A stretch of 64,000 bases of DNA from Fimbriimonadales bacterium (GTDB lineage Bacteria; Armatimonadota; Fimbriimonadia; Fimbriimonadales; JABRVX01), in the NCBI GenBank assembly GCA_045862955.1, contig BTVI01000015.1, positions 12,298 to 76,297 of the forward strand, in the 5' to 3' direction. The position numbers and the translations under genes are program-made. The notes below the pieces were generated by a model, which saw nothing but the letters and a program-made list of their open reading frames with translations, ran no database searches and had not been told where the DNA came from. Position 1 is the first letter of the stretch. Every line of letters begins with the position of its first letter. Positions 1 through 64,000 of this stretch are shown here, in pieces.

Positions 1-704
1 TTGCTCCCGCGACCAGCTCCATCCAGAAGGGTGAGTCCATCCGAGACACGGTGGTGACACTCGACTATGCCGGGGTGGACTGCCTGGTGATTCGCCACCC
101 CAGCCCCGGTGCCCCCCACCAGGCCGCAGAGGTTTTCGAGGGCGGTGTCGTGAACGCTGGGGACGGTTGTCACGAACATCCGACGCAGGCACTCGCCGAC
201 CTGCTCACCATCATTAGCCGCAAAGGGACTGTCGAAGGGCTCACCGTGGCTATCGTGGGGGATATCGTTCACAGCCGCGTGGCCCGCTCCAATGCCTGGT
301 GCCTAACGAAGATGGGCGCGAAGGTGCGGTTCGTCGGTCCCCTGACGCTGCTGCCTAAGGACTGCAGCATGCTGCCGGTGGAGACCTGTGACAATCTCGC
401 CGCCGGCCTGGCCGACGCAGACGTGGTGATGGCCCTCCGCCTCCAACGCGAGCGAATGAACGGGTACGACCTGGGGAGCCTGGCGGAATACACCCAGCAC
501 TTTCAGATCAACCGCGAGTCACTAAAGCTGGCCAAGGACGACGTACTGGTCATGCATCCTGGGCCTATCAACCGCGGAGTCGAGCTAGACGACTTTGCTG
601 CCGACAGCACCTTCTCGGCAATCCACAACCAGGTGGAAAACGGCATCTATGTGCGCATGGCGGTGTTAGCGAACGAGTTCGATAAGCTGCGAGGAGATGC
701 ATGA
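1..704 (+). CDS. pyrB: Aspartate carbamoyltransferase catalytic subunit (5'-truncated by window edge)
   Basis: Frame open from the window edge (SSIQKGES); NAGDG-HEHPTQAL, GDIVHSRVARSN, LRLQRER and MHPGPINRG motifs; followed by pyrC. Confidence 0.95.
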   Translation, partial: APATSSIQKGESIRDTVVTLDYAGVDCLVIRHPSPGAPHQAAEVFEGGVVNAGDGCHEHPTQALADLLTIISRKGTVEGLTVAIVGDIVHSRVARSNAWCLTKMGAKVRFVGPLTLLPKDCSMLPVETCDNLAAGLADADVVMALRLQRERMNGYDLGSLAEYTQHFQINRESLKLAKDDVLVMHPGPINRGVELDDFAADSTFSAIHNQVENGIYVRMAVLANEFDKLRGDA

Positions 705-2017
705 AGACGCTGCTCAAGGGTGGTAGGCTGCTCGATCCTTCCCAGGACCTCGACGTCATCGGCGACCTGCTGATCGCGAATGACCAGATTGTCGAGATGA
801 ATGGGTCGGAGAGATTGGAGCCGGGTGATACCGTCATTGACTGCACGGGTCTGTGGGTGTGTCCCGGACTAATTGATCTGCACGTGCACCTTCGCGAGCC
901 AGGATTCGAGTACAAGGAGACGATAAGCACCGGCACCCAGGCCGCGGCAGCGGGTGGTTTCACTACCATCTGTTGCATGCCGAACACGGATCCGCCGCTA
1001 GACCGTCGAGCCATCATCGAGTACGTAGTGACACGAGCCGCTTCCTCGGAGAGTGGTGGCATCTTCGTTGCTCCTATCGGTGCGGTGGCGCGAGGCATGG
1101 GAAGTGACCACTTGGCCGAGATCGCCTCCATGAAGGAAGCAGGTATCGTCGCGGTGAGCGATGATGCGTCTCCGATCCAAGATGCTGAGATGATGCATCA
1201 AGCGATGCAGTACTGCAAGATGCTCGACCTCCCAATCGCCACGCACTGCGAGGAACTAAGCCTAACACGTGGCGGCTCCATGAACGAGGGCGCGATGAGC
1301 GCTGTGTTAGGTCTAAAGGGCATGCCGCGCACCGCCGAAGACATTCAGGTCGCGCGGAACTGTGTGCTGAGTATTTCCACGGGCTGCCGGTTACATGTGT
1401 GTCATGTCAGTACATGGGGTTCCGTCGAGACCATCCGCAAGGCGAAGTCGCTGGGCGCGCCGGTGACTGCCGAGGTAACTCCCCACCACCTCATCCTCAC
1501 CGATGAGGCGGTAGATGGTTTCGACACCAATTGCAAGATGAACCCGCCGCTGCGTACCCAAAAGGACGTGGAAGCGCTCCGAGAAGCGTTGGCCGACGGC
1601 ACCATAGACTGCATCGCCACCGATCACGCTCCCCACTCGCTGCACGAAAAGCAGCTGCCTTTTTCGGACGCACCCTTCGGTATCGTTGGGCTGGAAAGCG
1701 CGGTCGGACTCATACTAACACACTTGACGCACACCGGAGTGCTGACACCCCTTCAGACGATTCGCGCGATGAGCACGGGACCCGCCGAAGCCTTTGCCCT
1801 GGGTGGTGGAACACTAATCCCCGGGGAACTCCCGGCCGCGCAGATCACCGTAATCGATCCAAACCTAGAGTGGACGTTCGACGTGCGCAAGACGTTCTCC
1901 AAGAGCCGCAACTCTCCCTTCCATGGCTGGCAACTTCGCGGTAAGGCCGTGATGACCATCTGGGGCGACGAGGTGTACCGAGACGGCGTCATGGATGCGC
2001 GCGTCTCGACGCAGTGA
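701..2017 (+). CDS. pyrC: Dihydroorotase
   Basis: DLHVHLREPG, GGFTTICCMPNT, KMNPPLR and ATDHAPH motifs; ATGA overlap with pyrB. Confidence 0.95.
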   Translation: MKTLLKGGRLLDPSQDLDVIGDLLIANDQIVEMNGSERLEPGDTVIDCTGLWVCPGLIDLHVHLREPGFEYKETISTGTQAAAAGGFTTICCMPNTDPPLDRRAIIEYVVTRAASSESGGIFVAPIGAVARGMGSDHLAEIASMKEAGIVAVSDDASPIQDAEMMHQAMQYCKMLDLPIATHCEELSLTRGGSMNEGAMSAVLGLKGMPRTAEDIQVARNCVLSISTGCRLHVCHVSTWGSVETIRKAKSLGAPVTAEVTPHHLILTDEAVDGFDTNCKMNPPLRTQKDVEALREALADGTIDCIATDHAPHSLHEKQLPFSDAPFGIVGLESAVGLILTHLTHTGVLTPLQTIRAMSTGPAEAFALGGGTLIPGELPAAQITVIDPNLEWTFDVRKTFSKSRNSPFHGWQLRGKAVMTIWGDEVYRDGVMDARVSTQ

Positions 2018-2020
2018 GTT

Positions 2021-3124
2021 GTGCAGAGCCTGCTAGTCCTCGAAAGCGGAGACCGCTTCACCGGCCAGTCCCTAGGTGCGCACGGGCGCACCACGGGGGA
2101 GATCGTGTTCGTAACCGCTATGACGGGCTATCAGGAAGTCCTGACCGACCCCAGTTATGCCGGGCAGATCGTCGTTTTCACGTATCCGCTGATAGGTAAC
2201 TACGGTATCAACGCAGACGACTTCGAGAGTGCAGGCGTGCGCCCGAGAGGCATCGTCGTTCTCCAGGCCTGCCACGAACCTTCCAACTGGCGAAGCAGGC
2301 AGACACTGCCCGAGTTCCTGGCCCAACACGGTCTCGTGTGCATCGAGGGTGTGGACACCCGTGCGGTCACCCGTCTGATTCGCGATCAGGGAGCGATGAA
2401 AGCGACGATTACCACCGACGAAACCGGGGACGAAGCCTTGGCTCGCTTGCGTTCGGAGCCAGATTACGGGGCACAGACATTCATCGAAGAGGTCTCTACT
2501 GGAGAGCCATACTGCTGGGGGCGCTATGGCAAAGAACCCTTTAGCGCCTACGCAGAGGGTTATCGCTATCAGGTGGTAGTGCTCGACTGCGGCATCAAGT
2601 ACAACATCCTGCGCCGGCTTGCCGCAGCCGGCTGCCGCTCGCTGGTCCTACCTGCATCCACCTCGGCCCAAGAGATTCTGGCCCTACCAGCAGACGGTGT
2701 GGTGCTGTCCCCCGGCCCCGGCGATCCCGAGCTACTAACATCCATCGTCGGTACGGTGAAGGACCTGCTCGGCCGAAAGCCGATCCTCGGCATCTGCCTT
2801 GGTCACCAGTTGCTGGCTTTGGCGCTCGGTGGAAGCACCGCAAAGCTCAAGTTCGGCCATCACGGAAGCAACCATCCAGTGCGCCGGTTGGCCGATGGCA
2901 CGGTGCGCATCACGAGCCAAAACCACGGATACGCGGTGCTTGCAGACAGCCTCGCGGGAAGCGGTGCCGAACTAACCCAGATACACGTCACGGACGAGTC
3001 GGTAGAGGGCTTCTGCCATCGTGACCTGAGACTTACCGCCATCCAGTATCACCCCGAGGCGGCTCCCGGCCCGTGGGATAGCCGGCACTACATCTCCGAC
3101 TTCCTGGCCAGTCTCGATAGGTGA
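2021..3124 (+). CDS. carA: Carbamoyl-phosphate synthase small subunit
   Basis: TGYQEVLTDPSYAGQ, LSPGPGDP, GICLGHQ, SQNHGY and QYHPEA motifs. Confidence 0.95.
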   Translation: MQSLLVLESGDRFTGQSLGAHGRTTGEIVFVTAMTGYQEVLTDPSYAGQIVVFTYPLIGNYGINADDFESAGVRPRGIVVLQACHEPSNWRSRQTLPEFLAQHGLVCIEGVDTRAVTRLIRDQGAMKATITTDETGDEALARLRSEPDYGAQTFIEEVSTGEPYCWGRYGKEPFSAYAEGYRYQVVVLDCGIKYNILRRLAAAGCRSLVLPASTSAQEILALPADGVVLSPGPGDPELLTSIVGTVKDLLGRKPILGICLGHQLLALALGGSTAKLKFGHHGSNHPVRRLADGTVRITSQNHGYAVLADSLAGSGAELTQIHVTDESVEGFCHRDLRLTAIQYHPEAAPGPWDSRHYISDFLASLDR

Positions 3125-3137
3125 TCTCACGCACCGG

Positions 3138-4934
3138 CTACCGTTGCGCGCCCACTCCGCGTCGTGTGCGCAGGTAGTCTCGCAGCCCCACCCATGGCCT
3201 CGGGTCCAGCTCCTGCCGAATGCCGGGACAGATTCCGCAGCGCGAGCACACGCTAACATCGCACGGTGGGTCCTGTTGCCCTCGTAGCGCGCGCTGCCAT
3301 TCCTTCCACAGGTATGACTTGGGGAACCCTAGGTCTATAATGTCCCACGGAAACACCTCGTTGAGCTCTCGTGGTCGCTCTGCATAGAACGCAGGGTCCA
3401 CTCCCGAGCGCCGGAAGGCCTCTCTCGTCGACCCCTCCGCCCGATACAGCTCGTATACCAACGATGACACTCGCCTATCACCCCGCGCTAACGTGGCTTC
3501 CAACACCGCCATCCTCGGGCTCTCTCCTAACACGCGCACGTCCGGGTACTTGCGGAGGCGCGAGCGCACGTGCTGCACCTTCTGCTCGAGTACCTTCAGC
3601 GGGTCCTGGCCCGTCCACATGAAAGGTGCTCCGGGCTTGGGTACATGGCAACTGACGGAAAGCGAGATACGGTCCGGCCGGAATTCCGATCGTATCATCT
3701 CCGCTGTCTCGCATATTCCTTCCACATCCTCCATCGTTTCGGTCGGAAGCCCCACCATGTAATACAGCTTCACGCGACGGACGCCGTAACGCAACGCCGT
3801 CGCCACCGCGTCACGAATCTGATCCGCAGTCAGTCGCTTGTTGATGAACTCCCGGAGACGCTCCGATCCAGCCTCCGGCGCGATAGTGATAGACTGTTGT
3901 CCACCCAGAGCCATGTTCTGGACCAGCCTCGGAGTGATCGTATCAGCTCGCAAGGAGCTGACATTGTATGGGATGGAGCGTGACACCAAGTCGGAGGTTA
4001 CCTCCTCCGCGTCCGGGTGATCATACACGCTAGCACCAACGAGACCTACTCGTTCACCTACCACCGTGTTAGCATAGGTCTTCTGCACGGTGTCGCCGCT
4101 CTTGAACCGCGGAGGAAGAAAGGCATAGCCTACCACGCAGAATCGGCAATGCCTCCCGCACCCACGCATGATCTCTGTTAGCCGCATGTTGGCGAATTCG
4201 GTGTTGGGGGTGGTGATCACGCTCGACGTGTCGAGGCGTTCGAGGTCGTTCACCCACACACGTCGGACCGGTAGGGGCACACCGGCTCGCTTCGCTTCGA
4301 AGCCGGCCACCGTCCCGTCCGAATGATAGTGCACGTCATAGAAGGACGGCACATAGACGCCGGGGATGCCCGCCAGCGCCTCGAGTGTGGCCTGCCGATC
4401 CGTACCCGCTTCTGCAACCGCGTCGGCTATCCGAACCAGGCTTTCCTCCGCCTCCCCAATCAGCATGGCGTCCACGAACTCGGCAATCGGCTCGGGGTTC
4501 AGCACGGTTACGGGCCCACCCAGCAAAACGAGTGGGTGTCGTTCGTCCCTATCGGCAGCCCTCAGCGGCAGCCCCGCCAAGTCCAAAATATGCAGGATGT
4601 TCGGGTAATCGGGCTCGTAGCTGACCGAAAAGCCGAGAATGTCGAACTCGCGAACCGCCCGCTGTGTCTCTACAGTGAGAAGCGGCGTCGCCGTACGGCG
4701 GTACTCCTCGCAGTCCTCGGGGTCCGGGAGAAACACCCGCTCGCACGCTACGCCTGGCATCTCATTGAAAAGCCGGTACACCACCTGAAACCCCAGGTTG
4801 GACATTCCCAGGTAGTAGGTGTTAGGGAAGGCGAGCGCTACACGCAGCCGCGCGCCGTGAGGACGCAGAATCGTGCCGCGCTCGTCTCGGAGCAATCTCT
4901 GCAGTTTCTCGATCAGTTTACGGGACATGGACAT
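3138..4934 (-). CDS. B12-binding-type radical SAM protein (TIGR03960-like)
   Basis: CxxxCxxC (RGCGRHCRFC); N-terminal FPNTYYLGMSNLG; APEAGSERLR; C-terminal CxxxxCxxCxxC. Confidence 0.85.
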   Translation of the reverse strand: MSMSRKLIEKLQRLLRDERGTILRPHGARLRVALAFPNTYYLGMSNLGFQVVYRLFNEMPGVACERVFLPDPEDCEEYRRTATPLLTVETQRAVREFDILGFSVSYEPDYPNILHILDLAGLPLRAADRDERHPLVLLGGPVTVLNPEPIAEFVDAMLIGEAEESLVRIADAVAEAGTDRQATLEALAGIPGVYVPSFYDVHYHSDGTVAGFEAKRAGVPLPVRRVWVNDLERLDTSSVITTPNTEFANMRLTEIMRGCGRHCRFCVVGYAFLPPRFKSGDTVQKTYANTVVGERVGLVGASVYDHPDAEEVTSDLVSRSIPYNVSSLRADTITPRLVQNMALGGQQSITIAPEAGSERLREFINKRLTADQIRDAVATALRYGVRRVKLYYMVGLPTETMEDVEGICETAEMIRSEFRPDRISLSVSCHVPKPGAPFMWTGQDPLKVLEQKVQHVRSRLRKYPDVRVLGESPRMAVLEATLARGDRRVSSLVYELYRAEGSTREAFRRSGVDPAFYAERPRELNEVFPWDIIDLGFPKSYLWKEWQRALRGQQDPPCDVSVCSRCGICPGIRQELDPRPWVGLRDYLRTRRGVGAQR

Positions 4935-4974
4935 TCCTAGCTTGACTAAGCATCCAGTATTGTATCATGTAGAC

Positions 4975-6657
4975 ATGAGAACGTCCCGACCACTGGCCGC
5001 CATAGCGGTCCTCTGCCTCGCCAGCTGCCTCGCGGGTCAGTCGCTGTTCCACCAGAGGCTGGCAGTCGGCTTGGGTGCGGCATCCCAGGGGATCCTGAAC
5101 TCCAAAGGCCACGCGGCATTCTTGGCAGCCCTGCCCGATGGACAGTATTACGATCCGTGGATCGGTGGGCGGCCTTTCGCCACGCAGCTGCTCATCGGCG
5201 GACGAACTTGCGAGCTGTACGCACTGGATTCCTCGGGCATCCTCTTGTGGGGGCTTCAGCGCGACTCGGTCGGGCCCTACAGGCACGTGTATCTGGATGT
5301 GACCGACCTCAGCGCTGCGGTGGGCAGCCTGACGAGCCACGGCAGGGGCGCCGGGTTCATCCCGGCGAGCGGGGAACCGGTCTGGTACGACGGCAAGCGG
5401 GTCTACGTCGGCACTACGCCCTACAGCGACGCCATCCTCGGCAGCGGTTCGACCTCGGTTGGAACCGCACTCGTGGACGATGCCGGCAACATCGCCTGGT
5501 CGGGGGGCGGCCCGGCAACGGGCGGGCAGCGAGACGTGTTCTTCAACTCCACGAACCTGAGTGCGGGCGCCCTCGGTTCCTCACGCTTTGCAGCTCCCGT
5601 CGCCACCGCCGGGGGTAAGACCGCCTGGTTCGGTTACGGCAGCCTCACCGACGGAAACACCGACGCGTTCGTCAACACCACGAACGTCAGCCGGTCGGCG
5701 CTCGGCACGGACCCGCGTGAGGCCTATCCGAAGGCGGTCAACTCCTTTGGCAAGCTACTGTGGTCCGGCTGGGGCTCCGCAACCTTCGGGGGTCTCGACG
5801 TGTTCCTGGACGGCACCAATCTCAGCATGCCGCTTCTCGGCAACGGAGCGGACCGCTCGGCTACGCCCATCGGGATGAGCCCAACGGCCTCGGCTCTCTG
5901 GATCGGGCAGTCATTCCAGGCTACTGGCGGCGCTCCGGTGCTCTACCTCAACTCCACCAACTACAGCGGACCGATCCTGGGCAGTGGCGGCGACGTGGTG
6001 GCCCTCGGGATCACCGATGGGGGAGTGCCCGTCTGGGCGGGCACGGGCAATGGTACTTCGGGCCGTCGCAACGTCTTCCGCGGAACGGTCAACGTGACTA
6101 AGGAGGCCTACGGAGGCACGAGCCGCTTCAGCTTCCTCATGGCAATGAACCGCAGGGGCCAGGTGCTGTGGAGGGCAGAAGAGCCGGAGGGCACCGTCAC
6201 CGTGTGGCTCACCTCACCGAGCCTGCCAACCACCCTCACCGGCACTGTCAACCTAGAGGGTGTCGCCGACCCCCAGCCGCGAGAGGTGGTGTTCGAGTTC
6301 TTGGAGCCGGGGACGGGCGACGTGCTGTTCACGCAGGACGTGTACGTGTATTCCGATGGCTCCTTCTACACCGAGCCGCTCCAGACCGGCCTCTTCGACA
6401 TTCGCGTGCGCGCCCCGCACTTCGTTAGCCGTGTTGCCCGTGGCATCCCCGTCTGCGAGACGGGCTCGTTCGACCTCTCACTGCCGAATGGCGACGCGAA
6501 CCTCGATAACGTTGTCGACCTGAACGATCTGAGCGCAGTGCTGCTTCGTTTTGCCTCGTCAGGCAACGGCGATCCGGTCGACTTGAACGAAGACGGCACG
6601 GTGGACCTGCTCGACCTCTCCATCGCACTGCTGTCGTTCGCCAAGACGGGAGAGTAG
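4975..6657 (+). CDS. Secreted repeat (putative beta-propeller) protein with C-terminal dockerin-like domain
   Basis: Signal peptide from ATG 4975; ~44-aa repeats (DVF.N.TNLS...LG...W.G.G); C-terminal GDANLDNVVDLNDL...DLNEDGTVDLLDL. Confidence 0.75.
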   Translation: MRTSRPLAAIAVLCLASCLAGQSLFHQRLAVGLGAASQGILNSKGHAAFLAALPDGQYYDPWIGGRPFATQLLIGGRTCELYALDSSGILLWGLQRDSVGPYRHVYLDVTDLSAAVGSLTSHGRGAGFIPASGEPVWYDGKRVYVGTTPYSDAILGSGSTSVGTALVDDAGNIAWSGGGPATGGQRDVFFNSTNLSAGALGSSRFAAPVATAGGKTAWFGYGSLTDGNTDAFVNTTNVSRSALGTDPREAYPKAVNSFGKLLWSGWGSATFGGLDVFLDGTNLSMPLLGNGADRSATPIGMSPTASALWIGQSFQATGGAPVLYLNSTNYSGPILGSGGDVVALGITDGGVPVWAGTGNGTSGRRNVFRGTVNVTKEAYGGTSRFSFLMAMNRRGQVLWRAEEPEGTVTVWLTSPSLPTTLTGTVNLEGVADPQPREVVFEFLEPGTGDVLFTQDVYVYSDGSFYTEPLQTGLFDIRVRAPHFVSRVARGIPVCETGSFDLSLPNGDANLDNVVDLNDLSAVLLRFASSGNGDPVDLNEDGTVDLLDLSIALLSFAKTGE

Positions 6658-6661
6658 CCAA

Positions 6662-8176
6662 CTAAGCCGTCATCGTCTCGACACCGGTCATCAGCCGCAT
6701 TAGACCCTCTTCCGTCGCCTGCCCGGCTAGCACTTCGCCAACGAGTCGCCCATTGCGCAGAACCAGAATGCGGTCGCACAAGTTCAGCAACTCCGGCAGC
6801 TCGCTGGAGCTGACCACTACACCCCGCCCCTCCGATGCCATCGCCCGCACCAGCGAGTGGATCTCCGTCTTCGCACCTACGTCCACTCCGCGAGTGGGTT
6901 CGTCGAGAATCAGCACTCGGCACTGGGCCGCCAGCCACTTGGCGATCACCAGCTTCTGCTGATTGCCACCCGACAGGCCCGCCGCGACTGCATCCAACGA
7001 AGGCGCCTTCACCCTCATTGCAGCGAAGAACTTCGCTGCCAGCTCTCGCTCCGCCCCAGCGTTCACCCACCCGAAGCGCGAAAGCGAGTCCAGCACCGGC
7101 AGCGATATGTTATCCTTGGCGCTCATCCCCAGCACCAGCCCGTACCGCTTACGGTCTTCGGGCACCAGCCCGACTCCCATCCGCATCATCGTGGTGGGAC
7201 TGCGCTGCTCGACGATCTGGCCCGCCACGGCCACCTCGCCCTGGACGAAAGGATCGAGACCGAAGATCGCCAGTGCCACCTCGGTCCGACCAGAACCTAC
7301 CAGGCCCGCCAGCCCGACGATCTCCCCACCGCGGACGGCGAATCCGATATCGGTGAACTTCCGTGGGCTGCTCAGCCCAGCTACGCGCAACAACTCGGGC
7401 CCGAACGGCACGCCGCGTTCCGAAGGCCTACCTTCCACCACGCGACCGATCATCATCCGCACCAGGTCATCCCGTGTTAGGTCGGCAACAGGGCAAGTGC
7501 CTACTAGGTGCCCGTCTCGCAACACCGTCACCGTATCACACAGCTCGAACACCTCTTCCATGCGGTGCGACACATATATGCATGACACCCCCTGCGACCG
7601 CAACTCGCGGATCTGCTCGAACAGCACCTGTGTCTCGTAGAGCGATAGGCTGCTCGTTGGCTCGTCGAAGATCAACACCTTCGCGCCGCGCCCCACTGCG
7701 CCAGCTACCTGTGCCAGCTGCTGCTTGCTGATGGGTAGGTCGCCGACCAGGTGCCACGGGTCCACATCCAAGTTAATGCGCTGCAGCCATGCCTTGGTGC
7801 GCCGCTCCATCTCCACGTGATCCACGAAAAGTCCCCGTGCCGGCGGATCGTCCAGGCACAGGTTTTCGGCCACCGATAGGTTCTCGCAAAACGCCAGCTC
7901 CTGGTGGACGATACCGATGCCTGCCCGAATGGCATCCAACGGCCCCCCGAAACGCACCGGCTTGCCCTCTAGAAGGACTTGCCCAGCATCCGGTCTGATC
8001 AGACCCGCCAGCACCTTTCCCAGCGTGCTCTTGCCCGCTCCGTTCTCGCCTACCAACGCATGGCAAGAGGCACGTCGCACTCGCAGGGCGACATCGTCCA
8101 ATGCTAACACGCCAGGGAACCGCTTCGTGATCCCCTGCGCCTCGAGCACTATCTCTCCCGAAGAACTACTACTCAC
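6662..8176 (-). CDS. Sugar ABC transporter ATP-binding protein (RbsA-like)
   Basis: GENGAGKST, DEPTSSL, LSGGNQQK and DEPTRGVDVGAK; two ATPase halves. Confidence 0.92.
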   Translation of the reverse strand: MSSSSSGEIVLEAQGITKRFPGVLALDDVALRVRRASCHALVGENGAGKSTLGKVLAGLIRPDAGQVLLEGKPVRFGGPLDAIRAGIGIVHQELAFCENLSVAENLCLDDPPARGLFVDHVEMERRTKAWLQRINLDVDPWHLVGDLPISKQQLAQVAGAVGRGAKVLIFDEPTSSLSLYETQVLFEQIRELRSQGVSCIYVSHRMEEVFELCDTVTVLRDGHLVGTCPVADLTRDDLVRMMIGRVVEGRPSERGVPFGPELLRVAGLSSPRKFTDIGFAVRGGEIVGLAGLVGSGRTEVALAIFGLDPFVQGEVAVAGQIVEQRSPTTMMRMGVGLVPEDRKRYGLVLGMSAKDNISLPVLDSLSRFGWVNAGAERELAAKFFAAMRVKAPSLDAVAAGLSGGNQQKLVIAKWLAAQCRVLILDEPTRGVDVGAKTEIHSLVRAMASEGRGVVVSSSELPELLNLCDRILVLRNGRLVGEVLAGQATEEGLMRLMTGVETMTA

Positions 8177-9194
8177 CAGTGAGGTACTTCGGGTCGACGT
8201 CCGAAAAGCCCCATTGTTTGAGCTGCCTTGCCCACTCGGACAGGTTGTCTTTGGACACGCGCACCAGCTCCATCTTGTTGATCGGCGGAATGTCCTTCTT
8301 GTGGATTAGCTTGTCCACGATCATTTCCACGGACACCTTTCCCCACAGATAGGTGGGTTGGGCGAGCAGCACCGGTGCAATGCCCTTCTCGATGTATGGA
8401 AGTTGCGCAGGCAAGCAATCTACTGCCACCACCTTCACCTTCGAAGGGTCCAAGTCGGATAGCAGTGTCTTCGTGAAGAGCGGCCACCCTCCGATCATCG
8501 CCCAGGCCGTGATCTCCGGGTTGGCTTGCATCACCCGCAGAACCTCGGCAGCGGCATCCTGCGGTGTCTCGGCGTGGTGAAAGGTGCCGATGATCTTGAT
8601 GCCCCGATACTTCGCTGCTTCCTGCTTGGCCCCCTGGACGCGCTTCTGCAGGTTGGGGGCGTTCTGGTTTCCCGCGAGGATCGCAACGTTCGCCTTCCCG
8701 TTCGTCTGCGCCGCTAGCTCGGCCATCACCTTCCTGCCGGTCTCCACGTCGTCCACGCCGTAAAACGCAAAGCGCTTCGAGTCCGGTGCATCACTGTCGA
8801 AGGTCATAACAGGAATGCCAGCGTCCACAGCGTCGTTGATGGCGCCGGTCACCTTCCCGGCGTCGGAACAGGAGATGAGTATTACGTCGGCACCTTCGTT
8901 CACTGCCTGTTGAACGCGCTGCGCCTGAATCTGTCCGTCCTCGGTGGGTGGTGTTCGCCAATCAATCTCGATGTTGACGCCCGTCTCTTGCGATAGGCGT
9001 CTAGCAGCATCCTCCGCGCCGGTGCGTGCGGAGATGAAGACCGGGTTCGTCGAACTCTTCGCGATCATCACGATCTTCAGCGACTTGGGCTTTTGCGTGG
9101 TGCTCGCTTCCTTCTTTCCACATCCCGCGGCAAGCAGCGCGATGCCACCCAGCGCTGCTAGAGCTACTATGAACAGGCGTTCTTTCATTGCCAT
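8169..9194 (-). CDS. Sugar ABC transporter substrate-binding lipoprotein
   Basis: Lipobox LAAGC; periplasmic binding protein type 1 motifs (GIPVMTFDSDA); GGAGG RBS. Confidence 0.88.
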   Translation of the reverse strand: MAMKERLFIVALAALGGIALLAAGCGKKEASTTQKPKSLKIVMIAKSSTNPVFISARTGAEDAARRLSQETGVNIEIDWRTPPTEDGQIQAQRVQQAVNEGADVILISCSDAGKVTGAINDAVDAGIPVMTFDSDAPDSKRFAFYGVDDVETGRKVMAELAAQTNGKANVAILAGNQNAPNLQKRVQGAKQEAAKYRGIKIIGTFHHAETPQDAAAEVLRVMQANPEITAWAMIGGWPLFTKTLLSDLDPSKVKVVAVDCLPAQLPYIEKGIAPVLLAQPTYLWGKVSVEMIVDKLIHKKDIPPINKMELVRVSKDNLSEWARQLKQWGFSDVDPKYLTGE

Positions 9195-9203
9195 AACTAC
9201 CTC

Positions 9204-10235
9204 CTAACCCTTCGCCTGAAGCAATCGCTTCGACCCCAGACGCGCACTCGCACGATCCAGCACTACTGCGATAATGATCGCACAGCCGATGATAATCCAC
9301 TCGTACTTCTGGTCGAAATGCAGCGTGCGGATGGATTGCTGCATGAGGGCAATCAATAACGCACCGAGCATCGCGCTGATCGCGCTTCCCTTACCCCCCG
9401 CAAGGCTCGCACCGCCTACCACGGCAGATGCAATTACATACAACTCATATCCGGTCGCGTCGGCACTGGATGCTGCCCCGAAGTATCCCGCAGCGATGAA
9501 CGCCGCAATGCCGGCAGTCAGCCCGGAGATCGTGTACACCGCAATCAGTACCCGCTCGATGCGTACTCCGGAATACCGAGCCGCCTCGACGTTGCCACCC
9601 ACCGCGAACACCCTCCTGCCACTCACCGTCTTGGTAAGAAAGAGCCATCCACACACTGCCACTGCCAACATCGCTAACATCGGCACGGGATACAGCTGCT
9701 TGCCGAGCCCGAGGTTCGCCTTCGCCAGGTCTGTCAGCGAGCTGGGCACGAGGATGCTCTCTGCGCGGCTGGTAACGAACGCGATCCCGCGATACACCCA
9801 CATCGTCCCTAGGGTGATAATGAACGGGTGCACGCCGAGCGACGTAATCATCACGCCGTTGGCAAATCCACACATCGTGCCGAGCCCGCAGCACACCAAG
9901 ATGCCGACCCAGATAGCCGATCCACCCGTCAAACCCAAGTCCCTCAGCACCATCGCCGAAAGCACTCCGGCGAGCGCGTAGGTGGAACCGACGGACAAGT
10001 CGATCCCGGCGGTGATGATCACCATGGTTACACCCACCGCCATGATCGCGAAGAAGCTGGCGAAGGTGGCAACCTGCATCAGAGTCGCGGCGTTCAGGAA
10101 GTTGTTTACCTCCGCCCCGGTGGCCCGATTGGTGTGAGTACCCGCGAACACAGTGAGCACCACTCCGAGTGCCACGATCACCACCAGCAGTCCGAATTGC
10201 TGCGAGCCGACGAGTACCAAAAGGTTGCGCCGCAT
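9204..10235 (-). CDS. Sugar ABC transporter permease (RbsC-like)
   Basis: GIDLSVG, PFIITLG, AVGGN.EAARYSG and YELYVIASAVVGG; start placed at ATG 10235. Confidence 0.9.
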   Translation of the reverse strand: MRRNLLVLVGSQQFGLLVVIVALGVVLTVFAGTHTNRATGAEVNNFLNAATLMQVATFASFFAIMAVGVTMVIITAGIDLSVGSTYALAGVLSAMVLRDLGLTGGSAIWVGILVCCGLGTMCGFANGVMITSLGVHPFIITLGTMWVYRGIAFVTSRAESILVPSSLTDLAKANLGLGKQLYPVPMLAMLAVAVCGWLFLTKTVSGRRVFAVGGNVEAARYSGVRIERVLIAVYTISGLTAGIAAFIAAGYFGAASSADATGYELYVIASAVVGGASLAGGKGSAISAMLGALLIALMQQSIRTLHFDQKYEWIIIGCAIIIAVVLDRASARLGSKRLLQAKG

Positions 10236-10411
10236 CCATGCTCCGATTCCGCACCCGCTGTCCCGCCTCCTGCCCCGCCGGGTCGCCTGGCTGACTCCGC
10301 CTGAGGGCACCCCCATCTGGCAACACGCCCGCGCCAGAGCAGGGGACCAGGCCTGGTCGAGCCCCCTTCCCAGCAGCACACGGTGCCTCGTCACTAAGAT
10401 CTCCCTCCCCC

Positions 10412-10440
10412 TTGACACCGCGCAGCCAGTGTGATACGAT
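10412..10440 (+). promoter_or_regulatory. Sigma70 promoter of the cobalamin-riboswitch operon
   Basis: TTGACA-N17-TACGAT with TG extension. Confidence 0.75.
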
Positions 10441-10462
10441 AGACCCGACAAATAACACGCTG

Positions 10463-10556
10463 GGTTGCGTGGCCACGGGGAAGCCGGTGAGAATCCGGCG
10501 CAGTGCCGCTACGGTGTTGCGATGAACTCGCTAAGCCCGACCGCCACCACGCAGCC
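10463..10556 (+). promoter_or_regulatory. Cobalamin riboswitch
   Basis: GGGAAGCCGGTGAGAATCCGGCGCAGTGCCGCTACGGTG core and AAGCCCGACCGCC B12-box-like segment; P1 pairing GGTTGCGTGG/CCACGCAGCC. Confidence 0.88.
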
Positions 10557-10610
10557 GGTCACGGTAACCTCTTCGCGCTTGAGAGGGTGACTGCGCAGCA
10601 GTTCTAGCAG

Positions 10611-10645
10611 ACCCCGTCCCAAAGCGAGGAGCGGGGTTTTCGTTT
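10611..10645 (+). terminator. Riboswitch expression-platform terminator
   Basis: ACCCCG...CGGGGT stem followed by a U-rich tract, upstream of the start at 10691. Confidence 0.6.
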
Positions 10646-10690
10646 ACCCCGTTTCCCGAACCGGCGCCCGGCTCGATACAAAGGAGAGCA

Positions 10691-11638
10691 ATGGATCGAG
10701 CAGTGGCCATCACACTATGCGCAGCCGTCGCCGTTACGGCCAACGCCTTTACTCCTGCAACCGGCTATCGCACGGTTGACCTCGACCTATTCGGCTCAGC
10801 CATCGCCGTGTCGCCATCCGGCAAACTCGCAGTCGGTGAGGATGCCTTCGGTGGAGGCGCCCTAATACGGGTGTTCGACAGCGTCTTGCCCGGACGAAAC
10901 CTGCTCTACACGATCACCGCTCCGAGCGGCCACAACTGGCAGTTCTTGTCCGCGCTGACGTGGCAAGACGACGAAACCCTCATCATCGCCGAGAACGGCG
11001 ATATGGACACCGCCTATTCCGCGGTAGGACCCACCGTGACACCGCTTGCCCCCATCGGCTCCATTCCCAGCATCGCCGGGTTGACCCTCGGTTTCGGCGG
11101 CGATCTGTTCGCAACGGCTGCAACCGATCCAGGAACCGGAACGGTGTACCGACTTCACTCCGGTACCGTCACAGCGTTCGCCGGTTCCTTTGGTACCGGC
11201 TACCTCGGAGGCATCGCCTTCCTGGACGACGTCCTCTATGTTGCCGACACCAACGATCCCTTCTTCCTGGGCAACCCCGGGCAGGTGCATCGCTTCGCTT
11301 CGGACGGAAGCTATCTCGGAGCCATCTCCCTCGCCGATGGAGGCGGATCCGGGGTGGTAGACATCCTTTTCGACACCGAGGGAGACCTCATCGCAACGAC
11401 TGGCTCCACCCTCACCGTCAACAGTGTAACGCTCGGGACCTTCAGCGGGCCCTGGCCGTTCCCAACCTCTCTTGCCTACACGGGGTCCGGCTTCGAGCCG
11501 TTCTCCGGTACCGGGCTGCTGCTGGTAAACGGCACGTTCACGGAGATGGGTGGCATTTTCGGCATCACGCCCGTGCCCGAGCCGGGAGCCATCGCCCTGC
11601 TGCTGCCCGCGCTCGCACTCATCAGGAGGCGGAGGTGA
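10691..11638 (+). CDS. PEP-CTERM surface protein, putative beta-propeller
   Basis: Signal peptide; AAGGAG RBS; C-terminal VPEPGAIALLLPALALIRRRR. Confidence 0.85.
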   Translation: MDRAVAITLCAAVAVTANAFTPATGYRTVDLDLFGSAIAVSPSGKLAVGEDAFGGGALIRVFDSVLPGRNLLYTITAPSGHNWQFLSALTWQDDETLIIAENGDMDTAYSAVGPTVTPLAPIGSIPSIAGLTLGFGGDLFATAATDPGTGTVYRLHSGTVTAFAGSFGTGYLGGIAFLDDVLYVADTNDPFFLGNPGQVHRFASDGSYLGAISLADGGGSGVVDILFDTEGDLIATTGSTLTVNSVTLGTFSGPWPFPTSLAYTGSGFEPFSGTGLLLVNGTFTEMGGIFGITPVPEPGAIALLLPALALIRRRR

Positions 11639-12423
11639 TCCTCACCGCGCTCGCCATCCTGTATCAAGGCGTCTTTGGCCCGTCCGACTTCGCAACGAAG
11701 CTGTTCGACTACAACGGGGTGAACGGCGTGCCGGGATACAACGTGGATGCGACCAAAGTGCTGGGCTACCCCTCGCCTAACGCGACACCGTCGGTACCCG
11801 ACAACAGTCACCTCTTCTCATTCGGATGGGGAGGGTTCGTGACGGTCGGTTTCGACCGGCCAATCCGAAACGGCCCCGGACCGGACTTCATCGTCTTCGG
11901 CAACGCCTTCTATGCGGGCGGAGACCCGCTGTCGGTATGGCGCGAGCCGGGATTCGTCGAAGTCGGAGTAGACGTGGATGGTGACGGCGTGCCGAGCCAG
12001 CCAGACCGGTGGTACTTGCTCCGCGGATTTCCGGCCCCGCCCTTTCCCCTAGACCCGTACTTCTACGGTTGGTTCGAACCGGAACTCCCCTGGGCCTACG
12101 CAGACTGCACCCCGACGGACAATACGGGCAATCCCCTCCTCCCCGATAACCCTCTGTCGGTCGGAATCGACCCCGGCTCCGCGGGCGGGGATTCGATGGA
12201 CCTGGACTGGGCAGTGGATTGGACCACTGGCCTGCGCGTATGGCTGAAGGAGGCTCACTTCGTGCGCATCACGCACGCGCTGAACTCCTTCCACCCTGTT
12301 TTCGGGCCTTCGTCCACCGAGGTGGACGCGATCGCCATCGTGCACCCGGACGGCCCGCTCGCTGCCACGCCGGTACCCCGCAGTGAATCGAAGAACGAGG
12401 TGCCTCCGAGCGGACGTGGATAG
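11635..12423 (+). CDS. Cell-surface protein resembling the Bacteroides BtuH-type cobalamin-associated domain
   Basis: GTG overlaps upstream stop (GTGA) with GGAGG; FSFGWGGFVTVGFDRPIRNGPGPDFIVFGNAF...EPGFVEV...WYLL...GGD.MDLDWAVD...FVRI...STEVD pattern. Confidence 0.6.
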   Translation: MILTALAILYQGVFGPSDFATKLFDYNGVNGVPGYNVDATKVLGYPSPNATPSVPDNSHLFSFGWGGFVTVGFDRPIRNGPGPDFIVFGNAFYAGGDPLSVWREPGFVEVGVDVDGDGVPSQPDRWYLLRGFPAPPFPLDPYFYGWFEPELPWAYADCTPTDNTGNPLLPDNPLSVGIDPGSAGGDSMDLDWAVDWTTGLRVWLKEAHFVRITHALNSFHPVFGPSSTEVDAIAIVHPDGPLAATPVPRSESKNEVPPSGRG

Positions 12424-13195
12424 CAGAAGAGCCTTCACGCTAATCGAGCTGCTCGTGGTGATTGCGATCATCGCGGTCCTTGCCGGCATCCTCTTTCCGG
12501 TGTTCGCTTCTGCTCGAAAGCACAGCCACACTGCGAGATGCGCCGCCAACCTGCGGCAGCTCGTCCAGGCGAACCTCATGTATGCGGGAGATACCGGCAG
12601 GTACGTCCCCGCTGCACAGGACCTGTACGAGACCAATCGCCGACGGTGGTTCGGAGTGCGAGGCTCAGACGGGCGGTTCATCCCTCGGGATGGGCCGCTC
12701 GTCCCCTACCTCGAGGACGGCGGACTCCTCCGCCAGTGTCCGCTCTTCTCGACGAAGATTGGGTTCTCCCTCGGCGCGGGGGGCTACGTGTACAACCACA
12801 TCGCAGCCGGGTCCAACGTCTGGGACATGGGCTTCGTGCCCGAGGCCTACCACACTTCGCGAAGAGAAGGGAGCGTTGCTCGACCCGCCCAGGTGGCGAT
12901 GTTCGCGGACGGTGCACTCGATGTCGGCAGTCCCCGGGGTCTTGCCGAGTACACATTCCTCGAGCCGCCCGAAGAAGTGCTCCGACGGATGGGCAGCCCC
13001 TATTCGATGGACCCGTCGCTCCATTTCCGCCACTCCGGCCGGGTCCTGGTGGGTTACGCGGACGGCCACGTCGGCGCCGGCCGCCTAGCCCGAACCGTGG
13101 AGAGGAGCGGCGTGTACCCTCGGGCCAATCCCGCCGCGCATGGCCTCGGCTGGATAGCCCCCCTCGACGGCGAAACCCCCTACGATCCGCTGTAG
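12383..13195 (+). CDS. Prepilin-type N-terminal cleavage/methylation protein with H-X9-DG domain (DUF1559-like)
   Basis: AFTLIELLVVIAIIAVLAGILFPVF, CAANLRQL and FRHSGRVLVGYADGHV; true start may be GTG 12416. Confidence 0.88.
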   Translation: MNRRTRCLRADVDSRRAFTLIELLVVIAIIAVLAGILFPVFASARKHSHTARCAANLRQLVQANLMYAGDTGRYVPAAQDLYETNRRRWFGVRGSDGRFIPRDGPLVPYLEDGGLLRQCPLFSTKIGFSLGAGGYVYNHIAAGSNVWDMGFVPEAYHTSRREGSVARPAQVAMFADGALDVGSPRGLAEYTFLEPPEEVLRRMGSPYSMDPSLHFRHSGRVLVGYADGHVGAGRLARTVERSGVYPRANPAAHGLGWIAPLDGETPYDPL

Positions 13196-13369
13196 CGAGC
13201 TTCACAATCCTTGCCAACTCTTGGTGGATGCTTGCTGGCGAAGCGGCCCCGGTGGAAAGCCTACCGCTCGCGGTGGCTGCGCCCACACACCCGAGACATT
13301 CGTCTATACCAGGCTAACGATCCCTTAGCATCCGTGGTAGAATAAGGTAGCTACGCGTTTTCCTGACGA

Positions 13370-13418
13370 CGCGCAACATCCCCGTCCGTCCAACCCGGAC
13401 TGCGCGCCGAGGAAGGGG
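13370..13418 (+). promoter_or_regulatory. NAD+-I (nadA-motif)-like riboswitch, single aptamer
   Basis: CGCGC-AACATCCCC-GTCCG-loop-CGGAC-T-GCGCG; CCCC is complementary to GGGG (13415-13418) in the RBS; directly upstream of nadA. Confidence 0.7.
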
Positions 13419-13427
13419 TCGCAACCC

Positions 13428-14546
13428 GTGTATCAACCGCCTCTACCAGCGGAATACGTCTCGCTATCGGAGTCCGAGACCCATGAGCGCATCCAGGCCG
13501 CACGGCAGGCCCTCGGCAGCCGCTTGGTCATCTTGGGTCATCACTACCAGCGCGACGACATCATACGATACGCCGATTACCGGGGAGACAGCTACAAGCT
13601 GTGCCGGGACGCCGCCGCTCGACCCGAAGCGGATTACATCGTGTTCTGCGGAGTGCACTTCATGGCAGAGAGTGCCGACATTCTGTCCGCAGACCACCAG
13701 ATCGTCATCTTGCCCAACCTTTCGGCAGGATGCAGCATGGCCGACATGGCCAACACCTTTCAGGTTCGGCAGGCATGGAGGCAGCTCGGCGAGGTCACGG
13801 ACATCGAGCGGGTGGTCCCGATCACGTACATGAACTCCGCCGCCGCCCTCAAGGCCTTCGTCGGTGAGCGCGGTGGCGCCGTGTGCACCAGCTCCAACGC
13901 CTCGAAGGTGCTGTCCTGGGCACTGGGGCGGGGCGACAAGGTGCTGTTCTTCCCGGATCAGCATCTCGGTCGCAACACCGCCGTGCGCATGGGTTTCGAC
14001 CTGGACCGCGACATGCTGGTGTGGGATCCCGATCTGCCTTTGGGAGGCAACACGCCCGAGCGCATCCGCGAAGCCACGTTCCTGCTGTGGAAAGGTCACT
14101 GCTCCGTGCACATGCGCTTCACGCTAGAGCAGGTCCAACTCGCACGCAAGGTCCACCCCGGTATCAACGTCGTCGTGCACCCCGAGTGCACTAAGGACGT
14201 GGTGGATGCGGCCGACTGCTTCGGCTCCACCGAGTTCATCATCAAGACCGTGTCGGCAGGCGCCCCGGGCTCCAAGTGGGCTATCGGCACGGAGATCAAC
14301 CTGGTCAAGCGGCTGGCAGATGAGAACCCCGACAAGCTGATCTTCTGCCTCGATCCCATCACCTGCCCCTGCAGCACCATGTACCGCATACACCCTTCGT
14401 TCCTCCTGTGGGTGCTGGAGAACCTGGCGGCCGGACGCGTCGTCAACCGCATCGAGGTCCCTCCGCAGACGAAGCGCCACGCGCTGCAAGCGCTCCAACG
14501 CATGGTGACCATCACCGAGCAGTCAGCCGCCGCCTCCGCTATCTGA
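13428..14546 (+). CDS. nadA: Quinolinate synthase
   Basis: GHHYQRDD, VFCGVHFMAE, AGCSMADM, CTSSNA, PDQHLGRN, HPEC and CPCSTMYRI. Confidence 0.96.
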   Translation: MYQPPLPAEYVSLSESETHERIQAARQALGSRLVILGHHYQRDDIIRYADYRGDSYKLCRDAAARPEADYIVFCGVHFMAESADILSADHQIVILPNLSAGCSMADMANTFQVRQAWRQLGEVTDIERVVPITYMNSAAALKAFVGERGGAVCTSSNASKVLSWALGRGDKVLFFPDQHLGRNTAVRMGFDLDRDMLVWDPDLPLGGNTPERIREATFLLWKGHCSVHMRFTLEQVQLARKVHPGINVVVHPECTKDVVDAADCFGSTEFIIKTVSAGAPGSKWAIGTEINLVKRLADENPDKLIFCLDPITCPCSTMYRIHPSFLLWVLENLAAGRVVNRIEVPPQTKRHALQALQRMVTITEQSAAASAI

Positions 14547-14646
14547 ATCGCTTCGCGCATCCTCGCGCTCGTCATCCTGAACCCCGTCGAAGCACGTCGC
14601 CACGAACCGCGAACTCCTGGATACAGAGGCCAAAGGGCGGGGAGAG

Positions 14647-14685
14647 AAAAAAAGGGAGGCCTGTCCCGCTGCTGCGGGACAGGCC
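14647..14685 (-). terminator. Intrinsic terminator (probably bidirectional)
   Basis: 12-bp stem GGCCTGTCCCGC/GCGGGACAGGCC with T7 tract on the minus strand; lies between convergent genes. Confidence 0.8.
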
Positions 14686-14719
14686 AATCTACTTTCAGGT
14701 CTACTGTAGACCCAGTTGT

Positions 14720-15409
14720 TTACTTGCGGCGGCGCAGAGCCAGAAGGCCCACGAGACCGGTTGCGATCGCAGCGATGCTGCCCGGCTCGGGGACGATCTT
14801 GATGTAGTTGTCCGTGATGTCCACGGAAGCGCCGACGCCGTCCAGAATGCGGGTCGAAAGGCCCGTACCGGTGTTGCGATTGTCGAATTTCCAATCGAGG
14901 ACCTGGCCGGGAAGCCCAGGGCCGCAGACGAAGTCGAACAGCATGACGTCCCAGTTCTTCGCCTTCGATGACTGGCCCGACACACCGATCAGCGAGTACA
15001 CGCCGCGGTTCGTGACGAACGGCTTGGTGCTGTCACCGGGGTCGACGGCCCAGTCGTACATCGGGCCATAGTCAGGCTGCCAGTGGATCTTGACCGGGAA
15101 CTGCGTGCCAGGAACGAGCTTGGAGTTGACCTCGGCGTCCCAAGTGTTGGCATCCGCGTCGGTCATGATCTGGTTGCCTTCGAGATCCAACGTGATCTGC
15201 ATCGTGCCCCACTGGAACGGCGGGTTAGTGTCCAGATCGTTGAAGTGGAACCAGATCTCGATTAGGTCGCCGGGGTTGGCCATAACCGCGCCCGCGTTGC
15301 TCATGCCGGTCGTAGCGTTCTTGAAGTAGAGCCTTGCCTCGTACGCTGCGAAGGAGCTGGTCGCCAGCGCCATCGCCAGTCCGAGGACTACCGTGTTTCG
15401 AATGCTCAT
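14720..15409 (-). CDS. PEP-CTERM surface protein (paralog 1)
   Basis: Signal peptide ending SSFA; C-terminal VPEPGSIAAIATGLVGLLALRRRK. Confidence 0.9.
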   Translation of the reverse strand: MSIRNTVVLGLAMALATSSFAAYEARLYFKNATTGMSNAGAVMANPGDLIEIWFHFNDLDTNPPFQWGTMQITLDLEGNQIMTDADANTWDAEVNSKLVPGTQFPVKIHWQPDYGPMYDWAVDPGDSTKPFVTNRGVYSLIGVSGQSSKAKNWDVMLFDFVCGPGLPGQVLDWKFDNRNTGTGLSTRILDGVGASVDITDNYIKIVPEPGSIAAIATGLVGLLALRRRK

Positions 15410-15569
15410 GATGATCGGAGACTCCTTTTTCTAAGCAACTAAGACCAACTCAGAGCAGGACATTGCCAATCAAACAACGCGACTCGGAGAAGGCCGTCTC
15501 CGGGCCACACCCAAACATAGTCTCTCGGAGCGGAACGGACTGCCCGACTGCTCGGACAATCTCGAACAC

Positions 15570-15598
15570 ATGATACCAGCACTTTGGCCGAATGTCAA
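15570..15598 (-). promoter_or_regulatory. Sigma70 promoter of PEP-CTERM paralog 1
   Basis: TTGACA-N17-TATCAT on the minus strand. Confidence 0.7.
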
Positions 15599-15844
15599 CT
15601 AGAAAATCGTTCATTGTCGGTTCGGTTTCCGCGATCGGCGGGTCCGGCGCACACTTTCTTCTGACATCCAGAAAATACGTCCGGCTACTGGGCCTACTGG
15701 GGGCTGCGCCAGATTTTCCCGTGTCCCAACGACCCAGACTCAGCACAGCGCGTGCCTATCCGCTGAAGGATATGCTGGAATCGCCTTCTGGCCGCATCGG
15801 ATGGGCCTAGCCTTGGACCGCGCCGGGGCAGGGTCGGGGCCTAC

Positions 15845-17060
15845 TGGGTTTCCGCCCTCGCGTGAATGACGCGGTGTGCTCGATGCCCCGGCCCGCTTCC
15901 GCCGGCCCAGATTGCCACGCAGAGAACGCAACGAGAGCCGCAGAGATCGCAGCCACCGAAAGGCGGCGTGAGGACAACGGTTCCCCCTGCAGCCCTGCGG
16001 AAGGGGGAACCTTAAGGAGGGGGTCCCCCTTGAGGATCTGCGGAAGGGGGAACCTTAACGAACGGTTCCCCCTGCAGCCCTGCGGAAGGGGGAACCTTAA
16101 GGAGGGGGTCCCCCTTGAGGATCTGCGGAAGGGGGAAACTTAACGAACGGTTCCCCCTGCAGCCCTGCGGAAGGGGGAACCTTAAGGAGGGGGTCCCTTC
16201 CCCCGGCCCGCGTCCGCCGGCCCAGCACCTACCGAAGGCTTGCCTCGCCCCCAAGGACCGCGCCGGGGCAACTGCGGCGCTTGCGCCGTCCTGGCGATCC
16301 TTTGGCCGGCCGAGCAGTGCGGCTCTGGCTCTCGTGGCAAGAACCCCCTCCCCAGCTTCGCAGGCCCTCCCCCTTCCGCAAGGCCTCCAGGGGGAGGGGC
16401 TATTCTCTATGCCCCGACCCGCCTCTCCAGATTGCCGCGCAGAGAACGCAACGAGAGCCGCAGAGATCGCAGCCACCGAAAGGCGGCGTGAGGACAACGG
16501 TTCCCCCTGCAGCCCTGCGGAAGGGGGAACCTTAAGGAGGGGTTCCCCCTGCAGCCCTGCGGAAGGGGGAACCTTAACGAACGGTTCCCCCTGCAGCCCT
16601 GCGGAAGGGGGAACCTTAAGGAGGGGGTCCCTTCCCCCGGCCCGCTTCCGCCGACCAGCAACTGCCGCCGGCATGCCTCGACCCCAAGGACCGCGCCGGG
16701 GCAACTGCGGCGCTTGCGCCGTCCTGGCGATCCTTTGGCCGGCCGAGCAGTGCGGCTCCGGCTCTCGTGGCAAGAACCCCCTCCCCAGCTTCGCAGCCCC
16801 TCCCCCTTCCGCAGAGCCTCCAGGGGGAGGGGCTATTCTCTATGCCCGACCCGCCTCTCCAGATTGCCGCGCAGAGAACGCAACGAGAGCCGCAGAGATC
16901 GCAGTCACCGAAAGGCGGCGTGAGGACAACGGTTCCCCCTGCAGCCCTGCGGAAGGGGGAACCTTAAGGAGGGGGTCCCTTCCCCCGGCCCGCGTCCGCC
17001 GGCCCAGCACGAACCGAAGGCTTGCCTCGCCCCCAAGGACCGCGCCGGGGCCTCGCCCCC
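15845..17060. repeat. Mosaic REP-like palindromic repeat array
   Basis: About 9 copies of GGTTCCCCCTGCAGCCCTGCGGAAGGGGGAACC or variants (42-43 bp local spacing) inside three larger repeated blocks; GTCATTCACGCGAGGGCGGAAACCC REP-like unit (minus strand) at the left edge. Confidence 0.85.
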
Positions 17061-17278
17061 CAACCCGCAGAAGTTCTATGCTCTCTCAGCGGCGCCAGAC
17101 CGCGAGTCCAGCCAGAGCCCATAGCAGTCCCGTCCCGTGACTCGTTTGTTCTCCTCCAAGCGAACCGCAGAGGTACGCAAGATAGAAGGCCCCGACCGGA
17201 GGCCGGGGCCAAACTAGTCTCAGACTATTCGCGAACGATTACGACGAACCGCACGCGATTCCTAGGAATCGCAGGCGA

Positions 17279-17989
17279 CTACTTCCGGCGGCGCAGGGCG
17301 AGAAGCCCGACCAGGCCAGTGGCAATCGCAGCGAAGGTGGACGGCTCGGGGACGATCTTGATGTAGTTATCGGTGATCTTAACCGAGGCGCCCTGATAGT
17401 CGAGGATTCGAGTCGACAGGCCGGTACCGGTGAGCCGGTTCTCGAACGCCCAGTGGAGCTCCTCGTTCGCGACGGCGCCGCCTGCCACGGTAAACGTGAA
17501 GAGCGTCTTGCTGAAGTTCCACGAAGGCGTCTTGTTGCCAGCGACACCGATCAGCGCATAGAGGCCCTTCGTCGCGACCTTCGGATACGTGTTATCGCTC
17601 GGGTCCACGGCGTTGTCGTACATGTCGCCGTAGTCCGGCTGCCAGAACACCTTAATCGGGAAGTTCGTCGGCGGAGTCAGAACGGCGCCGATCTGGGTAG
17701 CCCAGGTGTTTGCGTCGGCGTCGGTCATGATGGTCTTGCCGTCCAGAATGATGGTCGCCTGGAAGGTTCCCCACTTCTCCGTGTTGCCGGTCGTGTCATC
17801 CGCGAGGAAGAAATACTTGATGGCGATCTGGTCGCCGGGGGCAGCCAACAACGCACCAGCGTTGCTCGTACCCTTGGTAACGTTCTCGAACCACAGGCGA
17901 ACCTGATAGCCTGCAAAGCTCGGGGCGGTCAGTAGCGCGGCGAGGGCGCCGGCAACCACGACGTTTCGGATCTTCATGTGTCGGTCCAC
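17279..17989 (-). CDS. PEP-CTERM surface protein (paralog 2)
   Basis: Shares WQPDYG, TGTGLSTRILD and ITDNYIKIVPEP with 14720-15409; signal peptide; start may be ATG 17977. Confidence 0.9.
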   Translation of the reverse strand: MDRHMKIRNVVVAGALAALLTAPSFAGYQVRLWFENVTKGTSNAGALLAAPGDQIAIKYFFLADDTTGNTEKWGTFQATIILDGKTIMTDADANTWATQIGAVLTPPTNFPIKVFWQPDYGDMYDNAVDPSDNTYPKVATKGLYALIGVAGNKTPSWNFSKTLFTFTVAGGAVANEELHWAFENRLTGTGLSTRILDYQGASVKITDNYIKIVPEPSTFAAIATGLVGLLALRRRK

Positions 17990-18126
17990 TCCTTCTTTCC
18001 CAAACTGATTAGCTGTCTTGTGGACCTACTGTCGGAGGTCCATCCAGAAACAAGACAAAGTATGTTGGACTTCCTCAAGCGCGGCCGCGCTGCGACCCTT
18101 TGGGAACGCTTGCGTCGTCCGCCAAT

Positions 18127-18155
18127 AGGATAGCACGGTTTTTCCGATCTGTCAA
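18127..18155 (-). promoter_or_regulatory. Sigma70 promoter of PEP-CTERM paralog 2
   Basis: TTGACA-N17-TATCCT on the minus strand. Confidence 0.65.
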
Positions 18156-18231
18156 CGAGATTCTGCAGGAAAACCCGGAAGATCGCGTAGCGGACCCCGT
18201 TTCGGGCCCGAAAAGGTGCCCCGTGCGCCCC

Positions 18232-19341
18232 TCAGAGCTTGCGCAGAATCACAATCAGGCTCAACAAGATCCATGCATAGTTGATGGCTTCACCCACCGA
18301 AATAGGCTTCGGCGGGAAGGGAACCACGACCGTATCTCCAGCCCTCAGCTCCACATCCGAAGCCTGGCCGCGTAGAACCGCGTTCACGTTCACCTTGATC
18401 GTCTGCTCGCGTCCGCCCTCGATCCGCTTCACCTCGACGCGGTCCAGCCGAGCCGACTGCAGCGGCCGCCCCGCCCCGTACAGCGCCTCGGTCACGGTCA
18501 TCTTGTCCTTGTACGGCACCAGCCCCGGATTGCCCACCGCCCCCCGAACCATCACGTACGAGGATGCTGCGAGCATAGGTACGAAGACCTGGTCTCCGGA
18601 AGCAATCGGTGCGTTCCCCCCTACCTGAGTTAGGTTGATCTCCAGGGTCCGGCCGTCGGACTTTTGGACGCGGATGCGCGTTAGGTCGGCATCCGCCTTC
18701 GTTCCGCCGGCAGCCTTCAGAGCGTCCGCGAGGGTCATGTTCTCGGTGTGCTTGACGATCCCCGGCTTCAACACCGCGCCCAGCACGGTGACCTCCTGCA
18801 GGGACGGCCGAATGGCTACGTAAACCTTCGACCCTGCAGGAACCGCCGGATTGCCCGCCGCGCGACCTTCCGTCTGATAGGCCCGGTAGTCCACGACCTG
18901 CACCGTTCCGTCCGGCAGCGTGAGGCGCACGGCAGACAGGTCGGCGTTCTGCGTCGGCTGCGCCTGCTTCAGGAGGTCGTCCAGTGTCGATGTTGCGGAG
19001 ACCGCATAGTCACCCGCCTTCTGAACGGCTCCGGTCACCGAGGCGGTCTTGGGTGCCTCACCGGATAGCCTGACTGTGACTCGGGGGTCTAGCAACACCC
19101 GCTGATCCGCGAGAATCTTGCGGATCTTGGCCGCTGCCGCGTCGAACGTCATGCCCACGACCTCGACGGCGCCGATGAATGGCATCAGGATCGTGCCGTC
19201 TGCGCTCACCACGTACTCGCCGGTCAACTCCTTGCTGTCTGCAACCGCCACCGTCAGTTTGTCCCCCACCGCGATCTTCTGCTGGGCAGACGACGCCGTG
19301 CACAGGCCTATCAAGAGCAGCCCGATCAACCAAATTCTCAT
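18232..19341 (-). CDS. Polysaccharide export / SLBB-domain protein (Wza-like)
   Basis: Poly_export N-terminus (GDKL...V..DGTI.MPFIG.V.V.G.T) and three SLBB-like repeats (V.GAV..PG). Confidence 0.85.
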   Translation of the reverse strand: MRIWLIGLLLIGLCTASSAQQKIAVGDKLTVAVADSKELTGEYVVSADGTILMPFIGAVEVVGMTFDAAAAKIRKILADQRVLLDPRVTVRLSGEAPKTASVTGAVQKAGDYAVSATSTLDDLLKQAQPTQNADLSAVRLTLPDGTVQVVDYRAYQTEGRAAGNPAVPAGSKVYVAIRPSLQEVTVLGAVLKPGIVKHTENMTLADALKAAGGTKADADLTRIRVQKSDGRTLEINLTQVGGNAPIASGDQVFVPMLAASSYVMVRGAVGNPGLVPYKDKMTVTEALYGAGRPLQSARLDRVEVKRIEGGREQTIKVNVNAVLRGQASDVELRAGDTVVVPFPPKPISVGEAINYAWILLSLIVILRKL

Positions 19342-19583
19342 CCCGACCTCCTACCTACCGATTGTGCGGTCGGCTCACCCATTCCTGCCGTTGCCAGGCG
19401 CTAGTTTCGCCGTCCCTGCGACGATGGTGCACGGCGGGATTACCCGGGACCGCCAAAGGCTGTATGGCTCCGGCTCCCGGCCCGGTCACTGGGAAGCGTG
19501 CTCCCGCTTGCGTACAGGTCGGTGACGGCGCCGGGGCTGCCTGCCAGATGACGTGCACCTCTGGCCAAGATACAATCCCACAC

Positions 19584-20921
19584 GTGCACAACGACACGAT
19601 TGCAGCTATCGCTACGCCCGCGGGTATGGGAAGCATCGGAATCGTGCGGCTCTCGGGCCCCGAAGCGTTCCCAATCGTGCGGGGGCTCTTCCAGGGCCCC
19701 GATATCCGGCCTGGGCACATCGCACACGGCACGTTGCGCGGCCCGGATGGCGAAATGGTGGACGAAGTGGTCCTGCTACCCTACGCAGCCCCCCATAGCT
19801 ACACGGGTGAGGATATCGTGGAGATCTGTTGTCACGGAGGCGTCGCGTGCCCGCCTGCAGTCTTGCGTCTATGCCTGGAAGCCGGAGCGCGCATGGCCGA
19901 TCCCGGTGAGTTCACGCAACGCGCTTTCCTCAACGGAAAGCTGGACTTAGCTCAGGCCGAAGCGGTGTGCGACCTAATCTGCGCGACCGCCGAGGCGCAG
20001 CGACGACTCGCGACGCGCCAGCTCCAGGGCGAACTGAGCCGTGCGGTCCGGTCAATTGCCGACCGCCTCACGGCGGTAATCGCCGCTGCCGAGGCCGCCG
20101 TAGACTTCGCCGAAGAGATCGGCGAACTGGATTCCCGGCACGCCCTGGATGAACTTACGCAGGCGCATGCCGCTATTCAGCAGCTTCGCGCGAGCTACCA
20201 TCAGGGGCGAATGATTCGCGAAGGTGTTGTCATCGCCATCGTGGGCCTGCCCAACGTAGGAAAGTCCAGCCTGCTCAACGCACTCCTCGGTACCGAACGA
20301 GCCATCGTCACGGACATCCCTGGCACGACGCGCGATACCATCGAGGACCGTATTTTGCTGGATGGCGTGCCGGTAACACTCTGGGACACGGCGGGCCTGC
20401 GCGAGGCAACGGACCCGGTGGAGCAGATCGGCGTCCGGCGCACCGAGGAAGCTATCGAGCGCGCGGACTACCTGCTGCTCGTCCTCAGCCCCGATGATTG
20501 GCAACACCCGGCTAACGCGGAGCTCGCCCGCGTGCAGGGCGCCGGTCGCACGCTGGTGGTTATGAACCAGATCGATCGTGGTGCTGTCGTGGAAGCATCT
20601 GCGATATTCCCCGACGCCATCCCCGTTTCCGCTCGGACCGGCTCGGGGATCGACCGGCTCCGGTCGGCGATGCGCGAGAGGATGCTGGCAGGCGCGCCAC
20701 CCGACTCGGCCCTGGTAAGCCGAGAGAGGCACTCGAAGGCTCTAGCGGACGCACAAGCGGCGGTCGAGGCGGCTCTACGGACCCTCGGAGAGGACATGCC
20801 CTCCGACTTCGTGACCATCCATCTGCGTGAGGCTCTGGACGCATTAGGCCTCATCACCGGCGAGACGGTCACGGCCGACATCGTCGAGCGCATCTTCGCC
20901 GACTTCTGCGTAGGCAAGTAG
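19584..20921 (+). CDS. mnmE: tRNA modification GTPase MnmE
   Basis: DTIAAIAT, SYTGED.VEI.CHG, GEFTQRAFLNGK, GLPNVGKSSL, GTTRD and C-terminal FCVGK. Confidence 0.96.
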   Translation: MHNDTIAAIATPAGMGSIGIVRLSGPEAFPIVRGLFQGPDIRPGHIAHGTLRGPDGEMVDEVVLLPYAAPHSYTGEDIVEICCHGGVACPPAVLRLCLEAGARMADPGEFTQRAFLNGKLDLAQAEAVCDLICATAEAQRRLATRQLQGELSRAVRSIADRLTAVIAAAEAAVDFAEEIGELDSRHALDELTQAHAAIQQLRASYHQGRMIREGVVIAIVGLPNVGKSSLLNALLGTERAIVTDIPGTTRDTIEDRILLDGVPVTLWDTAGLREATDPVEQIGVRRTEEAIERADYLLLVLSPDDWQHPANAELARVQGAGRTLVVMNQIDRGAVVEASAIFPDAIPVSARTGSGIDRLRSAMRERMLAGAPPDSALVSRERHSKALADAQAAVEAALRTLGEDMPSDFVTIHLREALDALGLITGETVTADIVERIFADFCVGK

Positions 20922-20966
20922 CCCGTCGCGCCTGGTTGCGAACCCGGAGGGCAACCCTACACCCAC

Positions 20967-21755
20967 ATGGAACGTAGTGGAGACGTGGGCATTCCAACGA
21001 GTCCGACTGACTATCTGGACCTGGGCGACCGTCCTCACCGGACGGGGCGCACGGGTGTCAACTACCGCACCACGCTCGTCGTCGCTTCGCTCGCTGCGAT
21101 GTTCCTGTGGTACTGGCCCATAGGCCGGATGCTCATCAGCCCCGTCACCATCCTGAACACCTTCATCCACGAGTACATGCACGCCCTTGCGGCATGGGCC
21201 TCGGAAGGCAGCGTGTCCCACATCATCGTGTATCCCAACGCTAGCGGGGTCACGCACATCACGGGCGGTCAGATCTGGCTCATCGCTCCTGCAGGGTACG
21301 TGGGTTCTGCAGTGATGGGAGCTCTCTTGCTCGTGCTTTCCCATCGCGAGCGGCTCGTGCGCTGGCTTCTGGGCTTCTTCGCAGCCTCGGTGGCGTTGGG
21401 CATGATCGTGCTGGTCCGTGGAGAGGCGCTCCCGGTTGCCATCGGAATCACCAGCGTGGTAGCAATCTTCGCCGGAGCGAAGTGGCTCCCGACCGGCGGA
21501 GTGGTCTTCCTAGCGCAGTTCGTTGCAATCCAGCAGTGCGCTGCCTCGTTCCAGGCGTTCTACTGGCTCTTCAAGGCCACGGAGGGGTACGGAACACCTA
21601 GCGACGCAACGCGAATGGCTCAGGTGACCGGTCTGCCCGCAGGGCTCTGGGCGGCCTCGTGGTGTGCCTTCAGCGCTGCGCTGGTTTACTTCGCCATCCG
21701 CTACACTTGGCGCTCAGCCGGACGAGAGGAACCTCGCAGGAAATCGCGCACGTAG
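20967..21755 (+). CDS. M50B-like membrane metallopeptidase
   Basis: HEYMH zinc motif, AGY.G and SDA motifs; multiple TM segments. Confidence 0.8.
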   Translation: MERSGDVGIPTSPTDYLDLGDRPHRTGRTGVNYRTTLVVASLAAMFLWYWPIGRMLISPVTILNTFIHEYMHALAAWASEGSVSHIIVYPNASGVTHITGGQIWLIAPAGYVGSAVMGALLLVLSHRERLVRWLLGFFAASVALGMIVLVRGEALPVAIGITSVVAIFAGAKWLPTGGVVFLAQFVAIQQCAASFQAFYWLFKATEGYGTPSDATRMAQVTGLPAGLWAASWCAFSAALVYFAIRYTWRSAGREEPRRKSRT

Positions 21756-21818
21756 CTCGTATCCCGTCCTCGGGTCGGCGGTGCGCCGCACGACCTTTTA
21801 CGAACCCGGAGGAAGCCC

Positions 21819-22814
21819 ATGCTGAACATCGGCATCGTGGGCCTCGGCAACATGGGCCGAGTCCACGCTCGCCATTACCGAACCATCCCTGAAGCCAAAC
21901 TGGCGGCCGTGTACGACGTGAAGAACGAACGCCTCCAGCCCTTCGCGAGCGAATATGGCGGTGAGCCCGCCGCGTCGTTCGAAGAGTTGCTCCGACGCTG
22001 CGATGCGGTGGACATCTGCACCCCCACGCCGACACACAGGCAGCTCGCCCTCCAGGCACTGGATGCAGGCAAACACGTCATTTGCGAGAAGCCGATGTGC
22101 CTCACGGTAGAGGAGTGTCGCGAGGTGGCTGCGGCGGCAGAGCGAGCACGCCGGGTGTTCATGCCGGCCCACGTGCTCCGCTTCTTCCCGGAGTTCGCGT
22201 TGGCGCACCGCCTGGTGAAGGATGGCGAGGTGGGCTCGCCTGCAGCCATTCGCACCCACCGAGGCGGCCCGTTTCCGAAGTGGAGCAGCGGGTGGTTCGG
22301 TGACTACAGTCAGAGCGGTGGCGTGTTGCTGGACCTAGTGATCCACGACTTCGACTGGCTGCGCTGGACCTTCGGCGAGGTGGAGCGCGTGTTCGCCAAG
22401 GCGCTCGTGCATCGCAACATCCCGCAGTGCGATTACGCCCTAACCACTCTGAAATTCCGCTCCGGCGCCGTTGCCCACGTCGAGGGCACGTGGGCCGATC
22501 CCGGCGGCTTCCGCGTGTGGTTCGAGATTGCGGGCGATGGCGGATTCGTGGAGTACGACTCCCGTGACAACCCTACTTTCAGCATCGCCAAACGTTCGAC
22601 GGACGACACGCCCGTCGTCCCGCAGCGCGAGAGTCCCCTGATGCCCCACGACGATCCCTACCGGCAAGAGCTCGCACACTTCGTGGAGTGCGTCACCACG
22701 GGGCGGCAACCCGACATCAACGCGGAAGATGGATTGCGAGCCGTGGCAATATCCAGAGCGGCGCTGGAGAGCGCCCGCACTGGCGAGCCAGTTGGTTTGG
22801 GAGGTGGACAGTGA
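21819..22814 (+). CDS. Gfo/Idh/MocA family oxidoreductase
   Basis: GLGNMG, HVICEKP and SGGVLLDLVIHDFD. Confidence 0.9.
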   Translation: MLNIGIVGLGNMGRVHARHYRTIPEAKLAAVYDVKNERLQPFASEYGGEPAASFEELLRRCDAVDICTPTPTHRQLALQALDAGKHVICEKPMCLTVEECREVAAAAERARRVFMPAHVLRFFPEFALAHRLVKDGEVGSPAAIRTHRGGPFPKWSSGWFGDYSQSGGVLLDLVIHDFDWLRWTFGEVERVFAKALVHRNIPQCDYALTTLKFRSGAVAHVEGTWADPGGFRVWFEIAGDGGFVEYDSRDNPTFSIAKRSTDDTPVVPQRESPLMPHDDPYRQELAHFVECVTTGRQPDINAEDGLRAVAISRAALESARTGEPVGLGGGQ

Positions 22815-23797
22815 GCCTGAAGACGGGAATTCTGAACACCGCGCACCTGCATTCCATGGGGTATGCGGACGCGCTGTTGAAAAACCCTCGTTCCGAGTTC
22901 CTGGGCGTAGCCGATGAGAACCCGGAGCGCGGTAAGTGGTTCGCGGACAAATTCGGCGTGCCGTTCTACGAGAGCTACGAAAAGCTCGCCTCGGAAGCCG
23001 ATGCGGTTGTCGTTGCGGCGGAGAACGTGAAGCACCGCGAGCTGGTAGAGCTTGCCGCGGCGCATGGCTGCCACGTCGCATGCGAGAAGCCCCTCTGCAC
23101 CACCCTCGAAGACGGGCACCGCATGATCGAAGCGTGCGAGAAGGCGGGCGTGCAGCTGATGACCTGCTTCCCTTGCCGATACGCCCCGTCGTTCGAACGA
23201 ACTCTTGCGCGGGTGAGAAACGGTGAGATCGGTCAGGTGTACGCCGTCGCCGCAACCAACCACGGCATGATGCCGCACGACTCATGGTTCAACGTGGTTT
23301 CGCTGTCGGGCGGAGGCTCGATGATGGACCACACGGTTCACGTTGCCGACCTGCTACGCGTACTGCTCCGATCCGAAGTGGCGACGGTGTACGCCGAGAC
23401 CGGCAACAACATGTACCACGGCGACTACGAGGACATCGCCATGCTCACCGTGGAGTTCGAGAACGGCGTCTTCGCCACCATCGACTCCAGTTGGTCGCGC
23501 CCGCTTTGCTACAAGATCTGGGGCGACGTCACGATGAACGTAGTCGGCAGCGACGGCGTAATCGAGATGGACATGTTTGCCCAAGGCCTGATGGCGTATA
23601 GCATGAAGGATATGCGCGCGCGTCAGCAGAGCGTTGGTGGCAACATAGACGAGCCGCTCATCGAGGAGTTCCTGCGGGCCATCGAGACGAGGGAGCCGGT
23701 GCCGATCTCGGGGTACGACGGATTCAGGGCTGCCGAGGTGGCCATCGCTGGATACGAGTCTGTGAAAACTGGAAAGCCGGTGAAGCTTCCGCTATAG
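22811..23797 (+). CDS. Gfo/Idh/MocA family oxidoreductase
   Basis: GTGA overlap; HVACEKP and GGGSMMDHTVHVAD. Confidence 0.88.
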   Translation: MSLKTGILNTAHLHSMGYADALLKNPRSEFLGVADENPERGKWFADKFGVPFYESYEKLASEADAVVVAAENVKHRELVELAAAHGCHVACEKPLCTTLEDGHRMIEACEKAGVQLMTCFPCRYAPSFERTLARVRNGEIGQVYAVAATNHGMMPHDSWFNVVSLSGGGSMMDHTVHVADLLRVLLRSEVATVYAETGNNMYHGDYEDIAMLTVEFENGVFATIDSSWSRPLCYKIWGDVTMNVVGSDGVIEMDMFAQGLMAYSMKDMRARQQSVGGNIDEPLIEEFLRAIETREPVPISGYDGFRAAEVAIAGYESVKTGKPVKLPL

Positions 23798-24466
23798 CTT
23801 CGCGCGCTTGAACTCCTTCAGCATCAACACCCGCTGGTCCGCCTCGGGTCCCATCCCGGTCTGATAGCGAACCACACCGAAGCCGGGTGCATACCAGGTG
23901 CGGCGATAGAAGGCGTTCTCCAGGTCTTCACCATAGTAGTTGAACGCGTCTACCCGGATCGCCATGTGCTTGCCGGATGGCGTCTGGATGGACTCGAGGC
24001 CCTTCACTTCGTACACCCACTTCTCGTCGCGGACATGGCCGCCATCGTAAGTCTTGATCATGGTCTCCCACTTCTTCCCCATAAAGAGCGGGAACCGCAG
24101 CTCGGGTAGGACCGAGTCGCGGTGAGTCACACCGTCGAACTGATGGATGTGCAGTCCTTCCTGGTCTACCCAGGCAACGAACTCCGAAGGTGCGCGCCCG
24201 TCCTCGGCTACGTCCTTCAGTTTCCAGACCTGTTTCCCTTGGTACTCGACCCGACCCACGACGGTGCGAATCCGGTCGGGCATTATCTCTCCGGACCGAG
24301 AGCGGTCGGAGTACACCCACTTGTTGCCTTCGCCGAGCGGGTACAGGTCGTCCGAGAGCCCTCCGATGATCTGGGGCTTGCTCGAGTCGCGGCAGCCTAT
24401 CGTTGCGGCGGCCACTGCGAGGCACGCAACTAGGAGCTTAGCCAAGCGGAGTACTCTTCGCTTCAT
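23792..24466 (-). CDS. Hypothetical lipoprotein (DUF3108/TapB-like)
   Basis: Lipobox TIGC; YPLGEGNKWVY...TPSG...WYAPGFGVVR. Confidence 0.65.
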   Translation of the reverse strand: MKRRVLRLAKLLVACLAVAAATIGCRDSSKPQIIGGLSDDLYPLGEGNKWVYSDRSRSGEIMPDRIRTVVGRVEYQGKQVWKLKDVAEDGRAPSEFVAWVDQEGLHIHQFDGVTHRDSVLPELRFPLFMGKKWETMIKTYDGGHVRDEKWVYEVKGLESIQTPSGKHMAIRVDAFNYYGEDLENAFYRRTWYAPGFGVVRYQTGMGPEADQRVLMLKEFKRAKL

Positions 24467-24575
24467 AGGCGGATCCAGGGTACCCCGAGCCGGCAAAAGA
24501 GCGTGCTTTCTGGCTGCAGAGCGGGCCCCCCCATCCCCATCTCCAGCCGGGACGTTTGGTATAATGTCGCACCGC

Positions 24576-24667
24576 GGAGAGGTGGCTGAGTGGTCGAAAG
24601 CGCCCGCCTGCTAAGTGGGTAACGGGGGAAACCTTGTTCCCGGGTTCGAATCCCGGCCTCTCCGCCA
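24576..24667 (+). tRNA. tRNA-Ser(GCT)
   Basis: GGAGAGG/CCTCTCC acceptor stem, G discriminator plus encoded CCA, anticodon loop CT-GCT-AA, long variable arm, GGTTCGAATCC T-arm; TATAAT upstream. Confidence 0.96.
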
Positions 24668-24680
24668 GACCATTTAAGGG

Positions 24681-25676
24681 ATGATGCGCGGAACTATCGC
24701 AGCCCTACTTCTCGCGCTCGGCGCCGCCGCCTCGGGCGACGGACTGAGCGACTACCTGGCCCTGCGCGCCAAGTTCGGGGTAAAGGCCCCTTGCGCCCCC
24801 CACCTCGTCGGCACCCGACCCCATGGCTCGGTCGTCGAGGTCTCCGGGCGACTGCAGGGCACGTCCAAGAGCGCCGAGACCGAGATGTGCATCCTCTCGT
24901 CGGGCGAGCACACACTGATTGTCCGATCTTCACGATTGCCCGAGTGGTTCGGTCGCGGGCAGATCACGGTACGAATGCTGGTTCGGGTGGACGCCGAGGG
25001 CCGGTTCGGTATGCCGGACCTCCACCTCATTGCTGCCATCGGGGAAGGGGAAATTGCGGCGCACGAAGAGAGTGTGCGCCGAGCCGAGGCAGCGAGGCAA
25101 GCCCGGGCAGTCGCTGCGACCGCAAAGAGCCCCAGCGCTGCGCCTGCACCCAAGGAAGACCTGCCTAAGCAGGTGCTCGCTTCGCTGGAACAGGTCTTGC
25201 CCGGCTACAAGGCCTACGTGAAGTCGGTGAACGGCAAGCTTACCGATTGGGAGGCGGAGCAGATCGCCCGCAGCATGCTGGTCTTCAGCGCCAAGCATGG
25301 CGTGGACCCGCGCCTCGTGACGGCTGTGGTGGTGTGCGAGTCGGGGTTCCGCCCAGCGGCTACCTCTTCGAAAGGTGCGGCCGGGCTGGGTCAGCTAATG
25401 CCTTCCACGGCGAGGGGCATGGGAGTGCAGAACGCCTACGACACCAACCAGAACCTCGAAGCCACGGTGCGACTTCTGCGAGGGCACATGCTGAAGTACA
25501 AGCCCCCGGACAAGCCGTACGTGGACATGAAGACGCTGGCGACGGCGCTCGCGGCGTACAACGCGGGCTCCGGGGCTGTCCGCAAGCACGGTGGGATTCC
25601 CCCCTATGCCGAAACTCAGGGCTACATCACGAAGGTGATCTCTCTCTACCGGCGGTTGTGCGGAGAGGGCAGGTGA
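24681..25676 (+). CDS. Lytic transglycosylase (SLT domain)
   Basis: CESGF, GAAGLGQLMPSTA, AAYNAG and ETQGY motifs; signal peptide. Confidence 0.88.
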   Translation: MMRGTIAALLLALGAAASGDGLSDYLALRAKFGVKAPCAPHLVGTRPHGSVVEVSGRLQGTSKSAETEMCILSSGEHTLIVRSSRLPEWFGRGQITVRMLVRVDAEGRFGMPDLHLIAAIGEGEIAAHEESVRRAEAARQARAVAATAKSPSAAPAPKEDLPKQVLASLEQVLPGYKAYVKSVNGKLTDWEAEQIARSMLVFSAKHGVDPRLVTAVVVCESGFRPAATSSKGAAGLGQLMPSTARGMGVQNAYDTNQNLEATVRLLRGHMLKYKPPDKPYVDMKTLATALAAYNAGSGAVRKHGGIPPYAETQGYITKVISLYRRLCGEGR

Positions 25677-25709
25677 GGCGGGTCTGTCACACCCTTCCGA
25701 CCACTCCCA

Positions 25710-26600
25710 CTAACCTACCACCTGCTCCGGCCAGAGCCGCAGCCGCATAGCCGGCCAGTGGGGCGAGGCCTCGGCACGGGAAAGGTCGCAGCGCCGCACC
25801 ACCCCTACCACCTCGCACCACGCCACCGCATCACCGGCACGCGAGGCAACGAACGAGAACACATCTGCCATTCCCGTGCGCTCCGGCTCCGTGATGTTGG
25901 TGGATACCTGCGACATGCCGCGCGACTCGAGCGCCACCCCCATCGCCATCACGCCGTGCAAAACCTCGTCCCTATCTCGCGCAGACCGGAGCTCCTTCGC
26001 AATCGCGCGTGCCAGGCCCGGCTGCGGCAGCGAGAGGTTCACATTGAACGCCGTCAGAGGGCCCCGGACCCCAAGGATGACCGCACCCCGCGCTTCATGC
26101 AGCCGAGCCGGCCCGAAGTCCGGTGCGTGCTCACCCTCCAGCTCTTTCCCGACCCAACCCTCGTACTGACCCTTGCGCAGGGCTCCTAGCTCCCTGGGCT
26201 TGCCGGGTCGGGCCGAGTCGCCATAGAGAAACACCGGCACCTGCCCGAGCTCTGCGATCTCTCGTCCCAGATCCTCGGCGAGCCGTTGCGCGGCAGCCGC
26301 ATGCTCGGGAGCAGTCGCCACCAAAGGCAGCACGTCCAGCGCGCCGATTCGGGGATGCACGCCGCGATGTCTCCGCAGGTCAATCCGCTCGAAGGCCACG
26401 AAAGCCATCGCGAGCAGCGCGGCGCGCAAGGCCTCGGGCTCGCCGGAGAGCCCGACGACCGTTCGATTGTGGTCAACGTCCCAGCTGAGTGTGTGGAGCA
26501 CTACGGTCGGGGCCGATGCGGCGTCTTGCAGCGCCCTGACGAAGTGGTAGTCACGCCCCTCGGAGAAGTTGGGTATGGACAGGATGGGCCCGGGTCTCAC
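25710..26600 (-). CDS. Glutamate formiminotransferase (FTCD N-terminal type)
   Basis: PNFSEGRD, DHNRTV, HRGVHPRIGALDV, PVFLY, LRKGQYEG and QVSTNI. Confidence 0.85.
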   Translation of the reverse strand: MRPGPILSIPNFSEGRDYHFVRALQDAASAPTVVLHTLSWDVDHNRTVVGLSGEPEALRAALLAMAFVAFERIDLRRHRGVHPRIGALDVLPLVATAPEHAAAAQRLAEDLGREIAELGQVPVFLYGDSARPGKPRELGALRKGQYEGWVGKELEGEHAPDFGPARLHEARGAVILGVRGPLTAFNVNLSLPQPGLARAIAKELRSARDRDEVLHGVMAMGVALESRGMSQVSTNITEPERTGMADVFSFVASRAGDAVAWCEVVGVVRRCDLSRAEASPHWPAMRLRLWPEQVVG

Positions 26601-27367
26601 ACCATGTGATACCCGCCGTCCACGAAGATCACCTCCCCGGTGATCCCGCGCGACAGGTCGCTCAGAAGGAACAGGGCTGCGTCGGCCACCTCGGGCTGCG
26701 CTACCGGGGTGCTTAGTGGCACGCGCTCCTTCGCTTCCGAAGTCATCTTGCTGAAGCCGGGGATGCTCCGCGCTGCCACCGTGCTGATCGGCCCGGGCGA
26801 GAGTGCGTTCACTCGAATCCCTCGAGGACCGAGGTCGTATGCGAGGTATCGCGTTGCGCTCTCCAGCGCAGCCTTTGCAATTCCCATGACCCCGTAAATC
26901 GGCACGACCCGGGAGCTCCCGAGGTAGCTCATGGTCAGGCAGCTTCCCCCATCGCGGAGCAGACGCTCCAACGCGTGACAGCAGGCAACGAAGGTAAAGC
27001 AGCTGGTCTCCAGCGCCACCTTGAACCCGTCCCGAGAGCAGTCGAGGAACCGGCCGGCCATATCCTCACGCCGGGCGTAGGCCACGCTGTGAACGACAAA
27101 GTCCAGCCCGCCGTAGTCGCTCCGAAGGTCGTCCGCAAGTTGGCTTAGTTGCTCGTCGCGGTTGAGGTCGCACTCGTACACGCGGAAGCTCTCGTTGCCT
27201 TCCGTGAGTGCGAGGACCGAATCGAGCATCCTCTCGTCCTGGTAACCGATGGCCACCTTCGCGCCGTGCCGAGCGGCAGCATCCGCCACGGCCCACGCGA
27301 TCGAGAACTTGTTGGCGACGCCGAAAACGACCCCGGTTTTCCCTTCGAGCAGCAAGTCCCCCCTCAC
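26597..27367 (-). CDS. fabI: Enoyl-ACP reductase
   Basis: GVANKFSIAW, HSVAYA, YGVMGIAKAALE, RVNALSPGPI and VDGGYH; GTGA-coupled start. Confidence 0.92.
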   Translation of the reverse strand: MRGDLLLEGKTGVVFGVANKFSIAWAVADAAARHGAKVAIGYQDERMLDSVLALTEGNESFRVYECDLNRDEQLSQLADDLRSDYGGLDFVVHSVAYARREDMAGRFLDCSRDGFKVALETSCFTFVACCHALERLLRDGGSCLTMSYLGSSRVVPIYGVMGIAKAALESATRYLAYDLGPRGIRVNALSPGPISTVAARSIPGFSKMTSEAKERVPLSTPVAQPEVADAALFLLSDLSRGITGEVIFVDGGYHMV

Positions 27368-27957
27368 TTGACCAGTTCGTACGACACGAGCTCCGTTACC
27401 GTCCTCTTCCCGTTCGCATCTAGCACACCCTTCACCCACCCGACCCCTCGGGCATAGCTGTCCGTGGTGGTGATGCGGATGGGGGAGCTACCGGCTTCTA
27501 CCGTCACGGTCTTGGACACTACTAGGACATCGAACGTGCCGGCGGGCACGGTCAGCTTCCCGAGCGCAGAGTTCTGGCACTTTGCCGATGCCTTGTAAGT
27601 GCCACCGCCGATCGTCACGGTCCCGGACCACTCCCATGCGGTGCCCGGCTTTGCAGGCAGCTTCAGCTCCACCATGGGGGGTGAGAACTTGGCCGCCGTA
27701 CTGTCCTCCTGGACCAGACCTTCGGCCGTCCAGTACAGAATGCTCGACGTCCTGTCGCCTTTCTCTCCGCGCACCTCGAGCACGAACGCCTGATGCTCAC
27801 CCTTCTTGCGCGTCTCGGTCACCCGATTTACGACGGTCTCGGTTGCGCCGCCTGCCGTCTGACGATAGGTCCAGCGGTTGCCCACCTTGAGCGGCAGGTA
27901 GTCGGATGGGCCCGCCGCAAGCAGCAAGGGCGCAACGAGCAGCGCGACCGCGATCAC
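27364..27957 (-). CDS. Hypothetical secreted protein (DUF3108/TapB-like)
   Basis: YLPLKVGNRWTY...TVPAGTFD...YARGVGWVK. Confidence 0.65.
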   Translation of the reverse strand: MIAVALLVAPLLLAAGPSDYLPLKVGNRWTYRQTAGGATETVVNRVTETRKKGEHQAFVLEVRGEKGDRTSSILYWTAEGLVQEDSTAAKFSPPMVELKLPAKPGTAWEWSGTVTIGGGTYKASAKCQNSALGKLTVPAGTFDVLVVSKTVTVEAGSSPIRITTTDSYARGVGWVKGVLDANGKRTVTELVSYELVK

Positions 27958-28727
27958 GAGCCCCTCTTGGAAAGCAGCATGGACATCTTGCCGGACCGAC
28001 TGACGAACACGGCCTTCACAATCCCGATGTCCTTCGCGAACCAGAAGTCGAACTGCTCGGCCACGGCACCGGCGCCTGAGCCGACCACGCGTGTGATCTC
28101 CGTATGAATGGCATCGAAATCACCGGCCGGAGTCGCCACGCGCTCGGTGCCCGTGATCTTGCCGATGGCCTTGCCCGGCACCGTGCGACCTTGGTCGTCT
28201 TTCAGCGTGAAGGTGTCTTCCCAGCGGGCCTCCTCGCTCCATTTGTTGGGCAGGATTCGTAGGGCGTAGGGTGCCGGAGAATTGCCCGTTCCAGGCTGAA
28301 GAAGCAGTCCCTTGTCGGGGTGCCAGAAGTACGTCTCCTTGACGGTGCCTGTCGCCTTGGGTGGTGGCGCCGGTTCCCCCTCCTTGGCAGGCTTGTCGAA
28401 CTCGTGCCTAATCCCCGTGACGTGTTGGTACCGGATGGATCCGCTGGAGCCGGGGGCCTGAAACGAGTAGTCGACTCTCGCAGTCTTTAGGTTCGCGGAC
28501 GCCACATACTCCCGCTTCTCGGGACCTTTCATCGGGAAGAAGGAGGTGAAGGGAACCTTCGAAGGGTCGAGCGTCGGTTCCGCCAGGTGTTCGGGCTTGG
28601 TTGTCGCCTCTGTCGCAGACTTCGCGCTTCGGGGGGCCTCGCCGCAGCCCGAGCTAACAAACACAGGCAGCAAGAACAGGGCGAACAGCGCGGCGGCGAA
28701 CGGCAACCTCATCCTGTTGATCTTCAC
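27954..28727 (-). CDS. Hypothetical lipoprotein (DUF3108/TapB-like)
   Basis: Lipobox SSGC; FFPMK...TPAGDFD...WFAKDIGIVK. Confidence 0.65.
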   Translation of the reverse strand: MKINRMRLPFAAALFALFLLPVFVSSGCGEAPRSAKSATEATTKPEHLAEPTLDPSKVPFTSFFPMKGPEKREYVASANLKTARVDYSFQAPGSSGSIRYQHVTGIRHEFDKPAKEGEPAPPPKATGTVKETYFWHPDKGLLLQPGTGNSPAPYALRILPNKWSEEARWEDTFTLKDDQGRTVPGKAIGKITGTERVATPAGDFDAIHTEITRVVGSGAGAVAEQFDFWFAKDIGIVKAVFVSRSGKMSMLLSKRGS

Positions 28728-28744
28728 TGGAATACGTCAACCTC

Positions 28745-30934
28745 CTACCCTAAGGCTTCGAGCTCGGCGAATCGCTGCAGCAGCTTCTTGACGCCGACAA
28801 TACCCGGAAACGCAACGGTGACTTCGCTGTCCTCGCCCACCGGAACGCACGCCACCACGACCCCTAGGCCGAACTTCTTATGCCGCACCTTCTGTCCCAC
28901 CGCGAAGGCTGGCTCGCGTACGGGCTCTGTCTGCTGCATGAAGCCTGGCGGACGCGCCGGATACCGCTCCGTTCCTGGTCTCAGACCCGATGCGGCAGGC
29001 GGAATCGTCGCGCCGAGCGAAGTTACCGCCTCGGGATCGAGGTCCTGGAGGAAGCGCGAGGGAGGGTTGAACGAGGTCTGCCCGCGGAATGCGCGCCGGG
29101 TCGAATAGGTGATGTGCAGCTCCTGCTGCGCCCGTGTCATTCCGACGTAGCACAGCCTGCGCTCTTCCTCGACCTCGGCCTCCGAGTCGAGGCACCGCTG
29201 ATGCGGAAACACGCCCTCCTCTAAGCCCGCAAGGAATACCACGGGGAACTCCAAACCCTTGGCGGTGTGCACCGTCATTAGCTGCACCGAGTTCGCCCGC
29301 TCCCCCACGAAGTCGGCGTCCGATACCAGGGCTATGTTCTGTAGGAACTCGGCCAGAGTGGGCTCTTCGGCGCGGCCGTCGTAGTTGCTCGCCACGGTCA
29401 AGAACTCACGAACGTTCTCTACCCGGTCGCGACCCTCTTCCGACCGATCTGCCAGGAGCGCGTCGAGGTAGCCACTCCTACGGAGCGTTGCCTCGACTAC
29501 GGGCAGCACCGGCCCTTCCGTCGGCAGCTGCCTCAGCTCTTCGATAAGCTCGACGAACGCCGCGACACGCTTGCGTGCCGACGTGCCGAGTGTCTCCATA
29601 GCCGCATCGGACCGCATAGCGTCCCACAAGCGCTCGGGGTCGTCGGCAAGGTCCCTTAGTACCTGCAGCGTCGTAGGGCCTATTCCTCGCGCAGGCACGT
29701 TGACGATGCGCTCCAACGCCTTCAGGTCATACGGGTTGTGAATCATGCGCAGGTAGGCGACGACGTCCTTGATCTCCTTGCGTTCGTAGAAGCGCATGCC
29801 GCCGATGATGGCATGGGGAATGCGCAGTCCGAGGAACGTCTCCTCGAAGGCCCGAGACTGAGCGTTGGTTCGATACAGGATGGCGAAGTCGCCGTAGCGC
29901 CTGTGGCCGGCTCGGACCTCACGCTGAATGGTGTCGGCTATCACCTGCGCCTCGTCGGTCTCCGTGCCGCACATCGTAAGAGTGACCGGCGAGCCGCCGG
30001 CATTCTCGGTCCACAGCTTCTTCTCTGCACGGTTGCGGTTGCGGCGGATGACGCGGTGCGCGGCGTCCAGTATGCTCTGGGTCGATCGGTAGTTCTGATC
30101 TAGGGTGACCACCTTCGCATCCGGGTAGTCGCTGGTGAAACGCAAGATCAGCTTCACATCGGCGCCCCGCCACCCATAGATGGACTGGTCGTCGTCGCCC
30201 ACTACGGTGATGTTCTGGTGCGCCCCGCCGAGCAGCTGAATCAGCATGTACTGGGACTGATTCACGTCCTGGTACTCGTCCACGAGGATGTGGTGGAACT
30301 GGGCCTGATAACGCTCCCGCACCGTTGGTTCTTGCCGCAGCAGTTGCACAGCATAGTAGATCAGGTCATCGAAGTCCAGTGCGTTGAGCTTGCGTAGGGC
30401 AAACTGATACTTCGGGTACACCTCGGCGACGATTCGCTCCAAGAACCCGTGAGCAACGTCGGGGTACTGCTCCGCCGAGATCAGCCTCTCCTTGGCCCGA
30501 CTGATGGTTGCCAGCACCGATCGGGGGGCGAACTGCTTCTCGTCCAGCTCCATCTGACGCAGACAGTCCCGGATTACGGACACCCGATCGTCATCGTCAT
30601 AGACCACGAAGTTGCGGTCAATGCCGATCCGCTCACCGCACTCTCGCAGCACGCGGCTGCACATCGAGTGGAAGGTGCCGACCCACCTAGGCTGCAGGTC
30701 CTCTCCCAACAATGCCGCGACACGTTCCTTCATCTCGTTCGCAGCTTTGTTGGTGAAGGTGACGGCGAGAACGTTCCAAGGGCGAAGACCCGCCGAGATG
30801 AGGTGCGCAATCCGATACGTAATTACGCGGGTCTTCCCACTCCCTGCGCCGGCGAACACCACCAGCGGCCCGCCGGGATGCATGACTGCCTCCAGCTGCT
30901 TGGGATTGAGGGAGGAGAGATCGAGCGTGCTCAC
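28745..30934 (-). CDS. pcrA: ATP-dependent DNA helicase PcrA/UvrD
   Basis: AGAGSGKT, VDEYQD, QNYRST, YRTNAQSR, TVHTAKGLEF and YVGMTRA; C-terminal Tudor-like domain. Confidence 0.95.
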   Translation of the reverse strand: MSTLDLSSLNPKQLEAVMHPGGPLVVFAGAGSGKTRVITYRIAHLISAGLRPWNVLAVTFTNKAANEMKERVAALLGEDLQPRWVGTFHSMCSRVLRECGERIGIDRNFVVYDDDDRVSVIRDCLRQMELDEKQFAPRSVLATISRAKERLISAEQYPDVAHGFLERIVAEVYPKYQFALRKLNALDFDDLIYYAVQLLRQEPTVRERYQAQFHHILVDEYQDVNQSQYMLIQLLGGAHQNITVVGDDDQSIYGWRGADVKLILRFTSDYPDAKVVTLDQNYRSTQSILDAAHRVIRRNRNRAEKKLWTENAGGSPVTLTMCGTETDEAQVIADTIQREVRAGHRRYGDFAILYRTNAQSRAFEETFLGLRIPHAIIGGMRFYERKEIKDVVAYLRMIHNPYDLKALERIVNVPARGIGPTTLQVLRDLADDPERLWDAMRSDAAMETLGTSARKRVAAFVELIEELRQLPTEGPVLPVVEATLRRSGYLDALLADRSEEGRDRVENVREFLTVASNYDGRAEEPTLAEFLQNIALVSDADFVGERANSVQLMTVHTAKGLEFPVVFLAGLEEGVFPHQRCLDSEAEVEEERRLCYVGMTRAQQELHITYSTRRAFRGQTSFNPPSRFLQDLDPEAVTSLGATIPPAASGLRPGTERYPARPPGFMQQTEPVREPAFAVGQKVRHKKFGLGVVVACVPVGEDSEVTVAFPGIVGVKKLLQRFAELEALG

Positions 30935-31179
30935 CGCCCTTCAGCCTACCCTCTCGCCGCACCGGGTGTCTAGCGCACGGGGCAGATTCGCGTTGACGCT
31001 TGTCAACTTCTGCGGCCCGCATCTCCTCCGGCGGAGGGCGAGCCGTTCGAGACCCCTGATGCTGATTCCCTGCGGCTTCACTGTCGTTGTCGGCGCGCTT
31101 CCCCGGACAGCCCGAGGTCACGACAAGAGCAAAGGCTTACGCGATGCTCGCAGGGAGACGCGCCCCCGGGTGCCCGAGG

Positions 31180-32013
31180 CTACGAGCCAGGTTGAGAGCT
31201 GGGCTCGGCCTTCGGCGGCCGTGTGCGGGGTACCCGCTCCTCCGGCGGCGCCCACCTGGCCACGCCGTGCCGACGAGTCCAAAGAAGGCCGATCGCGCCG
31301 ATGAGGATAACCACCAAAGCTACCGCCTGGGCGTCCGTCAGCAGATCCTGGATCAGATACGTGGAAGTGGTCCCAGCGCGGGTGAACTCATACAGGAACC
31401 GATACAGCCCATGCAGTAGCAGGAAGCCCCAGAATATCTGGCCTTGCTTCCCGTCCTTACGATCCCACCAGAGCAGCACTCCCACGATGATCAGGTTCGA
31501 TACTGTCGCGTAGAGCTGAGACGGGTGGCTGGGGGGTGTGAGACCGTTTGCCGTGCGAAACGTGCAGGCCCACGGAAGGTCCGTGGGTGAGCCGTAGCAG
31601 CAGCCATTCAGGAAACAGCCGATCCGCGTGATGGCGTAGCCCAGAGCGATCGAGGGTGCGCACAGGTCTGCCCAGCGCCAGAAAGAGATCTTTCTGCGAC
31701 GTGCATACCAAATTCCCGCCAGCACTCCCGCGGCCAGACCTCCGAAGTAGGTCAGCCCGCCCTGCCAAATGTACAGTACCGAGATTGGATCGTCGCGATA
31801 GCTAGACCATTCCTGCACTACCCAGCCGATCCGGGCTCCAATCACCCCGGCGACAAGCAACACCACGCCGAGGTCCAGGATGGTGTCCAGATCGGCACCG
31901 TACTTGGGGCCGCGACGCCATGCCAGTACGATTGCCAGAATGAACCCGAGGACCAGCATCAGCCCGTAGGAACGTACGGGCACGCCGAACACTTCGAACA
32001 GAATGGGGTACAC
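31180..32013 (-). CDS. lgt: Prolipoprotein diacylglyceryl transferase
   Basis: GARIG, GGLTYFGG, RIGCFLNGCCYG, HPSQLY and RF.YEF.R. Confidence 0.93.
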   Translation of the reverse strand: MYPILFEVFGVPVRSYGLMLVLGFILAIVLAWRRGPKYGADLDTILDLGVVLLVAGVIGARIGWVVQEWSSYRDDPISVLYIWQGGLTYFGGLAAGVLAGIWYARRRKISFWRWADLCAPSIALGYAITRIGCFLNGCCYGSPTDLPWACTFRTANGLTPPSHPSQLYATVSNLIIVGVLLWWDRKDGKQGQIFWGFLLLHGLYRFLYEFTRAGTTSTYLIQDLLTDAQAVALVVILIGAIGLLWTRRHGVARWAPPEERVPRTRPPKAEPSSQPGS

Positions 32014-32299
32014 GGCGAACCTCGGCAGTCAGAGTACCGTCAATATACCTGTTGTGCCGATGGTCACCCCGGATGCCTCCGTCACATGTGGGCTGGGAGC
32101 TTGGCCTAGACCTCTGCGGGCCGTTAGCCCGATTAGGCTATACTCTCGCGCGCGAGGGCCCGAGCTCGACCGTTCATCCCCCAGAAAGATGTCGTTGGAG
32201 CCGATACGAATTTTCGGGAATAGGAACGGTGAGGGCCGCGCTCGTTTGTGCGTTGCGCTATGGATTCTACGGCTTAGGCCGCGACGATAAGGTGGGGTT

Positions 32300-33403
32300 A
32301 TGGCTGATTTGCCCGAATTGAGAAGGGACCCGGCTACCCGAGAGTGGGTCATCATTTCGCCGAAGAGAGAAGGTCGAGCAACGGGCTTTCGGATACCGGA
32401 CGGGGACGAGCCGCTGGAGGAGTACGATCCCGAATGCCCCTTCTGCCCCGGCAACGAGGCGATGACCCCGCCCGAAGTGCTGGCCTATCGAAGTTCCGAC
32501 TCCCAGCCCGACTCGCCCGGTTGGTGGGTGCGGGTCGTTCCTAACAAGTTCCCGGTCATCTCGCCCGATGGCGACCTGGACACCAAGGGCTTCGGCATGT
32601 ACGACCTGATGCACGGAGTGGGTGCCCACGAGGTGATGATCGAAACGCCGAAGCACAACCTGCAGATCGCCACCATGCCCCTGCAGCAGCTGTCCGAAGT
32701 GCTCTGGGCGTTCCGCGACCGGTGCCTCGACCTATCGCAGGATACGCGCGTCAGGTATACGATGCTGTTCCGCAACCGCGGCCGGATCGCGGGCGCAACA
32801 CTGGCTCACCCGCACTCCCAGCTCGTCGCGCTGCCCATGATCCCGCACGACCTCAAACAGAAGATCGCGGGAGTCGCCGCATACTACGACTTCCACGAGC
32901 GATGCCTGTACTGTGATATGATCCGGCAGGAGACCAACTTCGGAGAGCGCATCATCTGCGGCAACGAGGAGTTCATCGCTTTCTGCCCGTATGCCCCGAA
33001 GTACCCCTACGAGATCGTGATCATGCCGCGCGGTCACCGGAGGGCCTTCGTCGAAGAGACTAGGCACACCATTGAACCGCTAGCACGCATCGTTCGGGAA
33101 GTGATGCAGCGCCTCGATAGCGCTCTCAACAGCCCGCCGTTCAACTTCACCTTCCACTCCGCGCCGGTGAATGTCGAGAAGGACCCGCTGTTCCACTGGC
33201 ACCTCAGCGTGCTGCCGCGGCTCACCATCGCTGCGGGCTTCGAGATGGGTACCGGCATCTACATCAACACCGTGCGGCCCGAGGATGCTGCGCGCATCCT
33301 GCGCGAGGAGCGTATCGAGCCGAAACCCGTTGAGACGGCTCAGCCCGCTGCAGCAGGCAACGGAGAGACCAAGTCCGCTGGCAAAAGCAAAGTTTCGACT
33401 TGA
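32300..33403 (+). CDS. galT: Galactose-1-phosphate uridylyltransferase
   Basis: CPFCPGNE, RVVPNKFP, GAHEV, HPHSQ and AGFEMGTG. Confidence 0.9.
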   Translation: MADLPELRRDPATREWVIISPKREGRATGFRIPDGDEPLEEYDPECPFCPGNEAMTPPEVLAYRSSDSQPDSPGWWVRVVPNKFPVISPDGDLDTKGFGMYDLMHGVGAHEVMIETPKHNLQIATMPLQQLSEVLWAFRDRCLDLSQDTRVRYTMLFRNRGRIAGATLAHPHSQLVALPMIPHDLKQKIAGVAAYYDFHERCLYCDMIRQETNFGERIICGNEEFIAFCPYAPKYPYEIVIMPRGHRRAFVEETRHTIEPLARIVREVMQRLDSALNSPPFNFTFHSAPVNVEKDPLFHWHLSVLPRLTIAAGFEMGTGIYINTVRPEDAARILREERIEPKPVETAQPAAAGNGETKSAGKSKVST

Positions 33404-33433
33404 CAGACCGGTAGGGATCGTTCACACTGAGAG

Positions 33434-33457
33434 GCCCGACGCACCCGCGTCGGGCCG
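33434..33457 (+). terminator. GC-rich hairpin after galT
   Basis: GGCCCGACGC/GCGTCGGGCC stem; weak U-tract. Confidence 0.5.
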
Positions 33458-33483
33458 CCTCGCCTTTGCTGTGAGTTAGCCGA

Positions 33484-34311
33484 ATGGGGGGCGAGACCAT
33501 AGAGGTTGCCGTGAGGGACAAACCCACCCTTAGCCCGTCCAAGTTCGTAACCTACCTCGCTTGCCCGGTCATGTATCGCTGGAGCTTCGTCGACCCGCGG
33601 GGCCGCTGGTACCGAACGGCCAAGCCCTACTTTAGCTTCGGCGCCACGCTGCACAAAGTGCTGCAGCGCTTCCACGAACGGGGAGGCGTGGGCGAGGTGC
33701 CCAGAGAAACGCTGCTGGCCGACTATGAGGAGAGCTGGATCGAGGCGGGCTACGACAGCCCCGAGGAGTCGGCGAGGAGGCTGGAGCTCGGCCGTGAACT
33801 GCTCGTTCTTTATTACGAGAAGCAGGCTGCGGCGCCGACGCTTGCCAAGCCCGTGTACGTCGAACGGATGCTGCGCTTCGACCTCGGCCCCTTCCTGCTG
33901 CAGGGCCGCGTGGACCGCGTGGACGAGCACCCCGACGGCGCCCTCGAGGTGGTGGACTACAAGAGCGGTCGGGACAGCGTCAGCGAGGACGACGTGCGCA
34001 ACGACCTCGCGATGTGCGCGTATCAGTTGCTACTGCGTCGGCTCCATCCGGAGCGTGCGGTGCGCGCGACGATCCATGCTCTTCGGGCGAACGAATCGGC
34101 GACCGTGGCGCTCACCGACGAGGAGCTGGCGCAGTTCGAGGAGACCCTCCGCTTGCTGGGCGAAGAGATCCTGGAGACCGACTTTGCGGCGCTGAAGCCG
34201 GTGTTCAAGCCGGTGTGCGAGGGGTGCGATTTCGTTCCGCTGTGCAAGCGCGACCCCGAGTATGCAGCGCAGTGGGAAGCCGCACGGTCCGAGGCCCCGC
34301 CGGAGGTCTGA
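33484..34311 (+). CDS. PD-(D/E)XK RecB/Cas4-like nuclease with four-Cys Fe-S motif
   Basis: LSPS...ACP, G..LH, GRVDRVD, VVDYKSG and C-terminal CEGCDFVPLC. Confidence 0.85.
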   Translation: MGGETIEVAVRDKPTLSPSKFVTYLACPVMYRWSFVDPRGRWYRTAKPYFSFGATLHKVLQRFHERGGVGEVPRETLLADYEESWIEAGYDSPEESARRLELGRELLVLYYEKQAAAPTLAKPVYVERMLRFDLGPFLLQGRVDRVDEHPDGALEVVDYKSGRDSVSEDDVRNDLAMCAYQLLLRRLHPERAVRATIHALRANESATVALTDEELAQFEETLRLLGEEILETDFAALKPVFKPVCEGCDFVPLCKRDPEYAAQWEAARSEAPPEV

Positions 34312-34417
34312 TGCCCATCCGAGGCAGCAAGCAATGACCCCACCCAAACGTTGCCATGCCGTTGCGGCTGCCGAATGCGGTGCAATTCCCCCGCGACCCT
34401 GGCAGCCGGAAAGCGGA

Positions 34418-35524
34418 TTACTTGCCGACCGCGTCTGCAGGCTTCAGCGTGATCTTGGGCAGGTCGCCGTGCTTGGAGAACTCCACCTTCACGCCTAGTG
34501 CCTTTTCCGCGAAGGAGGAGAGCGGAACGAGCATAAAGCCCTGGTCGCTCTGCAGCGGGCGGTCCAGTTGAACGGCCTTGTCGTCCGCCGTGAGCAAACC
34601 CTTGTCCGGGTCCAGGTGCACCTTCTTGCCTAGGATGGTAACGTTGGCGTAGGGCGGCGGTGGCCCGTGGAAGGTCGCGCCGGCGAACTCCGGGTTGATC
34701 TTGCTGGTCGGGTCCAACAGCATGGTGACGAAGTTGGGAGGCACCAGGTAGTCCTTCTCTCCTAGGCGCTTCGCCGGGATACCCCGGGGCAGGCCGTTGT
34801 CATCTACGAACACCAGCGTCGTCCCTTGCTCGCCCCAAGACTCCTGCAACTTCTTCACCGCCCACGCCCCCTCAATCCCTTGCTCTTCCCTTGTGGCACC
34901 GTCACGTGTGCCTCCGTGCCCCAAGAAATGCAGCACCGGCACCGGCTCCGGCTTGCCGGCAAGGACCGCATCGATCTTGCGAGACAGGGCACGTGCGACG
35001 GACAGCAGTGCCTCTTCCCCGATGTTACTGGACACATAAACGTCGCCCATGATGTTCCCGCGCGTAAAGAGCAACCTGCCACCGCCGGTCCCTGGCTCCG
35101 GCCGCCAAGCACGGTCGGCGAAGGACGCATAAGCGGGCCCGTCTGATACGTCAATCAGACGAGACTGGATCGTTCCGCTGAGGGTATTCACTCCCGCCAC
35201 CGCCGATTCGGGCGTCGCCCGCACAGAAGCAGCAACCCACACTGTAGGGTGGCCCGAGCCCTCTGACTCCTCCTTGGGGCAATACCACACCTGTCGGTAG
35301 AATGATGGCCCAATCTCCATGCGGCCTAGAACCGCGTTCGTAGAGACGTGCTCTGGCCCGATGATCAGTGCTGAAAGGAGGGTACTCGGCTCCTGCACAG
35401 CGTGGTTGGAGGCTCCGCCGGTAGTGGTACCACTCATCGAATGCACCCCTCCCAAGCCGGCCTGGAACGCAGCCGCGAGCGTTGCCACGGCGACTCCTGC
35501 TCCATACACCCAATATGTTCGCAT
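34418..35524 (-). CDS. Hypothetical exported protein with C-terminal stalk (copper-amine-oxidase-N-like) domain
   Basis: N-terminal hydrophobic segment; C-terminal LDRP....GFMLVPLSSFAEKALGVKVEF. Confidence 0.55.
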   Translation of the reverse strand: MRTYWVYGAGVAVATLAAAFQAGLGGVHSMSGTTTGGASNHAVQEPSTLLSALIIGPEHVSTNAVLGRMEIGPSFYRQVWYCPKEESEGSGHPTVWVAASVRATPESAVAGVNTLSGTIQSRLIDVSDGPAYASFADRAWRPEPGTGGGRLLFTRGNIMGDVYVSSNIGEEALLSVARALSRKIDAVLAGKPEPVPVLHFLGHGGTRDGATREEQGIEGAWAVKKLQESWGEQGTTLVFVDDNGLPRGIPAKRLGEKDYLVPPNFVTMLLDPTSKINPEFAGATFHGPPPPYANVTILGKKVHLDPDKGLLTADDKAVQLDRPLQSDQGFMLVPLSSFAEKALGVKVEFSKHGDLPKITLKPADAVGK

Positions 35525-35527
35525 CTC

Positions 35528-37507
35528 TCAATCTACCCCCGTGGGGAGATTCCACCAGAACGGGTCGGGCTGGCCGAGTCGCCATGGCGTGCACTCGTAC
35601 CAGCGGCCCGTGTAGTAGAGATCTCGCTCATAGGTTGATAGGGCCTCATCCTGAGGAACACGCACCCACGTCCCTTGTCCCTCCGGCGGCTCCGGGGGAA
35701 CCGTGTACGGGTTCGCCGTCGTGATACGGACGCAAGGATCGAAAACTGCGTTGTCCCACCCAGCATGGTGGAACGCCCACAGCGTAGTCCCCCAATTCGC
35801 CGCGTTCGCTCGGTCGATCGGGTGGATATAGCGGGTTAGAAAACCGCTGTTGGGCCAAGGAACCTCGCCGTTCTCGCACTGAGGGGCGGTGGGCCCATCG
35901 GAGCGTCCATCAATCCGCCTCGCCCGTACGTCGAGTCCTATAGAGTGGCACAGCTTCTGCCACTACAGAGACATATCCTGGCAGTCAGCCTCGGATGCGC
36001 CCATCAGCTCCCATAGGTCGAATCCCCATCCGGTAGCAGTACAGGGATTGTTCGCATTAGGTATCGGGTGATAGTGACTGATATTGCCACTATAGTCCTT
36101 GTACCCGCTATAGTAGGCCTTGCAGGCCAACCGCTTCATCGCATCTCGTGCTTGACCCGAGTTGTAGCCTTCGGCAGGCATCCACGTGCAGGCGGTGTTC
36201 AGCACGGCACTCCAACACGTGCGGATCGTGCCGCCTTGGGTCTGCCCCCAAGGTCCCACCGGCTGGCCGAACGTCAGGAAGACCTGGGGGTGCACGGCGG
36301 TACGTGTCCCCGCACACGCCCAATCGCTGTCCTGATGCCTCTTCACGTAGAAGGCGTAGTTCTGTGTAAGCGTGTACGGCGGCCTCACGCGAGGCCTCGC
36401 AGGAGGCTGATGCGCCAGCTCCGTGGGCAACGACGCAATCTTGTCTTTCGTGCGAGGTATGTCCTCGAACCCGTCGCTCCACGAGTTGACAACCAAGTAG
36501 CGGATGCACACCTGGCCCGTCACCGATTGGTCGGGCGTGACCAGGTGCACGTTTGAGGTCATCGTGGTGCTGATGGTGTAGGCAAAGGGCTTGGTGTTAG
36601 TAGGTGTCCAGTGCGGGGGGACGATTGGGACATCGCCGTCATCTGGCTCGCCGCCCGGGATGTCCGGATCCCTTAGCCGCAGGTCGTGGTCGTTCTGCCA
36701 CTCGATCCAGTCCGTGGCCAACTGCGGCTTCACTTACACGTCGCGTTACACGTACGCGATGTTGTCGCAAGCAGAGGTGTCGCAAGCCTCCACCTTGATC
36801 ATATGCGTGCCCTGTGATGTTCCCGAGACGTCCCAGATGAACTTCCAGTAGTCGGCTTCCTGGATCATGTCCCCCTTGTACGCGTTGTCCACATAGAACT
36901 TCACCCACAACACTCCCGACGGGTCCGTGATGTAAGCTTTCACGAAGACCGAATCACAATCGTACGGGTCCATGTCGTCCTGATCGCCCATTCCGCCGAC
37001 GTACTCGTTGTCCACCGCCGGCTTCTCCAGGTCAATGGTCGGCGGTGAGCAGTCTGACGATACCTCGATCTCGACCTCAACCAGCATTCGGGGCGAATCC
37101 GGGTTGATGTCCTGCGCGAAGCTCCCCTTGTCCCAAACCCACGCTCGAACCACGAACGTACCGCACGACGTGTACGTGTGGTACACGTTGCCGATGATTG
37201 TCCTGCGCGGGGTCGAAACATTGTCGCCGTAGTTCTGGCTGAGAAAGGTCTCCTGAGAACTTCCGTCTCCCCAATCCCACTTCACGTGGATGTCGTCGTA
37301 CAGAGCCTCGGGGTCGTCCCCACAGTAATCCGGGTCCGTTGTTGTCACCCAGAACCGCACTGGGGTGCACGCCGTCGGGGCGTCGTGTCCTACGGAGCCA
37401 TTGTTGAACCCGTTGGCCCGACAGTTCTGCGCCACGGCGGGCAGAAGCTGCGCCACGCCGGCAAGCAGCCACACGCAGGCGAGGATTACTCGCCGTTGTT
37501 TGCCCAT
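35528..37507 (-). pseudogene. Interrupted secreted PKD/Ig-like plus transglutaminase-like gene (~659 codons, 3 in-frame stops)
   Basis: One continuous frame: TAA 36748-46, TAA 36736-34, TAG 35965-63, final TGA 35530-28; WDWGDG/HTY PKD, V.FYVD Ig-like, and DCQD...FHH...FDP. Confidence 0.75.
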
Positions 37508-38728
37508 GCTTCCTCCTCCATGCGTGCCTGCCGGGTCCAGGAGCTATCGGGGTGCCGACGGCGGAGCTCGTCCCACGCCCGTTTGGCCTCGACCCGGTCT
37601 CCTGCCAGGCTGTACGAGTGGCCCGCCATATAGCGGGAGGCGACCGGACAGGGGTACCTGGCAATCGCGTGCAGGTAGCGTTCCGCTACGGTGAGGTAGT
37701 CCCTCTCTTGGTAATAGCCAAACGCGATGTCGTGTGCAATCTCCACGGCGAAATGGTCTTTCTGGTAGAGGTCCACGATCTCCACGAGGTTGGCTCGCGC
37801 AGCCGCGCTCTCTCCTGTAGTACAGCTAGTTGACAGCCGCCCGGTACTCGGCCAGATACGCGATGTAGGGGTCGTCACTTTCGGCGGCGAGGGCATCGGC
37901 GAGGTCCGATGAGGCACTCGCATTGCCCAGGCTGTCCGCAAGAATCTCGCACTTCGCAATCAGCGCGCGACCCCGCAAGGTCGGGTGCTCCGAAACGATC
38001 CGGTCGAGGTGCGCGACAGCCTCGGAAGGCTTCCCCGCATCGCGGTACACCTCCATCACCCGAAGGGCCACCTCCTCGAAGCGAGGCTTGTCCCGGTATT
38101 TGTCCATGTATTACCGGTATGCCTCCAGCGAAGCTTCGTACTGCTTGGCGGCGTGCGCCGTGGCCCCGATGTGGAACAGGATGTCCTCGGCGTGTTCCGG
38201 GTAGAGAGGCAGAATCCGGTGGTAGTGCTCGAGTGCCGCGGGCCAGTCGGCCTTCAGCTTGAGGCAATCGCCGATCAACAGGTCGGCTCTGGCCGCCTCC
38301 TTCGGGTCGGTCACTCCCTTGCGTCTCTCGATGAGCCGAGAGATGTAGGCATCGGAAGTTGCCGTGTCCCCCTTTGCCCGGTAGCGCACCGCGAGCTTGT
38401 TCAGCACCTCCGACCAGCGGAACTCCGGTGCGACGTCCGTCAGTGTCTCGAAGCACTCGATGGCCTCATCGTTCGGCCCCAGGCACTCCAGCGCGATACC
38501 GCTCCAGAAGATGCACCTGTGCTGGACCTCGGGTGTTGGGTCGCTGCCGCGGATGACGCGATACTTATCGAGCGCCTCCTCGTACCGGCCGTCGCGGATC
38601 ATCTGGTACGCGTCTCAGAGGTCCTGCTCGGTGTCTGCACGGGACGTCGGCGCAGCCCCAAGCACCATGCAGGCCGCCAGAAGTAGACCTGCGAGCCGCA
38701 GCCCCATGCCCCCTCTACGATTCTCCAT
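37486..38728 (-). pseudogene. Interrupted secreted TPR protein (3 in-frame stops plus 1 frameshift)
   Basis: Signal peptide, then TGA 38617-15, TAA 38113-11, TAG 37828-26 and a frameshift near 37815; TPR-like helices in all fragments. Confidence 0.75.
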
Positions 38729-38947
38729 GCCGACCTTCACCCTCTCTTCGGCTAGCTAAACAAACGCCGTAAGCGTTCCACCATATACGCCCGCAGATAA
38801 TATAACGGAGCTTTCTAGCGTTTTCAAGCCCCCACCGCACAATTTCCTGAGAAAACTGCCTGTTCACGGCAAACCAGCAAGTCTCCGTAGGAAGGGGAGC
38901 AGGACAGAGGAACCGTGGGTGGGGGGTGCGTGCATAATGCGGGGCGG

Positions 38948-40858
38948 ATGATGCCTGCGCTCGCACCCGCCAGAATCCAGGACCGTCTCGCCGAGCCCGG
39001 TGCCGTGCTCCTCGACGACCGCGAGCATGGCCGCACTTTCCTGCTGCATCGCCCTGTCGGCCACATAACTGCCGACACCCCCGCGCAGGTGGAGGAGGCG
39101 CTCGCGAAGTTAGACGCTGCTTTGGCCGACGGGCTGGTCGCCTCTGGTTTCCTGTCCTACGAGGCGGGCGTCGCGCTCAATCGGCCCAACGCCATCCCCC
39201 ACACGCACGACCTGCCACTCGTGTGGCTGGGCCTTTATGAGGGGGTTGAGGAAGCCGATCCCGCGTGTTTCGAGTTCGACGCCTCGGCCGCAAGCGGCCG
39301 AGGCGTCGAGAACCCACGGTTGTGCGTCGGCGCGCGAGAGTACTGCCGTGCGGTCGAGCGCATCAAAGCGTACATCGAAGCCGGCGATGTGTACCAGGTC
39401 AACTACACGTGCAAAGTGCGCTTCAAGTACGAGGGTCCGCCCGCGGACCTGTTCCTCCGGCTGCGAAGCGCCCACCCCGTCGGCTACTCGGGGTTCCTGA
39501 ATCTGGGCTACGCGCAGGTGCTCTCCCTCTCCCCCGAGCTGCTCTTGCGGCGCGAAGGAAGACGCGTGCTCACCCGCCCGATGAAGGGAACCGCGAAGCG
39601 CGGCCGATGGAGCGAGGAGGACCAGCTCATCGCAGACGCGCTGGCGCGCGACGAGAAGAACCGCGCCGAGAACTTGATGATCTTGGACCTGATGCGAAAC
39701 GACCTCGGGAGGGTGTGCGAGTACGGCAGCGTGACGGTGCCCGCGATGTTTCAGGTGGAGCGCTATCCCACGGTGTTGCAGATGACCAGCGAGGTGGAAG
39801 GGCTGCTGTACGAGGGCGTCCGCGTCTCGGACCTGCTCCGAGCCATTCTGCCGCCCGGGTCCGTCACTGGAACGCCGAAGCTGAGGGCCTGCGAGATCAT
39901 CGGTGAGCTGGAGGCGGAAGCGCGCGGTCCTTATTGCGGCTGCATCGGCATCTTCCGGCCGAACGGCGATTGCCTGCTGAACGTGGCCATTCGCACAGTC
40001 GTAAAGCAAGGCGCTCGCTGCGAACTCGGCGTGGGTGGCGCGATCGTGGCGGATTCCACAGCCGTGTCCGAGCGAGAAGAGGCCATCAGCAAGAGCCGCT
40101 TCCTGTTCAGCAGGCGGGTGGAGTTCGACTTGCTCGAAACCTTACGCTACGACCGAGGCAGGGGCTACCGCTGGACAGAAGAGCACCTCGCACGCATGGC
40201 GGCCTCCGCCGGCTACTTCGACAGGCGTTGGGATGCGGAGCGGGTGATCGAGGCGCTCGAGGGTGCTGCCTCCGGTGTCGAGGCCGACCTGTCGGCAATC
40301 GGCGCGAAGGCTGCCCGCGTCCGACTGCTGGTCGGCGCCGACGGAGAGCCGAGGGTCGAATGGGCAGCGCTGGTGGGAGGCGAGACCCGCCCCGTCACCC
40401 TGATGCTAGCGGAGGAGCGAACCGACCCAGACGACGTGTTCCTGTACCACAAGACCACCCACCGCGCGCTGTATGATCTCGGGCTGCGCGAGGCCCAGCA
40501 GCGGGGCCACTTCGACGCGCTGTTCCTGAATGCGCGAGGCGAGGTGACCGAGTGCTCCCGGGCCAACATCGTCGCTCTGCTAGACGGCGAGTGGGTTACG
40601 CCGCCTCTTGCGTGCGGCCTCCTCCCGGGGCTGTGGCGAGAGGAGTGGCTAAGACGTGGACCGGCGATCGAACGTGTGATCACCCTGCCGGATCTGCTCC
40701 GGGCCGAGCGGGTCGTCATCGGCAACTCCGTGCGTGGGGCGATTCCGGTAGCGAGCCTCGAGCTGGGCCAGGGAAGGGTCGTCGAGTGGCAGAGGGCAGC
40801 AGAGGAGAGCGATGGGGCAGGCGAAGTTGCCTGGACCCGACTACCAGGCTCCCGGTAG
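38948..40858 (+). CDS. pabB: Aminodeoxychorismate synthase component I fused to class IV aminotransferase/ADC lyase
   Basis: GDVYQVN, SPEL, PMKGT, KNRAENLMILDLMRNDLG and NVAIRT; C-terminal HKTT.R and CGLLPG. Confidence 0.9.
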   Translation: MMPALAPARIQDRLAEPGAVLLDDREHGRTFLLHRPVGHITADTPAQVEEALAKLDAALADGLVASGFLSYEAGVALNRPNAIPHTHDLPLVWLGLYEGVEEADPACFEFDASAASGRGVENPRLCVGAREYCRAVERIKAYIEAGDVYQVNYTCKVRFKYEGPPADLFLRLRSAHPVGYSGFLNLGYAQVLSLSPELLLRREGRRVLTRPMKGTAKRGRWSEEDQLIADALARDEKNRAENLMILDLMRNDLGRVCEYGSVTVPAMFQVERYPTVLQMTSEVEGLLYEGVRVSDLLRAILPPGSVTGTPKLRACEIIGELEAEARGPYCGCIGIFRPNGDCLLNVAIRTVVKQGARCELGVGGAIVADSTAVSEREEAISKSRFLFSRRVEFDLLETLRYDRGRGYRWTEEHLARMAASAGYFDRRWDAERVIEALEGAASGVEADLSAIGAKAARVRLLVGADGEPRVEWAALVGGETRPVTLMLAEERTDPDDVFLYHKTTHRALYDLGLREAQQRGHFDALFLNARGEVTECSRANIVALLDGEWVTPPLACGLLPGLWREEWLRRGPAIERVITLPDLLRAERVVIGNSVRGAIPVASLELGQGRVVEWQRAAEESDGAGEVAWTRLPGSR

Positions 40859-40942
40859 TCCATCGTTCGGGGAACGCCTAACCGCCGTGCCCTGTCTTGA
40901 TGTGCAGACCTATCAGGCTACCGAAATGGCGGTGAACCTTCT

Positions 40943-42613
40943 ATGAGATTTTGGCTGCTGCTTGTCTCGGCGCTACTGGGTGCTTCGGTGATCGCGGACG
41001 GTGCGGCTCGGCCTATGGTGCTGCCATCACCCATCGAGCTCGACACCCGCGAGGCACACGACCTGATCACCCCACTACGCTTCGATGCCGAGCGTTACTC
41101 GGCGCTGAAGGACGTACGGGGAAGCGTGATCCTACGCGGCTTTCCCATCAACAGAACCGTATCGGCTGACCTGCTGCTCGAGCGCTTCGACGTCTTGCCG
41201 TCGAACGCGTCGGTGGTCATCGGGTCGGACGTTGGCGACATCCCGATCGAACGCCCGGACGTGGTGCTGCTGCGTGGAACGATTGATGGACAGACTAAGT
41301 CCTCCGTGTATCTCGGCCTGTCTCCCTGGGGCTGCAACGGTTGGCTGATGTTGGACGATGATCTGTACTTCGTTTCGGCCGGATCGAGGACTAACAACCG
41401 ATCCTTGCACATATACCGAGTCGAGGACATGCCGAGCTACTGGTTGCGGTCGGATTGGTTCTGTGATGCGGATAGCCTGTTACCTAACGGACTCGCTGGC
41501 CACACTAACAGTGATGTCGTGATCGCTGACGATTGCGGAGGCAAGCTAGCTTCCGTTGCGGTCGAGACCGACTGGGAGTTTACTGGCAGCCTGTTCGGTG
41601 GCAACACCAGCGCATCCGGTGCCTACGTGGTCACACTGTTCGGTGCGGTGGACTTCATCTATCGGCGCGACTTCGGGGTGGCAGTCAACGTCCCGTACAT
41701 GCGGCTGTGGAGCAACTCGAACGACCCTTGGAATCAGAACAACACATCGAATCAGCTCGATCAGTTCCGTACGTACTGGACTCAGAACATGCAGAACATC
41801 TATCGCACGGTCGCGCACTTCCTCTCGGGCAGAGCTCTAGGTGGCGGCGTGGCGTGGATGAGCGTTCTGTGCAACTACGGCTATGGTTATGGGCTCAGTG
41901 CGAACCTCGCCGGCTTCTTCCCGCCAGGGCTAGAGCCTGGCCCGAACAACTGGGACCCGTTCGTGGTGACGCACGAAATCGGGCACAACTTCGGCGCCCC
42001 ACATACGCATGAGATGTTCCCTCCGGTCGACACGTGCGGGCTGGGATGCAACGATCCCCCATTCGTGGGCACGATCATGAGTTACTGCCACATATGTCCG
42101 GGTGGCATGTCTAACATTCGTCTGGAGTTCCATCCTCGAACGATCGAGGTAGTGCAGAACTACCTCAGGGGGGTGGGCTGCCTCAGCTCAGCAGTTCTCA
42201 CCTGCAATGTCGCCTTGCAGGAGTATCAGGGTACGGCTCCGCTCATGGGGTATGTCGAGCTTCGCAAATCGGGGACCGGGGACTTGGAAGCACTGCGGTC
42301 CGTGGTCTATCAGGATGGCAGGTTCGGCATGAACTCGCCGCTGCTCTGCGAGCACGACGTCTCGGTGAAGTTTCCAACCTTCCTGCGGAAGACGATCCCA
42401 TCCGTCATGATCCTGCCACCGGAGACGATCTTGAACTTCGCGATGCTGAATGGCGACGCTAACAACGATAACGTCGTGGATATTCGCGACCTCAACATCA
42501 TGCTGTCTCGATTCGGCATGACCGGTCAAGGGGACGTGAACTACAACGGCGTAGTGGATGTCTCCGACATATCGGTTGTGCTCATCAACTTCGGCTTGGC
42601 TGGCGATTTCTAG
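40943..42613 (+). CDS. Secreted M12B/reprolysin-like metalloprotease with C-terminal dockerin-like domain
   Basis: HEIGHNFGAPH, Met-turn TIMSY, GDANNDNVVDIRDL...GDVNYNGVVDVSDI. Confidence 0.88.
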   Translation: MRFWLLLVSALLGASVIADGAARPMVLPSPIELDTREAHDLITPLRFDAERYSALKDVRGSVILRGFPINRTVSADLLLERFDVLPSNASVVIGSDVGDIPIERPDVVLLRGTIDGQTKSSVYLGLSPWGCNGWLMLDDDLYFVSAGSRTNNRSLHIYRVEDMPSYWLRSDWFCDADSLLPNGLAGHTNSDVVIADDCGGKLASVAVETDWEFTGSLFGGNTSASGAYVVTLFGAVDFIYRRDFGVAVNVPYMRLWSNSNDPWNQNNTSNQLDQFRTYWTQNMQNIYRTVAHFLSGRALGGGVAWMSVLCNYGYGYGLSANLAGFFPPGLEPGPNNWDPFVVTHEIGHNFGAPHTHEMFPPVDTCGLGCNDPPFVGTIMSYCHICPGGMSNIRLEFHPRTIEVVQNYLRGVGCLSSAVLTCNVALQEYQGTAPLMGYVELRKSGTGDLEALRSVVYQDGRFGMNSPLLCEHDVSVKFPTFLRKTIPSVMILPPETILNFAMLNGDANNDNVVDIRDLNIMLSRFGMTGQGDVNYNGVVDVSDISVVLINFGLAGDF

Positions 42614-42638
42614 ATTCGTCTCAACGTCGTTTGTGTGA

Positions 42639-42673
42639 CAACGCCCTGGAGCGAGATCCGCTCCAGGGCGTTG
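42639..42673. terminator. Bidirectional hairpin terminator
   Basis: 15-bp stem CAACGCCCTGGAGCG/CGCTCCAGGGCGTTG between convergent genes. Confidence 0.75.
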
Positions 42674-42694
42674 CATCCGAGGGGTGGTTACCCG

Positions 42695-44110
42695 CTACAC
42701 GCCGTAGTACATCATGAACTCGTACGGGTGCGGACGAAGACTGAGCTGCAAGACCTCCTCCTCACGCTTGTACCGGATGTACTCCTGCAGCAGATCCGTG
42801 CTGAACACGCCGCCCGTTGTTAGGTACTCGTTGTCCCGCTCGAGTGCCGTCAGAGCGTCCGCTAGACTGCCAGGCGTCTTGCGGACCATCGCATCTTCCT
42901 CGGGGGAGAGGTGGTACACGTCCTTCTCCATGGGATCCGGGGGAACGATTTCCCTTCGGATACCATCGAGGCCTGCCATCAGTTGTGCCGCGAACGCCAA
43001 GTAGGGGTTGCAGCTCGGGTCGGGAGCGCGAAACTCTAGTCGTTTTGCATGGGGCGCAGGGTTGAAAGTCGGAATGCGAATGCAAGCACTGCGGTTGCGC
43101 TTGCTATACACCAGGTTGATCGGCGCCTCGTATCCCGGCACCAGTCTACGATAGGAATTGGTGGTGGGTGCAGCGAACGCGAGGATGGAAGGCGCGTGCT
43201 CCAGCAGACCGCCGATGTAGTGCAGCGCGAGCTTCGAGAGCCCGGCGTACCCATGTTCATCGTACATGAGATTCTGGTTGTTCTTCCAAAGGCTCTGGTG
43301 GCAGTGCATGCCGCTGCCATTGTCCCCGTAGATGGGCTTCGGCATGAACGTAGCAGTGAATCCGTTCCGAAACGCAACGTTCTTGATGATGTACTTATAG
43401 ATCATCACCTGGTCGGCTTGGCGCAGCATCTCAGCGAACCTGAGGCCCAACTCGCACTGACCGGCAGCGCCTACCTCGTGGTGGTGCGATTCCATCTGCA
43501 CGCCTACGTCGCGCAGAGTGGCAATCATCTCGCCACGTAGGTCCTGGAGTGTGTCGTTCGGTGGTACTGGCGTATATCCACCGCGTACCTGCATCTTGTG
43601 GCCGGGAGCTGGCTTGTCCGCGCGCCCGCTGTTCCAGATGCCCTCCGCACAGTCCACGAAGTGCATGGAGGAGTGGTTGTTCTGGTCGAACCGCACTTCG
43701 TCGAACACGTGGAACTCCAGCTCGGGTCCAAAGTACACGGTGTCCGCGATGCCCGTCTGCCGCATGTATTCGACAGCCTTTCGTGCCACCAACCTCGGGC
43801 TGCGGTCATAGGGTCGGCGTGTCTCCGGATCGATGATGTCGCACACGATGACCAGCGTCTTGTACTTGCTGAAGGGGTCTATGAAGTGGACATCCGGGTC
43901 TGGGATCAGCAGCATGTCCGACTGCTCGATCGTCGTGAAGCAGCGGATGGACGAGCCATCGAAGCCGATGCCTTCCTCGAACGAGGCCTCCGAAAACATG
44001 TTGACCGGCATCGAATAGTGATGCCAGGAGCCGATGGGGTCCGTGTAACGGTAGTCTATGATCTCGATGTCGTTGTCGCGTGCGTACTGAACGACCTCTC
44101 GCGGGCTCAT
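42695..44110 (-). CDS. glnA: Glutamine synthetase type I
   Basis: FDGSSI, HHHEV, FMPKP..GDNGSGMHCHQS, RLVPGYEAP, NRSACIRIP and EFRAPDP; AGGAGG RBS. Confidence 0.96.
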   Translation of the reverse strand: MSPREVVQYARDNDIEIIDYRYTDPIGSWHHYSMPVNMFSEASFEEGIGFDGSSIRCFTTIEQSDMLLIPDPDVHFIDPFSKYKTLVIVCDIIDPETRRPYDRSPRLVARKAVEYMRQTGIADTVYFGPELEFHVFDEVRFDQNNHSSMHFVDCAEGIWNSGRADKPAPGHKMQVRGGYTPVPPNDTLQDLRGEMIATLRDVGVQMESHHHEVGAAGQCELGLRFAEMLRQADQVMIYKYIIKNVAFRNGFTATFMPKPIYGDNGSGMHCHQSLWKNNQNLMYDEHGYAGLSKLALHYIGGLLEHAPSILAFAAPTTNSYRRLVPGYEAPINLVYSKRNRSACIRIPTFNPAPHAKRLEFRAPDPSCNPYLAFAAQLMAGLDGIRREIVPPDPMEKDVYHLSPEEDAMVRKTPGSLADALTALERDNEYLTTGGVFSTDLLQEYIRYKREEEVLQLSLRPHPYEFMMYYGV

Positions 44111-44178
44111 TGCTCCTCCTTCGTGGTGTGCCTTCCCCGGACGGGCGGGGACGGCTGCGGCAGGGCTGCGCGGTGCAC

Positions 44179-44250
44179 AAACGACGAAGACGCCGGAGCG
44201 ATCCCAGCGCTCGCCGGCGTCCTTGCAGAATGGTGCGGTCCGCGTTGACC
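44179..44250 (-). promoter_or_regulatory. ANTAR-type dual-hairpin antitermination element with overlapping terminator
   Basis: GGTC-AACGCG-GACC and GC-AAGGAC-GC hexaloops (A1,G4); second hairpin overlaps terminator stem GACGCCGG/CCGGCGTC. Confidence 0.65.
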
Positions 44251-44306
44251 CAACAAGGGCGTATTCTACCGACCTGCCGCGGGCCCTTGCAACCGGGGGC
44301 TGGGCC

Positions 44307-44780
44307 CTACTCCTGCCCGCGCTCCCGTGCGCGGCGTTCGTCCTTCTTGGCGATGGCCTCGCGCTTGTCGTATGCCCGCTTGCCACGCGCCAGGCCGATC
44401 TGCACCTTCGCCTTGCCGTGCGTGAAGTACACCTTGAGCGGGACGATGGTCAGGCCTTTCTCCTGCGACTTGGCCTTCAGGCGCAGGATTTCGCTCTTGT
44501 GCATCAACAGCTTGCGCGGACGGCGCTCTTCCACGTTCCAGCGGCCCGCCTGCTCGTAGGGTGCGATGTACACGCCCTTCAGCCACAGCTCTCCGTTCTC
44601 CACCTGACAATAGCCGTCCGTGAGTTGCACGTTGCCCTTGTACACCGACTTCACCTCCGGTCCGATCAGCACGATGCCCGCTTCGAACGTGTCGAAGACT
44701 TCGTAGTCGTGCCTGGCCTTGCGGTTCTGTATGGTGGCGGGGCCGCTCTGCTCCTTGCCGCGCTTGTCCTTCTTGGCCAT
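44307..44780 (-). CDS. smpB: SsrA-binding protein
   Basis: NRKARHDY, EAGIVL.G.EVKS, RKLLMHK.EI and GKRAYDKRE. Confidence 0.95.
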   Translation of the reverse strand: MAKKDKRGKEQSGPATIQNRKARHDYEVFDTFEAGIVLIGPEVKSVYKGNVQLTDGYCQVENGELWLKGVYIAPYEQAGRWNVEERRPRKLLMHKSEILRLKAKSQEKGLTIVPLKVYFTHGKAKVQIGLARGKRAYDKREAIAKKDERRARERGQE

Positions 44781-44857
44781 GGCGCGGGAAGTGTACCTCT
44801 GGGTCAATGGCCGCGGCCCTCTCGGTGCGAGAGGGCCGCATGGAGGTGGGGAAGTGC

Positions 44858-45328
44858 CTAACGTCCGCGGGGAGGTGGGGGACTTTCGTAGCTGAGGTGC
44901 ACTCCGTCGTCAGACCATGTGCCTCGGATCCACTTGCCGGAGCGGTGGCGGACTTTGTACACGCCTTTGCCGCGCAGGGTGACGGAGCCCTTTCCGGCTG
45001 CCGCTAACGCTACTTTGCCATCGAACTCCATTCCGAACTTCGGAGCCCTGACGGTAGCATGCCCTCTTCCCTCGAAAGTCCACCTATCACCGTCGTGAGA
45101 CTTCAGGGTGAATCCCTCTACGTGAAGCTGGTCTTCGGTGACACCGGCGAGGACGAGGAGGCCGCTACCCCTGAGGTGTACGACGCCCGTACCTTCCAGC
45201 CTTACCTGTCCCTCGCCGCGAGCGAGCAAGACACCCTTGCCGCCGATCCTGACGTTTTCCTGCTGCTGAGCCATCGCGAATGAGGACGCCAGCAGGAGGC
45301 CGACTGCAACTGCCATGAGTCGCTTCAT
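44858..45328 (-). CDS. Hypothetical secreted Gly-rich beta protein
   Basis: Signal peptide ending FAMA; repeated GxGxVxLxGxG pattern. Confidence 0.55.
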   Translation of the reverse strand: MKRLMAVAVGLLLASSFAMAQQQENVRIGGKGVLLARGEGQVRLEGTGVVHLRGSGLLVLAGVTEDQLHVEGFTLKSHDGDRWTFEGRGHATVRAPKFGMEFDGKVALAAAGKGSVTLRGKGVYKVRHRSGKWIRGTWSDDGVHLSYESPPPPRGR

Positions 45329-45460
45329 TGGTAGTGTTACTCCTGTAAGCTTATCTCGTGCCTGCGTCGTATGCATACTCGCTAGCCAGCAGGCTTAGAC
45401 GCGACTCATCTCGTTCGGTTCAGTGGACCCATGCGAGGTTTTTCAGACCTGAGGCGAGCG

Positions 45461-46459
45461 TTACATGGCAGCGATGATTGCGTCGGTGATCTCTGTGGTG
45501 GTGGCACTGCCTCCCAGGTCGGCGGTGAGCGTCTTGCCCTCGCGCAGCACGGTGTGCACTGCCTTTTCGACGCGATCCGCCGCCTCGGTTTCTCCCAGGT
45601 CGCGCAGCATCATGGTAGCACACTGAATCAGTGCGATGGGATTCGCCTTGTTCTGCCCGGCGATGTCGGGAGCGCTGCCGTGAACGGCCTCGTAGAGCGA
45701 GCAGCTCTCACCCACGTTGACACTGGCAGTAAGCCCGAGACCACCTATCAGCCCCGCGCACAAGTCGGACACGATGTCACCGTACAGGTTCTCCATCACC
45801 ATGACATCGAATCGCTCCGGGCGCATCACCAGTTGCATGCAGGTGTTATCTATGATCAGTTCGTCGGCCTGGATGTCGTTGTACTGCCTGGCGACCTTGC
45901 GGAAGCAATCCAGGAACAGCCCGTCGGTGAGCTTCATGATGTTGGCTTTGTGTACCGCCGTGACCCGTTTTCTGCCATGCCTGCGCGCCAGCTCGAAGGC
46001 ATATTGCGCGATTCGCGTGCTGCCCTTCTCGGTGACTACCTTCAGACTCTCTACTACGCCGGGGACCACTTGGTGCTCCAGTCCGGAGTACATTCCCTCG
46101 CTGTTCTCGCGCACCACGATCAGGTCCACGTTCGGAAACGGGGTCTGGATGCCTGGCAGGGTCTTGACGGGCCGCACGTTGGCGTAAAGCTGCAGCCGTT
46201 GCCGCATCAGCACGTTCGCGCTGGCAAAGCCTGTCCCGACCGGCGTGGTAATAGGGCCCTTGATGCCTACCCGGTTTCGTAGTAGGGAAGTGAACACCTC
46301 GTCGGGCACCGTGGTGCCGTATCGTGTGTACACCTCGGCGCCGGCATCGTGTCGGTCCCAGTCCACGCGCACGCCGGTGGCCTCGACCACCCGAACCGCG
46401 GCCTCCACCACTTCGGGCCCGATGCCGTCCCCCGGAATCAGCGTGATGTTGTGCGTCAT
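45461..46459 (-). CDS. Isocitrate/isopropylmalate dehydrogenase family (NAD-IDH-like)
   Basis: GDGIGPEV, KGPITTP, VHKANIMK, NLYGDIVSD and HGSAPDIAG. Confidence 0.9.
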   Translation of the reverse strand: MTHNITLIPGDGIGPEVVEAAVRVVEATGVRVDWDRHDAGAEVYTRYGTTVPDEVFTSLLRNRVGIKGPITTPVGTGFASANVLMRQRLQLYANVRPVKTLPGIQTPFPNVDLIVVRENSEGMYSGLEHQVVPGVVESLKVVTEKGSTRIAQYAFELARRHGRKRVTAVHKANIMKLTDGLFLDCFRKVARQYNDIQADELIIDNTCMQLVMRPERFDVMVMENLYGDIVSDLCAGLIGGLGLTASVNVGESCSLYEAVHGSAPDIAGQNKANPIALIQCATMMLRDLGETEAADRVEKAVHTVLREGKTLTADLGGSATTTEITDAIIAAM

Positions 46460-46566
46460 GGTTCCTCCCGGCGCCGAGCGCGGCGCGACCGATTAGTATA
46501 CTAGGCGCCCGACCGAGGTCTGCGGAGCCCGCGGGCCGGGCGGGGCCAAGGGAATCGGGAAGTCGA

Positions 46567-48435
46567 ATGCAAGCTCTTCTTCTGGTCTTGGCGTGCTGCT
46601 TCGTGCAGACCCAGCCCTCCAACCTCCTCCTCAACGCGGGGTTCGAGGAAGGGGGCGGCTGGACCACCCCCGGGCCTGTGTGGAGCCTTGACCGCTCGGT
46701 CCACCGTTCGGGTTTGGCGTCACTGAAGTACAATAATACAGCCAAAAACTTATACAAAATGGCCTCTCAAGTTGTTCCGGTGAAGCCAGGGGCCAGATAC
46801 CGAATCGGTGCTTGGATCCGCGCGCAAAACGTCGTCGGGAGCGAGATCGGCGCCACCATTGCGTTGGAGTGGATCGGTACCGCAGGCGAGTTTCTAGGCG
46901 GCTGCTATCCGAAAGGAGTCACGGGTACGACCGACTGGACCCGCGTCGAGGCGGTCTCTGCCGTAGCACCGACCGCGGCGCGCAGCCTGCGCTTCGTGTG
47001 TTACGTCGCAAATGGCTCGACAGGCACCGCGTGGTTCGATGATATCGATCTGGTAGCCATGGGGCGAGACGACTGGCACGTCACCATCGTCGAGCCGTGG
47101 TTCCGGGGCCGCCTGGACGGGTGCAGCGCGGTGCGGATCGATGTGCGGCTTCCCCTTGAGGCGGCCACGAAGGGTCACTCGGTTCGCGCATCCTGGGCGG
47201 GGCTGGCGGGATCGGGTTCCACCGCTAAGGCCGCCGAGCTAACCACGCTCTTGCTGGATGCATCCGATCTCGCTTTGGGCCGACACCGCCTCGTCGTCGA
47301 GTGGCTGGACTCGCAGGGCAACGCCAGCCGCCGGTACGAGCGAGAGATGACGAAAGGGTTCCTCGCTCCGAAGAGCGTGGGCTTCGACGGTGTGAGGCTG
47401 CGCATCCGGGGGCGACCCTTCTTCCCGCTCGGCGTATACGACAGCGAGGGCTGGAAACCCGAGACGACACCCGAGAGGCTCCAGCAAATGGCGAAAGCAG
47501 GGTTCAACTGCGTCCTGCCCTATGGACTCCTGAGCGGTTCTGTCGAAGATTGTCGCAAATACTTGGACACTGCTGCTCGCCTAGGTCTTCGGGTGATCGT
47601 TTCCCTGAAGGACCTCTGCCAGCACGTGCGCTATCCGCTCCGGCGGATGTCGGGCATCGAGGGCCGCGAAAACGTGCTTCGCAGCGTGGTCCTGGCGCTG
47701 CAGGACCACCCCGCCCTTCTTGCTTGGTACGTGAACGATGAAAGCGGCCCGGAGCACGCCGAGGAGCTTCGCGGCCTTTACGAGACGGTGATCGCACTCG
47801 ACCCAGAGCATCCTTGCCTCGCCGTTACCAATCAGCCCGAGTCCGCTTACGAGTTCTGGGACAGTACCGACGTCATCGGCGTTGACCCTTATCCAGTACC
47901 CGGGTCGCCTCTGACCCTGGTTCGCGATTGGGTTCAGGCGAGTGGGGAAACGGGTCGCCCCGTGTGGGTAGCGGTTCAGGCCTTCGACAAGGCCAACTAC
48001 TCACCGGGTCCGAGCTTCCGGTCGCCGACCACAGCCGAGTACCGAGCCATGGCGTTCTTGGCCCTCGCATCCGGTGCAACGGGTCTCTTAGCGTACTCCT
48101 ATCACGATGTGCGCCGAGAGGCGGACTTCGAGCGACGTTGGGCGGAGATGGGGGCAGCAAACCGCATGCTATGGCGGTTCGGTGAAGTGGTCTCCGAGGG
48201 CGAGCGGCTGCCCATCGAGTGCGAGGGGGCAGTCGCAGCGAGGTGGCGCTTACGTGGGCAGGAGCACCTCTTGCTCGTGAACCCCACGCCTAGTCCCGTA
48301 GTCGCGTCTTTGCCGGTAAGCTCTGCCCGCCGTTGCACGGAGGGCTTCACGCGAGCGGTCATCCAACCGCAGGCGGGTCGTCTGGGACGCAATCTGCCGG
48401 CATTCGGTGTGGAGTGGCTGATACTGGACTACTGA
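46567..48435 (+). CDS. Secreted CBM4/9-like plus TIM-barrel glycoside hydrolase-like protein
   Basis: NLLLNAGFE CBM start, GTTDWTRV, GRPFFPLGVY, HPALLAWYVNDE and GVDPYP. Confidence 0.7.
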   Translation: MQALLLVLACCFVQTQPSNLLLNAGFEEGGGWTTPGPVWSLDRSVHRSGLASLKYNNTAKNLYKMASQVVPVKPGARYRIGAWIRAQNVVGSEIGATIALEWIGTAGEFLGGCYPKGVTGTTDWTRVEAVSAVAPTAARSLRFVCYVANGSTGTAWFDDIDLVAMGRDDWHVTIVEPWFRGRLDGCSAVRIDVRLPLEAATKGHSVRASWAGLAGSGSTAKAAELTTLLLDASDLALGRHRLVVEWLDSQGNASRRYEREMTKGFLAPKSVGFDGVRLRIRGRPFFPLGVYDSEGWKPETTPERLQQMAKAGFNCVLPYGLLSGSVEDCRKYLDTAARLGLRVIVSLKDLCQHVRYPLRRMSGIEGRENVLRSVVLALQDHPALLAWYVNDESGPEHAEELRGLYETVIALDPEHPCLAVTNQPESAYEFWDSTDVIGVDPYPVPGSPLTLVRDWVQASGETGRPVWVAVQAFDKANYSPGPSFRSPTTAEYRAMAFLALASGATGLLAYSYHDVRREADFERRWAEMGAANRMLWRFGEVVSEGERLPIECEGAVAARWRLRGQEHLLLVNPTPSPVVASLPVSSARRCTEGFTRAVIQPQAGRLGRNLPAFGVEWLILDY

Positions 48436-48500
48436 CATCCACTCCCACCGCTCGCCGTACCTCCAGCCTCCCCCTGTCCCACTGCTCCCCGCGGTCTCCT

Positions 48501-48750
48501 AGGTAACACCACGGCCCCCCCAAATCGTCATGCTGAGCCTGTCGAAGCATGACATCGTCAGCCACGGCTCACCGCACCTCCGGACCCCAGGCTCCAACAG
48601 CCCCCAAGCATCTGCCAGGTAACACCACGCGTCCCCCGCATCGTCATGCTGAGCCTGTCGAAGCATGACACCGGTCGCCGCCAAGGTAGCACCTAAAAGC
48701 GATAGCGTGCGGCTATCGGGCGCATGCTTCGACACGCTCAGCAGGGACGG
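48501..48750. repeat. REP-like cluster (GTCATGCTGAGCCTGTCGAAGCATG)
   Basis: Two direct copies 116 bp apart (48527, 48643) plus one inverted degenerate copy (~48722-48750) between convergent genes. Confidence 0.8.
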
Positions 48751-48837
48751 TATCGCGTTGTTGTCCGAGTCTGGATGAGTGCTAGGGGCTAGCAGCAAGA
48801 GGCTGCTACCTAACAATGCAAGGCACGACGACAGCCA

Positions 48838-49941
48838 CTAGCTATCGTCGCTATCGTCCTTCAGCTTCCGGCTCTGCTTCGGACGGCGTAGCTTGCGAAA
48901 AGCCCGCTGCTCGATCTGCCGCACCCGCTCGCGAGTCACATTCAGCGCCTTGCCAACGTCTTCCAGCGTGTACATGTTGCCGTCTTGAAGACCATAGCGT
49001 AGCATGATGACGGTGCGCTCGCGCTCCGACAACACGGAGAGTGCATCCTCGATGCGATCTCGTAGCGCAAGGCGCGAAGGGATATCCAGTGACGCGGCCC
49101 GGCTGTCCTCCAAGAAGTCCGCCAGCACCGAGCCTTCGTCCTCGCCGACGGGCATCTCCAGCGAGATCGGCTGCGGAGCGATCCGCATGAGTTCCGTTAC
49201 CCGCTCGACCGGAACGCCCAACTCCACGCCGATCTCTTCTAGCGTCGGCTCGCGGCCTAGGCGCTGCACCAATCGGCTAGTAGCTTTCACCAGGCGATTG
49301 ATCGTCTCCACCATGTGCACGGGGATGCGGATCGTTCGCCCGTGATCCGCGAGTCCACGCGTAATGGACTGGCGAATCCACCAGCTCGCATAGGTACTGA
49401 AGCGGAACCCCTTTGTGTAATCGAACTTGTCTACCGCCCGGATCAGCCCCACGTTCCCGTCTTGGATCAGGTCAGCAAGGGGAAGTCCACGTCCCGTGAA
49501 GCGCTTTGCGATGGAGACGACCAAGCGAAGGTTCGCCTCTACCAGCGCCAGCTTGGCCCACTCGTGACCTTCCGACGCCAGCTTGGCCAGCTTCAGCTCT
49601 TGATCCGCATGCAGCAGCGGGACCCGACCGATGAGCCGCAGCCAAACTTTGACCGAGTCCTCCACCGCAGGGCCTTCGATCGCTGCGAGGTCTTCTCCGG
49701 TTAGGTCAGCCTCCTTCGGGATCTCCGGCTCCTCGGTCGCCGCCTTGCGCATATGGACGGCCGCCACTTCGGCAACTTTGATGCCCGAGCGCTCCAGCAT
49801 GGCGAACAGCTCGTCCAAGCGCTCCAGGTCGTCCTCGGACAGACGCGCGTTGATCTGATCGAGCGTAACCCAGCCGGTAGCTTTGGATTGCTCTACCAGT
49901 TCGATGATATCGGGAGGCCACTCGTACGATGTGTTAGCCAC
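48838..49941 (-). CDS. rpoD: RNA polymerase sigma-70 factor (RpoD/SigA-like)
   Basis: [40 protein letters not shown] and TRERVRQIE; downstream of dnaG. Confidence 0.88.
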
Positions 49942-49991
49942 GATTGAGTCCCAGCAGAAGTGACATACAGGTTAACGACGGAAGCCAACCC

Positions 49992-51743
49992 TTAGTCCCT
50001 TCTGCTCTGTTCGCCGAGAAGCCTGCAATATTCCTGCCATACGGCGTCGGTTTTCGTGGTAGCGTCGCTGATGCCGGCCTGCAGGCGTCTTCGCAGCGCC
50101 TTCTGAAGCGCAGCCGAAAGGCATTGGATGTAGTCTTCCAGCACCTGCTCGCTGAGGGGCTCACTGTCCGTGATCAGGATGTCATTGAGCGCGCGCCGCG
50201 TTTCCTCTGGCGCTACGGAGGCGAGCACCGCCGCAGCGGAGCCTTCGGGCGGCAGGTCGGGGTATGCAGCTAGCAGCGCGTGCACGATCTCTCGATACTC
50301 CTGCGAGGGGAACTGCTCCGGCTTCAGCGCAGGCCAGCCCAAACCGCGCCATTCCGGGTCACAAGCGGCACGCAAGAGGCCCCGTTGCGCCTTTTCGACT
50401 GCAGAAAGCGTTCGCACGGCGGACGGGCGAGTCTCCGCACGCACCACCGCCTTGCCACGCGCGAGCGCTGCGACTTCTTGGTGAACCAAGCGCTCGGCCC
50501 GCACTCGGTCGGTCTGAAAGCTGGGAAGATGCCTTGCCACTCGCTCGATGTACCGGTCGCGCTCCACTCGGCTAGGTATCGCTGCCAACACGCGCACGGC
50601 AGCCGCGACGAACTCCGCAGCACCCTCCGATGAGGACGGATCGTGCCGCGCCTCTAAGAGGTCCAGCTCGAAATCCGTGGGTGTGGTTGCTTGCGCCACC
50701 ACCGTGGCCAACGCTCCGGCGCCCTGCGTCTTCAAGAGCGAGTCCGGGTCTTCGCCGGCCGGCAGGCGGGCGATGCGGGTGCGAAGCCCTCCGGCACCCG
50801 CGATCTGCGCAGCCCTCAAGGCAGCCGTGCGTCCTGCGTCGTCGGCGTCGAACAGGATCACCAACTTCTCGGTCCAGCGTTTTAGCAGGCTTACGTGGTC
50901 CTCGCCGAACGCGGTGCCCAAGCCCGCGACCGCATGTTCCAGCCCAGCCGCGTGGCATGCGATCACGTCCAGATAGCCTTCCACCATTAGCGCGAAGCCG
51001 CGCTCGGCAATTTTCGCCTTCGCGAGGTGAAAACCGTACAGCACGTTGCGCTTGCTGAAGAGCGGTGTGTCGGGCGAGTTCAGGTACTTCGGTTCGCCCA
51101 CCCCGAGCACACGCCCGCCGAAGGCGATGACACGCCCCTGGGAATCGCACACCGGGAACATCAGGCGGCCACGGAACTTGTCGTAGTAGCCGCCGTCCGG
51201 CCCTTGGTCCACCAGCCCAGCCTTCGCGGCGTCTGCGAGCCGGTGGCCTTGCTTCTGAAGAGTGGTCGCTAGTGCGTCCCCGAAACTCGGTGCGAATCCG
51301 AGGCCGAAGCGCTCGACGAGGCCATCGGGTATGCCCCTGGCCTGCACGAACTCCTGTGCCGACTGGGACTTGTGTAGTTGCTCTCGAAAAAAGGCTTGGG
51401 CGGCCGCCAGCGCGGCGCGCATCGCGTCGGCCTCGCCCTTTGCCTCCGGCGAGCGCTTCACCAGCCGTACGCCGGCACGATCGGCCAGGCGCTCGAGCGC
51501 TTCGACGAAGGAGATGTGCTCGATCTCCTGCAGGAAGGTGAAGACGTCACCGAACTTGCCGCAGCCGAAACAGCGGAACGTCTTCAGGTCGGGGTTCACA
51601 TAGAACGAGGGGCTCTTCTCGTTGTGAAACGGACAGAGCCCCTGAAAACTCCTTCCCGATCGCCGGAGACGGACGTAGTTCCCTACGACTTCCAGGATGT
51701 CGGTCCGTGCCCGGACCTCTTCGACCTGCGGGTCTCCGGCCAT
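49992..51743 (-). CDS. dnaG: DNA primase
   Basis: CPFHNEKSPSF..CFGC zinc finger, KYLNSPDT, VEGYLDV TOPRIM, FDADDAG and EDPD. Confidence 0.95.
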   Translation of the reverse strand: MAGDPQVEEVRARTDILEVVGNYVRLRRSGRSFQGLCPFHNEKSPSFYVNPDLKTFRCFGCGKFGDVFTFLQEIEHISFVEALERLADRAGVRLVKRSPEAKGEADAMRAALAAAQAFFREQLHKSQSAQEFVQARGIPDGLVERFGLGFAPSFGDALATTLQKQGHRLADAAKAGLVDQGPDGGYYDKFRGRLMFPVCDSQGRVIAFGGRVLGVGEPKYLNSPDTPLFSKRNVLYGFHLAKAKIAERGFALMVEGYLDVIACHAAGLEHAVAGLGTAFGEDHVSLLKRWTEKLVILFDADDAGRTAALRAAQIAGAGGLRTRIARLPAGEDPDSLLKTQGAGALATVVAQATTPTDFELDLLEARHDPSSSEGAAEFVAAAVRVLAAIPSRVERDRYIERVARHLPSFQTDRVRAERLVHQEVAALARGKAVVRAETRPSAVRTLSAVEKAQRGLLRAACDPEWRGLGWPALKPEQFPSQEYREIVHALLAAYPDLPPEGSAAAVLASVAPEETRRALNDILITDSEPLSEQVLEDYIQCLSAALQKALRRRLQAGISDATTKTDAVWQEYCRLLGEQSRRD

Positions 51744-51756
51744 CGCGCGTGCACGG

Positions 51757-52506
51757 CTACTTGCCGGCGGCGACGCTGATGTATACGACTCGCTGCACGC
51801 CGTTGAGCGTGACGAACTGGAACACGACGTGGCTGTTGTTGAGGAACCGCACCTGCATAGTCTGGCCCTTGAAGTCATAGCGGTCCGGGCTCTTGTACAC
51901 GCTCATCACTTGCTGGAAGGTTGAGCCCAGTCGGATCCCGCCCGCAGCGACTGCGACGCCGGAGAAGCCCTTGGCGTCAATCTGGATCACGCGATTGTCG
52001 TCATCAATCACGAAGGCATACTCGGTACCACCGCGCTTGTACACCCAACGCGTGACGGTGGTGGTCATCTCGCCCTCGAATCCGCCGCCGACCCCAGCTG
52101 CAGGACCGCCAGCCCCGGCAACGGGAATACCGCCCGGCCCCATCGTTGGACCAACCATCCCGGGAGGGCCGCCCTTCGCTGGGCCGCCTCCACCCGCAGG
52201 GGCCATTGCCACAGGACCGGCAGGCGCGGGGCCAGAAGGGCCTACCATGCCGAAGGGGTTCTCGGTCATCTCACCGCCGGACGGAGTGCCCTGATCCTGC
52301 TTCACCTGAAGCGGCTCGATGCGAGTGGGGTTGCCCCACACCTGAAGCACACGGGTGTGTGGGTCCAATAGCTTGATGCCCAGAAGGCCGGTGTTCACCA
52401 CGTGCTTCGTGGTGGTCTTCTGGCCGGCCTGGGCCCATCCGACGCCGGTTACGCACAATGCGCCGGCCAACGCCGTGATCGCGAACAATACGTGCTTGCT
52501 CTTCAT
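51757..52506 (-). CDS. Hypothetical secreted protein with Gly/Pro-rich insert
   Basis: Signal peptide from ATG 52506; two related repeats (GIKL...V..WGNP and GIRLG...V..YKSP). Confidence 0.6.
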
Positions 52507-52740
52507 CTGCGAGATCTCCCTCCAGCCGACCATTATCCTACCCGGCCCGCCCTGCAACCCGAGGAAGCAGCCGACGGCCGGGTAAGGGTTCACCTTCCAT
52601 TGACGGAGTCCTTGGCGACCGGTTCCATTATCCCAATTATCGGCGAAGAACGAAAGGGGCAGACGACTCGACACGTTCGATTCTTACGGGTTACAATCCC
52701 CGTTGATAGCCGCCGCCAGGGCGAAACCGGAGGAATGCTC

Positions 52741-53067
52741 ATGGGAAATGCGATTGCCGTTACTTCCGACACTTTCGATTCCGAGGTTCTCCAGTCCTCG
52801 GTCCCTGTCCTCGTGGACTTCTGGGCCGCGTGGTGCGGTCCATGCCGCATGATTGCCCCCTACGTCGAAGCCGTTGCCGAGGAGTTCGCGGGCCAGGCAA
52901 AGGTCGCTAAGGTGGACGTGGACAGCAACCAGGATTTGGCCATGCGATATGGCATCATGGGCATTCCCGCGCTGCTGATCTTCAAGGGCGGACAAGTCGT
53001 CGAGCAGATGGTCGGCGCAAGGGGCAAGGACGAGATCGCCGACACGCTACGACGCCACGTGGGCTAG
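52741..53067 (+). CDS. trxA: Thioredoxin
   Basis: [19 protein letters not shown]. Confidence 0.95.
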
Positions 53068-53073
53068 CTTCGC

Positions 53074-53409
53074 CTAATCGCCCGAACTCTCTACCCAAGC
53101 GCGCAGTGCGATCAGAGGGTTCGAGCTGTGTAACTGCCTTCGCGCCATTCGATGTTCGGGCTCCGTGATGGGTCCCAGAGCATCGAATATCTCCCGCTCG
53201 CTCGAATGAAGCTCCTCACGCGAGTTCGGGGAGAACACCCCAGGCCACCACTCCTCCTGTCGGATGAACCTCTCACCCAGCCGGTTGCAGCGGCGGCATC
53301 GGAACTTGATGTACACGAAGCTCGGACCGAACTGCCGGATGTAGTATTCCTGCAGCAACAGATCCCTGCGCACGAGCGGTTGACCGCAATCACAAAGCAG
53401 CTTGGTCAT
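53074..53409 (-). CDS. Small hypothetical zinc-ribbon protein
   Basis: CDCG...CRRC pairs; TATAAT just upstream. Confidence 0.55.
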   Translation of the reverse strand: MTKLLCDCGQPLVRRDLLLQEYYIRQFGPSFVYIKFRCRRCNRLGERFIRQEEWWPGVFSPNSREELHSSEREIFDALGPITEPEHRMARRQLHSSNPLIALRAWVESSGD

Positions 53410-53481
53410 CGTTCCACTCGGATTATAGTCCAAGTCCGCCGGCGCAGGCGAGGAATCCGTGCCCTCCTGTAAACTTTCGGC

Positions 53482-54063
53482 GTGAGCGGCTTCCAGAGCC
53501 TGGACCTTCGCCTCTTCGAGCACCTGAACGGCGTTCCGCACCCCGAGTGGCTGAACGCCTTCTTCTGGGCGGTTACCTCCCTGGGGTTGGGATGGGTTCA
53601 GGCTGGCGGCGTGGTCGCGATCAGCTTGATCTGGTGGCGAGGACGCGCGCGATTCTTCGCTTCGGAGGCGGCTAGGCGACTGCTTTGGCCTGGGCTCTGG
53701 TCCTTCGCTCTGAGCGGGCTACTGAGCCAAGCGCTCAAGAGGCTGATCGAGCGGCCCCGACCACCCGACCTGGGAGCGAAGGCTCTCGACGAGTACCTCC
53801 ACGCGTATTCATTCCCTTCCGGCCATGCCACCACTTCCTTCGCGCTTGCCGTGGTGGCAATCAGCATCACTCACGGCACCCGAAGAGCCTGGATCGGTTG
53901 GCTTGCACTCGTCCTCGCTCTGATGATCGGCTACTCCCGGGTGTATCGCGGCGTGCACTACCCGTCGGACGTGCTGGGCGGTGCGCTTCTCGGCGCTCTC
54001 GTCTCCCTCGGCGTGCTGTGGTTCTTTCGGCGCCGTTACCAAGCGTCGGGCAACTCCGAGTAG
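53482..54063 (+). CDS. PAP2 family phosphatase
   Basis: K....RPRP, SFPSGHA and [13 protein letters not shown]. Confidence 0.92.
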
Positions 54064-54977
54064 GTCGGCGTCGAGAGGTATCGCTCTCCGCTGCTGGGGA
54101 TGATGGTCACGAGCATCTTGCCTCGGCTCTCTTCACGACTGGCGACCTGGAGGGCGGCCCACACCGCCGCACCGCTCGAGATTCCTGCAAGGATGCCCTC
54201 TTCCCGGGCGAGCCTTCGCGCGGTCTCGATCGCGGCTTCCGTCGGCACCTTCACGATCTCGTCAATCACGCTGCGGTCGAGGATCGGCGGCACGAAGCCC
54301 GCGCCGATGCCCTGAATCGGGTGTGGGCCTTTTGGCTCGCCCGATAGCACCGCACTGGCAGCGGGCTCGACGGCCACGCAGCGAAACTCGGGCTTGCGCG
54401 CCTTGATCACCTGGCCCACCCCCGTGATGGTGCCGCCCGTGCCCACTCCTGCGACCAGAATGTCCGCTCTGCCCTCGGTGTCGTTCCAGATCTCCTCGGC
54501 GGTCGTGCGGCGATGGATGTCCGGATTCGCAGGGTTCTCGAACTGCTGCGGCATCAGGTAGCGAGAGGGATCCGAGGCTACGATCTCCTTCGCCTTGGCG
54601 ATGGCGCCGCCCATGCCCTCGGGTCCGGGGGTTAACACCAGCTTGGCCCCGAGTGCCTTGAGCAGGTTTCGCCGCTCCACCGACATCGTCTCTGGCATCG
54701 TGAGGATCAGCCTGTAGCCTCGTGCGGCGCATACGAACGCGAGTGCAATCCCCGTGTTGCCGCTGGTAGGTTCGACGAGCACCGTATCCGGACCGATCCT
54801 GCCCTCGCGCTCGGCGGCTTCGATCATGCTCACGCCAATCCGGTCCTTCACGCTGGAAAGGGGATTGTAAAACTCCAGCTTCAGCACGACGTCCCCTGGA
54901 AGGCCCTTGCTCAGCCGCTGCATCCGCACCAGCGGCGTGCCCCCGATCAGCTTCGTAATGTCTTCTGCGATTCGCAT
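54036..54977 (-). CDS. cysK: Cysteine synthase A
   Basis: [28 protein letters not shown] and IQGIGAGF. Confidence 0.95.
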
Positions 54978-55003
54978 CTTCCTTCTCCTGTTCTCGTAGT
55001 GCG

Positions 55004-55438
55004 CTAGAGGCCTGGCATCAGAGCCATCGCTTCACTTAGCCAGCGCGCCCGCTTCGCCAGCCCACCGACGGTCTCCGAAGCGAGCAGAGCGTCCAGTTCT
55101 CTCTCGGTGGCCAATATCCACTGGCGAACCGCTCGCTTCGACGGCTCCTCTGTCGCGCCGCGAGCAACGCTTCCCGCACCTTCGAACGCCGCAACCACCT
55201 CGCCGACGGGTAGCTCGGCGGCATCACGCGCCAACGAATAGCCACCCAACGGTCCCCGCTCGCTATGTACGAAACCTTGTCGGCGCAGCCGCACCAGTGC
55301 CTGATGCGCCGAAGCCGTGGGGATCCCAGACCTGCGACTCAGTTCCCCCGCCTGGACGGGTTCTCCGCCCGGCAGCAAAGCCAGCTCCACGAGGATGCAG
55401 AGTGCGGTCTCCGTCTGTTGACTGATGAGACGCGGCAT
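55004..55438 (-). CDS. Rrf2 family transcriptional regulator (CymR-like position)
   Basis: wHTH with V.S.RG..GGY.LAR; directly upstream of cysK; lacks the Fe-S cysteines. Confidence 0.85.
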
Positions 55439-55523
55439 AGTTGATAATGTTGACAACAATATCATAAATCTCCACGCCTGTCAACCCGTAGGACCTTCGG
55501 CTGAACCCCGCGAATGCCGACTT

Positions 55524-56135
55524 ATGGGCAAGAAGCGGCGAATCGAAGAGACCATCGAGATCCAACTCCAAAAATGGCGCGCAAGCAGAAACGCTCCCGC
55601 TGACCCCGGCCTGCGCGACGCGTACCCCGAGATTCCCAGGCTCCCGATTCGCCTCATCTGCCCCAGGTTGGACAAGGAGATCAACCACGGCAACCTCCTG
55701 CGAATCGCCGAAGCGTTTCGACTTGAGCTGGTCGTCTTCGCCCCGGATGACCGGCCTTGGGACGTCTCAGGCGCGATGGGAGCGACGGTCTGGCAGCCGT
55801 TCGTGCGCCAGCCGGGCGGAGAGGCCATCATGCAGGCCCGCGTTGGCGGCTACCGCATCTACGGCTTGGACCTGCACGAGAGGGCCCGAAGCATCCACGG
55901 CGTGGCATGGCAGTTCCCCGCAGCGCTCGTAGTCGGAGAGGAACTGCATGGCTTGGCCGAGGAGCACCGTAGTGCATGTGACGAACTGGTGGCCATCCCG
56001 CTATACGGGCTGATGCAGTCACTGAACGTGGCAGTGGCAACCGGGATCTGCCTGGACCGGATGGTGGAGTCGCTGGCGAATCGAGACCCTCGGTGGCGCC
56101 CCGTACGAGAGGCTTCGCGCAGGCTGCTTGACTAG
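55524..56135 (+). CDS. TrmH/SpoU family RNA methyltransferase
   Basis: N.G..LR, VGEELHGL and IPLYG.MQSLNVAVA. Confidence 0.85.
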   Translation: MGKKRRIEETIEIQLQKWRASRNAPADPGLRDAYPEIPRLPIRLICPRLDKEINHGNLLRIAEAFRLELVVFAPDDRPWDVSGAMGATVWQPFVRQPGGEAIMQARVGGYRIYGLDLHERARSIHGVAWQFPAALVVGEELHGLAEEHRSACDELVAIPLYGLMQSLNVAVATGICLDRMVESLANRDPRWRPVREASRRLLD

Positions 56136-56307
56136 CTTTGGAGCGGAAGCAGGGTGTTTCACCGGCGCAACACTCTGCGTTCCGTGTTACGATACTCCCG
56201 GCCCTCTGGCTGTGGTGTGATCCCTCCGACCGAAGCCCAGTCTTCGGCGGCTCCGGACTCTCCTCCTAATACGACGCCACGTACAAGGGACGCTTAGGAG
56301 GTGCTTT

Positions 56308-56526
56308 GTGCCTGAGGAGAAAGGAAAGGCAGCGACGGAGCGCGCATCCAAGGGTCGAGGCTGGCACGGTGACCCGGACGGTCATCGCCGTGCCGGCAAA
56401 AAGGGAGGCGAAAAGGTCTCTCGAAACCGCGAACACATGGCCGAGATCGGCCGTCGTGGCGGGCAGAAGGTATCTGCCGACCGCGAGCACATGGCGAACA
56501 TCGGCAGGCGGGGTGGCCAAAAGTAG
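56308..56526 (+). CDS. KGG-repeat general stress protein (GsiB/YciG-like)
   Basis: AGKKGG and two HMA.IGRRGGQK repeats; AGGAGGT RBS. Confidence 0.8.
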   Translation: MPEEKGKAATERASKGRGWHGDPDGHRRAGKKGGEKVSRNREHMAEIGRRGGQKVSADREHMANIGRRGGQK

Positions 56527-56611
56527 GCCGCGACCCTTGTAACTAGCTTAGCGCCGGGAGGCGGCAGACCCCCGGCGCTTCTGCATGGATGGCTCCGGGT
56601 AGCCGACAGGA

Positions 56612-58663
56612 ATGGATAGCGCGGGGCAGAAGCCAACGGCTATGACCGAACTACGCGCCGGCACGCTCTCGCTGATGGGTGCCGATCTCGGACCAGAAAA
56701 CCCTCTTCCCGACCTGGGCACGGTGAACCCGGTAGGTGGAAAGATAGAAGCCCAACCGGACGTTCCGGAGGAGGACCGTAGGTACCTGGGATGGGAGGTG
56801 GAGGCGAGTATTCTCCCTCATCGCTTGCAGGACGGCTACACTCGAAACCGCAAGCCGATGGAGTTGCCGAGCATCCTGCTGGAGAACGAGCGCTTGCGCG
56901 CCACCTTCCTGCCGACCCTCGGAGGCCGCCTCTGGTCGCTGTATGACAAGCGAGAGGGGCGCGACCTGCTCTATGTGAACCCTGTCTTTCAACCCGCCAA
57001 CCTCGCGGTTAGGAACGCATGGTTCAGCGGCGGCGTGGAGTGGAACGTCGGCATCCGTGGGCACACGCCTTACACCTGCTCACCACTCTTCACCGCTCGG
57101 GTTAGAGGTAGCAACTACCCGATCCTGCGACTCTATGAGTGGGACCGTATTCGGCGTGTATACTACCAGCTCGACGCATACCTACCTCCCGAGTCTCCCC
57201 TGCTACACGTGTTCGTGCGTATCCGGAACCCACGCGATGTTGCGATCCCCATGTACTGGTGGTCGAACGCTGCGGTACCCGAGACACAGGACCTGAGAGT
57301 CGTCACCCCTGCGAACTACGCGTACAAGATGGCCTATGACGGACGCATGGCACGGGCGAGCCTACCGGAGTGGGGCGGCTACGACATCACTCGTCCCACC
57401 CGGGCGCCCTCGGCTAGCGATGCGTTTTTCGTGGTGGACGAACCGTCGAGACCGTTCGTAGCAGCCGTGTATGGAGATGGGAGTGGTACCTTCCAGGCTT
57501 CGACGCCCCACCTGAGAGGGCGTAAGCTATTCGTGTGGGGGATGGGTGCTGGCGGAAGAAGGTGGCAGGAGTTTCTGTCGCAGCCGGGCGAAGCCTATGT
57601 CGAGATTCAGGCCGGCCTAGCGCGCACACAGTATGAGTGCATCCCCATGCCCTCGCATGCCGATTGGTCCTGGCTGGAAGTGTACGGGCCGATGCAGTGT
57701 GACACCACCGCCACGCACGGAGGGGATTGGCAACGGGCCCGCAGCGAAGCGGCGACCTGGATCGATCGACTGGCACCGGCAGACTACTTACAGCAGGCGC
57801 ACGAGGCAGCACTGGCAGCCTCGGACGAAGAGCCGGAGGAGTTGCTGCAAACGGGCTCCGGGTGGGGTGCGCTGGAGGAGATGAGAATTGCAGGCGAAAG
57901 CGCGAGCAGGCTCGCGCACTCCCAAATCGTGGCTCTTCCGTTTCCACGGTCAGCGCTCTCGGATGACCAGATGCCGTGGGTGCGCCTGCTACGAGAAGGT
58001 GTGCTGCCAGAGCCGGATCCCAGCGACAGCCCCGGCGCTTTCGTGGTGCAAGAGGAATGGATGCAAATACTAGCAGCAGCATTGGGTAGGGCTGGCAGCG
58101 ACCACTGGGCATCGAGGTGGCATCTGGGTCTCATGTACTACCATGCAGGTCGAGTCGCGGACGCCGAGCGAGAGTGGCATACATCGGCGACTCGTCACCC
58201 TAACGGCTGGGCTCTCAGGTGCTTGGGGAAGCTACTACAGCATCGCGGCGAGCTCGATAAGGGGGCGGACCTGATGCTGCAGGCGGCGGAGTTGCTACCT
58301 AACTTAACGCCGCTAGCCATCGAGTGCTGCGACGCACTGTTAGTTGCTGGCAGACCCAGCGATGCGCTGCGGTTTGCAGAGTCGCTGGCTCCCTCGGTCC
58401 GGAGCCACGGGCGGATTCGTGTGAGCGAGGCGAAGGCTGCACTCGCACTGGACGACCTGGACGCCGCAGAAGCGGCACTGTCCGGAGAGTTGGAGCTTGG
58501 GGATCTTCGAGAAGGGGACTCGATTCTCACCGACCTGTGGTTCGAGATGCAGGAACGCCGCGCCGCGAGTCGGGCCGGACGACCACTCACCGACGACGAG
58601 CGGTCCCTCGTTCGCCGCGAACATCCACCCCCACCTCACCTCGACTTCCGTATGCATACATAA
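56612..58663 (+). CDS. DUF5107-like domain protein with C-terminal TPR region
   Basis: LENE.LRATFLP.LGGRL.SL, NPVFQPANLA.RNAW.SGGVEWN, YWWSN and YVEIQAG. Confidence 0.8.
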   Translation: MDSAGQKPTAMTELRAGTLSLMGADLGPENPLPDLGTVNPVGGKIEAQPDVPEEDRRYLGWEVEASILPHRLQDGYTRNRKPMELPSILLENERLRATFLPTLGGRLWSLYDKREGRDLLYVNPVFQPANLAVRNAWFSGGVEWNVGIRGHTPYTCSPLFTARVRGSNYPILRLYEWDRIRRVYYQLDAYLPPESPLLHVFVRIRNPRDVAIPMYWWSNAAVPETQDLRVVTPANYAYKMAYDGRMARASLPEWGGYDITRPTRAPSASDAFFVVDEPSRPFVAAVYGDGSGTFQASTPHLRGRKLFVWGMGAGGRRWQEFLSQPGEAYVEIQAGLARTQYECIPMPSHADWSWLEVYGPMQCDTTATHGGDWQRARSEAATWIDRLAPADYLQQAHEAALAASDEEPEELLQTGSGWGALEEMRIAGESASRLAHSQIVALPFPRSALSDDQMPWVRLLREGVLPEPDPSDSPGAFVVQEEWMQILAAALGRAGSDHWASRWHLGLMYYHAGRVADAEREWHTSATRHPNGWALRCLGKLLQHRGELDKGADLMLQAAELLPNLTPLAIECCDALLVAGRPSDALRFAESLAPSVRSHGRIRVSEAKAALALDDLDAAEAALSGELELGDLREGDSILTDLWFEMQERRAASRAGRPLTDDERSLVRREHPPPPHLDFRMHT

Positions 58664-58793
58664 CACTGCGGAGGCATCAAGCACTATAGCGTGAGGCCAT
58701 CGCCGATACCTTGCTTTCCAGCATGCGCACCTTCGTGGGAATGCATCCTACCCTATGCCTTCGCCCCGCGTCCGCCGCTTGGCAGCAGCGAGT

Positions 58794-59830
58794 GCATGCT
58801 TCGACAAGCTCAGCATGACGCGGCAAAGGGCATGTTGTGTGCCCTCACCGCTTTCATATCTCTGACCACCTGCAAAGCATGAGTCACTAGCGACGTCATG
58901 CTGAGCCTGTCGAAGCATGGGATCGCCGACCGCACGTCCCCGCCTGGACGTCTCCATGCCCTTTCCATGCCTAGACGTTCCCTATGCCTCACCCCTCGCA
59001 GAGGATGGGGCACTGGCGACGTCATGCTGAGCCTGTCGAAGCATGGGACCGCCGACCGCACGTTTCCATGCCTAGACGTTCCCTATGCCTCACCCGTCAC
59101 AGAGGATGGGGCACTGGCGACGTCATGCTGAGCTTGTCGAAGCATGGGACCGCCGACCGCACGTTTCCATGCCTAGACGTTCCCTATGCCTCGCCCCTCG
59201 CAGAGGATGGGTCACTGGCGACGTCATGCTGAGCCTGTCGAAGCATGGGACCGCCGGCCGCACGTTTCCATGCCTAGACGTTTTCCTATGCCTCACCACT
59301 CGCAGAGGCTGGGATACTGGCACCGTCATGCTGAGCCTGTCGACGCATGGGACCGCCGCCCGCACGTTTCCATGCCTAGACGTTCCCTATGCCTCACCCC
59401 TCGCAGAGGATGGGGCACTGGCGACGTCATGCTGAGCCTGTCGAAGCATGGGACCGCCGACCGCACGTCCCCGCCTAGACGTTTCGGCTGCCGTCTGCCG
59501 CCGAGCCCTCGCCCAGCGACCCCCCGAGCAGCCGAACGTCGAGGCACCGAGAGCCAGGGGCTGGTGATGGCCCCCCTCACCCCAACCCTCTCCCCCGCAA
59601 ACGGGGGAGAGGGAGGGCGATCCCATCCTCAGCGGCCCCGGCCCGCGTCCGCCGACCAGCAGCTACGGATGGCATGAAGCCAACCGAAGGACCGCGCCGG
59701 GGCACTGGTCGGACTCCCCCCCTCCACACCCCGCCCCCGTCGCTGGCACAAGGCAGAAGGATGACTCCCTCGCTGCCACCAACCCAGAGAGAGGGCCGCG
59801 GCGGCGCTCGAGCAGTGCGGCCGGCCCGAA
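58794..59830. repeat. REP/REPIN mosaic array with ~101-bp tandem units
   Basis: GTCATGCTGAGC copies at 58895, 59021, 59122, 59223, 59325 and 59426; inverted copy ~58795; CCCCTCACCCCAACCCTCTCCCC..GGGGGAGAGGG palindrome ~59573. Confidence 0.88.
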
Positions 59831-59861
59831 GGGGCCGGCCGCACTAACAGGTCAGAACCAC

Positions 59862-61442
59862 CTACTCGGCAGGCGACGCATCCGCCTGCTTCGTCGGTGC
59901 GTGCGGCGTGTCCTTCGCGTCTTCGCCGAGCTTCGGCGCCTTCCGGACCAGCTCGCCTAGGTTCACCCCAGTCATCGCCTCCAGCACCGGTGGCACCTGT
60001 GCCATCATCTGCGTCACCTCGGAGGTGATGCGGCTAGCACCTACCCCGTCGCTACCACCGCCCACCAGCACGATCTTCTCCACCTTGCTCAACGGCGAAG
60101 CGACCGCCTGCGCGATCACCGGCAGCTTCTCTATGAACATGCTCGCAACGGCGGCCTCGTTGTACTGGCGGAATGCCGCAGCCTGCCGGTCCATCGCCTC
60201 GGCTTCTGCGAGGCCCTTGGCCTTCACGGCGTCCGCTTCGGCAAGGCCTTTGGCGCGGATCATCTCCGCCTCTGCGAAGCCCTGGGCCTTCACCACGTCG
60301 GCCTGTGCGAGGCCGCGCTGTCGGTTGGCCTCCGCCTCTGCAGTTCCGGCCAGCTTCGTCGCTTCCGCCTGACCTTCCGCGGTGGTCTTCAGCCGGTATT
60401 GCTCGGCAGCCGCGAGCTGCTCGATGCGCTGGCGCTCTGCGATGGCGGGTTTCTCTACCAGCGCTTCTAGCTCCAGCTCCTTGCGCCGGATCTCCTCCTG
60501 CTGTAGCTCGACCTGCTTCTGTTTCTCGACGATGTTGACCTGAACTTCCTCCTGCTTCACCTGCTGAGCCATCTTGAACCGCTGCAGGTCGTAAGCTAGG
60601 TCTGCGTTTGCTTTTTCCAGGTTGACCGAACGTGCGTACTCCTGCTGCTTCACCTTGAAGTCGCGCTCGGCCTCGGCTACCTTCGTCTCGGCAGCGAGGC
60701 GCGCGGTCTCGGCTTCCTGCCGCGCCTGTGCGGATCGGATTGCTGCATCTCGGGTAGCCTCTGCCTCCGCAATAGCGGCGTCACGCTTGACCGCCGCGAT
60801 GCGCGGCTTGCCCAGCGCATCCAGATAGCCCTGGGAGTCTCGGATGGAGCGGATCGTGAAGCTGATAACCTCCATGCCCATGTGCTGCAGGTCGCGCGCT
60901 GCGACCTCTTGCACCTTCTGCGCGAACGCCTCGTGCTCCGTGTAAATCTCTTCCACCGACATGGTGGACAGAATCGCGCGAAGGTGGCCGGCAACCGTCT
61001 GGTGCGCGATGAACCGAATGTCGTTCTGGCTTTTCGATAGGAACTGCTCGGCTGCGGTCCGGATGGACACGTCGTCACCGCGCACTTTGATCTGCGCGAC
61101 GCCGTCCACCTGAATCGGCACGCCCTGCTTCGTGTAGAACTCGCTGGACTCCACGTCGAGGGTCATCAGCTCGAGCGACATGATGTCGGCGCGTTCCAGA
61201 ATCGGCAACACCATCTTGCCGCCCCCGCGCACGATCTTGTAGCCCAGCCGCCTCCGCTCGCCCGTGCGAGGGTCTTGGGCGAACTCCCCGCGGAATCCAG
61301 AGATGATCAGCACCTCGTTCGGGCCGACCTTCCTCCACAGCATGATGTTGGCAACGAAGTAGGTGACGAACAGGAAAGCGAACGCCACTCCGCCTCCCAC
61401 CACCCACTTCATCAGAACCGGCAAAGACGCGAACCACTCCAC
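59862..61442 (-). CDS. Flotillin / SPFH domain protein
   Basis: N-terminal TM, VGPNEVLIISG, AAEQFL, GHLRAIL, GYLDALG and AEA-rich coiled coil. Confidence 0.92.
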   Translation of the reverse strand: MEWFASLPVLMKWVVGGGVAFAFLFVTYFVANIMLWRKVGPNEVLIISGFRGEFAQDPRTGERRRLGYKIVRGGGKMVLPILERADIMSLELMTLDVESSEFYTKQGVPIQVDGVAQIKVRGDDVSIRTAAEQFLSKSQNDIRFIAHQTVAGHLRAILSTMSVEEIYTEHEAFAQKVQEVAARDLQHMGMEVISFTIRSIRDSQGYLDALGKPRIAAVKRDAAIAEAEATRDAAIRSAQARQEAETARLAAETKVAEAERDFKVKQQEYARSVNLEKANADLAYDLQRFKMAQQVKQEEVQVNIVEKQKQVELQQEEIRRKELELEALVEKPAIAERQRIEQLAAAEQYRLKTTAEGQAEATKLAGTAEAEANRQRGLAQADVVKAQGFAEAEMIRAKGLAEADAVKAKGLAEAEAMDRQAAAFRQYNEAAVASMFIEKLPVIAQAVASPLSKVEKIVLVGGGSDGVGASRITSEVTQMMAQVPPVLEAMTGVNLGELVRKAPKLGEDAKDTPHAPTKQADASPAE

Positions 61443-61514
61443 TTCGGCTTCCTCCTTCCGCCGCCTCTCTGCAGCGAAACCGTGCGAAACAACTACTAGT
61501 GACGGTACCTCGGC

Positions 61515-62213
61515 CTAGTCCCCGAGGAGACCCGGCCCCGAACCCTCGTCGAAGAGCGTCACGAAAGCGACACCATCCTCGATCCGCTCGATCATCACCC
61601 GGGCGCCGACCGGAAGTGCGGCGTCGGCCCGTGCGGGATAGGACATCCGTGCTCCCGCCGCGAAAACGGTTACCTGCCCGAAACCTCGCTCCGGGATGGT
61701 CGTCGTGACATCTGCGATGCGGCCGACCATTCTGCTTACCAACTCGTGGCTAGAGTGCGACCCTGCGGCTAGGCACCTCCCAACCAGCTTTGCGGTTCCT
61801 CTGCTCAGCAGGAACCCGGCGGGAATCGCGAGAATCACCGCGAGCGCCGGAAACACCCCGATGGCTCGAAGGCCTAGACCGAAGAGCCCGAAGTAGGCAA
61901 CGCTCATGGCCAACGCGACCGGGCTGAGATAGCTCAGCGCCACTCCCGCCAGACCGAGCTGCGAGACCCCGCCGTTCCAGTGCGAGGAGCCTGCATCACC
62001 CGCATCACCCGCGTGTGCGCCGGAGCCGGCGTGCGCGCCGCCCGCGTCCACGTAGCCCATGTCGGTGCCGACGTCGGCGCCAGCGTCTCCGTGATGCCCG
62101 CCGCCGGTCACATCCAGCATGGCGTGACCGAGCGCTCCCACGAGCGCGGCAATCGCTAGGACACCTGATCCGACGATCAGGGCAGCCACGAAAACTTGAT
62201 CGATCGGCGTCAT
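61515..62213 (-). CDS. NfeD-like membrane protein (flotillin partner, YuaF-like)
   Basis: TM helices, His/Gly/Asp-rich loop, C-terminal OB fold (VG..A.V...I...G.G.V); directly upstream of flotillin. Confidence 0.8.
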   Translation of the reverse strand: MTPIDQVFVAALIVGSGVLAIAALVGALGHAMLDVTGGGHHGDAGADVGTDMGYVDAGGAHAGSGAHAGDAGDAGSSHWNGGVSQLGLAGVALSYLSPVALAMSVAYFGLFGLGLRAIGVFPALAVILAIPAGFLLSRGTAKLVGRCLAAGSHSSHELVSRMVGRIADVTTTIPERGFGQVTVFAAGARMSYPARADAALPVGARVMIERIEDGVAFVTLFDEGSGPGLLGD

Positions 62214-62299
62214 CTGCGGCTCCTCGGTCGAAGACCGTCGAGGATCATACATCGTCGAGGATCATACATCAGAGACGGATTCGCGGTTGCAAAGTAGAG

Positions 62300-62321
62300 A
62301 GGCCCGGCACGCGCCGGGCCT
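62300..62321 (-). terminator. Terminator-like hairpin upstream of nfeD-flotillin
   Basis: AGGCCCGGC/GCCGGGCCT stem followed by CTCTACTTT on the minus strand. Confidence 0.55.
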
Positions 62322-62587
62322 GCTGTGCTAGGAAGGAGAGGGTTCTCCCCTGGGACCACCGGGAGTACTAGGACAACAATAGCGTCTTTGCCTTGCCCGG
62401 CACACCCGAAGCAAAACACGACGGCTTCCTCAGCCGTCGCGTGCTGCGTCCCGGTATTATAACACGGACCTATTCCGATTGCCAGGAGCGAATCGGAATA
62501 TCGCGAGAAACGGAATCCTGTCGGTCTTTTGGGCGCGGCTGCAATGAACCTGGCATCCGCCATGCTTCGTCCAGCGTCCCGGTCGGT

Positions 62588-64000
62588 TCCATGCCTAGAC
62601 GTTTTGGCTGCCGTCTGCCACCACGCTCTCACCCAGCGACCCCCCGAGCAGCCGAACGTCGAGGCACCCGGGGCCAGAGGCTGGTGACGGCCCCCCTCAC
62701 CCCAACCCTCTCCCCCGCGAACGGGGGAGAGGGAGGGGCGATTCCTATGCCTCACCCCTGGCAGAGGATGGGGCACTGGTGACGTCATGCTGAGCCTGTC
62801 GAAGCATGGGACCGCCGACCGCAAGTTTCCATGCCTAGACGTTTCGGCTGTCGTCTGCCGCCAAGCCCTCATGCAGCGACCCCCCGAGCAGCCGAACGTC
62901 GAGGCACCCGAGGTCAGGGGCTGGTTTTCCTATGCCTCACCCCTGGCAGAGGATGGGGCACTGGCGACGTCATGCCGAGCCTGTCGAAGCATGGGACCGC
63001 CGGCCGCACGTCCCCGCCTGGACGTCTCCATGCCCTTTCCATGCCTAGACGTTTCGGCTGTCGTCTGCCGCCAGGCTCTCATCCAGCGACCCCGCGAGCA
63101 GCCGAACGTCGAGGCACCCGAGGTCAGGGGCTGGTTTTCCTATGTCTCACCCCTGGCAGAGGATGGGGCACTGGTGACGTCATGCTGAGCCTGTCGAAGC
63201 ATGGGACCGCCGGCCGCACGTCCCCGCCTAGACGTTTTGGCTGCCGTCTGCCGCCAAGCTCTCATCCAGCAACCACCCGAGCAGCCGAACGTCGAGGCAC
63301 CGAAAGCCAGGGGCTGGTGATGCCCCCCTCACCCCAACCCTCTCCCCCGCGAACGGGGGAGAGGGAGGGCGATTCCATGCCCCGGCCCGCGTCCGCCAAG
63401 CTAGGGCATGCTTCGACAAGCTCAGCATGACGCGGCAAAGGGCATGTTGTCTGCCCTCACCACTTTCATATCTCTAACCACCTGCAAAGCATGAGTCACT
63501 AGCGACGTCATGCTGAGCCTGTCGAAGCATGGGACCGCCGGCCGCACGTCCCCGCCTGGACGTCTCCATGCCCTTTCCATGCCTAGACGTTTCGGCTGCC
63601 GCCTGCCCCCACGCTCTCGCCCAGCGACCCCCTGAGCAGCCGAACGTCGAGGCACCAGAGGTCAGGGGGCTGGTCCATGCCTAGACGTTTTGGCTGCCGC
63701 CTGCCGCCGAGATCTGGCCCAGCGACCCCCCGAGCAGCCGAACGTCGAGGCACCGAAAGCCAGGGGCTGGTGATGCCCCCTCACCCCAACCCTCTCCCCC
63801 GCGAACGGGGGAGAGGGAGGGGCGCGACCACCCCCAGCTGCCTCGGCCCGCACATGATCCATGCCTAGACGTTTCCCATGCCCAGACGTTTGTATGTGCC
63901 CCGGCCCGCGTCCGCCAGGCTGCGTCCATGCCTAGACGTTTGCATGCTTCGACAAGCTCAGCATGACGTGACAAAGAGCATGCTCACATCCCTCACCTCA
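62588..64000. repeat. REP/REPIN mosaic array (runs to window end)
   Basis: Same modules as 58794-59830 in the same orientation, with multiple TGCCTAGACGTTTCGGCTG...CAGCCGAACGTCGAGGCA hairpins. Confidence 0.88.

Follow-up and report, generated by a model that had tools for sequence, protein, structure and literature searches.

We analysed a three-gene operon behind a cobalamin riboswitch in a window of 64,000 nucleotides, the whole stretch of DNA studied here, from a member of the Armatimonadota. Judged from sequence, structural models and gene context, this putative operon very probably serves B12 acquisition. Taken as a whole, the best explanation is that it scavenges B12 with a dedicated pilin-like protein in place of the outer-membrane receptor BtuB, and we judge the chances of this explanation to be evenly balanced. 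B12 is likely to enter by way of the pilin-like protein, along an uptake route that has not been described; our literature search found no paper describing a riboswitch-led B12 pilin system.

Leader and gene layout of the operon

Table 1. Features of the operon and the evidence for each (positions in the window).
Feature	Position	Strand	Evidence
Promoter-like site, sigma-70-type, extended -10	10412..10440	+	TTGACA-17-TACGAT, 10/12 matches
Cobalamin riboswitch aptamer, AdoCbl class, with P13 hairpin	10451..10596	+	RF01482, 47.6 bits, E 6.5e-8
Predicted antiterminator, 8 bp	10569..10631	+	CUCUUCGC (10569-10576, P13 5' strand) pairs GCGAGGAG (10624-10631)
Predicted intrinsic terminator, bulged GC stem and U tract	10610..10645	+	10600-10648 folds at -17.1 kcal/mol
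Signal peptide, beta-propeller and C-terminal PEP-CTERM sorting signal	10691..11638	+	motifs, model (pLDDT 88.7), homologues
Stand-alone BtuH-type domain	11635..12423	+	sequence and fold matches (8BLW chain B, 7BIZ)
Prepilin-type H-X9-DG protein, B12-linked clade	12416..13195	+	longest ORF from 12383; Atlas entry starts at residue 12

The RF01482 match spans the full model (positions 1-149) and lies slightly under the gathering threshold of 50 bits. At the same leader RF00174 scored 26.3 bits, against a gathering threshold of 31.5. An Rfam scan of the whole window at the gathering level gave no match, and the riboswitch was recovered by the E-value scan. Orthologous leaders of relatives were above gathering at 7 of 15 loci. 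The cobalamin riboswitch claimed by an earlier note on this DNA is therefore upheld, and its site is the single one found in the host genome.

The hairpin at 10610-10638 is bulged and is followed by UUUUCGUUU. In folding it competes with the antiterminator; the predicted folds have energies of -78.7 kcal/mol (antiterminator) and -76.3 kcal/mol (P13 and terminator), 2.4 kcal/mol apart. This hairpin folds as the earlier note had it, though a consensus terminator scan did not pick it up. These predictions support the leader as a cobalamin riboswitch control region with alternative folds. A promoter-like site was located where the same description has a promoter. Since the scan found one promoter-like site and 0.7 would be expected by chance, the position of the site weighs more than its score. 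The leaders of two relatives likewise carry a TG-n-TATGAT -10 element 5' of the riboswitch.

The three genes overlap and are coupled as had been described. The first two (315 and 262 aa) are joined by a GTGA overlap and the third, starting at 12383 or 12416, overlaps the second. Their translations contain the motifs reported earlier: FGWGGFVTVGFD, DFIVFGNAF, EPG, FTLIELL and H217-X9-DG. The operon was said to lack a TonB-dependent receptor and ABC components, and indeed no transporter gene is present within its three genes; the gene downstream is nadA, at 13428. A long ORF at 10960-12423 was rejected as a gene. It is the BtuH frame open upstream; a ribosome-binding site precedes the start at 11635, which agrees with relatives. 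RNA contigs from one study overlap the leader at 10460-10672 and 10458-10662, together with small portions of the genes. These contigs show neither ends nor levels, so we did not count them as evidence of expression.

The BtuH-type and propeller proteins

The second protein proved BtuH-like, as proposed, by sequence, profile and fold. Homology to BtuH2 and to the C-terminal domain of BtuG1 was found with phmmer (E 4.5e-11 and 2.9e-8) and with a profile (E 1.6e-35 and 9.7e-23). With the model, Foldseek gave an E-value of 5.9e-13, and its matches at E<0.001 were chains of BtuG1 and BtuH2 only. In Bacteroides, BtuH2 holds a two-metal site on the nucleotide-loop phosphate through N399, E406, D522, S582 and E584 (PMC13616437). 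Four of these metal/phosphate ligands are kept: N399, E406, S582 and E584 align to N90, E104, S227 and E229, and the equivalents are conserved in 57, 54, 52 and 51 of 57 homologues. The counterpart of D522 is probably D157, where the alignment is ambiguous. F401 is retained as F92. Of the corrin-amide and ribose contacts, Q333, H476, W511 and W577 are not retained in the HMM alignment and Y510 is ambiguous, in a region with long indels. The N-terminus has a short hydrophobic stretch of 10 residues, a weak signal peptide, and contains no cysteine and thus no lipoprotein signal; a C-terminal anchor is absent.

The first protein is homologous to the first gene of a Phycisphaerae locus (97.8%). 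Its model has about 25 strands and in structural comparison comes closest to NHL domains with six blades (Z 25.6, rmsd 2.9, 246 aligned); the propeller probably has six blades as well. The C-terminus reads VPEP...RRRR, that is, a PEP motif, a hydrophobic helix and a basic tail. The PEP-CTERM model scored 13.7 bits against a curated cut-off of 20.7, though the motif is plainly there; PF07589 is also under its cut-off, yet it is listed in 8 of 22 homologue rows. The earlier note had likened this protein to BtuG. The propeller fold and the PEP-CTERM motif held, and a likeness to BtuG did not show in sequence. No BtuG chain was matched at E<=1 by the protein or two family profiles. BtuG was also absent among the matches listed from two fold searches with the model, a result still compatible with kinship. 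We regard the propeller as a putative accessory protein of the B12 operon, and it accompanies the pilin in just 1 of 80 metagenome pilin loci.

A pilin clade linked to cobalamin riboswitches

The mature pilin would begin with F at 12434, and the H-X9-DG motif lies at 13031-13066 (H217...D227-G228-H229). The N-terminal cleavage/methylation motif was recognised by PF07963 (34 bits, cut-off 21.2) and TIGR02532 (30.3, cut-off 16.3). The C-terminal models fell under their cut-offs (TIGR04294, 14.4 vs 19; PF07596, 13.4 vs 23.3) with the H-X9-DG motif plainly present. An Atlas search returned pilin-like or unnamed clusters only, and PDB sequence matches were limited to the N-terminal helix. A profile of the H-X9-DG/DUF1559 family reached 360,590 cluster representatives at E<=0.001, largely through the common pilin helix. 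No paper assigning a function to this family was found in our literature search.

Within a set of about 50 paralogues the host pilin makes up a clade of its own. In the tree this clade has 62 members and a support of 0.98, and it includes none of the 43 own paralogues. It is single-copy, shares 35-50% identity across phyla and has its own invariant residues (R88, W89, R93, F99, G133-G134, Y190, F192 and H214-F215). Being separate and tied to cobalamin riboswitches, the clade fits the B12-dedicated pilin subfamily that had been claimed.

The synteny recurs in several phyla. The pilin is directly 3' of BtuH in 61 of 80 BtuH loci, and such loci occur in Planctomycetota, Hydrogenedentota, Lentisphaeria and Armatimonadota. 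A riboswitch was found at 69 of the 80 with our own profile and at 15 of 18 with Rfam. The first version of this profile failed to detect 13 of the 19 BtuB leaders that Rfam recognised, so its riboswitch counts are minimum values; the comparison of pilin and BtuB used a second profile. Anchored on the pilin, metagenome loci with at least 3.5 kb available upstream had a riboswitch in 33 of 35 cases, and a TonB receptor was present at 0 of 80. In Armatimonadota, 18 of 20 top-tier and 17 of 20 second-tier pilin loci had a riboswitch (35/40). Rfam confirmed 19 of 20 profile-positive pilin loci. Genes for BtuF, FecCD/ABC or CobU/T/S follow the pilin in 11 of 20 Armatimonadota loci; the place ahead of btuF/btuCD/cobUTS-type genes is the usual site of btuB. 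Of 20 cassette genomes, 17 have no RF00174 match other than the cassette riboswitch, and no match is located at a TonB receptor. At 13 loci the pilin match is not adjacent to BtuH, and 12 of these gave no riboswitch (two reach or come near a contig edge). In-frame BtuH-pilin fusions occur in 9 of 150 representatives and in L054. The pilin is the constant part of the system, and the surface proteins are swappable or absent.

The host genome is 97.55% complete. It encodes the B12-dependent enzymes MetH (above cut-off) and methylmalonyl-CoA mutase, and in it neither MetE nor CobS was found. No TonB-dependent barrel or BtuB was matched in this genome either, which agrees with the non-BtuB system of the earlier note as far as the host goes. 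Strict replacement of BtuB does not hold, and strict mutual exclusion was rejected: in five genomes of one family pilin and BtuB occur together, each behind its own riboswitch, so the pilin is not a strict substitute. Among 29 genomes whose BtuB is riboswitch-led, 5 have the pilin at E<=1e-35, as do 116 of 172 others, a comparison in which 12 pilin candidates were scored per genome, receptor matches were checked apart from 29 weaker ones and kin are not independent. We also rejected the use of BtuB by close relatives with an unlinked pilin; the receptor there lies in a cassette of response regulator, receptor, binding protein and kinase, with no riboswitch. The host has an exosortase, three secretins, PilB/PilC/PilM, five PilT above cut-off, one BtuF-like binding protein and one FecCD permease. 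No tie was found between the operon pilin and any of the three secretin systems.

Proposed route of B12 entry and known systems

When B12 is scarce, the antiterminator would form and the genes would be read; bound B12 would favour P13 and the terminator. The exosortase-anchored propeller and the BtuH domain may gather cobamides outside the cell or in the envelope as optional helpers. The remaining steps are the least secure. Prepilin peptidase would mature the pilin, which would be built as a minor subunit into a pilus (type IV) or a pseudopilus (type II), bind B12 with its clade-specific globular domain and carry it through a secretin to the periplasm; a BtuF/BtuCD-type ABC importer encoded elsewhere would then take over. 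B12 import by pilus and secretin may equally well be right or wrong. Possible but somewhat doubtful is a wider reading, in which a type IV pilus or pseudopilus of Armatimonadota, Planctomycetota and their neighbours imports B12 through a secretin independently of TonB, with the H-X9-DG pilin as binding tip, and the H-X9-DG paralogues form a library of substrate-specific uptake adaptors. Its step from the B12 clade to H-X9-DG proteins in general we infer from one clade.

Pilin and BtuH domain were also modelled as a complex, and the prediction (score 0.01) says nothing either way about contact. The pilin could instead bind B12 while remaining anchored to the inner membrane, where it would store the vitamin on the periplasmic side or pass it on to BtuF; B12 would then cross the outer layer by passive entry, and filaments would not need to move. 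Behind the riboswitch the pilin is often the sole gene or the first before btuF/btuCD, the scanned loci have no linkage to pilus assembly genes, five genomes hold pilin and BtuB together, and Pfam names the wider family SBP_bac_10. We nevertheless rate this as unlikely. The cleavage/methylation motif with E+5, which goes with filament assembly, is conserved throughout the clade and so suggests such assembly; B12 generally exceeds the size passed by ordinary porins; and the pilin is depleted in genomes with BtuB.

It seems quite improbable that the pilin acts as an adaptor for type II secretion, exporting the co-encoded B12-catching proteins without touching B12. Many riboswitch-led pilins stand ahead of btuF, btuCD or cobUTS with no secreted operon partner, and the cargo folds that one conserved pilin accompanies (propeller, BtuH, DUF4465) are unrelated to each other. 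An adaptor does fit the close coupling to BtuH-type cargo and the in-frame fusions with it, and one report interprets similar pseudopilins as export aids (PMC13274419). It is very improbable that a pilus induced by lack of B12 acts as adhesin or sensor, attaching cells to B12-producing neighbours or particles, with uptake by another route. The riboswitch is lost from some pilin orthologues, and the Akkermansiaceae MUL2 pilus-like proteins are reported to be attachment factors tied to glycan uptake (PMC13174399). However, a role in transport agrees better with the head position in btuFCD/cobUTS operons and with the depletion where BtuB is present. The pilin as entry step would offer an answer to the B12 supply of diderm phyla in which TonB-dependent receptors are scarce or absent. 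One H-X9-DG clade is now linked to a ligand that is cheap and defined, and the riboswitch provides a reporter within the system, so that binding and knockout tests are direct.

In E. coli/Salmonella-type operons the order is btuB-btuFCD-cobUTS. The Armatimonadota loci similarly have a riboswitch-led first gene and then BtuF, BtuCD or CobU/T/S, but the first gene encodes a prepilin of 250-290 aa rather than a beta-barrel of 600 aa. Like other DUF1559 (PF07596)/H-X9-DG (TIGR04294) proteins, which have dozens of paralogues per genome, the pilin has an N-terminal methylation helix and a C-terminal H-X9-DG-H; unlike them, its clade is single-copy, crosses phyla, has its own invariant residues and is tied to one nutrient. 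Type IV filament parts serve the uptake of an external substrate, DNA, in competence pili. The Akkermansia MUL2 pilus-like locus also links such parts to uptake (PMC13174399). Both concern polymers (mucin, fucoidan, DNA), whereas the candidate substrate here is a small cofactor under riboswitch control.

The Btu relay of Bacteroides thetaiotaomicron comprises BtuJ/DUF4465, BtuH, BtuG, BtuB and BtuFCD (PMC8941943, PMC13616437). Shared with it are cobalamin riboswitch control, the BtuH-type domain, an adjoining propeller and DUF4465, the last in 46 of 80 related pilin loci. In contrast to the relay, the present system has tails of PEP-CTERM or dockerin-like type where the relay has lipoprotein anchors, a propeller with no detectable sequence likeness to BtuG, no BtuB/TonB receptor, and a prepilin gene as its constant member. 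The accessory binders belong to known kinds and only their setting is new; the part without a known counterpart is the pilin that stands in for the receptor, with a mechanism that we infer.

The riboswitch-led operon and its proteins

The promoter, cobalamin riboswitch, terminator and three coupled genes claimed in the earlier note are all present in the sequence: downstream of the leader lie three overlapping ORFs, followed by nadA. By the names of its nearest homologues, the genome belongs to class Fimbriimonadia of the Armatimonadota. Comparison with Rfam gave a full-length AdoCbl match, which is the sole cobalamin riboswitch found by genome searches; its score is under the cut-off, and no cobalamin riboswitch was reported in the window at the gathering level. 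Folding predicted two mutually exclusive leader structures, one with an antiterminator and the other with P13 and a terminator hairpin with a U tract (-76.3 kcal/mol). The terminator was absent from the consensus scan output because its stem is bulged.

Coordinates of features in the window
Feature	Position	Strand	Evidence or remark
Promoter-like site	10412-10440	+	Motif scan, 1 found against 0.7 expected
AdoCbl riboswitch, full-length match	10451-10596	+	Rfam E-value scan, 47.6 bits (cut-off 50), E 6.5e-8
Predicted antiterminator	10569-10576 pairing with 10624-10631	+	-78.7 kcal/mol
Protein 1 gene	10691-11638		PEP-CTERM propeller
Protein 2 gene	11635-12423		BtuH-type
Protein 3 gene	12416 (probable start codon) to 13195		H-X9-DG prepilin
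598-aa ORF	3138-4934	-	Radical-SAM CxxxCxxC motif; 5.5 kb from riboswitch; weak B12-binding match (E 1.8e-5, below cut-off)
Sugar-type ABC permease, binding protein, ATPase	6662-10240	-	Divergent from operon; judged from translations
REP/BIME-like nested array of imperfect palindromic repeats	15893-17051		About 42-nt units inside about 430-nt blocks
Paralogous PEP-CTERM genes flanking the array	14720-15409 and 17279-17989 (-)		
tRNA	24576-24664		Long variable arm

Protein 1 (315 aa) starts with a signal peptide and ends in a VPEP-helix-RRRR tail. Homology links it to the gene that opens the Phycisphaerae cassettes (97.8%, E 7.6e-13). Its structure was confidently predicted as a propeller (pLDDT 88.7). 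Sequence searches gave no link to BtuG, a propeller described with seven blades (PMC13616437). Structural comparison of the model placed NHL domains, which have six blades, at the top (Z 25.6; rmsd 2.9; 246 aligned).

The BtuH likeness of protein 2 (262 aa) was borne out. Searches of the PDB with its sequence and with its fold gave significant matches to 8BLW chain B and 7BIZ alone, and the family profile scores as low as E 1.6e-35. BtuH2 residues given in the accessible parts of PMC8941943 and PMC13616437 were transferred through the family-profile alignment. The metal/phosphate ligands are conserved among homologues (N399 in 57/57, E406 in 54/57, S582 in 52/57 and E584 in 51/57), the F401 equivalent is conserved in 46/57, and D522 probably corresponds to D157 of protein 2. 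Q333, H476, W511 and W577 are not conserved in the protein 2 alignment, and Y510 is ambiguous. B12 binding by protein 2 would therefore be plausible. Protein 2 has an unusually short signal peptide and no anchor, in contrast to relatives that bear dockerin-like or PEP-CTERM tails. Protein 3, a prepilin, carries H217-X9-DG. The genome contains 50 prepilin-motif ORFs, and the closest paralogue matches protein 3 no better than E 7e-18.

Conservation of the cassette

The genome collection yielded 338 BtuH-like loci; in 61 of the best 80, the pilin lies directly 3' of BtuH. These are chiefly from Phycisphaerae and other Planctomycetota, and further from Hydrogenedentota, Lentisphaeria and Armatimonadota; the synteny extends across phyla. 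With a custom profile (threshold 14 bits; maximum on shuffled sequence 12.6 bits), a riboswitch was found upstream of BtuH in 69 of the 80. Six of the 11 negative loci begin at most about 300 bases from a contig end, and Rfam confirmed 15 of 18 submitted loci. Beyond those phyla, BtuH precedes a TonB receptor and a YncE propeller at a spirochaete locus and accompanies DUF4465 at an Omnitrophota locus.

Some TonB receptor occurs in 17 of the 61 genomes with pilin-adjacent BtuH (completeness not given), and none of 20 receptor loci checked carries a cobalamin riboswitch. When 76 candidates per genome were scored with RF00174, the cassette was matched in 19 of 20 cassette genomes; 16 of the 20 have a receptor. 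It was the sole match in 17, and no listed TonB receptor in the 20 was matched.

The pilin was also followed on its own. With a profile built from 49 cassette pilins, 22 of 31 genomes each gave one strong copy. A tree of 126 sequences groups 62 core pilins in one clade (support 0.98) that includes 0 of 43 paralogues; after second-tier pilins were added, paralogues still fell outside, with weak support (0.27). Because profile score decided which sequences entered the tree, the clade is in part a product of that choice, unlike the riboswitch link. Eighty metagenome loci were fetched with the pilin as sole bait. A riboswitch was present in 33 of the 35 with at least 3.5 kb upstream (44/80 overall), BtuH-like genes in 59 of the 80 (many scores weak), DUF4465 in 46 and the propeller in 1; a single query found a TonB receptor in 0/80. 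Across 201 Armatimonadota genomes, the pilin profile matched 164 at E<=1e-25, 121 at 1e-35 and 25 at <=1e-67. The riboswitch, mostly 200-550 bases 5' of the pilin, was found in 18 of 20 loci fetched from these 25 top-tier genomes and in 17 of 20 second-tier loci selected across families. Rfam confirmed 19 of 20 profile-positive loci. Selected ORFs downstream of the pilin were BtuF-like, FecCD/ABC or CobU/CobT/CobS genes in 11 of 20 extended loci.

In 9 of the 150 best cluster representatives (P0288, P0163, P0181, P0159, P0272, P0226, P0212, P0200 and P0190) and in L054:1325-4129, a BtuH-like domain precedes the pilin as an in-frame fusion. The two are often joined by a PEP-CTERM-like helix and a basic linker. 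This topology would allow a polyprotein cleaved by exosortase and prepilin peptidase. Six planctomycete loci (L059, L063, L065, L087, L097, L103) contain three more prepilin-type genes, divergent, at about 900-2900 (-), about 3 kb 5' of the riboswitch.

The pilin and BtuB

TIGR01779 (BtuB) matches 65 of the 201 Armatimonadota genomes, none above cut-off. Riboswitch-led receptors account for 29 of the 36 best matches, the other 29 weaker matches lying outside this count. The pilin (E<=1e-35) occurs in 5 of the 29 genomes with riboswitch-led BtuB versus 116 of 172 others. The five genomes with both belong to one family and have no top-tier pilin, and their pilins are riboswitch-led as well. Pilin and riboswitch-led BtuB are thus anticorrelated but not exclusive, in counts that include kin and are not independent.

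Also against a simple picture are HR15-type close relatives, whose pilin lies away from the cassette, adjoining rho. At loci L155, L159, L163, L164 and L167 of such relatives, a B12-clade pilin without riboswitch has a PQQ/BamB-like propeller gene on one side and rho on the other. No riboswitch was found in 12 of 13 loci with pilin unlinked from BtuH.

At three Armatimonadota loci (L123, L126, L131), a TonB-dependent receptor, a binding protein of ABC type and a dCache histidine kinase make up a conserved cassette that lacks a riboswitch and looks like a signalling unit; L123 and L126 also have a response regulator upstream. A ZMP/ZTP riboswitch (L132:6807-6891) lies near a TonB-dependent receptor locus in an Armatimonadota genome.

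Proposed function and known systems

The genome (97.55% complete) encodes MetH above cut-off, methylmalonyl-CoA mutase and a corrinoid methyltransferase pair; MetE, CobS, BtuB and any TonB-dependent barrel were not found in it. Away from the operon, and with no riboswitch, it has a single BtuF-like binding protein and a single FecCD permease. It also encodes three secretins, homologues of PilB, PilC and PilM, five PilT and one exosortase. In the same genome, an MtaB-like methyltransferase and corrinoid protein (L115:2566-4675) lie directly 3' of pilC-/pilB-like genes on the same strand.

The locus is very probably a B12-acquisition module. B12 import via a pilus or pseudopilus with a secretin would be the likeliest mechanism, at about an even chance. 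A pilin acting as a membrane-tethered periplasmic binder ranks second and is doubtful. A role as export adaptor, third, is unlikely, and a role in adhesion, fourth, would be more improbable still. In the text available, a type IV-like pilus locus is tied to glycan attachment and uptake (PMC13174399), and a pseudopilin with 67 paralogues is over-expressed on alginate (PMC13274419).

DUF4465 binds B12, and the accessible part of that report mentions neither pilins nor PEP-CTERM (PMC13398666). In a search of main texts, with few subscription journals covered, no publication was found that ties H-X9-DG/DUF1559 pilins to B12. The system is real and conserved, and probably new to the literature. Its constant part is the pilin, which occupies the usual place of btuB, as in the E. 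coli operon layout.

Follow-up and report, generated by a model that had tools for sequence, protein, structure and literature searches.

A single nadA-motif (NAD+-I) stem-bulge resembling domain 2 precedes nadA in Armatimonadota

The nadA-motif or NAD+-I riboswitch (Rfam RF03013) has been described as a two-domain RNA. According to PMC6859854, all representatives are probably tandem and the single ones derive from cut metagenome reads, and in PMC10702441 it is stated that single-domain examples are not known. As described in PMC6859854, PMC7708056 and PMC10702441, domain 1 recognises just the ADP half of the ligand and fails to exclude ATP, the ribosome site is contained in domain 2, whose binding is weak or absent, and in current models the two domains have to dock. 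In the solved domains, the adenosine docks on the C6-G47 pair's minor groove beneath A8, and the pyrophosphate is linked by Mg2+ to the bulge's neck (PMC7708056, PMC7297122). The natural domain 2 is reported to bind ADP at 3.4 mM and a domain-1 mutant devoid of the brace to bind ADP weakly as well, and no binding was seen in ITC for the domain-1 mutants G36C and G38C (PMC7708056). Domain 2 is reported to show no ligand response by in-line probing (PMC6859854) or ITC (PMC10702441), and the C13A substitution weakened regulation in this domain (PMC10702441). The NAD+ concentration of E. coli is quoted as 2.6 mM (PMC6859854). NAD+-II (pnuC motif; PMC7749635) is, like the putative switch considered below, an NAD-related translational riboswitch, but it is described as having an unrelated fold, reading the nicotinamide half and standing before pnuC; the Rfam search of the region studied here gave no NAD+-II match.

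The DNA analysed (hereafter the window) is a 64,000-nucleotide stretch of contig BTVI01000015.1 from a Fimbriimonadales genome (Armatimonadota; GCA_045862955.1; 97.55% complete). In agreement with this phylum, its RpoB segment matched a named Armatimonadota genome as one piece with 726 bits, and four named genomes from other phyla as two pieces with no more than 392 bits each. A preliminary description had noted a minimal nadA-motif candidate in the leader of nadA, and the segment at 13370-13406 is a genuine nadA-motif (NAD+-I) stem-bulge, located 21 nt 5' of an intact nadA. The strings on which that proposal relied were all found in place on the forward strand, i.e., TGGTAGAAT (13335-13343), CGCGT (13354-13358), CGCGC (13370-13374), AACATCCCC (13375-13383), GTCCG (13384-13388), CGGAC (13396-13400), T13401, GCGCG (13402-13406), GGGG (13415-13418) and GTG (13428). 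Several details of the fold required correction. T13401 is not bulged, as had been thought, but forms a pair with A13375, corresponding to A7-U46 of the crystal numbering (pair probability 0.97); of 92 distinct rows in the alignment, 91 have A-U and one has G-C here. The CGCGC/GCGCG helix is present, but with the A13375-T13401 pair P1 comprises 6 bp, which leaves the 8-nt ACAUCCCC as the bulge. The GGGG of the ribosome site ends 9 nt, rather than 10 nt, before the GTG. The resulting element consists of the P1 5' strand CGCGCA (13370-13375; C13374 = C6, A13375 = A7), the J1 bulge ACAUCCCC (13376-13383; A8 C9 A10 N11 C12-C15), which corresponds to the ADP/Mg2+ pocket in the solved domains (PMC7708056, PMC7297122), the P1a hairpin (13384-13400) and the P1 3' strand UGCGCG (13401-13406; T13401 = U46, G13402 = G47). 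P1a has 5 bp (GUCCG:CGGAC, with G16-C45 = G13384-C13400) and a 7-nt loop, and lacks both P1b and the AGYG internal loop. Upstream, the extended -10 promoter-like box TGGTAGAAT (13335-13343), recognised from its sequence, recurs unchanged in the congeneric genome G001 and as TGGTATTAT in G002, and transcription is predicted to start near 13349-13350. Public sequencing runs, which offered contigs only and at small shares, revealed neither a start site nor expression. The sigma-70 scan listed no promoter at the nadA leader, as a -35 match is absent; the -10 boxes of this genome show no -35 consensus.

The match of the Rfam nadA model at the element (13371-13407) scored 24.7 bits, with an E-value of 0.007 over the 1.5 kb searched, and stayed under the gathering score of 37.5; this was the top one of eight Rfam nadA matches across the genome. 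A covariance model built from relatives, the window sequence included, gave 52.2 bits here as the sole strong match in the genome, the next one reaching 18.3 bits. A second match to the bare pattern in the same genome lay antisense within a gene and was dismissed as a chance occurrence. The leader (13350-13428) is identical to that of the congener at 78 of 79 positions, and the same comparison gave 277 of 372 identical third codon positions in nadA and 26 of 60 identical bases upstream of 13294. The whole leader showed no excess stability over shuffled sequences (z -0.87).

The model was built from the 19 loci that carried one copy among the first 30 nadA loci (window included; the other 11 had none), and 151 genomes of the order were searched with it. 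The search returned 85 matches, 74 of them within 300 nt upstream of nadA, and all 69 matches of at least 28 bits stand upstream of this gene. Eleven weak matches away from nadA and four found by Rfam only were rejected, being located in open reading frames or lacking the stems. When 144 nadA leaders of the order were read directly, 75 had the motif and 69 did not, with 3/3, 34/96, 1/1, 22/26 and 15/18 motif-bearing leaders in families f1 to f5, respectively. Sampling 151 genomes across the phylum yielded a further 11 copies, located before nadA in three other families (from 29 fetched matches other than the window's own), 4 of 80 metagenome nadA loci carried an element of the window's type, and three further genomes from a class-wide Rfam survey were added to the copy set. 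The aligned copies include one from an unpublished genome (L031, G036), on which alone no claim is based.

In the 93 aligned copies, C6, A8, C9, A10, C12, C14, G16, C45 and G47 are invariant, and A7 and U46 are kept in 92, the exception being a single G7-C46 swap. The remaining bulge positions are less strict, with C13 being C in 89 copies (U in three, A in one) and C15 being C in 91; natural variants thus comprise C13U, C13A, C15U, C15A and G7-C46. The C6-G47 and G16-C45 pairs are formed in 92 of 92 distinct rows each. In this alignment, which was fitted to the model and whose rows are kin and not independent, 95.8% of the stem cells are paired, 209 cells show changes in both partners, and covariation scores 0.61, compared with 0.16 after shuffling and no more than 0.12 when partners are slid; an unfitted alignment of 19 rows gave the same picture. 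Changes on both sides occurred in eight of the ten pairs, and both stems covary, P1a doing so in three pairs besides the invariant G16-C45. Covariation in the nadA leaders of relatives, which had been suggested as a check on the candidate, was found together with an invariant pocket. We conclude that the element is almost certainly a selected cis-regulatory RNA of the nadA-motif family. That it might instead be what remains of a decayed tandem riboswitch, or a look-alike arisen by chance with no current role, appears highly improbable, given the invariant pocket and covarying stems in each of the order's five families and in three families elsewhere in the phylum. The sub-threshold Rfam score and the 69 motif-less leaders would fit such decay, and the bare pattern does arise by chance in many genomes: a scan of 185,579 species genomes, which served as a chance control and is silent on the range of the element, gave at least 116 matches, and among the matches listed none was beside nadA and one had both stems.

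The composition of the leaders differs from the published tandem. A scan allowing up to two mismatches detected no second bulge in the transcribed part of any of the 75 motif-bearing leaders, and in the control all 14 acidobacterial leaders gave two bulges with a stricter form of the bulge pattern. In 67 of the 75 leaders, the end of a -10-like hexamer lies 13-51 nt before C6, and the acidobacterial domains are 63-112 nt apart, so there is no room for an upstream domain 1. With the Rfam model, no genome of the window's class had more than one sub-threshold match, and none of the 151 reached the cut-off (best, 36.9 bits), as against 14 of 151 genomes around an acidobacterial centre, which did so twice each. 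The absence of domain 1 was judged by the bulge scan and the Rfam model; the new model, which found domain 2 in 5 and domain 1 in 0 of the 14 acidobacterial loci, is blind to domain 1 and hence no test for it. The span of G16-C45 is 10-23 nt in 92 of 93 copies versus 34-86 nt in the acidobacterial domain 1, which is too short for the 7-bp P1a, the AGYG loop and P1b to form. AGYG strings occurred four times among 72 parsed hairpins, none of them at the J2 position. At one locus (L058, genome G106), the P1a of the lone copy is long, spanning 35 nt, and has inner loops; no other copy nears the size of domain 1.

Judged by these sequence features, the element is a one-domain, domain-2-like member of the nadA-motif family and not a shortened domain 1. 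The earlier view of a one-aptamer version with a short P1a holds with respect to the single copy and the 5-bp P1a, but the counterpart was misplaced; the suspicion that the host belongs to a phylum other than Acidobacteria proved correct, the element being conserved among relatives in Armatimonadota. As in domain 2 (RF03013; PMC6859854, PMC7708056), P1 carries C6-G47 and A7-U46, the ACANCCCC bulge follows, G16-C45 opens P1a, the AGYG brace is absent, and the element lies directly 5' of the nadA ribosome site. In contrast to domain 2, it stands alone, its P1a is 10-23 nt rather than 16-92 nt long, the base pair 5:48 is mostly A-U and not U-A, rare changes of C13 and C15 are tolerated, and the position of the ribosome site varies, being within the P1 extension in the window's family and otherwise next to P1 or beyond additional hairpins. 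With domain 1 it shares the first-shell ADP/Mg2+ contacts described in PMC7297122, PMC7708056 and PMC10702441 (C6, A7, A8, C9, A10, C14, C15, G16, C45, U46 and G47), but without the 7-bp P1a, P1b and the AGYG loop the C13-G38 and C14-G36 pairs, to which micromolar affinity is ascribed, cannot form. The copies are set apart from canonical NAD+-I members since they show neither the published tandem architecture nor an Rfam score over the cut-off.

A different single-domain leader was observed at 27 of the 80 metagenome nadA loci (within L322-L390). It has CGACAUCCCC, G7-C46 and a conserved inner GGCGACCAGGCUGU, and the CCUGG in its upstream hairpin is complementary to the GGCGACCAGGCUGU segment. 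Both leader types place one ACANCCCC bulge before nadA; G7-C46, the longer P1a with an inner conserved loop and the upstream hairpin are absent from the window's type.

A search of freely accessible literature, including a 2026 preprint on intergenic families, retrieved no single-domain or Armatimonadota form. The single-domain variant of the NAD+-I riboswitch is apparently unpublished; metagenomic singletons in the supplements of PMC5737381, the discovery paper of 2017, and of PMC6859854 may include copies of this type. The roughly 90 natural copies, each a lone domain-2-like unit whose pocket is invariant, show selection on this architecture in the absence of domain 1, and argue against domain 2 being a mere docking partner or an NMN pocket. 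They thus provide a natural test case for what the second domain of the NAD+-I riboswitch does, and bear, as had been anticipated, on the open question of NAD+ sensing in this class. They also offer small natural constructs for the study of weak binding, Shine-Dalgarno pairing or a missing protein factor. A re-trained model would extend RF03013, whose cut-off misses all these copies.

Regarding the ligand, the invariant bases are exactly those contacting ADP and Mg2+ in the crystal structures, and the outward-facing N11 varies. This argues against the idea that the bulged hairpin is a protein site, or needs a protein or co-ligand which provides NAD+ specificity, blocks the ribosome or alters mRNA stability. 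We consider this unlikely, although an invariant pocket combined with downstream RNA differing widely in length and fold would suit a trans-acting partner, and auxiliary factors are left open in PMC6859854 and PMC10702441. The tandem form is reported to have repressed a reporter in the foreign host E. coli (PMC6859854), no candidate protein was found, nor were NiaR (PF02829) and NrtR (PF21906) domains in the window's genome at its 97.55% completeness. A lone pocket cannot by itself tell NAD+ from ATP, as only the ADP part is contacted. The element could be imagined to read the general pool of ADP-containing compounds (ATP, ADP) and to tie NAD synthesis to the energy state rather than to NAD+; the lone domain has no second pocket for nicotinamide, and the full-length class is described as binding ATP and ADP better than NAD+ (PMC10702441). 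We regard this as very unlikely, since the strong copies all stand before nadA only, the tandem form in cells followed NAD+ starvation and not amino-acid starvation (PMC6859854), and repression of nadA at high ATP would make little physiological sense.

Folding models suggest how the element might control nadA in the window. P1 is predicted to be prolonged by an extension missed in the preliminary description, in which UUUCCU (13359-13364) pairs with AGGAAG (13410-13415) and covers the ribosome site (pair probabilities 0.62-1.0). The 5' strand of the extension is this anti-Shine-Dalgarno sequence plus CG (13359-13368), and the 3' strand with the Shine-Dalgarno region is GAGGAAGGGG (13408-13418), assigned by pairing with the genome's own 16S tail at -7 to -9 kcal/mol; region 13405-13427 pairs with this tail at -8.7 kcal/mol. 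Equivalent anti-Shine-Dalgarno helices are UCCUUGG:CCAAGGA in G002 and ACCU:AGGU in G004. A small hairpin, GGGU-CGCA-ACCC (13416-13427; 4 bp, pair probabilities 0.7-0.8), lies between the Shine-Dalgarno sequence and the start codon, and GACC-GGU-GGUC occupies the same place in G002. The putative 5' switch strand UACGCGUU (13352-13359), derived from the folding model, is identical in the congener and was not seen in G002 and G004. It is predicted to pair either with GACGCG (13368-13373), which breaks P1 (ON), or through UACGC (13352-13356) with GUGUA (13428-13432) over the start codon (OFF). The suggested competition of CGCGT (13354-13358) for P1 is energetically plausible, and this helix would form first in transcription, but it was seen only in the window's genus. 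The rival helix with P1a reaches -14.1 kcal/mol and P1 with P1a -14.9 kcal/mol, a difference of less than 1 kcal/mol, and the complete OFF fold (anti-Shine-Dalgarno and start-codon helix) reaches -29.8 kcal/mol.

On balance, we slightly favour a role of the element as a translational OFF switch of nadA with low ligand affinity, acting when adenine nucleotides such as NAD+ abound. Transcription would start near 13349-13350, and the CGCGUU:GACGCG hairpin would form first and hide the 5' strand of P1 (ON). The ADP half of NAD+ together with Mg2+ would then dock on the C6-G47 pair and the ACAUCCCC bulge, in a pocket geometry taken from the solved domains, and the ligand would tip the near tie of the nascent RNA towards P1. 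P1 with its extension, followed by the start-codon helix, would close over the ribosome site and leave nadA untranslated. We infer the OFF polarity, the kinetic choice between the early hairpin (ON) and P1 (OFF), and a millimolar affinity, the last from the approximately 3.4 mM reported for ADP and the natural domain 2, which is near cellular NAD+. In the finished leader without ligand, the OFF fold is predicted to exceed the ON fold in stability by about 10 kcal/mol; therefore, switching in the window would have to be kinetic. Pairing of the ribosome site in or beside P1 is predicted for the window's family and G004 and is not general across the order, and the Shine-Dalgarno sequence of many leaders lies beside or well beyond P1. 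In an ensemble test of 71 leaders (G251 being omitted for a mis-parsed start codon, and G017, G030 and G205 for want of parsing), formation of the aptamer raised the cost of opening the ribosome site in 14 and lowered it in 23 (by more than 1 kcal/mol; median -0.4), so neither a shared expression platform nor a consistent direction of switching emerged.

The CCCC of the bulge had been proposed to pair with the GGGG of the ribosome site. Such pairing is possible in the window, but a perfect downstream partner of C12-C15 is present in just 7 of the 71 leaders, and in four of these the G's lie in the P1 extension. Blocking of the ribosome site by the P1 extension (UUUCCU:AGGAAG) is the better-supported of the two in the folding models. 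A related reading, in which the Shine-Dalgarno sequence would replace the missing J2 brace, so that C12-C15 and the ribosome site form a ligand-stabilised pseudoknot in the window's family and its nearest kin, seems quite unlikely. It draws on the match between position 13 and the ribosome site (C13/GGGG in the window's genome and the congener, U13/GGAG in G002, A13/GGUA in G004, which carries C13A), a pattern of three lineages spotted after the fact. The short P1a leaves the J2 site empty, GGGG occurs in just 89 of 754 crude ribosome-site windows of the genome, and C13 is reported to matter in domain 2 although it faces the solvent (PMC10702441). On the other hand, only 13 of 68 copies with CCC show a GGG within 20 nt upstream of the start, U13 fits an ordinary GGAG by default, L353 has U13 with no GGA near its start, and G057 (U15) shows no match. 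The same bases serve the stronger P1 extension, which also accounts for the AGGU of G004.

Returning to the lone domain as such, a broader and tentative proposal, which we hold to be possible rather than probable, is that the brace-less form is the working core of NAD+-I, a 35-nt switch of millimolar affinity which controls nadA unaided across the order, acidobacterial domain 1 and a pseudoknotted actinobacterial form having braced this pocket later; in the window's family, the Shine-Dalgarno sequence may have become such a brace. If true, the window's family would have a direct, ligand-coupled capture of the ribosome site.

The gene downstream, nadA (13428-14546, forward strand), encodes a quinolinate synthase of 372 aa with a GTG start; it scored 309 bits with TIGR00550 (cut-off 262.9) and matches solved NadA structures. 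It is followed by a 12-bp terminator-like hairpin (14658-14685), assigned from the hairpin and the gene layout and facing a convergent gene. The genes nadB and nadC are located elsewhere in the genome, and nadA probably forms a transcription unit of its own. Loss of the motif often accompanies loss of the leader, since a -10 hexamer 3-22 nt before the start was found in 32 of 69 motif-less nadA genes and 3 of 75 motif-bearing ones; many motif-less genes are leaderless, with a -10 box of the GTATAAT/GTAGAAT type a few bases before the start codon. In family f4 (e.g., L210, L201 and L239), the single-domain leader stands before a distant NadA with an N-terminal extension, approximately 45% identity to that of the window and a very long branch. 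As the same RNA precedes a very distant NadA, the f4 leader either outlived a change of the coding sequence (gene replacement) or moved. In this quick NadA tree, the branch joining the window's family, G004 and family f18 had a support of 84.

A palindrome, GCTAA-N7-TTAGC (13313-13329), the sole perfect copy in the genome, lies over the -35 position of the nadA promoter, and GCTAACGAT-N3-TTA was present at the same place, as the sole exact match, in G001 and G002, the upstream gene being different in G002. From its sequence and position, the palindrome is a candidate operator and a possible second layer of control; it was sought before nadB, nadC and rex and not found there. nadB begins 3 nt after rex, the gene of the NADH/NAD+ redox-sensing repressor (L445, 829-3066, contig C1 of the window's genome), and the two are probably in one operon. 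Directly upstream of nadA (10691-13195), the window contains a PEP-CTERM-like gene and genes for an unknown secreted protein and a protein with a prepilin-type N-terminus. The region at 15860-17140 has repeated translated motifs, e.g., SPCSPAEGGTLRRG, in overlapping frames; it looks like intergenic repeats and is flanked by paralogous PEP-CTERM genes (14720-15409 and 17279-17989).
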